Shown piece by piece: positions 1-64,000 of a stretch of 64,000 bases of DNA. Made by a program: the position numbers and the translations under genes. Numbering within the stretch: position 1 is the first letter of the stretch; each line of letters starts with the position of its first letter. The DNA comes from Selaginella moellendorffii. Lineage: Eukaryota; Plantae; Lycopodiophyta. The notes under the pieces were generated by a model. It worked only from the letters and a program-made list of their open reading frames with translations. It did not search any database and was not told the DNA's origin. The stretch lies in the NCBI RefSeq assembly GCF_000143415.4, contig NW_003314262.1, positions 1,725,960 to 1,789,959 on the forward strand, given 5' to 3'.

Positions 1-9
1 TGGCTAGAT

Positions 10-1277
10 ATGGCTAAGGACGTCCAAGACTATGTAAAGACATGTCCAACATGTCAGCAGGTCAAAGCCGTGACTAAGGCTAGTGGGGGCTTGTTGCAAA
101 GCATCCCAATTCCAGATCGTCCGTGGAAATGTCTTACGATGGACTTCATCATAGGACTTCCCCCAAGTGAGGGGTTTGATGCGATATTCATGGTGGTGGA
201 CCGATTTTTGAAAATGGCACATTTCATACCCACTACAACGGAAGTGGATGCGGAAGGTGTGGCAAAGCTGTTCTTTGAACAAGTGCTTCCAGTGCGGGGA
301 AGGCCGGAAGAGATCATCTCAGATCGAGATAAGATCTTCACTAGTAGGTTCTGGAGGACTCTCCTGGAACAGTATCGCACCAAGTTGAAATTCAGCACAA
401 CCTATCACCCACAGACAGGTATGGGTATTAAATCAAGTTTGGTGGCACTAACACTTCTTGACAGACAAACGGAAAGGGTGAATAGGCAGCTGGAGGATTA
501 TTTGCGATGCTATGTCTCGGGAGACCAGACCGATTGGGTAAGTCATTTGGGACTTGCGGAAATGTGTTATAATAACTCACCACATTCGAGTATCGGGGTG
601 AGTCCATGGGAAGTCATCAATGAGCGAGCTATTGAAGGTCCTGTGGAACTCGGCGTGGCCGAGTATCATGGAGAGTTACCCGCAGTGGAGGCATTCACAG
701 TGGAAAGACTCAACATTTGGAATCTAGTGAGGGATTCTTTGGAACGGGCACAACAAAGGCAAACCAAGTACGCAAACCAGAAGTGCCGGGACGTAGAGTT
801 CCAAGCTGGGGAGAAGGTGTGGCTGAACACCAAGAACCTCAAGCTACCAAGTGGGATCAGCCGAAAGTTGACCCAAAGGTAAAAATGCATGTATTCCTGT
901 AAATGAATTGATCTTGAGTTCCTTAAGCAGGTTCGCGGGGCCTTACGAGAATAAGGCTCGAATCGGTAAAGTGGCTTACCGTCTCCGACTTCCTCGAGAG
1001 ATGGGGAAGATGCATCCCATGTTCCACGTGAACTTACTCAAGCCGTATTTTGAGGATCCATTTCGCAAGGACCAAGTAAGACCTTTACCTGAGGTTATCC
1101 AAGGGGAAGAGGAATACGAAGTCGAGGCCATCCTCAATGCGCGCAAGAGCAAGTGACAAGGACGCAAGGTGAGAGAGTTCTATGTGAAGTGGAAAGGATT
1201 TCCACACTGCAAAGCAACATGGGAACTGGAGGAGAACCTAGCGAACGCACGAGATCTAGTGGAGGAATTTTTGCAAG
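10..1277 (+). pseudogene. Integrase-chromodomain portion of pol, interrupted by two GT-AG introns (419-464, 879-930) and a TGA at 1154-1156
   Basis: ORFs 10..882 and 908..1156; removing 879-930 gives KLTQR-FAGPY in frame; the chromodomain reading continues after the TGA. Confidence 0.85.
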
Positions 1278-1706
1278 GCAGAACTCTATGTACTTATGCA
1301 AAGTTCAATTAAATGTATCAATTTGAGAAGTTGAGCAATGGCATATGTTGGGACCCAAAGGCGCGCCGAAGGTAAGCTAATTAGCATGGGTTAGGTAGGT
1401 CAACCAGGCATAGGGGACTACGCCCGACTCCCTACGGGGATGTCAAATCCGTAGACGTATTCTGGGTTCAAGTCCCAACCCCCTAGTAAAGCAAGGTTGG
1501 GTTCAAGTCCCAACCCCATACTAGGGCATGGTGAGGTGAGGAGTATAGGGACACCTATATTCCGTTGTCATCGGCTCTTGGCCCGGGAGGCTAACTTAGG
1601 CACACCGCTAAGTGGGGGGATGCCCCCAGAGACATGGTCAACAAGTCGTAGGATAAAAAAGAGACGTTCGATGTGGGCATCGAACTTCTTCTATGGGTGG
1701 TGGAGT

Positions 1707-2854
1707 TGTAAGGAACCAACTCACCGAGGTGTCATAGGCTAAAAGAGCCCCGAAAGCATGACCAAAATGATAAAGAGTTCATCGGATGGGACCAAGTCTA
1801 AGATCGAGTCCAAGACTGACTCTAAGACCGAGTTCGAGATAGAGTCCGGAATCGAGTCCGAGACCGACTCGGAGACCGAGTTCGAGACAGAGTCTGAGAT
1901 CCAAAATCGGGTCCAAGACCGAGTCTGAGGTCGAGTCTGAGGTCGAGTCCGAGGTCGGGTCCGAGATCGGGTCCGAGATTGAGGCCAAGATTGAGTCCGA
2001 GACCGAATCCGAAGTCGGATCCGAGATCGAGTCCGAGATCGAGCCAGAGACTAAGTCCGAGTACTAATACGGGTCAAGGGGTGAAAGCCCAAAGCGTGCG
2101 TCTCCCAGGGGGGGGGGGGGGGGGGGGGCTGTAGGGGGTTCCAAAAGTATAGTAGGGATAGTGAGGTCCAGGAACCAGTTTTGAAGGAACTCTCCAATGG
2201 GGCTTCTAAACTGACTTGAGGTTGGGACTGGGACCGAGGGGCCTTGGGTGGGAGTGAGCATGGACTTGGTTGGTGCCGGAGGGGCCATCCAAGGAAGTGC
2301 TCAAGAGCAGCTCCCACTCCCGAAAGGGAAACCGATTGCAGTGCTCCCGGCTCATGTGGAGTGGTGCCCTACTTAAGTACTATGCAGCTTATTGGTCCTC
2401 GCCCTTCCTAGGGGCTTGGACCTTCCTTTCGAGATGGAAGTCGGGGGGTAGAGGTACCCATACCGGGCCATTAGGCCACGGTGTTTCACCCCGACGTCCC
2501 GAAGCAAGTGCTGCACCTAAGGCTTGGGATTTAGAGGGTCCCATGATCAAGTCTTGTTATACCAAGTGGTGTTAGAAACTTGGAGGCTTGGTGTGCTTGG
2601 CTGCTTGTGCTTGCGGGGAGTGTAGTCGAACCTTAAGTCCAGTCTAACCCGGGGAGGATAGATTTGGGAATTTGTAAATGGATGGTTAACACTCCGTTGC
2701 TCGTGCAGTGAATAGTTGAAACCAAGTAGGACCAAGTAGGAGCTGGTACAATAGGCGAGAACCTTGGCAAGGGAACTTAGCACAAGCCAAGGCAGTGTTG
2801 GTCAGATAGACAAGGTAAGCTGGCAAATTGGAAAGGAAAAATTTATGGCTTACA
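1707..2854 (+). repeat. 3' LTR (~1.15 kb) containing a GAGTCC/GAGATC hexamer-based array (~1790-2060) and a long G run (~2108-2128)
   Basis: TGTAAG...CTTACA termini; homologous to minus-strand copies at 41733-42775 and 45142-46187. Confidence 0.9.
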
Positions 2855-3354
2855 ATAAGTAATCACCTACTTGTAGACTCATAAAAGATTTTGTATTGGA
2901 GGAAGTAGAAGCCCAGCAAATACAAAAGAAGTTGGTTGAAAGTTGGACTTTGAGCAAGAAATTAAAGAAAACTTTGACAAGGAAGCTGATACATTAGAGG
3001 TCTTTTTGATTTTTTTTCATTGTCACATACTTAATTCCTAAAAATGGAGAAGGTTAAAAAGGGCTTTCATTTTCTTGTCAAAGGACAAGCAATGACCTAT
3101 GTTATAATGGAATTTTTTTTTGGTTACATGTTGTAGCAATGCTCCAAAATTGGTTGGTTTGAATGAAGGACATTCTAACTGTTTCTAATGCATTGCTAAC
3201 AGATTGAAATTATGAAGCAAATGTCTTGTGCAGAGGTTAAATGCACTGTTCTGTTCCAGTCAATCAATCGTTTTCTATCTTCTTCTAAAGGCTTAAGGTT
3301 GGTCTATATGTGACCATCTAGTCATTGCAAGATTTGTGGAGATGGGTATGCTAC

Positions 3355-3980
3355 TTATTGCAAACTTCTTTTTGTTTTAAGTTTTTTTTTTATGGTCCTG
3401 TTGAGACTGAAAGACGCTTCCAGGACTTCATACGGCAACTTTGGTCCGAACAATGCAGACGATGGTATCTGGAAGGAAGGATTCTGGCTGTTGAGCACCC
3501 CCAAAAGAATCGCCTGCTCTTGTCCAACATTCACCATGTAGTGAAGCACGCCTCGCGGGATCACGAACAGATCGCCGGCACGCATCTTGTGGGCGAAGAA
3601 CTTGTTGTTCGTGTCCACGAAGCCAGCCTCCACAACACCCTTCTCGACGTAAACAAGCTCGCTCGCCCGGGGATGAGTGTGAGTCCTGGCAACACCCTTT
3701 GGCCCGAGATAGATCCGAGCCACGGACAGTCCCATGGTGTTGAGAGCCGGGAAAGTGGTGACGATGGCTTGCGTGAAGTTGAAGAGAGGATTGAGGGTGT
3801 TTGTAGTATCGGTGTTGGTGCGGAGGAGGCTTGAGTAGAAGTCTTTGGAGGTGACTTGCGAGTATGGCTTGCAGGGAGAGCCTTCGTTCATGGATCGGGA
3901 TCGGCAGCTTCCACAAAGGATTGTAAGTCGGCTGATGAGAGAAGCATGAGAGCTATAACAAAGAAGATGTTGAACGCCAT
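3355..3980 (-). pseudogene. Germin-like protein (cupin), probably pseudogenised by a frameshifting deletion after the signal peptide
   Basis: ATG 3980 gives signal peptide MAFNIFFVIALMLLSS..EAADPDP, then TGA; the usual LQDFCVAD box is absent; downstream ORF 3891..3355 has germin boxes HTHPRASE and GDLFVIPRGVLHY. Confidence 0.8.
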
Positions 3981-4370
3981 GGATCTAAAAACTCCTGATT
4001 GCTCTCTGCTATGATCTAGATCTTGATTCTTTGGCAGAAGTTCTCGTCAAGGTCTGGGCTTTTATGCTGTGCTGTGTGAAGATTTTTCTTCACAACCGTC
4101 TTCTGCACGGAAGGCGGTCCCTAGTGTATGATTTTCAAAGTGCCGTACTTAAGTACTAGAAGAACTTGGACTACCCTAAGGGGGATTTGAACGAGTATAA
4201 TTGCTTCGCAACGTTGCGTCCAGAAGGGCTGATAAATCCAAGTGCATAATAAATTTAATTGAATTTATTTTGAGTCAAATAATCTTAACCAATAATAATA
4301 ATACACAAGATGGACCGATTCAAATATTAAGTTTTAGAGTCATAGTTTGTCCATTTTCCGAGATTAAGAA

Positions 4371-5856
4371 TCATCTGCACAAGAGTGTGTATGCGGGGAG
4401 GTCCTGAACTCGGTAGACATCATCTAGAGACAACTCACGCTCGAGCTGAGAACGGGTTGCGCTTAGGACAGCCTGATTAGACAAAGAACAATCTTAAACA
4501 ATCCTTCGTTAATCGCAAAGACGAAGAAAGCGAGGAAACGTACGTTAAACTCCATGTAGGAAGCACGCATTGCCAGCCACTGTGCATCCATCATCTCAAA
4601 CGCTACGCAGTACAGCACGTCAAAAGCTTGCTCGTCTTCTGCAATACCAATATAGCCAGATTCCTTCAAGGACAACGTCGCTGTAATGAAATGGAGAACG
4701 TACCGGCCAAGATCTTCACGAATTTCAGTCCGGATAGAGAGCTCGGCTTTTCTATACAAACAAACAAGAGCACAGAGCGCACGAGTAAGTCAATAATGGA
4801 ATCGCGCAGCTCGGTTGTTACCTGATCGAAGGTCGAGCATCTGGATAAGCATGAAAGACACGTTAATGCCTGCCACCGCAAACGGATACTCCCACTCGGA
4901 TCGCTGGCCCTCCTCTTTGTGCAGCAGCTTCGAAAACGATCTCTAGAAACGTAGAAAATGTGAGGAAATCTTGCTGGAAGGAATGATAAGTAACATACCG
5001 GATAGCGCTGCGCTAGAAAGAGCAGATTTTCCAGGGAAATGAATCCACCACCTCTGCATGGAATTGGAGAAATTGGCGAGCATGAATGGATTGAGAAAAG
5101 GACCTGAAATCCGTCGAAGGATCCGTGCCTTGCCATCCCATTTCTTTCCACTTCTCCGTGATCAAACCATCGAAGAGACGGCCAGGGAAAGCCTCGTGCC
5201 ACAGCGCTACCAGTGCTTCCTGAAAGACAGCCATTCTCCCAGTTTGAGAAAAAGCCATCTCCGAGAAGACTTTGTCTTACCGCGTGTTTGGGATTGCTTC
5301 CATCAAAAGCAACTTGCAAGCGTTTCTGGAGCTTGTGAAGCCGTTCTTCCTGCACATCACGAAAGAATCGTTTGGCTAGTGATGGCGAAAGAATGAAAGA
5401 TTACCTGTACAGGTGTTAGATCGATATGCACGATACCTTCGTCTCGACGATACAAAACACGATTGATCATGTCACCAAGCAAGGATCCCGAGCCTAAAAG
5501 CACGATTGCTGCAGAGAAAGAAAGAAAGAAAGAAAGAAAGAAAAAGAGAGTGATAGTGTCAAGAGCACGAGCAAAGCTTACACAGCCATTGGCTCCATTG
5601 AGCAAGGAGCCGAGTGAAAATCTGCGACCATTCATGCTCCTCCCTTCTCTTCTTCTCCTTCCAATCTTCAAAATACTCATCGTCTCCACCCTGTAAAAAA
5701 AAGTTAAATCGATAAGAGCGAGCAAAGGAAGGAAGAACACACTGCGAGAAGGGGCTCGCTCAATCCATCGGATCCACTGGAGAGAACGCGCTCGAATTTC
5801 TTCCCTCCCACATCGCTGTGATGGACGCGCCGCCTCAGCCGCGCCGCGGAACTCAT
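4371..5856 (-). CDS. ELMO/CED-12 domain protein (plant ELMOD family), multi-exon
   Basis: N-terminus MSSAARLRRRVHHSDVGG..LSEPLL; WKEMGWQGTDPSTDFR-GGGFISLENL; YPFAVAGIN; FEMMDAQWLAMRASYMEFN; last exon ..QLERELSLDDVYRVQDLPAYTLLCR*. In-frame upstream ATG at 5967 is an alternative start. Confidence 0.92.
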
Positions 5857-6234
5857 AATCCTGGCGCACAGCGGCGAGCAGCAGCCACACCAATCGCAAT
5901 CCGCAACCGCGACGCTGCCGAGGACGAGATTCCTGGAGCTAGTCGAGGCGGCGGAGCTGCTGCTCATGGACCGCCCCTAGATCGCCATCGCCGCGATCGC
6001 ATTTCCCATATTTCCACACCTCTGCTAGGCTAGATCGCGCGATCCAGCTCCCGGCGCTGGGATGGGCGAGCAAAGGAAAACGCGCGCGAATCTATCTACA
6101 GCGCGGGGAGGACCAGCGAAACCCTAAAAACATAGCCCACGAAATTAAAATACCGTGCCATGAGTTTCACCTTTCCCTTGTTTCGTACGCCTTCGTTCTC
6201 CAAGGTTTAGGGCTTGCGCCAGCGATCGTTGGCG

Positions 6235-7257
6235 ATGGATGCGCCGGATCTCTCTTCCTCGAGGGCGAGCTACCAGCCGCTAGCAGCAGAGGATGGCACC
6301 GTGCCCTTCCATCAGCATGAGCGCCCCCTGCGCTGGACCTCTGGGATTTGCGCTTGCTCCGACGATATTCCGAGCTGTGAGTGATCGATCTTTCCTCCTG
6401 TGCTTCGCATTTTTTTTCTTTCCCTATTTGGGCTTTCCGGTGAGTTTCCAGTCTCGATTTGGCTGCACTCGAGTCTTTAGTTTTTCGATTGATTTGAGCT
6501 TGTAAAGTTTTCCAGTATGGGAGGGACTCTTTGATGCTTAGAGTTCTAAGATTTGTTCTTCGTTTTCGTTTTCATTCACTGTTTTCGTTGGTTCTCTGGG
6601 ACGGATGTTTCATATCCGTTTCCTCTTGGTTTTCTTGTTTGTTTGACAAAGCTTTCCAACTCTTTGATGCATAGTAGAGTTCTAGTCTTGTTGTTTGTAC
6701 TAAGTTTCATTCACTGTTCTCTGGGTATGCTTGTTTCATAAGAGTTCTAATCCATTTCCTTGGTTTTTCTTGTGTGTAGGCTGCCTTGGTTTGTTTTGCC
6801 CCTGTATACTCTTTGGCCGGAATGTGGAGACTCTGGAAGATCGGCCGTGGGTCGGGCCGTGCGTGATGCATCTTCTTCTTTGGGGCGCTGTCACTGGACT
6901 TTGCTGTGCACTGACGGAAGGAACTGCTCTCGGCGTCGCTGCGTCATGCGTGTCATGCTACGCTTGTGGCTACAGGAAAACACTGAGAGACAAGTATAAT
7001 CTCGAGGTAACTCCATCTCACAGTTTCCAAGTTCTTTTCAAGTTGAAGCGATTTGCTTTCCTTGTGTATCTGATCAACGATTTCTTTTTTTTTTTTTTTT
7101 TTTTTGTGTTTTCCAGGATGCTCCGTGCGGCGACTTTCTCACGCACTTGTGCTGCCATCCCTGCGCAGTGTGCCAAGAGTACCGAGAAATGAAAGAGCGA
7201 GGGACATACTCGGGAATCCCTGTAACTGTTGCTCCTGGAAATCAAGTGATGGTATAG
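6235..7257 (+). CDS. PLAC8 family protein (cell number regulator / plant cadmium resistance-like), 3 exons
   Basis: [63 protein letters not shown]; GT-AG introns at ~6377-6779 and ~7008-7117. Confidence 0.92.
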
Positions 7258-8450
7258 CTGCGATGATTGTAAATCCAATGAAGTATATTGTTGTGTGTGA
7301 CGATGGCGACGAGCACCCTCGGGATCGGTGTGGAAGCTGCTCGGCGAGGCTCAAGAACTGTGGCTGGCGGCGATCCGGGTGTCCAAGGCGGTGGAGAATT
7401 CGCACCAGACGACGGAGTTTATATTGATTGAAGAAGGTGGTACTAAACCTTTTTTACGGTTTTAAACACTATTTATCTTTTTTGCCTTTTTGACACTAGG
7501 GATGCTTATGATTGAGAAATTCACGACCTTGATATGGGTAGATTTATCAGTTCTACACTAACTGGACAAGTGGTTGCCACAATGTGATGTAGTGGCATGG
7601 TGGATATAAAATGGTGTTTACAGTTCATGTGTGCCTCCTAGTTTAAGTTTGGGAGTTAGTAGTTGTGGCCAACTTCAAGTTCTTCTCAGAGCCACTCCAT
7701 TTTTCTAAAGAACTCATAATAACAAGTGGAGCCTGAAGCAAAAACGTCCCACATCTTCCATCTGGATTTTGGTGAGTGCCAGATGATTTTGCAACTTTTC
7801 TTTAAAAGCCCTCCCTCACACTTTTAGTGAAAAAAAAACAATTAAAATTTTAATGATGGCTTCCATAACAATAATATACATTTAAAAAATAAGTCTACAA
7901 ATTTCTAAAATATGTGAAATAAGGAATAATAGTATCATCAAATATCATTTTTAACTTACATGAACTTAATAATTTAATAATAACTTACCTTTTGAAGTTG
8001 GTAGCAAAAAGAATAGTCTTCAAATATCACATTAATTTGTGAATTTATTTTTCATATAAATGAAATACATTGGTTTGTTAGAACATCGTTTATTCATTAA
8101 GCTATAAATTTATAAAGCACATTAAAAGAAACATATTTTTTATTTTTATTTAAAAATAAATATATAATATAATAACTTCAAATTGTGTAGTTTAACTACA
8201 TTAATAATAACTATTGTTATAACATTTCAAGAATTTTTCTTACTTCAAATGGTACTTTGTATTTAATGTCATACTTAATTATGAATTATGAATGAAGGTG
8301 GATTATTTTTTTCTCATTAATTTTATAATTAAAGATATTATTGTCTTTAGAAAAGGTGAAATATTTTAAACTTGAATTCTTTTTTACTATTATATTTTCT
8401 GTATTATGATCTATTATATTTCCTTTATAAGTTATTTTTAAAATTAAAAC

Positions 8451-8640
8451 TGTGAGGGCCAAGTGTACGGCTACGATGCCGTATACTAATATTAGCGTAG
8501 TGGATTTTGGTAGCCGTCGGATTGGTTTCAATCCGGACCACTCGCTCCTGTATATAAGCTAGGGTTTTTGGGTTAATTGATTTGCACATTTCTGTATTCC
8601 CTTTCCATATTTCCTGCACTCACATTTCCATGCACTCACA
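8451..8640 (+). repeat. 5' LTR
   Basis: TGTGAG...CTCACA, TATATAA box, near-identical to 13303-13492. Confidence 0.97.
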
Positions 8641-8641
8641 T

Positions 8642-8657
8642 TGGTGGAGGTGAGGGG
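8642..8657 (+). promoter_or_regulatory. Primer-binding site (tRNA-Ala-like)
   Basis: TGGTGGAGGTGAGGGG one base after the 5' LTR; resembles the complement of the tRNA-Ala 3' end (..CUCCACCA). Confidence 0.65.
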
Positions 8658-8873
8658 CACCTTTGATTGTCCCTGGGGAGTGCTTGGATTTGGGATTTCG
8701 GTTTAGATCTAGCTTTTGCATTGTCTAGATCTAGCTTTTTCCATTTCTTTTCTTTTGTTCTTTCCTTTCAGGATTTTAGTTTAGATCTAGCTTTTTGCAT
8801 TGTTTAGATCTACCATTTCTTTCCAGCTTTTTGTCATTTCTCTTCTTTTGCTCTTTCTTTCTCATTCATTTTC

Positions 8874-9806
8874 ATGGCCGATCCGCAATCTCCTCCTTTG
8901 ACTCTAGAGCAGCAGTTGGTTCAATTGCTTGATGCTATGCGCCTGCAATTGAACAACCAAACTCAGTTGATGGCGGCGTTCACGGCACATGGTACAACTC
9001 CTCCTGCTTTTGGTGCCAATCCTCGCGTTCGGCCGGAGTTCTTTCGTGGGAATCCTGGGGATGATGTGTACCATTGGTTCGATCACTTCACGGTGATTGC
9101 CACATATCATTCTTGGGATGATGCTCGACGTTTGCGTGAGTTCCCCACATGTCTTCAAGGGACGGCATTGCAGTGGTACAATGGATTGAGCGCAGCTACT
9201 CGTGGCGATTGGAGTGTTCTTCCGGACGTCTTCAAACGCGCCTTCGGACACGCCGACGATTGTGATGATGCCTTCCAACAATTGCATCGTCTTCGCCAAG
9301 GGCCATCTGAGTCGGTGATGCAATTTGGCGTTCGTTTCCGAAGTCTTTTGCTTCGTGCGGAGCCAAATATGTCGGAGCGGATCAAGCTAGGAATGCTGTG
9401 GCCAGCACTTCGTCAAGATCTTGTCGGACTTGTGCATGCACTTGCCCCTGCCACTCTTGACGATGCTCTTCGCTTGGCACAACGTTATGAGACGTCGCCT
9501 CTTCCACTTCTTGCTACACGTCCTTCAGCTCCACTTCCTATGAGTGATGGTCCTGTTCCCATGGAGGTTGATGCTGCTGCTACTCGAGTCCAAGGACAAG
9601 GGCGAGGACGTGGTCGTGGCCGTGACATTCGTTGCTGGGCGTGTGATGAAGTTGGTCATACTTATCGGCGTTGTCGGCGCTTTCCGGATTGGCGACCTCC
9701 ATTTCCTGGGTGGAGACCTTGGCGTCAACAACATCCCGTTGGTGCTGCTGCGGTGGAAGGTTTGGATACCGAGGTGCATTCGGGAAACGAGGAGTCGCGC
9801 GAGTAA
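8874..9806 (+). CDS. gag: Retrotransposon Gag with CCHC zinc knuckle
   Basis: PEFFRG..W, LQGTALQWY, LRQG.SESV..F..RF, PVPMEVD, CWACDEVGHTYRRC. Confidence 0.93.
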   Translation: MADPQSPPLTLEQQLVQLLDAMRLQLNNQTQLMAAFTAHGTTPPAFGANPRVRPEFFRGNPGDDVYHWFDHFTVIATYHSWDDARRLREFPTCLQGTALQWYNGLSAATRGDWSVLPDVFKRAFGHADDCDDAFQQLHRLRQGPSESVMQFGVRFRSLLLRAEPNMSERIKLGMLWPALRQDLVGLVHALAPATLDDALRLAQRYETSPLPLLATRPSAPLPMSDGPVPMEVDAAATRVQGQGRGRGRGRDIRCWACDEVGHTYRRCRRFPDWRPPFPGWRPWRQQHPVGAAAVEGLDTEVHSGNEESRE

Positions 9807-12800
9807 TGGAGGGACCTTGCGCGAATAAGTTAGTGACCCCTCCATCTTTCTTTCGAGAGTATCATCAAGGGGTTCACTCGGCACCGGTTCATCCAGTGTT
9901 TACTTTCCAAGCTCGTTTTTATAACAAGAGGTCTCCTATTCTTCTCTCCGTGTTGGTTGATACAGGTTCGAGTTTATCTTCTATTGCTCGACCTGTTGCC
10001 ACACGTTGTCGTCTACACTTGCGTCGTGCGGCGGATCCAGTTTTCATTCTTTATGGCAACGGCCGTACACATGCATGTGCACGAGATGAGGCGGACCTGG
10101 TTGTGCGTGTGGGCGATCTCGAGTTTGAGTTGCAGTCGTTGCGGGTGGTGCCGAGTCAAGCTTTTGACCTCATTCTTGGTATGGATTGGTTGCAGCACAA
10201 TCATGCCAAGTGTGACTTTGAGGCTTTTCCCCCTTGTCTCATACTTCCTTATGTTTCATCCATTCCTCTCACTTCTGTACCTCTTCGTCCCTCTACTTCT
10301 ACCTCTGCTTCCATTACTTTTGTTCCCCCATTATTTCCTCTTGTGTTTCCATCTTGTTCTGCTCTTCCCTTTTCCGATCCCTCCAATGATCTTTGTGTTG
10401 CAGCTGTTGACCAGCTCATGAAGGAGTATTCTGATCTCTTTGAATTTGACCTATCGTCTGGGGCCAAGATTGCCACACGTCATCCCATTCCAACCGGGGA
10501 TGCTCGTCCAATCAAGGTTCCTGTTCGTCGTCGGTCACCTAAGGAGATCAAGATTTTACGTGCAAATGTCAAGGAGATGTTGGAGAAGGGTGTTATTCGG
10601 AAGTCGCGGAGTCCTTGGGCATGTGAACCTCATCTTGTGACGAAGCCTGATGGGAGTATTCGTTTCTGCATCGACTATCGTCCGTTAAATGAAGTGACGA
10701 TCCCGGACGTGTACCCTCTTCCTCACACTGCTGATCTCTTGGATCGTCTGGGGCGAAGTCGTTGGTTCACCAAGCTAGATCTTGCTTCTGGGTATTGGCA
10801 AGTATCGATGGCTGAAGACGATATTCCTAAGACTGCTTTTCGTACACCATTTGGTTTGTACGAGTTTTTGGTGATGCCGTTTGGTTTGAACAATGCTCCA
10901 GCAACTTTTCAGCGAATGATGGACGAGGTTCTTTGCGATATGCCGGAGGTGACGGCTGACTTCATTGATGATGTCTTGATCCACTCGGAGGGGACGTGGG
11001 AGGAGCATGTTCGTGATGTTTGTAAAGTGTTGGATCGGCTACGCGACGTTGGTTTAAAGCTGAAGCGGTCGAAGTGCGTGTTTGGGTCCAAGGACACAAC
11101 TTATCTTGGATACCGTATTTCTCGTGAGGGTTTGCAAGTTGATCCTGACAAACTTGTGGCTGTTCTAAAGTTCCCTACTCCGAAGTGTGTGAATGATGTG
11201 CAGCGTTTTTTGGGTAAGGTGCAGTATCTCGGTCGTTTTGTGGATCATCTTTCCGATCGTACTTTACCATTGCGAGCGTTGCTGAAGTCATCAACGTCAT
11301 CTTTCATCTGGTCTCCCGATTGTGAGCGGGCGTTCGTGAATCTCAAAGAGCTATTGACGACTCCTCCGGTTTTGGCATATCCTGACTACACTCGACCTTT
11401 TATTTTGCGCGTGGATGCTTCTGACATTGGTCTTGGAGGTGTGTTGATGCAAGAGAGCTCGAGTGTGCCTGGTCAGCGCCATCCCATTGCATACATAAGC
11501 CGTACATTACAACCAGCGGAGATGAACTACTCCACGACGGAGAAGGAGTGTTTAGCAGCAGTCTGGGGTTTCGAGAAACTTCATGCCTATCTACATGGTT
11601 CTCGGACGTTACTTGAAGGTGACCATGCTGCTGTTACTTCATTATTGAAGCGAAAGAACCTGGTTGGTCGTACGGCTCGATGGGCTTTGAAGCTTCAGAT
11701 ATATGATTTCGATGTTGTTCATCGCCCAGGGAGTTCTATGGCTGATGCTGATGCCCTTTCTCGAGCTCCTCTTCCTTCTCCACTCACTTCTCATGTTTCT
11801 GACGAACCTGTTGTTCCAGCATCTGTGGATTTTCTAGATGAGGATTCTGTGCTGTCGACGGTTGCTGTCCTTGACGTTCAGTGTCCACAGGGCGTAGAGC
11901 AAGATCTACCTTCTCTGGATGAGGTTCGCGAGGCTCAAAAGATTGAGCCGTGGATTCGAAGGCTTCGAGATGGGTTTGAGAATCCTGCATCACTTGCTGA
12001 TAACTTGCCTTTTCGGCATTTACATTCTCAATATCGCCTTGAAGATGGCCTTCTTTATTTTGTGGGGACGGATCCTGATGCTCATTTACGGCTGGTGGTG
12101 CCTTCGGTGTTTATTCCGCGGTTTCTCCATGCCTACCATGATTCTCCTATTCTAGGTGGGCATATGGGACACCGTCGTGTCACCGAGAAGTTGCGCAGAT
12201 CTTTCTATTGGCCAGAGATGCGACGTGATATTATCCGGTATGTGCGTAGCTGCGTTTGGTGCCAAGCTCGTAATACTCCCCCTTATGCTGCGGAAGGACG
12301 GTTGGAGTCAATTGCAGTTTCTCGTCCGTTTGAGTTGGTGGCGTTTGATCTTATGGGACCTTTTCCGCGATCGACTGCTGGCAATGAGTATGTTATTATT
12401 GCTTCTGACTACTTGACTCGTTGGGTGGAAGTTGGTGCTCTTGCTAGTGCCTCTGCAACTGCTGTTGGATACTTCCTCCTCAATCGAGTGGTGTTCCAGC
12501 ATTCTTGTCCAGAACGGATTCTTTCGGATAATGGTCCTGCATTTATGGCTGAGGTATTTCATGTTTTGACATCTCGGTTGGGGATACGCCACACTTTTAC
12601 GAGTGCTTATCATCCACAATCAGACGGTCTGGTGGAACGGCTTGTTCGGACATTCAAAGGGATGATTGCGAAGTATGTGAACTTTCAACATTCGGATTGG
12701 GATGGTTATTTGCCGTCTCTTCGGTATGCTTATGTCACAGGGGTGCAGAGTTCTATTGGTGCTTCACCATATAAACTTCTATATGGTCATGATCCAATAT

Positions 12801-13270
12801 TACCAACAGAGCTAGGTTTACCTTCGCGATTGCCACGAGCTCCTGATGCTAGGTCATGGGATCAATATTTGACAAGCATTCTTCCACTTGTCCGAGCAGA
12901 GTCTGCTGAACATTTAGGCCGCGTACAAGTGGGACAACAACGGCGCTACAATTCCCATCATCGTCCACCAGCGGAGTACAAAGTGGATGATTTGGTGTTA
13001 GTCCGTTTTCCCCATCTTACGGTACGTGGTTTATCTAAGGGGCTCCTTGCGCAGTGGAAAGGACCGTATCGGGTGTTGCGGCAAGTTGGACCACAAGTTT
13101 ATGAGGTTCGGCATGACGTTCAGCAGGCTGATCCTCCGGAGATTGTGCATGTGCAGCGGTTAAAACGCTTCATACAGAGGGATCAGGAGCAGTTAATACC
13201 GTCTACAGATCCACCGATGCCTCCTCCTGACGTTCCTCCAGATCCCGGCCCATCTACAAGAGAACCCTGA
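9671..13270 (+). CDS. pol: Retrotransposon Pol (protease, RT, RNase H, integrase), in the -1 frame relative to gag
   Basis: LVDTGSS; RFCIDYRPLN, MPFGL.NAPATFQ, FIDD; DASDIGLG; H..GH..CVWC, DLMGP, SDNG, GLVER; WKGPY; no chromodomain. Confidence 0.96.
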   Translation: MSALSGLATSISWVETLASTTSRWCCCGGRFGYRGAFGKRGVARVMEGPCANKLVTPPSFFREYHQGVHSAPVHPVFTFQARFYNKRSPILLSVLVDTGSSLSSIARPVATRCRLHLRRAADPVFILYGNGRTHACARDEADLVVRVGDLEFELQSLRVVPSQAFDLILGMDWLQHNHAKCDFEAFPPCLILPYVSSIPLTSVPLRPSTSTSASITFVPPLFPLVFPSCSALPFSDPSNDLCVAAVDQLMKEYSDLFEFDLSSGAKIATRHPIPTGDARPIKVPVRRRSPKEIKILRANVKEMLEKGVIRKSRSPWACEPHLVTKPDGSIRFCIDYRPLNEVTIPDVYPLPHTADLLDRLGRSRWFTKLDLASGYWQVSMAEDDIPKTAFRTPFGLYEFLVMPFGLNNAPATFQRMMDEVLCDMPEVTADFIDDVLIHSEGTWEEHVRDVCKVLDRLRDVGLKLKRSKCVFGSKDTTYLGYRISREGLQVDPDKLVAVLKFPTPKCVNDVQRFLGKVQYLGRFVDHLSDRTLPLRALLKSSTSSFIWSPDCERAFVNLKELLTTPPVLAYPDYTRPFILRVDASDIGLGGVLMQESSSVPGQRHPIAYISRTLQPAEMNYSTTEKECLAAVWGFEKLHAYLHGSRTLLEGDHAAVTSLLKRKNLVGRTARWALKLQIYDFDVVHRPGSSMADADALSRAPLPSPLTSHVSDEPVVPASVDFLDEDSVLSTVAVLDVQCPQGVEQDLPSLDEVREAQKIEPWIRRLRDGFENPASLADNLPFRHLHSQYRLEDGLLYFVGTDPDAHLRLVVPSVFIPRFLHAYHDSPILGGHMGHRRVTEKLRRSFYWPEMRRDIIRYVRSCVWCQARNTPPYAAEGRLESIAVSRPFELVAFDLMGPFPRSTAGNEYVIIASDYLTRWVEVGALASASATAVGYFLLNRVVFQHSCPERILSDNGPAFMAEVFHVLTSRLGIRHTFTSAYHPQSDGLVERLVRTFKGMIAKYVNFQHSDWDGYLPSLRYAYVTGVQSSIGASPYKLLYGHDPILPTELGLPSRLPRAPDARSWDQYLTSILPLVRAESAEHLGRVQVGQQRRYNSHHRPPAEYKVDDLVLVRFPHLTVRGLSKGLLAQWKGPYRVLRQVGPQVYEVRHDVQQADPPEIVHVQRLKRFIQRDQEQLIPSTDPPMPPPDVPPDPGPSTREP
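9782..9845 (+). promoter_or_regulatory. -1 ribosomal frameshift signal: G GGA AAC heptamer plus H-type pseudoknot
   Basis: Heptamer 9782-9788 in gag frame; 6-nt spacer; stem 1 9795-9803/9816-9824; stem 2 9806-9813/9838-9845. Confidence 0.8.
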
Positions 13271-13302
13271 CGGCCTTCCATTATTCCGAGAGGAGGGGAT
13301 GA

Positions 13303-13492
13303 TGTGAGGGCCAAGTGTACGGCTACAATGCCGTATACTAATATTAGCATAGTGGATTTTGGTAGCTGTCGGATTGGTTTCAATCCGGACCACTCGCTCC
13401 TGTATATAAGCTAGGGTTTTTGGGTTAATTGATTTGCACATTTCTGTATTCCCTTTCCATATTTCCTGCACTCACATTTCCATGCACTCACA
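13303..13492 (+). repeat. 3' LTR
   Basis: Copy of 8451-8640, preceded by PPT and followed by AAAC. Confidence 0.97.
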
Positions 13493-13763
13493 AAACGAAA
13501 AAAAGAGAAATATTCAAACTAACTGTACTTAGATAATTGAGGTATTTTTAAAAAGTGTAAGAAAAAAGAAAAAACGTTTCAAACAGAAGAAATATTTTTT
13601 TCCACGGGTCTGCTGAGACATCTATTCACAGTCCGCAGGTTTAAGCCCCTAAATCTCATTGAAAAAATGTTACCAATACCACATTTCAAACTAGGAGCCA
13701 AAAAAAAAAAAGAAAGAAAAAAGTAAAAAACGTGGAGAAACTTAAGTACCAGGCGTCCTCCTC

Positions 13764-15060
13764 TCAGTATGGAACCACGTACGGCAACGCATACACGCCC
13801 ACGGCTGGAAGAAATCGCGCCTCGGCCCAAACCTCGTCTTCCTCCTCCCTCTCCTTTTCCTCCCGTGGTTTCTTCCCCTCGTCCCTTCTCCTCTTATGAT
13901 ACAGCCACTCGAGGTGCGCGTCGTCCTCCTCAAGCCTCTCCTCCTTGATCTCGGCAAGCTTGATCTCTGGAAATCTATGCCGCTTCTCCTTCTCCTTCTC
14001 CTTCTCCACACTTGGTGGCGATTTCTTCTTTGTATCCTGCTTTTGCTCTTGATCCTCCCGTCTTACTCGACCGTCTTCCTTCTTTTGATCCTCCCTCCTC
14101 GCTCGATCGTCTTCCTTCGTTTGATCCTCCCTCTTCGCCCGATCGTTCTCTCTCTTTTGATCCTCCCTCTTGCCTCGATAGTCTTCTATCTTTTGATCTT
14201 GGTGGTGTTGGTGTTGCTGTCCCTGCTGCTGTGCTACTACTTGCCCGGTGTCGAGCGGCTTTACCATAACTAAAGGAACCTTGCCATTTATCTCGGTGTC
14301 TGTAACTACGTACTTGGAAGTGCTCGCCACTGCTGCCGCCACCCCGGCCTTGGAGTTGGAGTTGGACTTGGAATTGGAGCTTCCATCCAGGATTTGAGTA
14401 GAACTAGAGCTCCTCGCTTCCAAAACCTTGCCTGTCTCGGTCGCTTTCGCTTCCTGGAGAACGGCCTTCCCAGTCTCGGGAGCTTTTGCTTCTTGCCACC
14501 CAGTCCCAGTCCCCGTGACCCTGTCCGATAGCTTCGCATCTTGCAAACCTTTTCCAGCCTTTGTCGAGCCAGTGGCACTCTTGCTATCAGCAGCAGCTTG
14601 CAACCTCCCATTCTCTCCCCCAGAAACATCGTTGCTACTGGCGTGCGTCTTTTGGTTCTTGCTAGATCGCTTATCCTTGTCTGTAAACACAGGCAAGTGG
14701 ATCCCAAGGTCCCAACAGGCTAAGCCATGCACACGCACACAAAGGAAAGTTACTTACGTGAATTATTCTCATTCTTGTCGTCCCTCTTTCGTTTCTTCTT
14801 CTTCTCTTTGTCTCTGTGCTTGTGCTTCTCCTTGGAAGTAGCAACCTTGAGAATCGAAGAGAAAAGAAACAAGAAAAAAAAAACGGCAGCATCAGTACAC
14901 ACTTCGAGCAAAAGAAAAAGAGTTCTCTTTTATCTAGCAAGGGAAAAAAAAAAAAAAACGAGGAGGCACCAACCTGAGCAGCAGGAACTATGTCCGCAAT
15001 GAGCTCGGTGGTGGCTTTCTTTTCGTATCCCGGTGGCGGGTATGGATGACACCGAGACAT
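13764..15060 (-). CDS. Plant-specific uncharacterised Lys/Glu-rich protein of the 'MSRC(F/H)PYPPPGY ... YALPYxVP(F/Y)' family, ~3 exons
   Basis: N-terminal MSRCHPYPPPGYEKK, charged low-complexity middle, C-terminal EWLY..VWAEARFLPAVGVYALPYVVPY. Confidence 0.85.
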
Positions 15061-15803
15061 CGAGGAACCCTAAGTGAGCGTTTAGTAGAGGAGTGGCGAC
15101 ACCAGCACCCAGAGGAGGTGGGCTCTATCAGCTGCCACCACTGCACCATTACATACAGCCCCCACTGCCCTCCACTGCGATAATTCTCAGCTCCTATGCA
15201 GCGATTCTCCAAAAGGGATGAAAAGGGAAGAAAAGGGAGAGGGGACGAAGAGGCTCAAAATCTCCCACGCCGCCACATTTCACCGCAATCCGGCGATCCC
15301 TGCCCAGGGCCGCAATTCCCTACACCTGCTGCCAAATCCCGCGCCCTCATCCATCGGGGCTCCCGGGAATGCTACCACAAAAACCAAAAACCCTGGAAAT
15401 TTTCTCCTCTATCGCTCGATGCGCGATGCCGATGCGATGGCGATGCACGGCGCGGCGGGGGGCGGCGCTGGGGCGACGATGCGAGGCGCGTGGGCGCAAT
15501 CAGTCCGCCAGCTCCCGCGATTCCAAGGATTTGCTGCTAGGCCGTGCTAAAGGAGAGCTTAGCCGCTAGGCGCAAGCGTCTGGGAATGGGAGCAAAAAAG
15601 GGCACGCTGGCAGCCCTGGCCTCCTTTTTATTCTGCCCTAAAGCTATCATTAAGCTAATCCCCAGCTTACTCTAATGAACATCCTTAAGGCAAGACCTAA
15701 CAGAGACAGAATATACCTTAGAATATTCAAGGAAATTGACAGAATATCCTAGATCTAAGAGGCATATACCAGCGAGATTAAGTTAAGCTAAGTTAATGGG
15801 AAG

Positions 15804-17530
15804 TTAGCCAATCGCGAGCTTTCTCTCTGGCGAGGACGAACAAGGGTCGCGTTGCGGCGAGTGGGATTCCAGAACCACACTTCGCGCGGCTTCCATGGCG
15901 AACTGTCCGTTCACGTAGTGCTTCCTACACACGGGCATGTAGATGTCCGCCCCGCCGATCACCTCCTTGCGTCGATCGTCCGTCTTTCGAAACGTGAATG
16001 CCGCGGCCCGGCCGCAAATCTCACACCTCGACGAGAGCTTGGTCACGGAGTCCGCCAGGGGGACGAGATCCAGCGCCGAGCCGAAGCGCTGCCTGCGACG
16101 GATCGAGAAACAGAGATAGAAAAAAGAGAGTTTTTTTGGTTCTTGGTACCTCAAGAAATCGCCGTCCAGCCCAGCAACGATGAGAGTTTTGCCGTCCCAG
16201 TCGGCCGCCGACTGGCAGAAGCTCAAGAGATCGTCGAAGAACTGCGCCTCGTCAATGCCGATGATCTCGGCCTGGTTGGAATCCAAGTGTAAGATTTTTT
16301 TGTTTTTCGTTTTGGAAGTTTTGAGTACCTGTGCGTAGAGCTCGGGCTTGTGTGACTTGAAGTCGGAGAGCGATGCAACGGCGGCACAGTGCATCTTTTT
16401 GCCGCTGTGCGAGACGATGCAGCCGAGGCCATATCTTGTGTCCTTGTCCGATTTCACCAAGGCGACTCTCCTGGAATAAACAAGAAAAGCAACGAAACAA
16501 ATGTGAGAACGATGCTCCACCAGTTGTAGATGCGCTAGAAAACAGAAGCAAAAATCTCGACGACTTCTCTTTGTGGAGCTGTTCGAGCCCCGTCACGACA
16601 AGGATGGCGAAGGAAGCGTTATAGACTGATTGCCTCAAATGGACAAAAAAGATTTAGCCATAAGATCGTGCTTAGGATGATGCTCTCGGTGGACACGAAG
16701 CTAATGCTCGGTCTACACGATTCCTTTCACGAAGACGAACGAGCGAAAGAACAAACATAAACGAGAAAGATAATGCAAGAGATCGTTCCAAAGCTCAAAC
16801 AAAGAAAACAAAGAAACTTCTAAGCAGGGATTACACGAGTCCTTTCACGAACAAGAACAAGCTAAACGAGAAAGAAAATGCAAAGAGATCGCTCCAATGC
16901 TTCAAACAAAGAAAGCAAAGAAACTTCTAACCAGAGATTTCTACGATTCCTTTCACGAACACGAACGAGCGCAAGAACAAACAAACCGAAAATGAAAATG
17001 CAAAGAACCAAGAAAGCAAAAAAAAACTTCTAACCAGGGAGTTCTAATGATCTACACTCCTCACAAACACGAACGAGCGAAAGAACAAGTGTAAACAAGA
17101 AAGAAATGCAATGAAATCGTTCCAATGCTCCAAACAAAGAAAGCAAAGAAACAAGAGAAGCTTCTAACCAGGGAATTCTTTGGAAGAACACATACCTTCC
17201 AGCATCGGCCTCCGCTTGAATCCTCTGGAGCAGCACCGTGGTCTTCCCAGCAAACATCGGCCCTAGAATCAAATGTATGCCGCCGTCGGGAGATTCTCGC
17301 CCATTCTCCGCAAAATCGGCGCTGGCGCTGCTCCGGCGGGAGCAGAACGATCGCCGCGCGGGCAACACTGGCGATCCCACCATTCTAGAATCGCGGCATT
17401 GCAGCGCCTGGGATGAGGAGGAGCAAGAAGCCGGGGCGAGGCTGTGCCGCCGCGATGCCGCCGCCGCTGCCGCTGAGAAGATCCTGGACCTAGACGACGC
17501 GATTGCCAGCGACGAAGACCCTAACAGCAT
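15804..17530 (-). CDS. TK1: Thymidine kinase (TK1 type) with N-terminal organellar transit peptide, multi-exon
   Basis: P-loop [44 protein letters not shown]; intron 16471-17195. Confidence 0.95.
16715..17175. repeat. Degenerate tandem repeat (~115 bp x ~4) in thymidine kinase intron 1
   Basis: Recurring CCTTTCACGAA..ACGAGCGAAAGAACAA..GAAAATGCAA..CAAAGAAACTTCTAA units. Confidence 0.75.
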
Positions 17531-17677
17531 TGCTCGTCTCTCACAGCCTCTTGGAATCAATCAAACGCCTCCATAGACGATATATTATAAAACCCCCAAA
17601 ACCCCCTCGAATAGATAGGTCTTTCCAAAATTTTCCCGCATAGGCTAGGTTACCCTAAAAATTCGTTCTTGGCTACC

Positions 17678-18578
<901 letters not shown>

Positions 18579-19802
18579 TATTTGTATGAAGTTCATGCGG
18601 CATGAATTACGCCTCCCCTTTGTAGTCAGTTAAGGACCAGACTACTCCCACTTTCACAGCTTTTCTCCATGCTCGCCCTCAATTAGTAGAGCAAGGCCTT
18701 AGTCGAGCAACTTCTTACTACCAAGAATAAGCTCAAGGTGGCCATCCACTCCAAAGTTCTTAGTTCAATCCTCTTTTCTCCTAGACAACTTGTTCTTCTC
18801 AAGGAATTCACTCCCTCCTACTTCTGAATACTGGACCTTCTTAAAGAACAAGGTGGTCTAAAGTACCCCTCTTCTCCATGGAAAGAGATGAGGAACACAC
18901 GATCTCACCTTCGTCAACAGGCCATTGTATATCCAAACACACAGAATACTCAGCTGACGGTTCTGGGGATTGACGTTCTCCGTTCTCTGCAAAGCAATAC
19001 GACAAGCAGTAGAGGATGTATTGCAGACAACGAGATGCTGAAGGGCCGGCTCAAAGTAGCCTGGGAACACAGTTACTCCTATGCGATGAGCAGCTTTGTC
19101 GAAGATGACTGCAATGAAGTACTTGGTGTGGTCCCTGAATCTGCCCACCATTGACATGCACGCCTGCTCTAGACCCTGCAAACAAATACTATCCAATCAA
19201 CTGTAAAAGACTGTGCTAAAACACATGCCAAGGCAGCAATTCGCGTTCCAAGAGCAGCAGCGATCGATGTACAAGTCAAACACGGCTGGTATGATATATT
19301 ACCATATCAGTGTCCTCAAGATTCCCCTGCAGTTCTGAGATCCACAACCAAGTCACAGTGGTGTTTTGTATCGTTTTATCACCGAACCACAAGGCGATGG
19401 TGATACAACGACAACCACCCACAACTAAAACCCTTTCGTTCTTGTAAAAACTACGAACCAGAACTCCAGTATTTTACTTTCTGACATGAACAGTTGAAAT
19501 TCAATCGAAAACCAAACCACAATTATAGGTAGCTGAACATTTGAGCCTGGGCAAGCACTCGATCAATTCAAAGGCTGACTTTACTTACTGAGAAAAGAAG
19601 CACTCCTGTTCCAAAAAGCGGGTGGAGAAGTTGACAGATCTCGTTGGCTGCTGAGATTGCAGCTAGTGCTACGCTCTGAAGTCTACCTTTGTCACATCAT
19701 GAACAGTGGGGCTTTCACAGTTCGCGATCTCACCGTGCAAACTTAGGGTTTATTGTACTTGCGTAAACCCTAAACAGGATGCCCTAAATTAAACCCTAAA
19801 CC

Positions 19803-20625
19803 CTAGGACACCTGAATCTCGACGGGTTTCTTGGCCTCGATCTTCTTCTTGGGCACCGTCACGTAGAGCACGCCGTCTTTCAGCTCCGCCGTGATCTTGT
19901 CCACCTCCACATTGTCCGGGATCATCACCCTCGACTCGTAAGACCCCACGCTTCGCGCCGCCCATTTGTCGCCCCCTTCCTTCCTCTCCTTGCTCGTCTC
20001 GCCCTTGATCAGCAAGAAGCCATCGTCCACGATCGATACCTTCACCTCGTCCCTGGCGAGCCCGGGCATGTCCACACGCATCCTAAAGGCCTCCTCGTCC
20101 TCCATCACGTCCCACGGCAATCGCCCGGAGCTCCGGCGCTGGATCGTGGGCAGCATCGATGGCGCCGGCGTCGGCATCGCTCCAGTCTCCAGCATTTGAT
20201 TCATCGCGTCGAGCATCTGGCCGAAGCTCCTGGACGCCGGCATGAATGGATCCCACAAATCTGTGAAGAGAGAGAGGCATTCGCGATTTCTAAGAATCAG
20301 TCCGGGAGAGAGATTTCGATCGGAGATTCTTACCCAGCGGCGAGAGGGGCGAGGATTGTCTTCTCGATGCCATCGAGGGCCTTTGCTGCTGCTGTTGCTG
20401 CTGGGGAGGGGAAGAGGATCCATTCGTTCTCTGGAGCTGCTGGGGCGAGGATTGCTGCTGGTGGATCTTGATGCTGTTTTGATCCGGCGCTGCCGACGCT
20501 CTAACGCGCAATCGCCTATCGCGAGCGCACGGCCTGGCGCTGGAGCGGCGATTGCCTGGCCGAGAACAAACCCTGGTAATCGCTGGAGGAGCGCATAGAG
20601 CTAGAGGATTAAACACCAAAGCCAT
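19803..20625 (-). CDS. HSP21: Plastid-type small heat shock protein (HSP21-like), one intron (~20262-20332)
   Basis: Transit peptide; Met-rich WDPF..RSFGQMLDAMNQML region; alpha-crystallin domain RVDMPGL..ITAELKDGVLYVTVPK. Confidence 0.92.
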
Positions 20626-20660
20626 TGTTCTTGGATACTCACCCAGTAGCCCTCTCCGGC

Positions 20661-20776
20661 ATTTAAATGGAGAAGAAACGAAGGCTCTAGAGATCTCTAG
20701 TTACTCAACCACGTGGCAGAATCTGGGACGTGCAAAATGCCAGGTCAGAATTCCTGCCACATCGACGGCCACGTCA
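20661..20776. promoter_or_regulatory. Shared sHSP/trihelix-NMNAT promoter: TATA-like ATTTAAAT, imperfect HSE GAAggCTCtaGAGatCTC (20680-20697), G-box CCACGTGG (~20709) and GCCACGTCA (~20768)
   Basis: Motifs seen in the 241-bp gap between divergent ATGs at 20625 and 20867. Confidence 0.5.
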
Positions 20777-20866
20777 GGATTGCTTTGTTCTGGGCTCGAT
20801 TCCCGTTAAACCCCACAAAGCAAAAATATTTCTTCTTTTAGGGTTTTTTCCCCGAAGCTCCGAGCT

Positions 20867-22891
20867 ATGGCGGGTATGCTTCCCAGCCCGCTGAAGTTCG
20901 CGCCCTCGGAGGAGGCCAGCGTCGCCGCATTCGATCCCGCCGATCTGGAGGATCCATCCGTGAGCCTGGGCAGCTTCTCCAGGGATTTGGGGGCGGCGGG
21001 CAATCACCAGCAGCAGCATCACCAGCATCATCCGGCAGCGATGGAGGAGGGGCTCGGCGGCGACGAGATCGACAAGACGGAGAGCGTAGGCAGCAAGAAG
21101 AAGCGGGCGGAGATGTGGCAGGACTCGGAGATGGACGCCCTGGTAAGCGCTTACAAGCAAGTCCACATGAAGCTCCTCCTGGCCGGGAAGAATGGCAAGC
21201 ACGTCTTCAAATCCGCCAACGAGAAGTGGACCGAGGTGAGGAATTTGCTGCTGCCGATGGGCGTGGATCGGCAGCCCAAGGAGATCGAGCGAAAGTGGTC
21301 GAATCTCTTGACGGCCTACAAGCAAATCGTGGAGTGGAACAAGAAGATCGGGCATCCCAGCTACTGGGAGCTGGACGATGTTCTTAAGAAGGAGAAGACC
21401 AAGGCCAAGGAGCTCCCGGCGACGTTTAGAGTCCAGTTGTTTGAGAGCATGGCGGAGTTTCTCGGGGATAGGAATGGAAGGAGGGCGCGGTGCTTGGATC
21501 CAAATGGAGCTCCCGGGAATGGCAACTCCACCATGGCTGGGAACTCCACGGTTGCTGGGAACTCTAGCAGCAGTTCCTTGTCTCGGTTTGAGATGGCTCT
21601 AAGTACGTTGCGAGTTCTTCCATTTCTTTCTTTTTTTTCGCTTTTCTTTCGTTTTTTTTTCGTTCGTTTTCATTCGGTTCATTCTGCTTATAAGATTTGC
21701 AGGTCATGTCGATGTTCCAATCTGCTTGGACAAGCTCGGGAGCCAGCTGATACGAAACTTGGATGGCTCTTTGCGGTGAGAGTTTCAGTCTCTTTTTGAT
21801 CGCTCTTAGCAGCTGGGTTTTGTTGGTTTTGCCAGGAGACCGGGTGTGATTCTCGTTGCCACCGGAAGCTTCAATCCTCCGACGATCATGCATCTTCGAA
21901 TGTTTGGTATGTCTTTCCAGGCTTTCGTAGTTTACATTCACTTTTTTTTTGTTTCATTTTCTAGAGAGCTCGCCAGGAACTTACATTCGGTTTTTCGTTT
22001 TCTATAGAGCTCGCCAGGAACCGTTTGATGTCGGAGGGATATAGCGTACTCGGCGGTTATATGTCTCCTGTTCACGACGGATATGCAAAGCCTGTAGGTT
22101 CTTCTCCAAACATCGATGTTTCTTAACTCGCTGTTCGTCTTCCAGGGGCTGGCTCTAGCTGAGCATAGAATACAAATGTGTCAAATCTCTACAGCAGACT
22201 CGCCATTCATCATGGTTGATAGCTGGGAGGTAAAAAAATGGTTTTTTTTTCTTTGGTCTTCTCATGTTGACGCTTAAGTTTCCTTTAGGCGAGGCAACCA
22301 ACACGTCAACGAACTGTCGATGTTCTAGCTAGAGTAGATCACTGTATCAATGGCGGAATGATCACTGAAGGTCAGCGACTGATTGATTCTTTTTGCGTTT
22401 CAAGGAACTGAAGTAAACGTCTGTCACGCTACGCAGGAACCGTAAGGATAATGCTGCTTTGCGGAGTTGATCTCCTCGCAACTTTGGAAGACGCAAGCAT
22501 CTGGATCCCGGATCACGTAGAGCGAATCTGTCGAGACTACGGGATCGTCTGTCTCAGCAGGGACGGACAAAGCATCGACAAAGTCGTCTTCCAAAACGAG
22601 ACTTTGCACAGACACCGAGTAAGCTCCCAGCAGTCTTCTCATTCTCTTGTCATGGTTTTGTGTTCTCCGGAGATTTTGCAGAGAAACATCCTGGCTATGG
22701 AAGACATGGCACAGATCGGCGTAAGCTCCACAATCGTCAGGTGAAGAAAAATCACTCTTTTGTCTCTAAAATCTCTCGTTTTCTTTCTTCGCAGGCAAAG
22801 CTTCGAGAGGGCACTGTCGGTGAAGTATCTAGTTCACGATGGCGTGATCGAATACGTGAAATCTCACAGGCTTTACAACTACAGGGAGTGA
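20867..22891 (+). CDS. NMNAT: Trihelix (Myb/SANT-like, SH4/ASR3-type) DNA-binding domain fused in frame to nicotinamide/nicotinate mononucleotide adenylyltransferase
   Basis: Exon 1 20867-21602: W.DSE...L..A, KW.EV, R...EIERKWSNL...YK, SYW.L..LP..F. Intron 21603-21702 joins to HVDVPICLDKL..VATGSFNPPTIMHLRMF, GGYMSPV.D.Y, EHR..MC, MLLCG.DLL, WIPD.V..IC.DYGIVC, SST.VR..LSVKYL..DGVI.Y. Confidence 0.88.
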
Positions 22892-22939
22892 TAGCGAAGG
22901 TATCACTCTGTGTGTCAAAGAAGGAAGAAGAAGCATTGA

Positions 22940-24769
22940 TTATGAGAGATGGTGATGATCTTTCTCCTTGTATATATTAAACATGGTCTTGAGGGGCGCG
23001 GCATTACTGGGATCTAGATCGCCCATCTCTCCACTGGATCTCTCGCCGCGATCCAGATCGCGCTGGGTCCTCGACGCCGTGAGCAGCGATCCCCAAGCGG
23101 TGTCCCCGGGGAGGAATGGCATGCTCTCGACGAGCTCCTCGGCATCGGCCAATCGCCCAGCGCGCGCGAGCCCATCCACGACGCAGCAGTAATGCTCGCG
23201 AACTGGGGCGAGCCCGTGATCGCCGATCATGGAGACGAAGAACTCGATCGCGTCCTCCAATCTCCCCACCCGGCTCGCGGCGCTCAGCACGCTCGAGAAT
23301 GCCGCCTCGTCCGCCCTGAGCCCCTCCAGGCTGATGATCCACACGAGATGGATCGCCTCTCGCGCGAAGCCATTGCTCGCGAACGCGGCGGCCATCGCCG
23401 TCCAGGAGATGCGATCCCGGACTGGCTGGGTGTCGAATATCCGCTTCGCCTCGAGGATATTCCCGTTGTCGGCAAATGCCGCGGCCATCGCGGTCCAAGA
23501 TACCACGTCCGGCTCGGGCAGGGAGTCAAAGAGAATCTTTGCCTGCCGGATATTCCCTTGCTGGGAATATGCTGTGATCATGGTCGTGCACGCCGCGGGG
23601 CTTGGGAAGGGAATCTGGGCGTAGATACGCTTTGCTGACTCTAGATCCCCCATTAGGGCATTTGCGGTAAGAAGGGCATTTGCTGAGACGATGTCGAATT
23701 GGGGCATGGAATCGAAGACGCGACGCGCCTGCTCTAGCAAATTGTTCTGGGAATATGCCCGGACCATGGCGGTGTAGGAGAGGGAGTTCTTCTCTGGGAT
23801 GCGGTGGAATATCCACTCCACGCCCTCTACGTTGCCGACCTGGGCGTGCGCGGAGAGAAGCGTGTTCCAGGCTAGGGTTGTGTGCATTGGCATTCGATCG
23901 AAGAAATCCTGCGCGTCGTCCGGCCGCGCGCGGTGCGTGTGCGCTGAGATCATCGAGTTCCACGACACGGCATTGCGCTCGGGCATCGCATCGAAGAGCG
24001 CGCGGAGGCGATCGAGGTTCCCGGCTAGGGTATTTGCGGCGAGCATCGCGGTCCAGGAGACGACGTCGCGCTGCGGCATCCGATCGAAGAGGCTGTCCGC
24101 AGCATCCAGCTCGCCGGATCGAGCGTAGGCCGTGACGAGCGAGTTCCAGGTGATTACGCTGCGCCGCGGCATCGCATCGAACATGGATCTTGATATTTCA
24201 AGATCCCCGAGCTGGGAATAGGCCGCGATCATCGAATTCCAGGTACAGATGCTCTTCTTCTCCATCCGATCGAAGAGCTGCCGCGCCTGATCCAGCTCCC
24301 TGGCGTGGATGTAGGCCGCGATGATCGTGTTGTAGGCGACGGTGTCGGGCGAGGAGATGCGATCGAAGAGCCGCCGCGCCTCGGCGATCTGCCCGGCTTG
24401 GGCGTAGGCGCGGAGCATCGTCGTCCAGGTAACCACATCTGGCTCGTCCATCTTGTCGAAAACTTCCCTCGCTCTCTCTAATCTTCCATTCTCTGCGTAG
24501 GCCGCGATGATCAAGTTCCAGGAGAAGGAATCTCTCTGGTACTTGTTCACGAATACCTCCCAGGCCTGATCGAGCGCGCCGCATTTGCCATACAGGTAGA
24601 TCAGCCGGTTGAGGAGGAAGGGCTTCTGGCGGATGCGAGCATTGGCGAGGATCTGGTCGTGGAGCCGCTTGGTCTGCGAGAGATTGGGCTTGATCGCCGC
24701 GCATCGCAGCTCCTCGAGGAGCTGGTCGTGGCGGAGGGAAGCCCTCGTGACGGGCTGCAAGATCTTCAT
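22940..24769 (-). CDS. PLS-class pentatricopeptide repeat protein with C-terminal E-type domain, no DYW (likely organellar RNA-editing factor)
   Basis: Intronless 609-aa ORF; repeated A..LFD.MP.RDVVSW.AM motifs; HYCCVVDGLARAGRL..AEEL..SMPF.P...WGSLL. Confidence 0.95.
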   Translation of the reverse strand: MKILQPVTRASLRHDQLLEELRCAAIKPNLSQTKRLHDQILANARIRQKPFLLNRLIYLYGKCGALDQAWEVFVNKYQRDSFSWNLIIAAYAENGRLERAREVFDKMDEPDVVTWTTMLRAYAQAGQIAEARRLFDRISSPDTVAYNTIIAAYIHARELDQARQLFDRMEKKSICTWNSMIAAYSQLGDLEISRSMFDAMPRRSVITWNSLVTAYARSGELDAADSLFDRMPQRDVVSWTAMLAANTLAGNLDRLRALFDAMPERNAVSWNSMISAHTHRARPDDAQDFFDRMPMHTTLAWNTLLSAHAQVGNVEGVEWIFHRIPEKNSLSYTAMVRAYSQNNLLEQARRVFDSMPQFDIVSANALLTANALMGDLESAKRIYAQIPFPSPAACTTMITAYSQQGNIRQAKILFDSLPEPDVVSWTAMAAAFADNGNILEAKRIFDTQPVRDRISWTAMAAAFASNGFAREAIHLVWIISLEGLRADEAAFSSVLSAASRVGRLEDAIEFFVSMIGDHGLAPVREHYCCVVDGLARAGRLADAEELVESMPFLPGDTAWGSLLTASRTQRDLDRGERSSGEMGDLDPSNAAPLKTMFNIYKEKDHHHLS

Positions 24770-24885
24770 CCCCGCGTATCGTCACCGTTGATCGCGGGAG
24801 GCTTTCCGTTACGGAACTTTGCCTCGCCTTTCCGTGGCGGAATCCTCTGGAAACCCTGGCGAGAGGGGAGTTCCAGTCCAGGCCC

Positions 24886-26811
24886 ATGCCGCCTAACGTG
24901 GTTTCGGAGGTAAAGAGAAAAGAGAGGGCGCCGCCGCTCCTAACTTTCTCTATTCTTGCAGGCTAGCTTGAGCACTCGCGCTTCGCAATGGTGGGCGAGC
25001 ATTCCGGCGATCACTGGAGGAACTCTCATCCTCTGCGTTGCCATCTACATCGTGGATCTTCTCATTGGCTACGACACTTTCCAGCAAGTGTGCTTCTCCA
25101 CAGACACTGTGATCGGTAATTTTCAAGGTAAGTTTCAAGCAAGGAATTTTTTTTTTCTGGCAAATGAAGTATGTTTCTTCCTTTTCAGTGTATAGGGCTA
25201 TCACCGCTGTCTTGTTCCATGCATCGCTTCTACACGTTCTTTTCAACATGCTTGCTTTGGTTCCCATTGGAAGCTCGTTGGAGCGTGTTATGGGGTCCGT
25301 GAGATATCTTCACGTCATCTTGCTTCTGGCCGTGAGCAACGCGGTGATTCACATCCTCATTGCCTACATTGTCGCGTACAACCCGATTTATGTGCACAAG
25401 AGTGTGTTGATGGAGTGCCAGATTGGTTTCTCCGGCATTCTCTTTGCCATGATCGTCATAGAAGGCAGCCTCTACACCGGCCAAAATCGAAGGTATTGTT
25501 GGATTTTCTTCGCTTCAGTTGGCTAACTTCTTGCTGTAGCATCTTTGGTTTGTTCAACGTGCCTGCAAAATGGTAAGGACATTTTCTGCTCTTGTAGCCT
25601 CTCTAAAGTTTGATTTACAGGTATCCATGGGTTTTATTGATCATTTTCCAGATGATCATGCCAAGAGTTTCGTTGCTCGGGCATCTTAGCGGGATTTTGT
25701 CTGGATTTTCATGTCCGTAAGAAGGTTTTGGCTTTGATGCGTTTTTCTGATTCACGTGGTTTTTGTAGATTCTTATGGATTGTTCAACGTCTTAATGCTG
25801 TCCCAGGCGACATACACAAAGATCGAAAGCTCTTCTTTACTTGTAAAAAGCACGATTTTTTAAGGCTTTAACTTCTTTGATTGAAACAGGCATCGTGCAT
25901 GAGAAGGCCGGGATTTATTGTTGGGGGTGGCTCTGCCAATGCAACTCTTCCTACGTTTTCTACTTCGAGGTATGTTGTTTGGCCTTTGCCTTCTGTCATT
26001 TAAAACATTGCCTTTCGCCTTTCGGCAGCAGTAACACCCTCAACTTTGGTGACACATGGAGCCGCTTGCGGTCTTCGTTGACGCCACAAAGAGACGTTCC
26101 TATCGATGAGGTATTTTACGCACAAAGCTTCATGCGGTGCGCCTGACTTTGTTCCTTTTGGCAGAGGTTCCCCGGCACTGGTAGAACACTGGGAGGTGTT
26201 TCAAGGCTGCAGCAACAAACCACGCCGCCAGCAACCGCAAATGCGACGGATCTAGAAGCCAGATTACTGGAAGACGACGACCTCGAATTAGTGGAAGCTC
26301 CTCCCGTTTCTACGGGTGGCCATGGAAGGCCATCACCGCCAGGAATAAGGTATGGATTAAGTTTACATCCTCCTCAGCTAGAATCTGTGTTTCACAGGCC
26401 TTCCACTCCAGCCAGAGGCGGTAGCAATGCGCCTCCACAGTCAGCCGTCCAGGTTTTCCTTGTTTGAAACTTCCATGTCAGTCGTGCGCTTACCCGAAAA
26501 AAAATATTATCTTTTCTCTCAGGGGCAACAAGTAGACAAAGCTGCCAGCCTCCGGAGCTTGGTGGCAATGGGATTTGAACAGGTTTGGTCCTTTTTTCCG
26601 CTATCTCGTTTGCGCTGCTAACATCGTCCTTTAACTTTCTACTGGACAGAGCCGAGCAAGCGAAGCTTTGAGTGCTTCAAACGGGGACATCACTACTGCC
26701 GTGGAGATTCTCAGCTCCTCGCAGGTCCAAGTTTCTCAAAATTGTGTTTCTTGGTGATCTCTTACATCTAAAGTTCTTACACGTTGTTATCACTTCCAGG
26801 CACATCACTAG
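24886..26811 (+). CDS. RBL15: Rhomboid-like protein with C-terminal UBA domain (RBL15-like), multi-exon
   Basis: MPPNVVSE/..QWWASIP, FHASLLHVLFNM.AL.P.G..LER, catalytic GFSG, VSLLGHLSGILSG, RFPGTGRTLG, UBA LVAMGF..ASNGDI..AVEIL. Confidence 0.92.
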
Positions 26812-27739
26812 CAACCGGGAGGACACTGAGAGACTTGATCGAGGTAAGAGTGAGTTTTCTAGCACTTTGATCGGCCAATTTTCTCCCCCATTGCCAGGTC
26901 CTTGGCTAAAGAAGAAAAAAAGGAATCAAAGTTCTCCACTCAAACTCGGTGGCATATACGTCGTTCTCTATCATGATTCATGCAAGACGTGCATTGAATT
27001 TTGCTTTACTTAATTGGTGGCTAATTCTTTTTTCGGGCACTAGATTGGGCCGGTCAGCGGAACTCGAGGCTTTTAAACTGACCGACGAGTGGGCCACGTG
27101 TCGCGTCGCTATTGGCTGGGTTTGGTTCCGCATTAACTGTAGTGGTTTAGGTTAAGCCGCCCTTTTGGCGAATATTCGGTCCTGCGAATAGGAAGTCGTC
27201 ACACTTCGTGCGAGCAGCTGGAAACCAGCGATGGCGAAGCTAGGGCAAAAATAAAAATACAAAGCGGCAATAAGAAAAGGGAGAGGGAGAGAGAGCGAAA
27301 GAATAGAGAAAGAATGGAAGTGGAAATAGAAGAAGGAGAAGCTTCGTTAGCCATGGTGGACTTGTGGGAAGAAGAATAGAAAATTTCCTTCGCTATAGGC
27401 TTACTGTTGGCAGGCAAAAGAGGGATCAGGGATCCCAATCAATCAATCGTCGCGAGCGATGCTTCTCTCACCAGCTGGAGGAATTTGAAGACAAGAGAAA
27501 AAGGGCAACATCTATGGCGTGAACAGCGATCTTAGTCAATCCTGGGAGCATACATTGTTCCAGGGAGCTGACAATTTCGCAGCAGAGCAGGCTAGAGCGA
27601 TGATTTGATCCAGGATTTCGCTAAATTCCATTGCTCAAGGGCAGATCCTGGAACCCAATTGGCGATCGTGCCTCAAATCGTGGCTTTGATCGAGCTATCT
27701 AGAGAAGGGGGAAGATTTCGCTCGTGTTCTTGCGAGGCA

Positions 27740-28342
27740 ATGGAAGTATGTCCTAAATCGCCAGGGGACGAGGACAATGTGGACGAATCCAGGATGCTGG
27801 AATTGACAATCGATGTGCGCAACGACAATGTAAGGGTGAGGACCGTGAGCGCGCTGGACGATCGCTGCGACGATCCACAGCCCAGCGGCAGGATCACGCT
27901 GGCGAGCTTGCTGCGCCACACGACCCAGTCGGGGCGATTCATCTCCAAGCAAATCTCCCAGGAGCTGGAGCTGATTCGCAACTGGGCGGCGAGCACCCCG
28001 CGATCGAGGTCGCGGTCGCGGCCCAGCTCGCCGGATCGCGACCCCCTGGTGAAGATCCTGGCGCTGAGCAGGAGCAATAGCGCGGTGTCGTCGCGATCAT
28101 CGGCATCGCAGCAGCAGCCGCGAATTCGCAAGCAGCAGAGTGGGGATCTGTTCCTGGTGCGATCGAGATCCGGGGCCGAGACTGCGTTGCAGGGGCTCCG
28201 ATACATCAGCCGCGCGATCGAGAGCGCGGACCAAAAGGCGGTGTGGGAGGCGGTGGAGATGAGGTTTCAACAGCTCGCCAAGCCAGATGGGATGCTCGAT
28301 CGTGGCGATTTTGGCCTGTGCATTGGTGAGCAATTTCAATTC

Positions 28343-28389
<47 letters not shown>

Positions 28390-31300
28390 TCACAAGTTTC
28401 CATGATGGATAAAAGTTCTTGCATGAATGGATTGCCTCTATATGTTCTACATGTTTCTCGTGGTCCATAGCGAGAATTTCTTGACACGTTTCCAAACTTT
28501 TGACATTGTTCTTCCCCATTTTGCGTTCTTCTCCTCCCAAGCTCACATAAAACTTTTCTTTTTCTTTTATCTGATTTCTCGGCTGAAATCTCTCAAGCTT
28601 GCAATGGTTTTTTCTTCCAGGGATGCCAGACTCGAGGGAATTCACTGGCGAGCTTTTCGACGCGCTTGCACGGAGGAAGCACCAAAACCTCCAGTGCATT
28701 AACAAAGAGGAGCTCTACGAGTTTTGGTTGCAGCTATCTGACCAAAGCTTCGACTCCAGGATCCAAATCTTTTTCGATATGTAAGCGCATCACTCCCACT
28801 CTTCTCACGTTTTAAATAATCTCATTGCCCGCCACCTTCTTATCGTTTTCTATCTTGTTCTCCTATAATTTAGGTGTGACAAGGACGCAGATGGACGTAT
28901 CACCGAGGAAGAAGTGAAAGAGGTGCGTGGAATTTAGCTGATAGGCTCCACTTCTATCTTAAATACACTACTCTGTCTTTGGTTTTCGTCCCAGATTATT
29001 ATTCTCAGCGCTTCGGCCAACAAGCTATCAAAGCTCAACGAGCAAGCCGAGGAATATGCGGCCCTCATCATGGAAGAGCTGGATCCCAACGGAATCGGCT
29101 ACATTGAAGTAAGTTTCAAGTTTATAAAACCTTCACCACCTTTTCAATCTCTTCTTTGATTTGCTAGCTCTGGCAGCTCGAGAGTTTGATGCTGGGACAA
29201 TTCGCATCACTAGCACAAGATGGTTATCTCAATTACAGCCAAACTTGGAGCCAGACTCTGGCATTTGAACAATCCGGGAAGATCATACTCTGGGCTAGGA
29301 AGATCAAATACTTCGTCATCGAGAACTGGCAGCGCGTCTGGGTGGTGGGCTTGTGGATCTTTGCAATGTGTGGGCTTTTTCTCTGGAAGTTCTTCACGTA
29401 CAAGCAAACCTCGGCTTTCAAGCTTCTCGGCTACTGCCTTTGTTCGGCCAAAGGAGCCGCCGAGACGCTCAAGCTCAACATGGCTTTGGTTCTCCTCCCG
29501 GTTTGCAGGAACACCATCACTTGGCTTCGCTCCACGATCGTGGGAAGTGTTGTTCCATTCGATGACAATCTAAACTTCCACAAGGCAAGCGTTTAGAACT
29601 AAAGTTTCTGAGAACCAAATAGTGAAGTAGAAAGTTCGTGCTGTGGGTTCTAAGTTCCTGGTGACTGATACGTTTGCAGATAATTGCAGGAGCCATCGTT
29701 GCGGGGGTTGGAATCCACGCGACGGTTCACCTCGCGTGTGATTTTCCCAGGATCATCCGGGCGAGCGAGGAAGAGTTTATGATCTATCTCGGGCGAGGGT
29801 TCCACTACAAGCAGCCAACTTACGTGGGGATCTTGGTTTCTATAGAGGGTGTTACAGGGATTAGCATGGTGATTATGATGAGCATTGCGTTCGTGCTGGC
29901 AACGAGATGGTTTCGTAGGAATCTCGTGAGGCTCCCTTGGCCCTTGCACAGGTTGACGGGGTTTAACGCATTTTGGTACTCCCACCACCTTTTCATGGTG
30001 GTTTACGTGCTTTTGCTGCTTCACTCCATCTTCTTATTTTTCACAAACGACTGGGTGGCGAAATCAGTAAGCTGGTTACAGTTTGTTTTCCTAGCATGTT
30101 GTCCTAACAAAAGTATGAGTTTTGATCTGGTAGACATGGATGTATCTCTCTGTGCCAGTGCTTCTTTACTCAGTGGAGAGGATCCTCTCAGCATTTCGAG
30201 CTAGACATTTCACAGTACAAGTTGTCAAGGTGAGAAGTTTCATTGGATTGTGGAAGTTGCTGTTAAACTCTTTTGTGTATATGAAGGCTGCTATTCATCC
30301 TGGAAATGTTCTTGCCTTGAAGATGACAAAGCCACCTACGTTCAAGTATAAGAGTGGCATGTATCTATTTATCAAATGTATATCCATCTCTCCTTTTGAA
30401 TGGTAAGTTCAAGAAAACATTATTTTGGAAGCTATTTACATTGTTTTCAGGCATCCATTTTCTATTACCTCCGCTCCTAGTGACAGGCATTTAAGCGTGC
30501 ATATACGAACTGTGGGGGACTGGACGGAGGAGCTTAGAAGAATCTTCTCCAAGGTAAGTAGAAAACACTTAGGATAGTATTGTTATTTTGCTTAGGTTTG
30601 TTCAAGAGATCTCTTTTGTTTTTCAGGCACTTGGAGGTCTTGCAGAGAAAGAAAATGTTCTGGAGAGTGAGAGCAGCGACATTAGCATCATAAGACACAG
30701 GTACACTATTCAAAGGTTACTTATAACTTTTAAATTGCAAGCTTTCTCTCAGATTCCCAAAGCTTCAAATCGATGGACCTTATGGAGCTCCAGCCCAGGA
30801 TTATCAGAAATATGATGTTTTACTGCTCGTTGGAATTGGAATTGGAGCAACGCCTTTCATCAGCGTTCTCAAAGACATGCTAAACCAAATAAAACTGGCA
30901 GATCAACAACAGGTATTATATCTTCATACCTATTATTATTATTGTTTTGCCAGTTCTTGTCGATGAAGCAGATTCGAAGCCCCAGGAAACGAAATGAAAG
31001 AAAGCTGCAATGTCCCACGAATGCATATTTCTACTGGGTCACTCGAGAGCAAGGCTCGTTCGAGTGGTTTAGAGGAGTGTTAAACGAAGTTGCCGAGATT
31101 GACAACAAGGTGATGCCTGATCATGACAATATCACACTAAAATATATTCTTGCAGGCAGTGATCGAGATGCATAACTATCTCACCAGCGTTTATGAAGAA
31201 GGGGATGCTCGCTCAGCTCTCATCACAATGATGCAAGCTTTTCATCATGCCAAGAATGGTGTTGACATTGTCTCAGGAACAAGAGTAAGATCTTTGATCT

Positions 31301-31594
31301 GATTTCATTTTGATTGCTTATAATAAATCTCTTACCAATACTCAGGTTAGAACTCACTTTGCTCGACCCAAATGGTATAAAGTATTTTCCAGGCTTGCCA
31401 ACATTCATACAAATTCAAGAATAGGTGAGTGAGATTTTCTCTTTTTCTTTTTTATTTTCTTTCTTATTGCATTTGCTTATGAAGGTGTCTTCTATTGTGG
31501 ACCTATGGTTTTAGCTAGGGAGCTTGATGCATTATCAAGTGAATTTAACCAAATATCCAACTCAAAATTTGAGTTTCACAAAGAAAATTTTTAA
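27740..31594 (+). CDS. RBOH: Respiratory burst oxidase homolog (NADPH oxidase), multi-exon
   Basis: RSRSGA..AL.GL, EF-hands ([24 protein letters not shown]), [79 protein letters not shown]. Confidence 0.96.
28343..28392. repeat. Compound (CT)n(CA)n microsatellite in RBOH intron 1
   Basis: Directly visible. Confidence 0.9.
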
Positions 31595-31789
31595 CAAAAT
31601 CTTTCATGTTTCAATCAAATTACTAGAAGTTGAGATGCTATTTAAATTATTAAATTTTATAAAGATATATAAATAGAAAATTTTATGTAAAGAAATTGAG
31701 AATAGAAAATATAGATATGATGCTAACAATAATAATGTAGTAGGATTTTGATAATCATCTGGAATACAAAAATATGCATATTAATTAAT

Positions 31790-34700
31790 CCAAAAACTTG
31801 GTTTATATATAGGAGCAAGTGGTATAGATTGAAACCAATCTTCCATATTCTATGCACTCATATTGGTGGAAGTGAGGGGCAACTTTAATTATCTTTGATG
31901 AGTGCTTGGAATTGGGATTTTGGTTTAGATATAACTTTTGTATTGTTTGAGTCTCACTTTCTTTGTAACTTTTTCAATTTATTCTTTTTTACTTTTTTTT
32001 CTTTTCATTTATCTTCATAGCAGAGCAGCAACCTCCTCCTTTTTGACACTAGAGTAGTAGTTAGTGCAATTGCTCAATGCCATGCAATTGTAGTTAAACT
32101 AGCAACATTCATAACATGTGGTATAACTCCTCTAGCTCTTATTGCCAACCTCATGTCCATTTGGAGTTCTTCCATGGGAATCTTAGAGATGATGTGTACT
32201 ATTAGTTCGATCACTTTATAGTGATTGCTACTTATCATTTTTGGGATGATACTTAGTGTTTGCGTGAGTTTCCCAAATATCTCCAAGGGATGGCATTGTA
32301 GTGGTACAATAGTTTGAGTGCAACCACTCGTGTGGATTGGAGAATTCTTAATGATCATTTACGGCCGATAGTACTTTCAATCTTTATTCCACAGTTTCTC
32401 TATGCCTACCATGATTCTCTTATTTTAGGCAGGTATATAAAACATTATTGTGTGACCAAGAAGCTGTGTAGGTCTTTTTATTAATCAAAGATGTGATGTG
32501 ATGTTATCTGGTATGTTTGTAATTGTGTTTGGTGCCAAGTTCATAATACTCCCCCTCGTGCTACGTAAGGACAATTAAAATCTTCAAACATGTATTTGGA
32601 CATGCTGACAATTACAATGATGCCTTCCAACAATTGCATTGTCTTCGGCAAAGACCATCTAAGTTAGTGATGCAATTTGGCGATCGCTTCTAGAGCCTTT
32701 TACTTTGTACAAAGCCAAATATATTAGAGTGGATCAAGTTGGGAATGTTGTAGCTAGCATTTCGTCAAGATCTTGTGAGATTTGTGCATGTACTTGCTCC
32801 AACCATCCTTTGACTAAAACAATATTATAATACATCACCTTTTCCACTTCTCATTGCACATCCTTCCATTTCACTTTTTATAGGAGATGGTCTTATTCCA
32901 ATGGAGGTTGATATTACTGTTGTTCGTGTTCAAGGATAAAGGCAAAGACATGGTCATGGCCGTGATATCTGCTACTGGGGTTAGCCATATGTATCAATGT
33001 TATCTGCATTTTCTAGATTAGCATTCTCCATTTTCTAAGTGGAGACTTTGGCATCAACAACATCCTATTAGTGTTGTTGTAATGGAAAGTCTTGACACAA
33101 AGATTCTTCCAAAAAGCTAGGAGTCATGTTAGTAGTGGATGGTTTTTATGCAAATAAAGAAATGACCCTTTCATCCTTCTTTTGAGAGTATCATCAAGGG
33201 GTTCACTCGGCATTAGTTCATCTAGTATTTATTTTCCAAATTTGTTTTTATAGCAAGAGATGACCTATTTGTAAGCGACTAATTTTTCCATTCTACTTTA
33301 TTCACTTAACCACACCTTTGACCATTTGGAGGAGTCTCACTCACAACCTCCTTAAGTCCAATTCAGGGCTTGGGACTTACTAGCCCCAAGAATGGCATCC
33401 ATGCCACTCATCTCTTGCACTTAGTCCAAGTGCTCCACGTGTCTAGTCCCAGGACCGACACCCCAAGGTACCACCGACATACTAGCCCGTTACGCTAAGG
33501 CTATGCCCCTTTACCTTGGTCATACCGGTGGTCTAACACCACCTGCATCACAATCCCGTCTCTCAAGGACTGGACCATCCGTCCATGAGTGATCATTCCA
33601 GATCCACTCCTTAGCATCCTTAGGATGCCCACAGACGTGGGGAATAGCCTTCCCCAATATCCCTTTTCTGGTCCCCACCAAGTCCCTTTCTGCCCATAGC
33701 TATGTTCACCAACACTACCACTGGATTGAGGCCCACCGGCCTGACCACTAAGTCCCACGGTCCTTTGGGACTTCCTCACCACACGACTGTGTCCTTGGTC
33801 ACTACCCCAGAGGACTGCTCCTCTTCCTTTCCACAGTCTGGGCCTTTGGGACAACATTTCGGAACACCGTGGCCTTATGCGAGCCACCTGGGTACTCTCC
33901 CCGCCTTTCGCCTTTAGGTGCTCTAGCCATGGGCTTAGAGCGAGGTTCCGTTGAGCCACGCCTGGTATCCAAGTAGGTAATGCCACCCACACTTGGACTA
34001 GGAGCATCGGCCAGTCGATCTCCCGGGGGAACTAGAGCCGGCTCTTGAACACTTCACCAAGCTACCCCGCTTGTTGGTCTGTATTCACTCTAATCTTGGA
34101 CTTCCTAGTGGTCAGTTCATCACCCAACATTGGGTCTGGCCTTCCTGGGCCAAATTGGCCTTTCCTGGCCAAACTGGCTCCACTGCAGTCCTCCCCCTTA
34201 CTATACTTTTGGAGCTCACCAAACCCCCTAGGGTCTGGGAGACGAATGCTTTAGGCTTTCACCCTCTCAGACTCGAACTTGGACTCGAACTCGGACTTGG
34301 ACTCGGACTCGGACTCGGACTCGGGCTCGGTCTCGGCCTCCGCCTCGGTCTCGGTCCCGGTCTTGGTCTCGGTCTCGGTCTCGGTCCCGGTCTCGGTCTC
34401 GGTCTCGGTCCCGGTCTCAGTCTCGACCTCGGACTCCATCTCGGGTCCTTCTCGGACTCCATCTCGGATTCCATCTCAGGTCCATCTCGGACTCCGTCTC
34501 GGTCCATCTCGGACTCCATCTCGAACTCCACTTCGGACTCCATCTCGGACTCCATCTCGGACTCCACCTCAGACTCCATCTCGGACTCCATCTCAGTCCA
34601 TCTCGGACTCCATCTCGGACTCCGTCTTGGTCCATCTCGGACTCCATCTCGGACTCCACTTCAGACTCCATCTCGGACTCCATCTCGGTCCATCTCGGAC

Positions 34701-37380
34701 TCCGTCTCAGTCCATCTCGGACTCCATCTCGGACTCTTCCACGTGTCATGTGTTGGTCCTTTTGGGTCCCTTTTTGGAGCCTCGCTTATTGCTCGCTTTG
34801 TGCTTGTTCCTCAAGCACTTTGTTGGGAGTTCCACTCCCGCTCTCGACCTTCCAAGTCGGAGCTTTTAGTCCAAACGGGTCACGCTTGTTTGGCTTTCGC
34901 TTCAGCCACTACCACGTGGCACCCTTTCTAGCTCCACTTTGGGGCCTAGGGATTTTGTGTCTCACACTATTATTCTCTCTATGTTAGTTGATATAAACTT
35001 GAATTTATCTTCTATTGCTCACCCTATTGCCATACATTGCCATCTATAGTTACATCGTGCAACAAAGCCAGTTTTTATTCTTTATAGTAATGGCTATACA
35101 TATACACATGCATGGGATGAGGCAGATCTAGTGGTGTATATAATAGATTTCAAGTTTGAATTTCAATCATTATAGGTGGTGTGAGTTAAGCTTTTAACCT
35201 CATCTTTAGTATAGATTGGCTACAGTATAATCATGCCAAATATTACTTTAAAGTTTCTCCCCCTTATCTCATATTTCTTTATATTTCTTTCATTCCTTTC
35301 ACTTTTTTTTTCATTTTGTCCTTTTACTTTTACCTTTGCCTCCATCATTTTTATTTCTCCATTACTTCCTACTTTATTTCCATCTTGCTCCTCTATTCTC
35401 TCTCTAATCCCTCCAACTCCAACACTCTTTGTGTTGCAATAATTCAACTTAGAAAGGAGTATGTTAATATCTTCAACTTTGACCTGTCATTTAGGGCTAA
35501 GATTGTAAGACATCATCCTAATCCAATTAAGGATGCCCATCCAATCAAGGTTCTTATTTAGTGTCAATCATCAAAGGAGATCAAGATTTTAGATGTGAAT
35601 GTCAAGGAGATGTTAGAGGTGTTATCCAAAAGTCTCAAAGTCCTTAGGTGTGTGAACTTCATTTTGTGACAAAGTCTAATGGGAGTATTCACTTTTACAT
35701 TAACTATTGTCTATTAAATTAGGTGATTATTTCAAACATGTACCCTTTTCCTCACACTATTAATCTTCTGGATCATCTAGGGAAAAGTCATTAGTTCACT
35801 AAGTTAGATTTTACTTATGGGAATTGGTAAGTGCCAATGGCCGAAAAAGATATTCCCAAGACTGTTTTTCATACACTATTTAGTTTGTATAAGTTCTTGG
35901 TGATGGCATTCAATTTAAACAATGCTTCAATGACTCTTTAGCGAACGATGGACAAATTATTTTATGATATGCCAAAACTAACTATTGACTTCATTGATGA
36001 TGTCTTGATCCACTCGGAGGTATATGGGAAGAGCACATTTGTGATGTTCGTAAAGTGTTGGATTGGCTGTGGGAAATTAGTTTAAAGTTGAATCAATCGA
36101 AGTGTGTGTTTGGGTCCAAAGACACAATTTATTTTAGGTATTATATTTTTTATGAAGATTTGCAAATTAATCTTGACAAACACTTATAGCTATTTTAAAG
36201 TTCCCAACTCCGAAGTGTGCAAATAATATATAACACTTTTTAGGCAAGGTATAATATCTTGGTTGTTTCATTGATCATTTTTTTGATTGTACTGCATTGC
36301 AAGTGTTGCTGAAGTTATCAATGTCATCTTTCATCTAGTTTGTGGATTATGAGTGAGCTTGCATGTGGCACAACCATAATCATGGCCATTAGATCTCTGT
36401 AAGGTCAAGTGTTTGAGCTTTTCAATTAGGTCTGTAATTATGGCTGTTGAATCTTTGGAATGTGGAGTGTTTGAGCTGTCTGATTGAGTCTGGAATCAGG
36501 ACTTCCATTTTGCTTTGTTGTTGGGCATTTGCAAATCTCAAAGAGTTATTGATAACTCTTCCAATTTTGGTGTATTCTCATTACACTTAATTTTTCATTT
36601 TGCGCATAGATGCTTCTGATACCAATCTTGGAGATATGTTGATGTAAAAGAGCTTGAGTGTGTTTAGTTAGTGCCATGCATTGCATATATCAGCTGTACA
36701 TTATAACTAACAAAGATGAACTACTTCACAATAGACAAAGAGTGTTTAACAACAGTGTGGGGTTTTGAGAAGTTTCATGCATATTTGCATAGTTCTTGAA
36801 CATTACTAAAAGGTGATCATGCTATGGTTACTTTGTTATTGAAGTGGAATAATTTTCTTGATGGGTCTTGAAAGTTTCAGATATATGATTTCGAGGTTGT
36901 TTATCATTTAGAGAGTTCTATAACTAATGTTAATGCCATTTCTTGAGCTCTTCTTCCTTCTTCACTCTCTTCTTTTGTTCCTAATGAGCATATTATTCTA
37001 GCATCTATGGATTTTTTGGATAAAGATTTTGTGCTATCAACAGTTATTATACTTAATGTTCATTGTTCACAAGATATAGAGCAAAGCTTACTTTCTTTTT
37101 TTGAGGTTCCTGAGGCTTTAGGGTTTATGCCCTAAACCCTAATAAAGTTTTTGAGGCTCAAAAGTTTGAGCTATGGATCCAAATGCTTTGGGAGGGGTTT
37201 GAGAATTTTGTTTCAATTGTTGATGACTTGCCATTTTAATATTTATATTCTAAAGATTGTCTTGAGGATGACCTTCCTTATTTTGTGGAGATAGATTTTA
37301 ATGATCATTTATAACTAATGGTTGTTAGTGCGTCTACAACTGCTGTTAAATACTTCCTTCTCAATTGAATAGTGTTCTTA
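31790..37380 (+). mobile_element. Old, heavily mutated and rearranged copy of the 8451-13492 Gypsy family (LTR end, PBS, gag, PR, RT, RH, part of INT)
   Basis: Collinear similarity, e.g. CACTCATATTGGTGGAAGTGAGGGGC and TTCATTGATGATGTCTTGATCCACTCGGAGG; many stops and C>T/G>A changes. Confidence 0.88.
33270..34966 (-). mobile_element. Solo LTR (1,697 bp) nested in the decayed Gypsy copy, containing a CTCGGA/CTCCAT-based tandem array (~34270-34735)
   Basis: TGTAAG...CTCACA termini with a perfect 5-bp TSD CTATT (33265-33269, 34967-34971). Confidence 0.9.
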
Positions 37381-37384
37381 CTTT

Positions 37385-37860
37385 TATATAAGGGGGTGTG
37401 GGGCTTGTAGGGGTTTCAAAATGTATAGTAGGGATAATAGGTAGATTAGGCATGGTCAACTAACTTAAGGCATAGTCTAGCTCTGTATTTATGTACCTAT
37501 TCTTGTTCTTCATTTAATTTGCCAAACTTTATACCATGATAGTTGGCGGAATACTCATATCCTTGCATCAAGCTATTGGTATGTTAAAATTGTGGTAGAC
37601 TTTGTTTGACTCTATTTTGCATGTTAATTATAGCATTGGGATGCTGGATGTTCTGGGATTGTTCTACTATTGCTCCGTGCTTCTATCCCTCACTCATAAG
37701 TCATTCTGTGTTTTAGTTTCTTCGTTTGTTAGTTATATTTTTGAGCATTTGGCTCTATTTTTTTCTTCAGTGGCCCAATGCCCTAAAACTTAGGTTCCAC
37801 TCTATAGTTATCCTATGATAAATCACAATAAAAAGAAAGGTGAAAACCATGTGTACTACA
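37385..37860 (+). repeat. Partial LTR of another family, homologous to ~47030-47581
   Basis: Shared TAGTAGGGATA..GGTCAAC and TTATCCTAT..AAATCAC..GGTGAAAACCA segments. Confidence 0.6.
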
Positions 37861-38210
37861 ATCCTCCAAGATGTCAGCCACACAATCACATTGCACAAAA
37901 CTAGAACCTTAGTCATAAATTTTTCATGCATTTCTTTAGCTTGGTAGTGCTAAAGTTGAAGTGATACATATAGGGCCAAGGAGGTTTCTACATTATTAGA
38001 ATCATATTCCCTCTTTAAAGAAAAATTGTGGATGCTTCAATAGAGTCTAACATTTGCAAGTGCCTAGTAGACTTCCCTACTAGCCTTAGTAGCAAGCATA
38101 GATCAAGCATCAATAAGAACAAATCAAGCAGCATTGGCAAAAGTAAGTCAAGTAGTAGGATACAAGTTTTAAGCTCTCTCTCTCATATCCCTACAACATA
38201 CTTTTATGCA

Positions 38211-40521
38211 TGCTCTATGAAGAAACAAGAACACTAAGCCTCTTGGATGGCTCTCAAGAAAAATGACAAAGAAAATTAAAGAACCCTAAACAAAAGGACT
38301 GTGGCTCAATGTGGTGGAGAACAGGTGGAATACCCAAATTGCAGCCTTGTTTATTTTGAGTAAATTTATATAGAATCTATAACCTGAAGCCAAGCAGGCA
38401 ACAAAGCTAATAACCTCCTTATATGCTGCTGTACTCTCCACCCAACAACTTGAACAAGCCACTTCTTGAAACTCCTATTAGAAAGAGTAGTGTTGTATTG
38501 TATTTATGTGTGTGACCAAGTTAAGGCCTAAGTACTTGCCATGCCACCCTTTTTTACTGCCTAATAGTGCAATTGATGTGCTGTTTCACTAGAGTTGTCG
38601 TGGCCTAGCTGGATTTTTCAAATTTAAGTTCTAGGTAAATTTTACATTAAGAGAATATTCAATCTCTTTGACTTACAGAAATTAAAATTAAAATTGCATG
38701 CAGATATCTGGATAAGGAAGTCTTCTCTGTATTCTATAAGGATGTTTTGAAATTGCAAAAGAAAATATTTTAATATCAAAACTAGATATAAATAAAAATT
38801 TATATTTTAAAAATATGTATATTTATTACAAGCAGTTGCAGATATATAATTATAAATATAAATATATAAGCTAAAATATCTTATAATAAATATATTAAAT
38901 TAACTTAATAACTATAACATATTGTTTTAGTTGACCACATGCTTATAGAAGGTTTTCCATCTTCATATAAAACTAAATTACAATCTAACTGTAATATTAA
39001 CATTGATGGTTTTACACAATTAAATTTCTTACAATAAGTTTCAGTTGCATATAAGGGTTTCAAATCAAATGCTGAATATAAAACAAAATTTCCATCTTCT
39101 TGTAATCTGAATTTACAATCAAAACTCATTCCATATGTTTTAGTATTCCATATAACTATATTTTTGTAATAATAAACAGCATTACAATCTTTCTGTACTA
39201 AAAATACATATGTTTTATAAAGATGTGTTAAAAATTCACCAGCATAAAGTGTGGATATAAATAGACCTTTATATCCACTAAGTAATGTACTTTTAAAAAA
39301 GTTACAAATTTTATATGGATTGGGAAATGAATAAATCATACTATAAAGAGGAGTTATTCTAAGCTCATATCCACATATCATATACGCTATTGCAAAAATA
39401 CCAATATCATGTCGAACAATAATACTTATAAAATATGATGCTCTTTCATTTTGAAAAGAAAGATAAACTTGCCTGGCAGTTCTTAATATCAAACCTGTAG
39501 CATCATTATTATCAACTTGACGGATTCCATTATTATTTGTTGGGCAATGATTACCAGCAGATATAACAATAAGGAATAAATCTATAATTAAGCTTGTATG
39601 ATCTGAAAGCATGTCAATATAAGATGTGTGAAATGTAGAACTTTCTGGTGTATTTCCATTTAAGGGCAGTGATGTTTCTATGAAACTAATAAAAAAGTAA
39701 ACTATTACATCCATATTTATTTGTTTAGGAATTGCTCCATTAATTCCATAAATTTCATGATGATATTCTTCTTGAGCATAAGCTATATAACAACATGAAT
39801 AAATAGCTATAATAAAATTTATGTATTTCATTGAAAAATCTAAATGAATGTATTTGAACTCTATATTTATAAAACTAGTTTAAAAACAGTTTCTTTCATT
39901 CACTTTATTTGACACTTTTACAGATGACTTATTTTAAATATAAAATAATCAATTTATATTTAGGAATAGTCATTTATATTATTTTATATTTTAATATCTT
40001 TTTCTTTTTATATACACAATCCTGGTGTAGAAAATCTATCAATGCCAAGACAACTGGCTCTTCTAGTAAGAGCAATGCTTAATTTTGTTATTTATGTTTT
40101 GTTGTTATATTTTGAGTACTCAAATTAAAGTCAATTGACTGCCACATGGTCTCTTATATTTTCACTTTCTTCAACTTCAAATTGAATCAAGAAAATGTTG
40201 CTGCAGAGCCCTAGATTCTCCTAGAAGTTCCTTTGACTTCATAAGTCAAACTATGTAAAGCTGTTGTTCATCTGATTGTATTGTGACCTGTGACTTGTGG
40301 TTTTGGAGCTAACAGTAGAACAGTATATAACAATATATGGCTTTGTTACCTACTTGGCTTCAGCTTATAAATTCTATATAAATTTACTCAAAACATAAGG
40401 CTACAATTTCCTATTCTCCACCACATTCTGTTAGAGCCATGGTCCTTTAGTTTAGGGTTCTTTTGCCATTTTTTTTGAGAACTATCCTAGAGGCTTAGTG
40501 TTCTTGTTTCTTCATAGAGCA
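38211..40521. repeat. ~200-bp imperfect inverted repeats (38211-~38407 and ~40340-40521) enclosing the lectin gene; possible Pack-type TIR element
   Basis: TGCTCTATGAAGAAACAAGAACACTAAGCCTCT.. is reverse-complemented by ..AGAGGCTTAGTGTTCTTGTTTCTTCATAGAGCA; similarity continues through TTGAGTAAATTTATATAGAA and CTGAAGCCAAG. Confidence 0.75.
38905..39831 (-). CDS. Secreted protein with unknown N-terminal domain and C-terminal bulb-type (GNA/monocot mannose-binding) lectin domain
   Basis: Signal-peptide-like N-terminus; three QxDxNxVxY motifs (QKDCNAVYY, QEDGNFVLY, QLDCNLVLY) and W.T.T motifs; intronless 308-aa ORF in very AT-rich DNA. Confidence 0.85.
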   Translation of the reverse strand: MKYINFIIAIYSCCYIAYAQEEYHHEIYGINGAIPKQINMDVIVYFFISFIETSLPLNGNTPESSTFHTSYIDMLSDHTSLIIDLFLIVISAGNHCPTNNNGIRQVDNNDATGLILRTARQVYLSFQNERASYFISIIVRHDIGIFAIAYMICGYELRITPLYSMIYSFPNPYKICNFFKSTLLSGYKGLFISTLYAGEFLTHLYKTYVFLVQKDCNAVYYYKNIVIWNTKTYGMSFDCKFRLQEDGNFVLYSAFDLKPLYATETYCKKFNCVKPSMLILQLDCNLVLYEDGKPSISMWSTKTICYSY

Positions 40522-41732
40522 CTAAGTTGTGAGGCTTGGCTTCTCTTCACATGGTATTAGAGATGTAGGTTAGAATTTTAGTTCATTTTATTCTTTTAAC
40601 AAATAGTGCCTTAAATGCTAGGACAAGATGGCATCATCATCTTCCCCTAGAGAAAGAATTTAGGAACAAATAGAATAAATTTCCTTACCGGAATTCCTTC
40701 CTTATGCTCGTCTGGCCAAGTACAAATGTTAAGTCAAGTTTACTAACTCTTAAATAAGAGGGACTGAAAAAAAGTCTAGCAATACCAACGTGGCAGTAAG
40801 GAAAGAATATCCAAAAGTACTAACCGACAAATAACTTTCGATACCCACAATCATATTCATGACATTAATGATGATTAATTGTTTTTTAATAGCTTTTGGC
40901 TTTTTGTATTATCACATATTCTTTATTATGCATTCTTTGTGAAGCCTAGTATTGCTACTTTGGATTTATCCAAATTGGTTAATGTAATAGTTAGAGTGGT
41001 TATTGGCTCTTGTGCCATTCATTCTGATATATTAATTGTTGCTAATGTTAGTTTTGTTAGATTAGGATATTATTTTCATTATGTAATTAGAGGAATGAAA
41101 TGCTTCTGCAATTGGGCTCTAAAAACTAATCTAGTACAATGGTCAGCTAGTCTAAAATTTTAATATAGGTATAAGTCCAAATTAATCCCAGATATGCATC
41201 CATATATCTAACAGGTCTTGAGTTCAAATCCTATAAGCATAGTTAAGATACTCTAGGATTGTTCAACGTCAACGTCATCATCCTTTAGTAGGCATTTTTT
41301 GAATCCAAATCTCATCAACCAGGATTGAGTGCATTCTTTCTATAAGTGTCTATTTAGCTAAACATACTTGGCCTGGCTTGTTAATCCTCTTTTGTTCTGT
41401 CATGCACTAGCTTGACAAGAACCCTTATGATATTGAGATTAGTCCTTTAATATTTGCTAGATGATAGCTTATCGTGTCTGCCAAACACCCCCACTATCAT
41501 GCCCTTTGTATTAGTTTTGCTCCAGTTCCAATGGCTATTTATTGAAAGTGTCTAGATTTGGTAATTGGCATATCTACAAAATATATAGATTGTTTTGAAC
41601 ATGATGGCGTGTTCAAATTCACTATTTAGCGCTATTCCATATTTAGCAAGGTGCATTCGACATGGGTCTAAACCCAAGTTCCACACCATGCTAGCTAATG
41701 GAGTACCCATATCCTTACATTAAACTATCAGT

Positions 41733-44700
41733 TTTAAGCTACAAAATTTTTCTTTCCAATTTGCCAGCTTACTTTGTCTATCCGACCACCATTTCTTTGG
41801 CCTTAATTAAGTTCCCTTGCCAAGGTTCTTGCATATTGTACCTGCTCCTACTTGGTCCTACTTAGTTTCAACAATTCACTACACCAGAAATGGAGCATTA
41901 GCCATCCATTCACAGATTCCCAAATTCTCTTCTAATCCCCCTTCCTGCGTTAGATTGGATTTGAGGTTCAGTTACACTCCTCACAGGCATAAGCAACCAA
42001 GCACACCAAACCTCCAAGTTCCTACATCCCTTGGTACAACAAGACTTGATCATAGGACCTTTTAAATCCCAACCCTTGGGTGCAACACTTGCTTCAGGAC
42101 ATTGGGGGGAAACATTGTGGCCTAATGGCCCGGTATAAGTACCCCTACTCCCTCATTTCCATCCTGAAGGGAAGGCCTAAGCTCCTAGAAAGGGTGAGGA
42201 TTAATGAGTCCCAAAGTTCTCAAGTGGGGCACCATTCCACATGAGTCAGGACCACCGTAGTCAGTTTCCCTTTTAGAAGTGGGAGCTGCTTTTAAGCACC
42301 TCTTTAGGTGATCCCTTCAGCACCACTTGAGTCCATGCTCACTCCCACCCAAGGCCCTTAAGCCTTACTACTGGAGAGTTCCTTCAAGATTGGTTCTTAG
42401 ATCTCACTATCCTTACTATACTTTTGAAACCTTTCACCCCAAGACCTATATTAGTATTTGGACTCGATCTCAAATTCAATCTCAGATTCGATCTCGAACC
42501 CAACCTTGGACTTTATCTCAGACTCGATCTCAAACTCGGTCTCAAACCCAATCATGGATCTCAGACTTAGTCTCGAACTTGGTCTCAGACTTGGTCTTGA
42601 ACTCGGTCTCAGAGTCAGTCTCAGACTCGATCTCAGACTTGGTCTTGAATTCAGTCTTAGAGTTGGTCTCGGACTTGATCTCAGACTCAGTCTCATTCAA
42701 TGAACTCTTTATCATTTGGATCGTGCTTTCGGGGATCCTTTAGCTTGTGACACCTCAGGGAGTTGGTTCCTTAGAATTCCACCACCTATAGAAAAAGTTC
42801 AATGCCTATATTAAATATCTCTTTGTAGTCCTATGACTTGTTGACCATGTCTCTGGGGGCATCCCCCCATTTAGCGGTGTGCATAAGTTAGCCTCTCCGA
42901 CCAAGAGCCCATGACAACAGAATATAAGTGTCCCTACACCCCTCACCTCACCACGCCCTAGTATAAGGTTAGGACTTGAACCCAGCCTTGCTTTGCTAGA
43001 GGGTTGGGCCTCAAACCTAACCTCCATAGAATACATCTACGGATTCGACATCTTTGCAGGGAGTTAGGTGTAGTTCCCTACATCTGGTCGACCTAGCTAA
43101 CCCATGCTAATTAGCTTACCTTCGGCATGCCTTTGGGTCCTAACATATTACATTGCTCAATTTCTCAAATAGATAATTTAATTGAATTTTGCATAAATAT
43201 ATAAAGTTTTACTTTGCAAAAATTCCTCCACTAGATCTTGCGTGTTTGTTATGTTCTCCTCTAGTTCCCATGTCGCTTCACAGTGTGGAAATCCTTTCCA
43301 CTTCACATGGAACTCCCTCACCTTGCATCCTTGTTACTTGCTCTTACGTGCATTAAGGATGGTTTTGACTTCGTATTTTTCTTCCCCTTTGATAATCTTA
43401 CGTAAAGGTCTTACTTGGTCCTTACAAAGTGGATCCTCAAAGTACGGCTTGAGTAAGTTCACATGGAACATAGGGTGCATCTTCCCCATCTCCCGAGGAA
43501 GTCAGAAGTGGTAGGCCATTTTACCAATTCGAGCCTCAATCTCATAAGGCCCTGCAAACCTACTTAAGGAACTCAAGATTAGTTCATTTCTAAGAATATA
43601 TGCATTTTACCTTGGGTCAACTTTTGGCTAATCCCACTTAATAACCTTAGTTTTTTGGTGTTCAGCCATATTTTATCCTTAGTTTAGAACTTTACATCCT
43701 GACACTTCTAATTCATATATTTAGATTGCCTTTGTTGAGCCCGTTTTAAGGAATCCCTCACTAAATTCCAAATGTTAAGTCTTTCCGTTGTGAATGCCTC
43801 CACTGCGGATAACTCTCCATGATACTTGGCCACACCGAGTTCCACAAGACCTTCAATAACTCGCCCATTGATGACTTCCCATGGACTCACCTTGATACTC
43901 AAATGTGGTGAGTTGTTATAGCATATTTCTGTAAGGCCCAAATGACTTACCCAATCAGTCTAGTCTCCACAAACATAACATTGCAAATAATCCTCTAGTT
44001 GCTTATTCACCCTTTCCGTTTGTCCATCTGTCAAGAAATGTTATTGCTATCAAACTTGACTTAATACCTAATACATGTTTGTGTGTGATAGGCTGTGCTA
44101 AATTTCAACTTGGTGCCATATTATTCTAAGAGAGTTCTCAAGAACCTACTAGTGAAGATCTTATCTCGATCTGAGATAATCTCTTTTAGCCTTCCTCGCA
44201 CTCGAACCACTTATTTGAAAAACAACTTTGCTACGCTTTCCGCATCCACTTCTATTGTGGTGGCACTCAAACTACTTGTTTGAAGAACAGCTTTGCCACA
44301 CTTTCTGCATCCATTTCCATTGTTATGGGTATGAAATGTGCCATCTTTGAAAATTGGTCCACCACCACAAATAACGCATCAAACCCCTCACTTGGGGGGG
44401 AGTCCCATGATGAAGTCCATCATAAGACATTTCCACAGATGATCTAAAATTGCGAGGTTTTGTAATAAGCCCTCACTAGCCTTAGTCATAGCTTTAACCT
44501 ATCCACCACAAATAACACATCAAACCCCTCACTTGGGGGGAGTCCTATGATAAAGTCCATCAAAAGACATTTCCACAGATGATCTGGAATTGCGAGGCTT
44601 TGTAACAAACCCTCACTAGCCTTAGTCACAGCTTTAACCTGTGACATATTGAACATGTCTTTACATATGTAATCTCCTAAACCTAAGGCATATGTTAGCT

Positions 44701-45141
44701 TCTAAATTTGGCCTTCCCAGGATGTCATCCAGCCCATACTATTCAAACCTTGTTATCTCCTAAATTTGAACTTCTTAGGAGGTCATCCAGCTCAGTACTA
44801 TTTAAACCCAAGGACACTTAACCCCAAATATTCTAAAACCCTTAATTAATTAGAAAAAGGGGTGCACTCTTGTTCATGGGCCCTTTCCTTTTATATTTGA
44901 GCCCTTATGGATCGTCTCTCAAGTCATTCCCTTTGGTCGCTTACAACATAGTTTTGGACATCTTTAACCATATCTGGCCAGTGATACTTTCTCTTGAGTA
45001 AGCCTGTGGTCTTGGGCACTCTACCATGTCCTGCAAGAGGTCCCTCATGACACTATTTTAAGACTACCTACCCTAGTTCCCCTTTTGGAACATACGCCCT
45101 TGTTTATTTATAATAGATGAGTGCATTGCATTCTGTATAAT
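41733..45141 (-). mobile_element. Decayed copy of the chromoviral element of 1-2854: 3' LTR 41733-42775, chromodomain and integrase remnants, both introns retained (43560-43610, 44028-44074)
   Basis: Reverse-complement similarity to 1-2854; internal tandem duplications at ~44200-44640. Confidence 0.88.
44668..44945. mobile_element. Small solo LTR / TRIM-like insertion (278 bp)
   Basis: TGTAA...TTACA termini with perfect TSD ACATA, interrupting the integrase zinc-finger coding sequence. Confidence 0.82.
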
Positions 45142-46187
45142 TGTAAGCCACAAATTTTTCCTTTCCAATTTGCTAATTTACTTCATCTATCCGACCACCA
45201 CAGCCTTGGCCTTAGTTAAGTTCCTTTACTAAGGTTCTTGCCTATTATACCAGCTTCTACTTGGTCCTACTTAGTTTCAGTAGCTCACTGCATGAACAAC
45301 GGAGTGTTAGCCATCCATCCACAAATCCCAAAATTCTCTCTCAATCCCCCTCCCTAGGTTAGATTGGACTTAAGCTTTGGCTACATTCCCCACAGGCACA
45401 AGTAGCAAAACACACCAAGCCTCCAAGTTCCTAACATCCTTTGGTACAACAAGATTTGATTATGGGACCCTCTAAATCCCAAGCCTTGGGTGCAACACTT
45501 GCTTCGGGACACTAAGGGGAAACACTGTGGCTTAACATCCCGGTATAGGTACCCTTACTCTCCCACTTTCATCCTGAAGGGAAGGCCCAAGCCCCTAGGA
45601 AAGGCGAGGACCAATAAGCCCCAAGGTACTCAAATGGGGCACCACTCCACATGAGTCGGGAGCATCGTTGTCGGTTTCTCTTTTGGGAGTGGGAGTTGCT
45701 CTTGAGCACTTCCTTAGGTGGCCCCTTCGGCACCATCCAAGTCCATGCTCACTCCCACCCAAGGCCCCTAAGCCTTAGTCTCAACCTCAAGTTAGTTTAG
45801 AAGCACTACTGGAGAGTTTCTTCAAGATTGGTTCCTGGACCTCACTATCCCTACTATACTTTTGGAACCCCCTACAGTGCCCCCCCCTCGAGAGACATAT
45901 GCTTTAGGCTTTCACCCCAAGACTTGTATTAGTATTCGGACTTGGTCTCGGACCCAATCTCGGATCATGAACTCAGTCTCGGTCTCGATCTCGGTCTTGG
46001 ACTCGGTCTTGAACTTGGTCTTGGAGTTAGTCTTAGACTCGATCTTGGACTGAATCTCAAACTTAGTTTCAGAGTCGGTCTCGGATTCAATCTCGGACTC
46101 GGTCTCATCCGATGAACTCTTTATCATTTTGGTCGTACTTTCGGGGATTTTTTAGCCTTTGACACCTCGGGGAGTTGGTTCCTTACA
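45142..46187 (-). repeat. Full LTR copy of the chromoviral family
   Basis: TGTAAG...CTTACA; reverse complement of 1707-2854; flanks ATAAT/ATAAC. Confidence 0.85.
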
Positions 46188-46349
46188 ATAACTTATTTTC
46201 TGTTCTGTCGATAACTCACCTCTTTGGTGAGCATCCCGCACCTCTTGGTTCCTTAGTAACACTTCTTGTGCTAGACTATCATTCTCATACGCTGTTTACA
46301 TATCATCCCAAAATGTTGCTATCGTGCTAAATATCGTTAACTTGTTGCA

Positions 46350-49300
46350 AATATGAATTTGGGTATATCGAAAGTTACTTGTCAGCTAGTCCTCTCAAAT
46401 ATTCTTTCCTTACTGCCATGACGGCAAGAAGTCAGTATTGCTAGACTCGTTATCAGTTCCCACTTGAGTTAGTTGAGAAACTAGTCAATGACTATATACT
46501 TAAATTGGATAAACATAAGGTAGGAACCCTAAGGAGGTCAATATTGCTAGACCCGTTATCAGTTCCCACTTGAGCTAGTTGAGAAACTAGTCAATGACTA
46601 TGCACTTAAATCGGATAAACATAAGGTAGGAACCCTATGTGTTTTTTGCTGAGCATACTTGGTTTGGTTTGAGAAACTCTTGTCATTAGCTTGCACTTAC
46701 TAGTATTAAGAACCCCTATAATATTGAGGTTGGTCCCTTAATATTTGTTATATGATAGCTTATCGTGTATGCCAAACACCCACGCTATCATACCCTTTGT
46801 GTTAGTTTCATTTTGGTCCGAAATGCTATTTATGGAAAGTGTCTAGATTTGTTCATTTGCCATATTTTCGGAATGTAGAGATTGTCCTTAACACAATGGT
46901 ATTTGTCCTGTGTCCAAATTCACAATCTAGGGACATTCCATATTTAATAAGTTTTGAGCTTGTCCTAGAAACTAACTTCTGGTACTAAGGGTGGCCAAGG
47001 GTGAGTGTGTGTTCCTCAAGGGAGGGGGGGGAGCTCTGGGGGGTTCAAATTGGATAGTAGGGATAGTGGGTAGGTCAAGTATGGTCAACCAACCTGAGGC
47101 ATAATTTAGGCATAATATAGTTTTTGCTTGCGTGTTTGTCCTTGTTCTACATTTGGCTTGGGTCTAAGCCCAAGTTCCATACCATGTTAGTTGGGGGAGT
47201 ACCCATATCCTTATGTTAAGCTATCAGTATGTTGAAATAGTGTCAAACTCCATTTGGCTCCAATTTGTATGTTGGTCCTGGCATTGGGATACTGGATGCT
47301 TGGGGACTGTTTCAAGTTGCTCCACACTCCTATCCCTTTGCTCCTTAGGCTATACACTTGGGAGTTGTTCCATGCTCCAATGCCATTGCTCCTTGGCTCT
47401 ATACTTGGGAGTTTGGCTGTGTTCCTTTGTTCAGTGGCCCAAGGCCTTGAAACTCAAGTTCTGCACCACTTTCCTTTGGACACATGGCATGTGACACATG
47501 GCACATGGAAGGTTTAGGTTTCACATGATTATCCTATGGTAAATCACCATAGGATAAAGGGTGAAAACCACTTATGTTACATTTGGTATTAAAGAAAATG
47601 TCTCAGAGAGTATTATACAATGAGATTGGGCAACTAGTTTCATTACATATGCAGAGATGAAAATGATAATTCATTTGGGTACACGTTTGGGTGCTAAGGC
47701 TTCACATTCATTACTTAAGTATGGATTTTGGTTACCTTTTTGTACCATATTATGTGAGTTTGCTCTTGGGCTTATAAGATGGATAGAGATGTTCTATTTG
47801 CATGAGTTTGTGCTTGGGCTCGTGAGTAAGGCACATTAGCAACTCAAGGTTACACTTTGAGTTAACAAGATGGATTTAAGATGTACCTTTTGTACGAGTT
47901 TGAGGTTAGCCTAGACCTTAGTAGATAGTTTGTATGATGTAACTTGAAAGGGATGCCAATTTTTAGGGCCAAAGCAATTGAGTTAAATAGAGTTTATAGT
48001 TAGTTTAGAAAAATGGTTATTGCACTTTTTATAAAAATGACCCTTGTGCCTTTCTCCTATAATGTTATACTAGCTTTGTTTATTAGGAGGTTGTGTACCA
48101 TACGGGTCCATCTCATGGTCTTCACTTTAGTTATGATTGAGTGTTCTCTTCACAGAACTATTGGCCAAATGTTGGTGAGGTTATTGTAGTTCAATTAGAT
48201 TAAAGTGGTCATTTAATCTGTATTTGTCCATATTCCTATTACTCGATCTAAGGTATTACCTTCATGTTAGACAAGTATATAACTTGATAGTGTGAGTTTA
48301 GTGGTTAGGTTTGTGAAAGCAAGTTAAAAAGTGGCTATTAATTGCTTTGCGACTAATGATTGTTTGTAGATTTTGTTGAGGACTTTTGCTTCACTCAATA
48401 AAGATTTTATCAGTGATGCGCTTGTTTACCAAATGATGGTGTGCAGGATTGTGTCATTGGGTTTACATGCTTTTTCCCATATGATATATCTATTCTACCT
48501 TTATCATATCATTTGGGTGTGTTTAATCCATGGTCGTACTCCGTGATGATATGTTGTCTATAATTAAGTATTGGTAAAATTTAATCTCGAATACTGAGTA
48601 AAGTATCTTCGATCTTAGTTAATTTGGTTGCTAAAGAGCTTTGAATAGTAATTCACTCTTGCTTTCTTTTAGCTTTATTTAATGTTAATGACATTGAAGT
48701 AATGTCTTGTTGATGACATTGTTAATGTTGAGTTTGGAGTGAAATGACATATCTCTCTATAAGATTAATGTTGAGTTTCATTAGTCTCAAATGCAGATAA
48801 TGTTAATTGTTTGGTTGTAGCTTTGTGTTATTAGCATTTGTGCATTTGCTAGTTAGCAACTATGTTAATATTCAAACGAGTTGAATAGCAAGTTGAGTTA
48901 GTTGTGTTTTAAAACAAGATTGTTCAGTAGGGGTTTAGTTTTGGCTTTTCCTTGAAAAATGATTTAATCGTGGACTATACTAGCTTTATGAAAAAAAGAG
49001 TTAGTGATCAATATTAAAGTTGTTAATTCTTTATTGAATTTGAGTTGAGCATATATCAATTATTGATGGTATTTCTTGTACATTTTATGTAGTGAGTTAT
49101 ATTTTGCTATAAAAGATGGATTCATGGAAGATCATTTGGTGATCATTTGTTAAGCATAACTTTATTTTGTTTGACTTTTAAATTAATGCAAGCATGCTCT
49201 TCATTAACTTTGGCACTATAAAGTTTGGCTTCTAGATATGTTGAGGAGGATATTGTGGGTTGTACCATGATTTTTTCTTTAGCATTGAATTTAATTTGTT

Positions 49301-51750
49301 CAAAAATTGTGAATATTATGATATAAACTTCTTTGAACTTTTGGTTCTTTAAATTTTATGTTTATTGTTTCATTTATTAAGAGTTGTTAGAGAAGGCATT
49401 TTAGCTTATTAGCTTCAATGTTGAAGTTAACTTTTGCATTTAGCAATCATTGGTGATGATTGATTATCTAAGATTTATTATTCTTATCACAAGTTTTATT
49501 TGATTATTATTGATGTTAAATGATTTAATATTCTTTTGGGATGGTGGATTTTTTCTTCAATGATAATTATGTATCTCTCTATTGATGGGATGATTGATAA
49601 CTTTTTATGATAGTTATTATCTTGATAGCTCTTGGTTTTTCACATTACTACATATTCTTTATGGTTTGCTTTACATTGGTCTCATACCTTTCAACCGGTT
49701 TACAACCTTTCATGATCTTGGTGGTTCTTATCATACTCATTTATCAGATGATACCTACATTGGAGTACTTTTGTGTTTTAACCTAAGATTTATTTATTGA
49801 TAATTTAGTCTTTAAGATATCATTTTCTCTAACTTTGATATTATCCATCTATTGTTCTTTAAGTTTGGGCCAGTATAGGTAGACTGACTTCTACACTTTG
49901 TGTGCATGGTGAAATATTTAGTTATGGGGCAGTTATTGTAAACTAGTCATATCACCCACCTCTCTTTCGATATTCTTTATTCCGTTAAAAGGGCATGACC
50001 GTGTAAACAACTCTAATTGCCTATATACAATAGTCTATTTAAACCTTATTAACAAGTTTAACTTGTTTGCTTATGAGAGTTGGGGCCTTTAGCTTTTCTC
50101 TCTATGTCACTTGCAAGCAAGAGCATATCATCTTTTATAAGTTGAGTGACACCCAAAGCAGCAAGAGTGGCTAACTTTGTTAGTTGTTTCCTTGTTGGTG
50201 ATGGCCAGAAGGTGTATGAGCTGTAGTGCATTTGCATTAAACAGAGAAGTTGCCGCTCTAACTTGTTTAAGTTGGTGCATTTTTCATAAAGTATGAACAT
50301 CATGAATTTTTTCTGGAGTTGTTTCTTTGGCAGTGGTCTAGAATAAAGTATGCATCGACAGGGACATTGATCTTTCTTAAAGGGGAGAATATGTCATGAA
50401 TATGATTGTGGGTATTGAAAGTTATATGTTGGCTAGTCTTTTTGGATATTCTTTCCTTACTACCATGACGGGAAGAGGTCAATATTGCTAAGCCCTTTAT
50501 TAGTCCCTTTTGTTCAAGTATTAATAAACTTGATTTAGCATTTGTATTTGGCCAGACAAGCATAAAGAAAGAATTCCTAAATGTTTATTTAGCCAAGTAT
50601 ACTTGGTTTAGTTTGTTAGTTCTCTTTTGCTCTATCTTGCACTAGCTTGACAAAAACCACTATAATATTGAGATTAGTCCCTCAATATTCGCTAAGTGAT
50701 AGTTTACTGTGTTCGCTAAGACACTCTCACTATCATGCCCCATGTGTTGGCTCCATTCAGTCCTATTAATTATTTATGGAAAGTGTCTAGATGTATGAGC
50801 TAGACATATGTACAAAATGTAGAGTTTGTCCTAAATATAATAGTGTTGTTTTTATTCCAAATTTGCAATCTAACACCATTCCATTCCATATTTACCATAT
50901 TTAGTAAATTTTCATGATTGATTACTTCCCTAACCTTGATAGCCTTGCCTTATAGCAAACTTCAAGACCACGCTTCAGCTGTGCCACTTTGATTTTGCGC
51001 ACTCTATAGATCATATACACTTAGCTTTTTAGGTACTTATCTACCTAGAATTGTTTTTGGGAACCTTCAAGGAACTTTGTTCCTTAGTTTGTTAAGGCCT
51101 CTCCTTTTTGCAAGCTTTCTAATTACCATATGTTCTAATATGGATAATTCCATATTTTAAACTCTTTATGGCATCACGGTTACGAATAACAACCCACTCA
51201 AGCACTCATTTGATTCTCCACTCCCAACTTGCATAACCACCCTTGGTTATGCCCTTCAATTCCTATGGTTCGATTCTATTTCTTTATTACTTACTTTTTG
51301 GCCTCATACATTTCCTACAGTTATTTTCCTTCAAACTAGGAGAATATCTTTACACTTTCTACCATACCTTAGCAAGTATTCTGAGGGATGAACTTACCCG
51401 AGAGCCTAGGGAGTAGTTCCTCAATTTGGGTATGCTCACCGTATAATCCCACATATCGGGATTAACGTTGCTACTTATGGGTTTTTTTATGCCCATCACT
51501 AGCCTTGCCAAAATCTTTTTTTGGATTTGTCCAATTCAGGTAGACAGACTTCTCCTGTCTCCGCAACCTTGGACATTTGGATAGCACCTCCTATCCATCA
51601 TTCACTAAAGACTTAATCCCTTAGGCCTTATCTAACGCCCTCATGACACCAAATACCACTTCCTGGTGTTTTAAAGTGTTTGGGTGTCCCAATGATGGCC
51701 TTCTTTGACAATGAGCATTCCCTTTACAACACTAACTTACTATATTGCAA
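46350..51750 (+). mobile_element. Ancient LTR retrotransposon remnants: LTR ending ~47581, degenerate tRNA-iMet PBS, AT-eroded internal region
   Basis: ..TTACA then TTTGGTATTAAAG (cf. TGGTATCAGAG); segments repeated at ~40680-41730, 46350-46950 and 50400-50900; no intact ORF. Confidence 0.55.
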
Positions 51751-52368
51751 TAAAGCTCTATTTTGTTAAAGTGGGATTTATTCAGTAAAATGGGACTAGG
51801 TACAAATTTTCAAGTATTTGAAAATGACGTGAAATTATATGTTTTTTGTCCAGGGGCTAGACATATCTGGGGCATGGTGACTAGCGCGGTGACTTTGTGT
51901 CCAGACTGAGTCCATCTGGTTGTATAATAAATCTCATTGTCAAGGTGAACAAGCCGAATCTGAAGCTAAAGAAGAGCGATGGCATGCGCGCACACACTAT
52001 TTGTTTGTTCATTGAGCGTGTGGTGAGCTTTCCAAGATGAACGTCATTCCTATTAGCCAGACATATAACTTAATGGTGAGAACATTTAGATATTATTCAA
52101 TGTTATCTTTTTCTAACGAATCTAATTGTGAAGGTGTAGCAAGAGGCATTGCTAGTCTGGAGAAGTCATTTAACTCATTTGACCCTTAGTGTATTTTCAT
52201 GAAACTAAATAACATTCATATTATTAAGGAATTTCTCTAGTACCTTTTTTTTACGACATAGAGGCTTGCATTTCTTTCAAAGGTGATTTAGTAAAAGGCC
52301 TGAGGGCACATGCCATTCTATTTCTCAGACCAGTATTAAGATATACTAGTGCAAAGGGCCACATGCCA

Positions 52369-55105
52369 TCACGCCTCCTCTGATTCAGATTCGGATTGTT
52401 CACCTTGAAATAAAATACATTAGAAACTTAGTAAAGGAATATTAAATCTCACCTTGAACCCGGGTTATGAATGCTCTTGCTGCATCTCTTGCATGGTCTG
52501 GCAAGGTGATGGTGGCACTCTGCTTCCGCATCCAACCATGCACAACATTATCCACCGATATGCTCATGCTGGGATCCTTTGGATTCAGCACCCATCTCTT
52601 TTCTAGGCAATCCTTCGTATATCCGGAACTTGGCTTGAACCACTCCACAGTTACATTGAAGGAGTTAGTTTCTGCGTCCTCCTCTGCATCAGTGATGCAG
52701 CGCCCCACCCATATCATTTGTTTTTTATTACTGGGTCTGACAAGCACGACCATTCCTTTGCAGACTTGTACTGGATTGAATGCTGAATCCGGCTTCTTGT
52801 TCCTCGGCCCACAATAGTGATCCTCAACATCGTTATCTGTCACGGCATTTCCAGAGGACATTGTTCCGCTACTATCTGGTGCTCTGGGTTCTGGCCAAAA
52901 GGACTCTTCCAATTCTTCATATACAACCGGCCCATTTTGGATAGCAGATATAATCTTCTCCCAGTATTCGAGCAAAGGCTTGCACCTCTTAAAATAGGAT
53001 TCTCCACCAAACACCAACCCCCTCTTCCAGAAGGCAATATGCTGTCTAATCCCGGCCACTATACTTTCCTGGTCTTTGAGTCCATCCGGGTGCATCGGCC
53101 GTGGGGAACCCTGAGGAATCATAGGTTCCCCAGTTATGGGATCTCTCTTGAAGAGTTCAATGCCGTCCACTGGCAGCCACACTGTGTCCCATTCTCTCAT
53201 CTTGTACCTCATCACTGGAGCACCGTCACGCATGCTGAAATGAAACTGAAGAGGCTTGGAGTGGCCAATCAGCGTTTCGGATCCGTCCCTGATGTAGCCT
53301 CTTACAAACCCCTTAAAGTCTGGAACCTCTGTCACAAGTGCAGCTTCAACAGTGCCTTTGATGCAATTTTGGAATTCATCGTAGAGTTGTGGGAGGGTGA
53401 GGACATTGGATCGCCGGAGGGACTCTGCCAGGTGACTGAACATGGCATCGACGTCTTCATGAGTGTGCCCAACCATGAGAAAGCCAAGTGTAACCGTTTC
53501 AAATATGCCTTTGGCAACAAGCATCGCCAAGTACGCGAAGACGTACATGTTTTTGTTCTCACTGCCAGCATTGTCTGTTTGGAGCAGAAGATGGGGTGGA
53601 AGGCCACATTGGCTGCAAGAACTTCCTTGAGATTCTGCTTCGTTTGGATGAGGCTGTGCATTCACCGGGCGACCAGCCTCGTCGGAATGACATGAGGCCT
53701 CACGTGATAACCCTACAATCTGACGGCCAACATATTCACTGGGATGGCATGGGGCCCCACGCGATACTGCAAGCCTTTGCTCCTCCTCCAGCTGAACCCT
53801 GTATGGGGTTCGATCGACAAGGGCCTTATGCAAGGGTTGGCCGTTCAGCTCAGTCTGCGCACTTTGCAGAGACCTTAAGTGTTTTGCTAGGGACGCAATC
53901 ATCATGTTTGCACCCCCGCCACCCCATAGAGGTACAAAGAAGTTCCCATAGTTCTGGGCACCATGCCCATGAGCGATTATGCCAAACAGAGACACAGGCA
54001 GTTGCATGGATGAAGAGATTGCCTTGGGGGCAAGATTGAGTCGAGGTAAGCACGTCTTTTTCTGGTCCATTTTGTCGTGGATGATGCAGAGGTAAGAGTC
54101 AGGTCTCTCCATGGAGAGAATCCTGTTATGATAATATGCAGTCCTGCAGCTTCTCTGCTCGATGTTGTGGTCGAGCCGCCTTCTAACCAACGTCTCTCGC
54201 TCTTGAGCGCTGCAAGAATTCTTCGACAAAGCCATTTTGATAGCAGTGCACTCGTCACACTTTGAAAAGCTAGAGTACTTTCCTATACTCACATCCCTGA
54301 ACCTGTTGCTCCACAATCTACTAAATCTAGATTGGCTCAGCTTCCTGTAGCCATTACTCTAGAGTTCCCGATTCACATCTTCCAATATGGCCCCCTTGGT
54401 ATACATGGGAGGGAGAACTCGTTGGGTGTCTTGTGTTCCATCTTCCAAGAGGCGGGTTTTATGTGGTTGCTGCTCGCTACATGTCTCGACAAACCTCTTG
54501 AAGATTGCCTCTCCATATACAACATGACCCCTGGTTTTGTGCGTACCGTCGTTCCCATGAACTGCCTGTTGAACCCTTTGTTCCTCGAACTCAGTTTTGA
54601 TTCTGTAGAATGTGGTTCGAGGGACTCCATAAATGATTCTCCATGCCTTCATGTAGACCAAACCCCTCTGGAAGACCATGCCCCCCACCTGATGTTCTGA
54701 AGCATCAACAGATGACCGTAATGCCTCATACACAAAATTGCGAGCTGCCTTCCAGGACAATGTCTTGTATCTTGCTCTCTCCTCTTCAATAGCATCCCAA
54801 TCAGCATGTTGACAGCACCTCCTCTTGCAACAAGCAACTGTCGAGACCATTCGAACCTCCATCGCCATTTTCTGCCTTTTCGGTTCGTTGCTCAGATCCC
54901 TTTGGCTGCGCTGTAGGAAGGTGTACTTTCTTTTCCCATGAAGAGATGTTCTGTCATCAGTTGTAGTGGTGTTTGATTGTGAATCCTTCACATTCTCAAA
55001 CACTAAATGCCTCAATTTCCACCGCACAATGCTTCCAATAGTCAGACTATTTTCTTCTGTGTCAACAACCTCTAAAATTGCAACTCCAATATCATCCCAG
55101 CCCAA
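52369..55105 (-). pseudogene. DDE transposase (Sola1/DUF7869-like), one in-frame TAG at 54359-54361; 5' end runs into the assembly gap
   Basis: ACCKRRC, FSKCDEC, IIHDKMDQ, GGANM, LQTDNAGSENKN, FLMVGHTHEDVDAMFS; ORFs 55105..54359 and 54316..52442 are in one frame; probable last intron 52404-52452 with stop at 52369. Confidence 0.85.
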
Positions 55106-55112
55106 TTCTTGA

Positions 55113-55212
55113 NNNNNNNNNNNNNNNNNNNNNNNNNNNNNNNNNNNNNNNNNNNNNNNNNNNNNNNNNNNNNNNNNNNNNNNNNNNNNNNNNNNNNNNN
55201 NNNNNNNNNNNN
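55113..55212. other. Assembly gap (100 N)
   Basis: Run of N. Confidence 1.
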
Positions 55213-56441
55213 GTGTGCGTGACTAGTCACCCATACAAAAATATATACAGTTGCAGCAAGGCAAAAGGAATATGGCAATAGGCTAGTAGGGGCCAAAGAT
55301 GGCATGAGGCCTCATGCCATCTTGATATACACACAGCTGCAGGCAAGTAAAAACATACATGACAATACGCTAGCCATGAAATTGCAAGGGCCCAAGATGG
55401 CATGTGGCCTCATGCCATTTCTAAATGTGGTCCTAAACCATTCCATGGTGAACATACCAGGAAGCACAAGTGCCGAATATCAAGAGGAAGCGGTAGCCAC
55501 ACCAAAGACAGTGCCGCTCGCAACACCGCAACTACTCGTAGTGCCGCTCGCAACACCGCAACTGCTCGTAGCGCCGCTCGCACAAACTGCCACTCGCATA
55601 AACTGCCGCTCGCAATGGCGCTCGCAATGCCGCAACCGCTTGTAGACGCATAAACCACAGCTCACAACGCCGCTTACACAAGCAGCGCTCACTGCGCTCA
55701 GCGGAACCAAGAACACGGCGCACAAAACTGATAGACCTAGGAATGAGTTCGAGAATTCAAAAATAACACACGCTTGAACGTCACATCAAATCCTCTGACA
55801 AACCAGATCTTATGATTCCTCTGACAAATTTCAAACTGAGTAGCTTCTAGACTTTGCTGTCGGAGGTTGAACTTTGTCACATCATGTCCTTGCCTCGATC
55901 CAGCTGTGCCATGTCAGTGATTCGAACTTTGCCATGCCATGTCAGCGATCCGCGCCAAGATTATTCGCCGTGTAAAGGAATAATTATGCTGTGTGTGTAC
56001 GTCCATTTATGGCAATATAAGGCCACATGCCATTCAAAGAATAATGCTAGTCGAGCATCTTTTGGTGCATTTTTGGGTTCAAAATTGCATGAGCCCACAC
56101 GCTATAAAGTTTACCTGTACCAAAAATAGAAACAACTTTATTTACTTGGGAATTTATATGGTTGAGGCATTTTTAAACTTACAAACACATGCCCTACTTA
56201 CATTCCTTTGGTTGCTTAAAATTCAAAAATATTATAAACCTTTCTTTTTGCATTTTCAATGTTTTCAATTATGGTTTTTGATTTTCGCAGGACCAGCCTA
56301 GTAATCTATTTGCATCCCGTCATGTTTATAGCTAGCTTTCGTTTGTCCCCTTCGCTAGCCTGAGATACATCTGCTCGGCATCTGCCTCTTACAGCATTTG
56401 CCCAGAAAGGGCATCTTTCTTCACGCAGCATTTGCCACATG

Positions 56442-56473
56442 TTTAGGGTTAGGGTTTAGGGTTTAGGGTTTAG
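56442..56473 (+). repeat. Short interstitial plant telomere-type array, (TTTAGGG)~4
   Basis: TTTAGGG TTAGGG TTTAGGG TTTAGGG TTTAG. Confidence 0.85.
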
Positions 56474-57247
56474 CAATTCAGTAGCTTGATAAACATGCAA
56501 ATACAGAACTTGATGCAAAATCCTTTGATATGTCACAATGCCCCTAGGACCATAAACACATTTCAATAGAGAGGGTCCTTTCATTTCATAACTCCTTACG
56601 TAGATCTTGGTGAAACCAGAGTTAGTGAAGTTGGTTTCTTGTGATCCCGCATCTGATTGTGATGTCCCTTTGCAGTGTCGATGGAAAGGTCAATGCACAC
56701 CAAACTGTAGAATCTTGGAGCAAAATAACGGTCGGATCTATGGCAAATGCCCCTGAAACATTGTAAGGCTCGTGTGGTCTCATGTGGTGTCCGATCGAGA
56801 TGCTTCTTTGCAGGGTCATCAAGAAGGACATTGTATACCATTCTGTAAAATCTGGTTGCGATCTAACGGTTGGATCTCCAGGAAACTCAAAACAATCTCG
56901 CGTGTGTCAGAATATTCTAGGAATATACTCCTATGTGCTCCAAGATTATTCGCCGTGTAAAGGAATAATTATGCTGTGTCATTCATTAATCTCGCGCTTG
57001 CATCACACTCGCGCTCGCATCGCGCTCGTGTGCATCGGCGTCCACTTCAAGACACACCCAGTTTGTAACTTCGCCGCCAACTCCGCCTCCCACTCCGCCA
57101 CCCACACGCAGCCCACTTGGCGTCCCGGGAGATTTCAGCGCCACTCTCTAACTGTAAGTGGCAGAGTAGCCTTGCTGCTACGATCCGCTGCACACACAGT
57201 GCACATTCGCCAGCGAGTCCGGTTGTCACGCCTCCATTCGGCTTCAA

Positions 57248-60200
57248 ATGGTAAGTCTTTTAGGCCAAGTAGAAAATGACATGAGGCCACATGCCATTCA
57301 GTAGCAACATTGGCATGCACCGATTGGGCTCTCGAGTGCAGTCCGGTTACAGATGGCGTGTAGCCTCACGCCATCTTAGGATGCAGCCTCAAGACATCTG
57401 ATGCAGTGGTGAATGGCGTGTGGCCTCACGTTATTTCCAACTACTAGCTTTTCATCTGTCAGCTCTAATTGTTGTGCATTTCTGAACAGGCGAGGAATTG
57501 CGTTCTTCTTCCAGTCACTGTCAATGTGGATGTAGAGAAGGGGGAGGAGCTCACCAGTTGGACTTTCGGGATGGAAGGCGAGGATCTGAGGCTGTACAAC
57601 ACAGATGGTGGGAGAAAAGAATGCATGGGGATCCTCATCCAAGTGACAGACACTCCATGCAGTTCCATGCAAGAATATGGACTGGCACTTGTGGTAGAGA
57701 CAGCGTCTGCCTTCAAGATCCACCTTGCACATCCTAGCGGCTTCCCGGAGGGGGGCAGCGGCTATGAGGAATTCCTAGAGGGAGCTAGGGAGAGGTTGTC
57801 TAGGAGGCCCACAATTTCAAAGACGCTGCGGGTCTATGAAGATCACATGGAATCCACGGACCTCACCTATGGCGATGTTCAAAAACTATATTCCAACATT
57901 GAGCCGTTGAGAGTGACTCCAGTTCGCGAAGCAAAGGGGAAGGGGGTCGATCTGGAAACTACCTCGAAGCAGAAAAGGGTGGTCAAGCTCAAGCCGAAGT
58001 CCGACTCTCCTGCTCCAAAAAAGAAGTTACTCAGTGATGCCATTGCCTCGGGTTCGAACACTACACCCACCAAAAAGAAGAGCCGCAAAGAGCAGAAAGA
58101 GCAAGAAGAGGCAGCAAAAATCGTCGCAGATAATAGTACTTGTTACTATTCCAACAAAGTATATACAATCGACATGAGCCGTATCGACATCCAAAGCAAA
58201 TACAACCACAGGCTAGTATCTGATGAGTGGGTGGAGAAATTGAAGCAGAAGATGCTGGCAAGTCCAGTAACACCCGACATCGCAGACGTGATCCCCTACT
58301 ACCAAAAAATGAAGGGCGAGATGAGGTTTCCAGACTTGATCAATAGGAAGGTGTTGGACGATCAGAACATCCGGTTCTATGCCGTCTCCGGGCAGCATTC
58401 TAGCTTGGCGATGCAAGAGATAGTTGTGGATATTATGGTGGGCGAGGAGGTGAAGAAAGTCTTCAAGACAAGAGTTGTCCGCCTGATAAAAGGCAACTCG
58501 CCCCTCCGATCTATCATATACATCTCCCACGCGTAGAATGTCAAGCAAGAAACGTGCTACAAATCGGGTCTGCACGAGACATTGGCACGAACACGGAAGC
58601 TCTAGGTTCAACTGAAGAAGCCACAAAAACCAGGACAAGGACGTGCACTAGCAACTAGCGCCTGGCAGGTAAGCCTCGTTGTATGTGGCATAGCATGTGG
58701 CCTCACGCCATTTCCATTGCAGGAATTCTCGAGTCTTCTCTCGAAAACACTGGGGGTCAATGACACACTCAGCATCCATAACATTCTACTCGCGACAAAA
58801 GTTGTTTTTGACAAATGGGTAGATGTGCTGAGGAGGTACCATGACGGGGAGTTGCCAAACTCAATGGGTGTGGAGGACGGCCGGAAGCCCAATGATTTGA
58901 AGCTCAACGCCTTGCGTTTCTCGCGGTCTCTAGACGACGACGACCTTCTGACAGTGGCTAATGCTCTTCTATGTGGTGAGGTAGTCTTCAACAAGACCAA
59001 AATGACTCCCGGCCATATTGTGACATACGAGGACTTGTGCACGACTCTAAGAGCTCGTGCGCTATTGAAGGATTGGATCTTCGAGCAAGTGGCCGTGGAG
59101 AGGGTGAGCATCGACACCACGCAAGAGATGATGGAAGCGCTGGAGTTGTCAAATGAAGACATCAACGAGTACGTGAAGGGGGCCCCCAAGTTCATCGATC
59201 TACTGCGGGATGCCACGAAAAGTAAAGCTGAGAAGTTGGATCAGTATCCAAATTTCATTAAGATTGATGTCGACCGCCGGCTTCAGAAACAGCTCGACCC
59301 CGCAGCAGAGGCCTATCGAGAACCTTACCGGGTATACTTGAATTCGGATGAGGATCAAAGGTGGAGGAGCATCGTTTCCCGTGGAGATGAGCAGGTCAAG
59401 AACATCTTTTGTGTGATGGACTTCACAAACGAGGAGATCACTCATGCAGACGAAGTCAGCTCCATCATTGACTTAATCGTGGGACTTGCGGAGGTGGAAT
59501 CTTCAGTCCACTATATGATCTACGACTCCGAATCCTATCACAAGTTCTGGAAGGCCTTGAATGAGGTGAAGGCTCGGTTGAAAGGCAAGGAGATGCGGGA
59601 GATCCATGGGATAATGGCTAAGAAGAAGATACCGACGAATGTCCGCATCTTCACACTCGCCCTTGTTATTGGTCCTGCAGCAGAGTGGGACTGGAGTGAC
59701 TTCCCAGCTTCGTTCGACAAGGCCAATCGAATTGATCTGAGGGAGGTCAATTTACCCGTGCCTGAGGAACTGAAGACGGCTATGGAGCTTTCGAATCCAA
59801 AGAAAGCTCCAGGTGCAGCATGGGAAATGCTCAGCTGGGTCTTCAACGCAATAGCGGGTGGGTCACCTGCTTCCGACTCCAAGGGCAAATGCGTTGTCGA
59901 GTACAACTGCGGCGGACTATTCTTTCGAGCCGCACTACTCAAGGGTGTCCCGTGTGTTGCGGTGACAAACTCCATTGAAGAGGTGACTTCAATGGAGCAT
60001 ATAATTACAGTTGCCAAAGAAAAACAGTATCTTCTCTGCGAACCTGGTGAGTACGCACTTTAAGTTTAAATGTTATCTCACAAGCTCTGTATGCAGGAGC
60101 GTGGCCACCCCCAGATGCTGAAACGGCGTTAACAGCTACTGTTGAAGATACCCATGTTGGGCCGAGCTCACAACCTGCACAAGGTAAGGTCACGTGAGGC

Positions 60201-62870
60201 CTCACGCCATTTTGATTATAGATCGTTGTGAATATTCAGACACGAGGACTGAAAAGCGCACTGGTGGCGCATTGAAGAAGGACAAACAGAAAAGCAATAG
60301 GAAAAAAGGAGGTACAAATTATATTTGCAATGGCGTGTGGTCTCATGCCATTCCTTGCAGGAGAAACTTCTTCAAAGGCAAAACAGGCAAGCACCAGCCA
60401 AGCTCAAACTGACAGTGGTCATAAAAAGCGAAAGCACGTTGGACAGTCGTCGAGATCAGAGGCGTTTGATTCGAAAAGGAAGAAGGGCAACGAAAAGATG
60501 ATAGGTAATGCCTCGCGGTTATGGCGTGTGTGCTCATGCCATTCATTGCAGATCAAGGGCTGAGTGAAAGCAGGCAGTCACCACCTCATGACTCAGATTC
60601 CTATGGCGGACTCCCCTTCCCCAATCTCAATGGAGAGGTACAATGGATGAGGGAAGCTTTTCAAGGTAGGGCCACGTTTTTCTCATCTTGTCGTCTTCGA
60701 AGGGTGCAAGAACGTGCAGAAACCATGTTAAGACAGTCGGGTGAGGATACGGTCCTAGGTCACGCACTAAAACAGGCTATGGATGTCTTGTATTTTGAGA
60801 TGGAGACTCGGCCAGATGATTTTCCCAAGATGGTCCTAGAAGAACAAGCCATCCAGCCTGAGCAGCCTATGGAAGAAATGCAGGAGGGGGATGAGGAGCC
60901 AGAGAAAGATAATGAGCAGGAAGAGCAGAAGGACGAAGAGGAGGACAAAGAAGAGGAGGACGAAGAAGAGGAGGACGAAGAGGACTTGGATGGTCGTCAC
61001 AATGGTGACGATCACAATAACGACGACGATGATGATGACGACGATGGCCAGCTTGAGGTGGCCAAAGAGCGGCGGAGGAAGGTCATACAAGACAAACCAT
61101 CAGGTAAATAATAATACATCCATTCTTAACCTTTTACCATTTCTAACATTGTCCATGTAGGTCGCAGAGCAAATGGTAAGTAGAGATTATTCAGTTGAAT
61201 TTACAAACTCTAGCCTTTAGTGTCGAGGAAGGATAGTGCCAAGCAAGGGTCGAAACGTATGTCCAATCCTTCAGAATCAGCAGTGCGCTCAAGTGATATC
61301 GGTCCTAGTTCCTCAATAGCAGTTGATGGTAAATACAGTATAGTCGATTCAATGTGCTAATGAGTTTGTTTTTAGTAGCACGGGAGGATACCATCTCAAT
61401 CGAAGGGAGATATTTGGACATGCATATGGATCCGCCAGTGGACTCTACTTGGCTGCAAGAGTCATCAGAGCTGGTGGAGGCTACTATCCATATCAACGCC
61501 AAGCAAGCTGACCACACTCCACTTGATGCTGCCCATACCACTGAGTCAATCTTGTCCACGTATCCAACTGACGGTGACCAGGCGCCATTGGACCCACATG
61601 AGGCCGCCCCAGCCGCCGAGCCGGTCGTATCCTCATTTCCAACGGACTCAACGTGTGCCCAATCGTCTGACTACGCACCGTTGGAACCTCCCTACACCGC
61701 CCCTGCTGCCTGTTCGGTCATGTCCACTTTGCCAACGGAGGCACCAGCTGAAATGGCGTGTGATCACACGCCATCGGAACCACCCCATGCCACTGTTGAA
61801 CCAGTTGTACTAGAGTCTACAGCTGAAATGGCATGTGCCCACACGCCATCGGATGCGATTGACCCCACATTGCAGAGGAGAGTATTTCCGCCCTTCACGT
61901 TTCCTCGACCAAAACCCTCTCAACGACCATCGGGAGCAACATTCGCTAATATTGTAGATGGTAAAATTGACTTGTACCATTTTTTATGCTGACGCATTTC
62001 ATTTCAGAGTCACGGCGAAGGTACTGTATCGTTTTTGATCTGAACGGTGTCCTTTTCTCCCATGAGCGTGGCTCGTCCTCGAATGTCATTGCACCCTCCA
62101 AAGCCTACGGTCGCAAGTTGGTCAAAAGAGACAGATTCACATTAATCACACGGGAGAAACTGCGGGATCTAATAATGACCATGCGACACTTAAAACAGAG
62201 GGCCGGGTTCAATTTGCAATTGGGAGTTTGGACATCCATGATGCGCCACAATGCATTAACGTTGCTACAGATGATGCACGATCAGACGCGAGTAATATTA
62301 CCATTTGACTTTCTCCTAACGCAGGAGGATTGCTTGACTATGGTCCATGTGAGGGGTAGCAAGCCCATCTTCGTCAAGCCAGAGGCTGTAGTGATGAACC
62401 GGACTGCTAGCTCAAGTGAAATCCTCATCATCGATGACTCGCCGATTAAAACTGCAGCGAACACGCACACATATGCAGTGCACCCCATCTCTTGCAGTAT
62501 GGAAACTAGGGAGAAGAAACCGTATGTTCTGGGGGACCTTGCAAAACGGCTTGGAGCGATGGTGATAGAGAACTAGCCAGTCCAGGAGGTGGCTGCAGAA
62601 ATCAACCAAATGGCAGATGGAACGGTATATCAGAAGCCATTTGATCGGACAGACACCAGTCATCATTTATGGCATGTATATTGTCTAGCCAAGCACTATC
62701 CGCATCTCCATAATCTGCTCAACCGGATGGGTTCTTCGACCACTGAACATGAGCGTGGACGTATTAGAGAAGAGATGGCATTACTATTGGGTTTAAATCC
62801 TGATAGTGTGGAGAGTGATGAAATTCCAAGATTATTGTATAGGCGTTGGAGGCAAAAAATAACAGTCTGA
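57248..62870 (+). pseudogene. 11-exon transposon cargo gene (~1,640 codons): ParB/Srx-like domain, degenerate N4/N6-methyltransferase-like region, acidic disordered linker, FCP1/NIF HAD-phosphatase-like domain; 3 in-frame TAGs
   Basis: Exons 57248-50, 57490-58668, 58723-60046, 60097-60183, 60240-60311, 60361-60504, 60552-61103, 61161-75, 61221-61328, 61376-61960, 62008-62870 splice in frame via GT-AG; stops at 58534, 58603, 62574; motifs FYAVSGQHS, IVFDLNGVL, VWTSM, ILIIDDSPIK. Confidence 0.78.
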
Positions 62871-63559
62871 GATGGCATGTATTTATTTAAAAATGTAACT
62901 TATTATGGCATGGGGTTCCATGCCATTGTATTAATATTAAAAGACAATTCTTTGAGAGGATTTGCATTATACTAGAAGTGTTACAGCATGTTATTGGAAG
63001 TCTACGAAGTTGTTTTATTAATAATGGGAAAGTAAAGATTGAATGGGGACTTGGGCTCCACCTAGACTCGGAGCAACTGAGCCAATATTAAAAGGATGGA
63101 AAGAAATTGGACGACGATGACAAGGAGAAGAGAGAGGTGAAGCAGTGGCAGGGGGAGGAGAAGTGATTGAGTAGACATTTCCTTGTTTAAAATAAAATGG
63201 CATGTGCCTCAATGCAGTTGAATTTTGTTATATTTATATACTATATAAAGGTTTGGAAACTTTATTTTACAAGTGGGATAATGACAATTCCCACTTTAAC
63301 GAAATAGAGCTTAATATAAACAATTTATCCCCCATAAGGGTATGTCTAACTTCTTTATCCTAATAAAAAGTCTTTGGTAGTTACCTTCTACCAGTTTAAT
63401 CAATTATTTTGCACCTTTTGCTTAATTGCCTTATAGTTGTCAAGTTTTACAACTCATTATTGGTGCTTCCACACCTCATCATTATTTAGGACACCACACT
63501 CCAACCACATGCCTTCCAACTTAGACCATACAATTCCCCTTTCCATTAGGATTCCATTG

Positions 63560-64000
63560 GGGTTGGAGTCCGAAGTGGAGTCTGAGATGGACCCGAGTTG
63601 GAGTCCGAAGTGGAGTCCGAGAAGGACCCGAGATGGAGTCTGAGATGGACCTGAGATGGAGTCCGAGATGGACCCCAGATGGACCCGAGATGGAGTCCGA
63701 GATGGAGTCTGAGATGGACCCGAGATGGAACTGAGATGGAGTCCAAGATGGAGTCCGAGATGGAGTTTGAGATGGAGTCTAAGATGGACCCGAGATGGAG
63801 TCTAAGATGTAACCGGGACTAAGACCGAGACCGAGACTGAGACCGAGACCGAGACCTAGATCGAGACCAAGACCGAGTCCGAGTCTGAAACCGGGACCGA
63901 GACCGAGTCCGAGTCCGAGTCTGAATACTAATACAGGCAGTTGGGTGAAAGCCCAAAGCGATCGTCCCCCGGGGGGGGGGGGCTGCGGGGGGTTCCAAAA
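63560..64000 (+). repeat. LTR fragment with a 12-bp (GAGATGGAGTCC/GGACCC) tandem array and G run, running off the window
   Basis: Same array - GGGTGAAAGCCCAAAGCG - poly-G - GGGTTCCAAAA layout as LTR 1707-2854. Confidence 0.8.

What the first reader, a model, noticed from the sequence alone, without database searches (positions are those of the whole stretch)
20867..22891. Trihelix DNA-binding domain fused in frame to the NAD+-synthesis enzyme NMNAT
Seen: the trihelix exon ends ..FEMAL A|GTACGT (phase 1) and a 100-nt pyrimidine-rich intron ends TTTGCAG|GT CAT, giving ..FEMALSHVDVPICLDKL. The position of the angiosperm start (MDVPLP..KL) reads VDVP, so NMNAT has no ATG of its own there and no room for a separate promoter. 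NMNAT catalytic motifs look intact. Known: angiosperm NMNAT is a stand-alone enzyme; in animals NMNAT1 is recruited to chromatin to supply sirtuins and PARP; bacterial NadR fuses an HTH to an NMNAT domain. Inference: a hard-wired, DNA-targeted NAD+ synthase or an NMN/NAD-sensing transcription factor, a eukaryotic analogue of NadR.
Basis: partly seen in the sequence, partly recalled or inferred. Interest (0 to 1): 0.82.

Follow-up and report, generated by a model that had tools for sequence, protein, structure and literature searches.

The report
Trihelix–NMNAT fusion gene, ancient in plants
This plant gene really does make one spliced message joining a DNA-binding (trihelix) domain to the NAD-pathway enzyme NMNAT. 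The same fusion is present in mosses, liverworts, conifers, Ginkgo and a green alga, was found in no flowering plant, and I found no paper describing it.

Summary
A nine-exon, all GT-AG gene on the + strand (20867-22891) encodes 489 aa: a disordered N-terminus, a trihelix domain, a variable linker and a complete plant-type NMNAT.

- **No separate NMNAT start.** NMNAT has no start codon of its own at the junction.
- **RNA support.** Exon-only contigs from four studies splice out all eight introns, including 21602>21703. Two contigs run from the trihelix exon through every NMNAT exon. Two runs also hold an intron-1-retained form with a premature stop.
- **Not unique to this genome.** The architecture occurs in Physcomitrium (4 proteins), Sphagnum, three liverworts, Cryptomeria, Ginkgo, Taxus, Picea and the alga Spirogloea. 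All listed angiosperms are unfused.
- **Shared origin.** The junction intron has the same position and phase in a liverwort, a moss and this window.
- **Constraint.** The DNA-binding domain is more conserved (61-79% identity among land plants) than the enzyme (43-55%).

Function is untested. I favour an active, nucleus-targeted Na/NMNAT tethered to specific DNA that couples NAD-pathway status to transcription, in the manner of NadR or BirA. Local NAD supply to chromatin is the main rival. Ten scanned-literature searches found no description.

The parts
20800..20866 (+). 5' untranslated region (minimum extent)
   Evidence: The longest RNA contig (run X4, 2589 nt) begins at 20800. A low-depth X1 contig reaches back to 20714. 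Contigs cannot fix the true transcription start.
20867..21602 (+). Exon 1 (aa 1-245 plus the first base of codon 246): disordered N-terminus, trihelix domain and linker. It has no stop codon before the splice donor.
   Evidence: Gene model. The donor is CTCTAA|gtacgt, phase 1. RNA contigs cover the exon in all 4 runs.
21098..21499 (+). Trihelix (Myb_DNA-bind_4) DNA-binding domain, aa 78-211. It includes the KKKR basic arm, three helices with W84/W121/W144, the invariant recognition helix KEIERKWSNL, and a fourth helix (FRVQLFESMAEFL).
   Evidence: Pfam E 1.5e-10. Invariant columns across 27 homologues. Match to the GT-1 DNA-binding domain 2JMW at E 0.004. AlphaFold2 model folded at aa 81-200 with pLDDT up to 97. 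Identity to land-plant homologues is 61-79%.
21500..21602 (+). Low-complexity linker (aa 212-245), not conserved
   Evidence: Identity to homologues is 4-26%. pLDDT is below 50. The equivalent linker in the Physcomitrium homologue is also disordered.
21603..21702 (+). Intron 1, the fusion junction: 100 nt, GT..AG, phase 1. It is sometimes retained.
   Evidence: The joint 21602>21703 appears in 4 of 4 runs. Retained contigs (21575-21732) appear in X2 and X8. The intron has the same position and phase in Marchantia paleacea and Physcomitrium. The retained form gives a 326-aa ORF with a premature stop.
21703..21775 (+). Exon 2, the NMNAT N-terminal segment (SHVDVPICLDKL..). It is homologous to the angiosperm start MDVPLP..KL.
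   Evidence: joint.
21836..21906 (+). Exon 3, carrying the ATP-binding signature GSFNPPTIMH (nt 21864-21893)
   Evidence: (CTP_transf_like start); joints.
22008..22093 (+). Exon 4 (NMNAT)
22146..22229 (+). Exon 5 (NMNAT)
22289..22370 (+). Exon 6 (NMNAT)
22437..22618 (+). Exon 7 (NMNAT)
22682..22740 (+). Exon 8, carrying the second signature VSSTIVR (nt 22721-22740, completed by nt 22795)
22795..22891 (+). Exon 9 coding part, ending with stop TGA at 22889-22891
22892..22980 (+). 3' untranslated region (extent not fixed). It overlaps the 3' end of the convergent PPR gene.
   Evidence: RNA contigs run on past the stop codon. The PPR ORF on the minus strand ends at 22940.

Best explanation
**What is shown.** This is one gene. 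It makes one spliced mRNA and one 489-aa protein with four parts: a disordered N-terminus, a trihelix DNA-binding domain, a flexible linker and a complete Na/NMNAT enzyme domain. It is the lycophyte member of an old family. The same architecture occurs in liverworts, mosses, gymnosperms and a zygnematophyte alga. The junction intron is shared by this gene, a liverwort and a moss. Flowering plants have only the enzyme part, starting at a Met that gymnosperm fusions already carry just after the junction.

**What I infer about how it works.** The enzyme domain is catalytically active. In bryophytes I found no other NMNAT. The KKKR arm plus trihelix domain takes the enzyme into the nucleus and binds it to a specific, conserved DNA motif. 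NMNATs are oligomers, so the enzyme core would make the DNA-binding domains multivalent.

I think the most likely role is an enzyme that doubles as a transcription regulator. In that model, occupancy of the active site by NaMN/NMN, ATP or NaAD/NAD, or the oligomeric state that results, modulates DNA binding and so couples NAD-pathway status to gene expression. This is the logic of bacterial NadR, BirA and PutA. Regulated retention of intron 1 may lower the output of the full protein.
For: **Shown**
- The gene model has nine exons, all GT-AG, and one open frame.
- All eight introns, including 21602>21703, are removed in RNA-like contigs from 4 runs in 4 studies. X4 (2589 nt) and X1 (2121 nt) contigs run from the trihelix exon through every NMNAT exon.
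- There is no in-frame ATG for NMNAT at the junction.
- Pfam assigns Myb_DNA-bind_4. The NMNAT motifs are intact, and the region aligns over its full length with NMNATs whose homologues match solved structures (9RPK at 1.8e-84, human 1KQN).
- PF13837+PF01467 proteins were found in Physcomitrium (x4), Sphagnum (x2), Riccia, Marchantia paleacea, Calypogeia, Cryptomeria, Ginkgo (x2), Taxus and Spirogloea. Picea's cDNA-derived protein (P0002) carries the trihelix joined only to the NMNAT start, and Pfam does not assign PF01467 there.
- Uninterrupted fused ORFs lie on ~2-kb transcript contigs of other species.
- The junction intron has identical position and phase 1 in Marchantia, Physcomitrium and the window.
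- Identity to land-plant homologues is 61-79% for the trihelix, 43-55% for NMNAT and 4-26% for the linker.
- The recognition helix KEIERKWSNL is invariant in 27 sequences.
- No stand-alone bryophyte NMNAT appeared in a search where it would have ranked at the top.
- The unfused angiosperm clade (99/100 support) groups with fused gymnosperm sequences (93/92).
- The AlphaFold2 model of the moss homologue shows two folded domains joined by a disordered linker, pTM 0.46.

**Inferred:** nuclear location, DNA binding, enzyme activity and ligand-dependent regulation.
Against: - No experiment or dataset here bears on localisation, DNA binding, catalysis or regulation.
- Contigs cannot exclude an additional internal transcription start that would give an NMNAT-only protein from M243 (MALSHVDVP..). 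In run X8 the NMNAT contig is deeper (46) than the trihelix contig (21.8).
- Whether this genome also has an unfused NMNAT could not be tested.
- The window's NMNAT sits on a long branch (0.99) and has diverged at several otherwise conserved places.
- The Spirogloea trihelix is only 24-25% identical to the land-plant ones, so that fusion might be independent.
- Annotations of a clubmoss (Diphasiastrum) and a fern (Adiantum) are unfused, with no trihelix exon within 10 kb upstream. The distribution in vascular plants is therefore patchy or incompletely annotated.
- The structural match of the trihelix model to GT-1 is weak (Foldseek E 0.66, prob 0.85).
Confidence: 0.55

Rival explanations
1. 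Chromatin-local cofactor supply. The trihelix domain parks an active NMNAT at particular loci so that NAD+ (from NMN) is made where PARPs and sirtuins consume it. Human NMNAT1 recruited to promoters works this way. There would be no sensing or regulation by the fusion itself.
For: The fused architecture, conserved DNA-binding domain and intact catalytic motifs fit this as well as they fit the best explanation. The animal precedent (NMNAT1 with PARP-1 and SIRT1) is from my own knowledge. A nuclear NMNAT1 salvage route in mammals is summarised in PMC12178909.
Against: The plant Na/NMNAT prefers NaMN and yields NaAD, which needs NAD synthetase to become NAD+. The 2025 review finds no evidence for nuclear NAD recycling in Arabidopsis (PMC12178909). 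PARP and sirtuin reactions release nicotinamide. From my own knowledge, land plants recycle it through nicotinamidase and NaPRT rather than to NMN. A tethered NMNAT alone would therefore not close a local cycle.
Confidence: 0.2
2. The fusion is real but there is no functional coupling. The trihelix part serves only as a nuclear import or retention tag, or as a partner-binding module. Alternatively the polypeptide simply carries two independent jobs kept together by history.
For: The linker is long, disordered and not conserved, and no fixed inter-domain packing is predicted (pTM 0.46). Angiosperms dispense with the domain altogether.
Against: An import tag needs only the KKKR patch. Instead about 130 residues, including the whole recognition helix, are more conserved than the essential enzyme across liverworts, mosses, this window and gymnosperms. 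Among the 26 significant hits, every one with a named source organism was a non-flowering plant. Those Pfam marks as trihelix only include ORF calls that read into the junction intron, as P0001 and P0004 do. The domain therefore seems to have stayed with NMNAT.
Confidence: 0.18
3. The NMNAT domain has lost catalysis and serves only as a ligand-binding or chaperone-like module of a transcription factor. Another gene supplies NMNAT activity.
For: The window's NMNAT is on a long branch and differs at several conserved positions, for example SPVHD for SPVND and KP for KK. A second NMNAT in this genome could not be excluded.
Against: Both nucleotidyltransferase signatures are intact (GSFNPPTIMH, VSSTIVR). 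In bryophytes every NMNAT found is fused, so the fused form must carry the essential activity there.
Confidence: 0.05
4. These are two separate genes or mRNAs that only look joined: an annotation or assembly artefact, or a read-through chimera of no consequence.
For: Logan contigs are k-mer assemblies, so a contig across two genes does not prove one molecule (caveat printed). An intron-1-retained form exists.
Against: The splice joint 21602>21703 itself joins the two parts, in 4 of 4 runs from 4 studies. The trihelix frame has no stop before the donor, and NMNAT has no ATG. The same join, with the same intron position and phase, is found in at least 13 other named species, including transcript contigs with uninterrupted ORFs.
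Confidence: 0.02

Closest known systems
Angiosperm Na/NMNAT (Arabidopsis At5g55810-type; PDB 9RPK)
   Same: The enzyme part is orthologous. A Marchantia fused homologue matches 9RPK at 1.8e-84 over its whole length. The window's aa 246-489 align throughout, with the same N-terminal (M/V)DVP..KL segment and both signature motifs.
   Different: The angiosperm protein is 238-255 aa and starts at the Met that lies two codons after the junction codon in gymnosperm fusions. It has no trihelix domain. No trihelix exon lies within 10 kb upstream in Amborella.
Trihelix (GT-factor) transcription factors, e.g. Arabidopsis GT-1 (PDB 2JMW/2EBI)
   Same: The Pfam family is the same (Myb_DNA-bind_4). The KKRAE-W start, the three conserved tryptophans and a fourth amphipathic helix are all present. 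GT-1 is the only significant solved relative.
   Different: This is a separate subfamily for which no angiosperm member was found in the length range searched. It is fused to an enzyme instead of carrying activation or dimerisation regions.
Bacterial NadR (HTH + NMNAT + ribosylnicotinamide kinase)
   Same: A DNA-binding domain sits N-terminal to an NMNAT-fold domain in one polypeptide. This is the precedent for NAD/ATP occupancy of that domain controlling DNA binding (my own knowledge).
   Different: NadR has a different DNA-binding fold (HTH, not trihelix) and a different NMNAT lineage (the window's is of the eukaryotic NMNAT1-3 type). The window's protein has no kinase domain and ends with NMNAT. 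The origin is independent.
Human NMNAT1 (PDB 1KQN)
   Same: It is a homologous enzyme, nuclear, and reported to act at chromatin with PARP-1 and SIRT1 (my own knowledge; nuclear salvage route in PMC12178909).
   Different: NMNAT1 reaches chromatin through an internal nuclear localisation loop and protein partners, not through a built-in sequence-specific DNA-binding domain.
Enzyme-repressors BirA and PutA (bacteria)
   Same: They follow the same logic as proposed here: a metabolic enzyme with its own DNA-binding domain whose catalytic state sets promoter occupancy (my own knowledge).
   Different: The folds and pathways are unrelated, and they are prokaryotic. This is an analogy only.
Other trihelix-enzyme fusions noted by this scan in the same genome
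   Same: An N-terminal trihelix domain is joined in frame to a metabolic enzyme: isocyanide hydratase, beta-ureidopropionase and an amidohydrolase (AI notes that I did not check).
   Different: The beta-ureidopropionase fusion was reported there in no other organism searched; no spread was reported for the others. The NMNAT fusion is conserved from bryophytes to gymnosperms.

Membership tests
Eukaryotic NMNAT (Pfam CTP_transf_like, PF01467) | N-terminal nucleotidyltransferase signature GxFxPx(H/T)xxH | tested here: met
   GSFNPPTIMH at aa 280-289. It aligns with the invariant G/F/P/P/T/H columns of 17 homologues. The exon-3 fragment alone hits the PF01467 start weakly (E 0.028).
Eukaryotic NMNAT (Pfam CTP_transf_like, PF01467) | C-terminal ISSTxxR-type signature | tested here: met
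   VSSTIVR at aa 452-458.
Eukaryotic NMNAT (Pfam CTP_transf_like, PF01467) | Full-length homology to NMNATs of solved structure | tested here: met
   The window's aa 246-489 align end to end with fused homologues at 43-55% identity. One of these (P0031:455-699) matches 9RPK at 1.8e-84 and human NMNAT1 at 7e-57. The spliced window protein itself could not be submitted, because it has no reference.
Eukaryotic NMNAT (Pfam CTP_transf_like, PF01467) | Adenylyl transfer to NaMN or NMN | not testable with these tools
   Needs an enzyme assay or complementation.
Trihelix / Myb_DNA-bind_4 (PF13837) | Profile match above the curated cut-off | tested here: met
   41.7 bits against a cut-off of 27, E 1.5e-10, aa 83-170.
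Trihelix / Myb_DNA-bind_4 (PF13837) | Three helices each carrying the conserved tryptophan, plus a basic N-terminal arm | tested here: met
   W84, W121 and W144 are invariant in 27 sequences, as are K78, R80 and A81. Helices are predicted at 86-112, 117-131 and 137-159.
Trihelix / Myb_DNA-bind_4 (PF13837) | Fold like the solved GT-1 DNA-binding domain | tested here: inconclusive
   Sequence match to 2JMW/2EBI at E 0.004. In Foldseek, 2JMW ranks 2nd with prob 0.85 and TM 0.62 by target, but E 0.66.
Trihelix / Myb_DNA-bind_4 (PF13837) | Sequence-specific DNA binding | not testable with these tools
   Needs EMSA or DAP-seq.
Plant trihelix-NMNAT fusion family (database entries only; I found no published description) | Domain order: trihelix, then linker, then NMNAT, in one ORF | tested here: met
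Plant trihelix-NMNAT fusion family (database entries only; I found no published description) | Phase-1 intron three codons before the D of the (V/M)D(V/I)P segment | tested here: met
   Window 21602|21703, Marchantia paleacea L001 3363|3761 and Physcomitrium L002 2712|2973 all share phase 1 and the same codon.
Plant trihelix-NMNAT fusion family (database entries only; I found no published description) | The fused mRNA is actually made | tested here: met
   for this gene; for two other species.
NadR | N-terminal HTH (XRE-type) DNA-binding domain | tested here: not met
   The DNA-binding domain is Myb_DNA-bind_4; no HTH family was reported.
NadR | C-terminal ribosylnicotinamide kinase (P-loop) domain | tested here: not met
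   The protein ends about 30 residues after the NMNAT signature, and homologues end at the same place.

The most novel reading that the evidence does not exclude
In non-flowering streptophytes the only NMNAT is itself a sequence-specific transcription factor. It would be a eukaryotic one-component enzyme-regulator, in the manner of NadR or BirA. It would read NaMN/NMN, ATP or NaAD/NAD at its active site and set the expression of a conserved target regulon, for example NAD-pathway or stress genes. Flowering plants would have dismantled this circuit when they lost the trihelix exon.
Probability: 0.27. Interest if true: 0.85.

Novelty: new variant of a known kind. Interest (0 to 1): 0.7.

Why it matters
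NMNAT is the one step shared by all routes to NAD. Where NAD is made in plant cells, and how the pathway is regulated, remain open questions. A 2025 review states there is no evidence yet for nuclear NAD recycling in Arabidopsis (PMC12178909).

Here, the NMNATs found in liverworts, mosses, this lycophyte and gymnosperms carry a built-in DNA-binding domain that is more conserved than the enzyme itself. Models built on Arabidopsis would miss this layer entirely.

The hypothesis is directly testable in Marchantia and Physcomitrium by domain deletion, localisation, and DAP-seq with and without pathway metabolites. It also offers a clean case of gene-architecture change (loss of a fused domain) at the base of flowering plants. 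Finally, it adds an old, conserved example to the trihelix-enzyme fusions that this scan keeps finding in this genome.

Tried and rejected
- **Organism and annotation lookup.** Looking up the window's own ORF product (P0001) in the assembly index, to name the organism and its annotation, found nothing on record. The organism name (Selaginella moellendorffii) comes only from earlier AI notes. It fits the 52-101-nt introns, but I did not verify it.
- **Second, unfused NMNAT in this genome.** This was not possible. Only the window is available, the spliced protein has no reference to submit, and the third homologue search was swamped by angiosperm hits. No other lycophyte entry appeared apart from Diphasiastrum.
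- **Upstream trihelix exons.** A tblastn search of the 10 kb upstream of the unfused Diphasiastrum, Amborella and Adiantum genes found none. Introns in these genomes reach 5-52 kb, so absence is not proven for the clubmoss and the fern.
- **Literature.** Nine full-text searches and two papers read gave no description of the fusion. Two of the searches were too loose to be informative.
- **Structure and atlas searches.** Foldseek on the trihelix model gave only weak matches. The ESM Atlas feature search gave generic Myb_DNA-bind_4 clusters below 0.9.
- **Promoter motifs.** I looked for GT-element-like motifs in the gene's own promoter as a hint of autoregulation and found none. With a single promoter this says little.
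- **Big representative search.** I did not use it. It returns no taxa or names, so it could not settle the absence claim for angiosperms.
- **Rejected reading: leaky scanning to M243.** Nine in-frame ATGs, and more out of frame, precede it, so an NMNAT-only product would need an internal promoter.
Full report
**1. The observation**

I read 19800-24500, translated all three forward frames and built the gene model.

- The + strand carries nine exons: 20867-21602, 21703-21775, 21836-21906, 22008-22093, 22146-22229, 22289-22370, 22437-22618, 22682-22740 and 22795-22891.
- Every intron is GT..AG and 52-101 nt long. The joined CDS is 1470 nt, giving 489 aa.
- Exon 1 ends ..CTCTAA|gtacgt in phase 1. 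Intron 1 is exactly 100 nt, T-rich, and ends tttgcag.
- In the NMNAT frame, the DNA upstream of exon 2 runs back to a TAA at 21600-21602 without an ATG. The next in-frame Met (M288) lies inside the catalytic motif.
- The trihelix frame has no stop before the donor.
- Pfam places Myb_DNA-bind_4 at aa 83-170 (E 1.5e-10, above the curated cut-off).
- The NMNAT part carries GSFNPPTIMH (aa 280-289) and VSSTIVR (aa 452-458).

**2. Is the join made in RNA?**

The run search returned about 20 runs from 9 studies that hold 0.51-0.57 of the sampled words of 20750-23000. That share is what exons alone would give. I laid four runs from four studies on 20200-23400.

- All four show all eight joints at exactly the predicted places, including 21602>21703 (GT..AG, skipping 100 nt).
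- In X4 a single 2589-nt contig runs from 20800 through exon 1 and all NMNAT exons. In X1 a 2121-nt contig does the same from 20941.
- These are contigs, so they do not prove single molecules or fix the transcript ends. The joint itself, however, links the two coding parts.
- X2 and X8 also contain a contig that reads straight through intron 1 (21575-21732) at lower depth. With the other introns removed, that isoform gives a 326-aa ORF ending in a premature stop five exon junctions before the end. It is therefore a likely decay target, or at best a trihelix-only product.
- In X8 the NMNAT contig is deeper (46) than the trihelix contig (21.8). This could reflect 3' bias, the overlapping convergent gene or an extra internal start. 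I cannot tell which.

**3. Relatives**

*Trihelix search.* I searched with the trihelix exon. The query was lengthened by the intron read-through so that proteins of 170-542 aa were admitted, and only aa 1-245 were scored. It found 26 proteins.

- Those with a named source organism are all non-flowering plants. Several carry PF13837+PF01467: Physcomitrium patens, Ginkgo and Taxus. So do the unnamed transcript contigs P0003 and P0024.
- Hits marked trihelix-only include plain ORF calls on genomic DNA that read into the junction intron. The window's own P0001 does this, and so does P0004, whose tail diverges right after ..SG.

*Long NMNAT-bearing proteins.* A second search (292-927 aa) added these fused proteins:
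- Cryptomeria (568 aa)
- Riccia (700), Marchantia paleacea (699) and Calypogeia (767)
- two more Physcomitrium proteins (604, 677)
- Sphagnum fallax (607) and S. balticum (425)
- Spirogloea muscicola (465)

A second Spirogloea entry starts inside the trihelix domain. Angiosperm, fern (Adiantum), Mesostigma and chlorophyte entries carry PF01467 only.

*Stand-alone-sized relatives.* A third search used the Marchantia NMNAT domain (134-425 aa). It listed angiosperm stand-alone enzymes of 238-275 aa, including Amborella and Nymphaea. The top hit was a 270-aa Diphasiastrum protein. No stand-alone bryophyte NMNAT appeared, although one would have ranked first.

*Transcript evidence elsewhere.* Two Logan contigs of about 2 kb (SRR8442501; SRR14893986/88) carry the fused ORF uninterrupted. 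They are therefore spliced transcripts of other species.

**4. One origin**

I mapped the junction in genomic loci.

| Species (locus) | Exon 1 end \| exon 2 start | Phase | Residues around the join |
|---|---|---|---|
| Marchantia paleacea (L001) | 3363 \| 3761 | 1 | ..SS-G-IVDIPLP |
| Physcomitrium (L002) | 2712 \| 2973 | 1 | ..AP-G-VVEVPLP |
| Window | 21602 \| 21703 | 1 | ..AL-S-HVDVP |

The codon position and phase are the same in all three.

- Gymnosperm fusions read ..G-S-MDVPLP at this place. They already carry, two codons after the junction codon, the Met with which angiosperm NMNATs start.
- Amborella has a pyrimidine-rich ..catcttag|GTACT ATG at the homologous spot. This looks like the old acceptor surviving in the 5' UTR. 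That reading is an inference.
- Diphasiastrum has a 19-codon first exon and then an intron at the same place.
- No trihelix exon lies within 10 kb upstream in Diphasiastrum, Amborella or Adiantum. Introns there are long.

A maximum-likelihood tree of the NMNAT domain (35 rows) largely follows the species tree.
- The unfused angiosperms form one clade (99/100). It groups with fused gymnosperms and the fern (93/92).
- Liverwort and moss fusions form their own starred clades.
- Ginkgo-b plus Sphagnum balticum form a second, older paralogue (83/91).
- The window's sequence sits on a long branch (0.99) and is unresolved.

The simplest reading is a fusion at or before the origin of land plants, followed by loss of the trihelix exon in the angiosperm stem lineage. 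The Spirogloea trihelix domain is only 24-25% identical to the others, so I leave open whether that fusion is the same event.

**5. Constraint and shape**

- Against 17 land-plant homologues, the window's trihelix region (aa 78-211) is 61-79% identical. NMNAT is 43-55% identical and the linker 4-26%. The same ranking holds between liverwort, moss and conifer.
- In a 27-sequence alignment, K78, R80, A81, W84, W121, the whole stretch K138-L147 (KEIERKWSNL) and E176-K179 are invariant.
- The only significant solved relative of the domain is the Arabidopsis GT-1 DNA-binding domain (E 0.004). Foldseek ranks it second, but weakly.
- AlphaFold2 on the window's exon 1 gives a confident helical domain at aa 81-200 and disorder elsewhere.
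- On the 487-aa Physcomitrium homologue it gives two folded domains, a disordered N-terminus and linker, and pTM 0.46. No fixed packing of the two domains is predicted.

**6. How it probably works**

Shown: one gene, one frame, one mRNA, an ancient family, and both domains under purifying selection with the DNA-binding domain the tighter of the two.

Inferred:
- The enzyme is active. Its motifs are intact, and it is the only NMNAT found in bryophytes.
- The KKKR arm and trihelix domain place it in the nucleus on a specific DNA motif.
- The oligomeric enzyme core makes the DNA-binding domains multivalent.

I favour an enzyme-regulator that couples active-site occupancy to DNA binding, following the logic of NadR, BirA and PutA.

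The main rival is local cofactor supply to chromatin enzymes, as proposed for human NMNAT1. I rate it lower for two reasons. The plant enzyme prefers NaMN and makes NaAD, which still needs NAD synthetase. The 2025 review also finds no evidence for nuclear NAD recycling in Arabidopsis (PMC12178909).

A mere import tag does not explain an invariant recognition helix. A dead enzyme does not fit the bryophyte data. Two separate mRNAs are excluded.

**7. Known or new**

- Fused proteins are present in public databases. UniProt names the Physcomitrium ones simply as NMNAT.
- Nine full-text searches and two papers read gave no description of the fusion. Subscription literature is not covered.
It does have notes on other trihelix-enzyme fusions in this genome, which earlier agents identify as Selaginella moellendorffii (not verified by me).
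- I class the finding as a new variant of a known kind: an NMNAT with a built-in DNA-binding domain, analogous to NadR but not a member of that family.

**8. Limits**

- The spliced 489-aa protein has no reference, so it was analysed only in scripts and through its exons and homologues.
- A second NMNAT in this genome, the transcription start and all functional claims remain untested.

Noticed in passing
window 21575-21732 (intron 1, 21603-21702): An intron-1-retained RNA form is present in 2 of 4 runs (depth 19.4 retained against 27.3 spliced in X2; 7.8 against 11 in X8). It would encode a 326-aa trihelix-only protein with an out-of-frame tail and a premature stop. This may be regulated unproductive splicing.
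   Followed up: partly
window 19803-20625, minus strand: An HSP20 (small heat-shock protein) gene lies head to head with the fusion gene. It has an intron at 20261-20333 that is spliced in all four runs, and very high contig depth (up to 1522). The shared ~240-bp upstream region holds a G-box (CACGTG at 20710), a 15-nt palindrome (TCTAGAGATCTCTAG at 20686) and two ACGT cores.
   Followed up: partly
window 22940-24769, minus strand: A 609-aa PPR protein gene converges on the fusion gene. The two stop codons are 49 nt apart, so the 3' UTRs must overlap. RNA contigs run from NMNAT straight into it.
   Followed up: partly
window 21965-21980 and 22006-22021: Intron 3 contains a 16-nt exact copy (about 26 nt in the near-identical block) of the acceptor and first bases of exon 4. 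This looks like a small tandem duplication offering a decoy acceptor. Only the downstream site was seen used in RNA.
   Followed up: partly
window 22864-23345: Runs X4 and X8 (X8 is labelled as a different organism) carry many substitutions and small insertions in the 3' UTR and PPR region, but almost none in the coding exons of the fusion gene. The cause could be another haplotype, strain or close species.
   Followed up: no
P0018 (Ginkgo, 434 aa) and P0057 (Sphagnum balticum, 425 aa): These two form a second, shorter and more divergent fused paralogue group (83/91 in the NMNAT tree; trihelix 61-65% identical to the window). The fused gene seems to have duplicated very early.
   Followed up: partly
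P0002 (Picea sitchensis D5A8W4, 478 aa): This cDNA-derived protein has the trihelix domain and the NMNAT start up to ..MHLRMF. It then switches to a hAT-dimerisation-domain tail (PF05699). It is probably a transcript spliced into a transposon.
   Followed up: no
L004 (Amborella) 9990-10003: An acceptor-like ..catcttag|GTACT precedes the NMNAT start codon, at the position homologous to the fusion-junction acceptor. It may be a relic of the lost upstream exon.
   Followed up: partly
L003 (Diphasiastrum) 9985-10060: The annotated first exon of the clubmoss NMNAT is only 19 codons long and is itself preceded by ..tcttctgcag. The model may lack upstream exons, so its 'unfused' status is uncertain.
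   Followed up: no
same genome, other pieces (earlier notes s1-382078, s1-341416, s1-353460, s1-344435): The scan has noted several other trihelix domains fused to enzymes in this genome: isocyanide hydratase, beta-ureidopropionase, an amidohydrolase and an AAA ATPase. Together with the NMNAT case, this suggests a recurrent trihelix-plus-enzyme theme worth a joint analysis.
   Followed up: no
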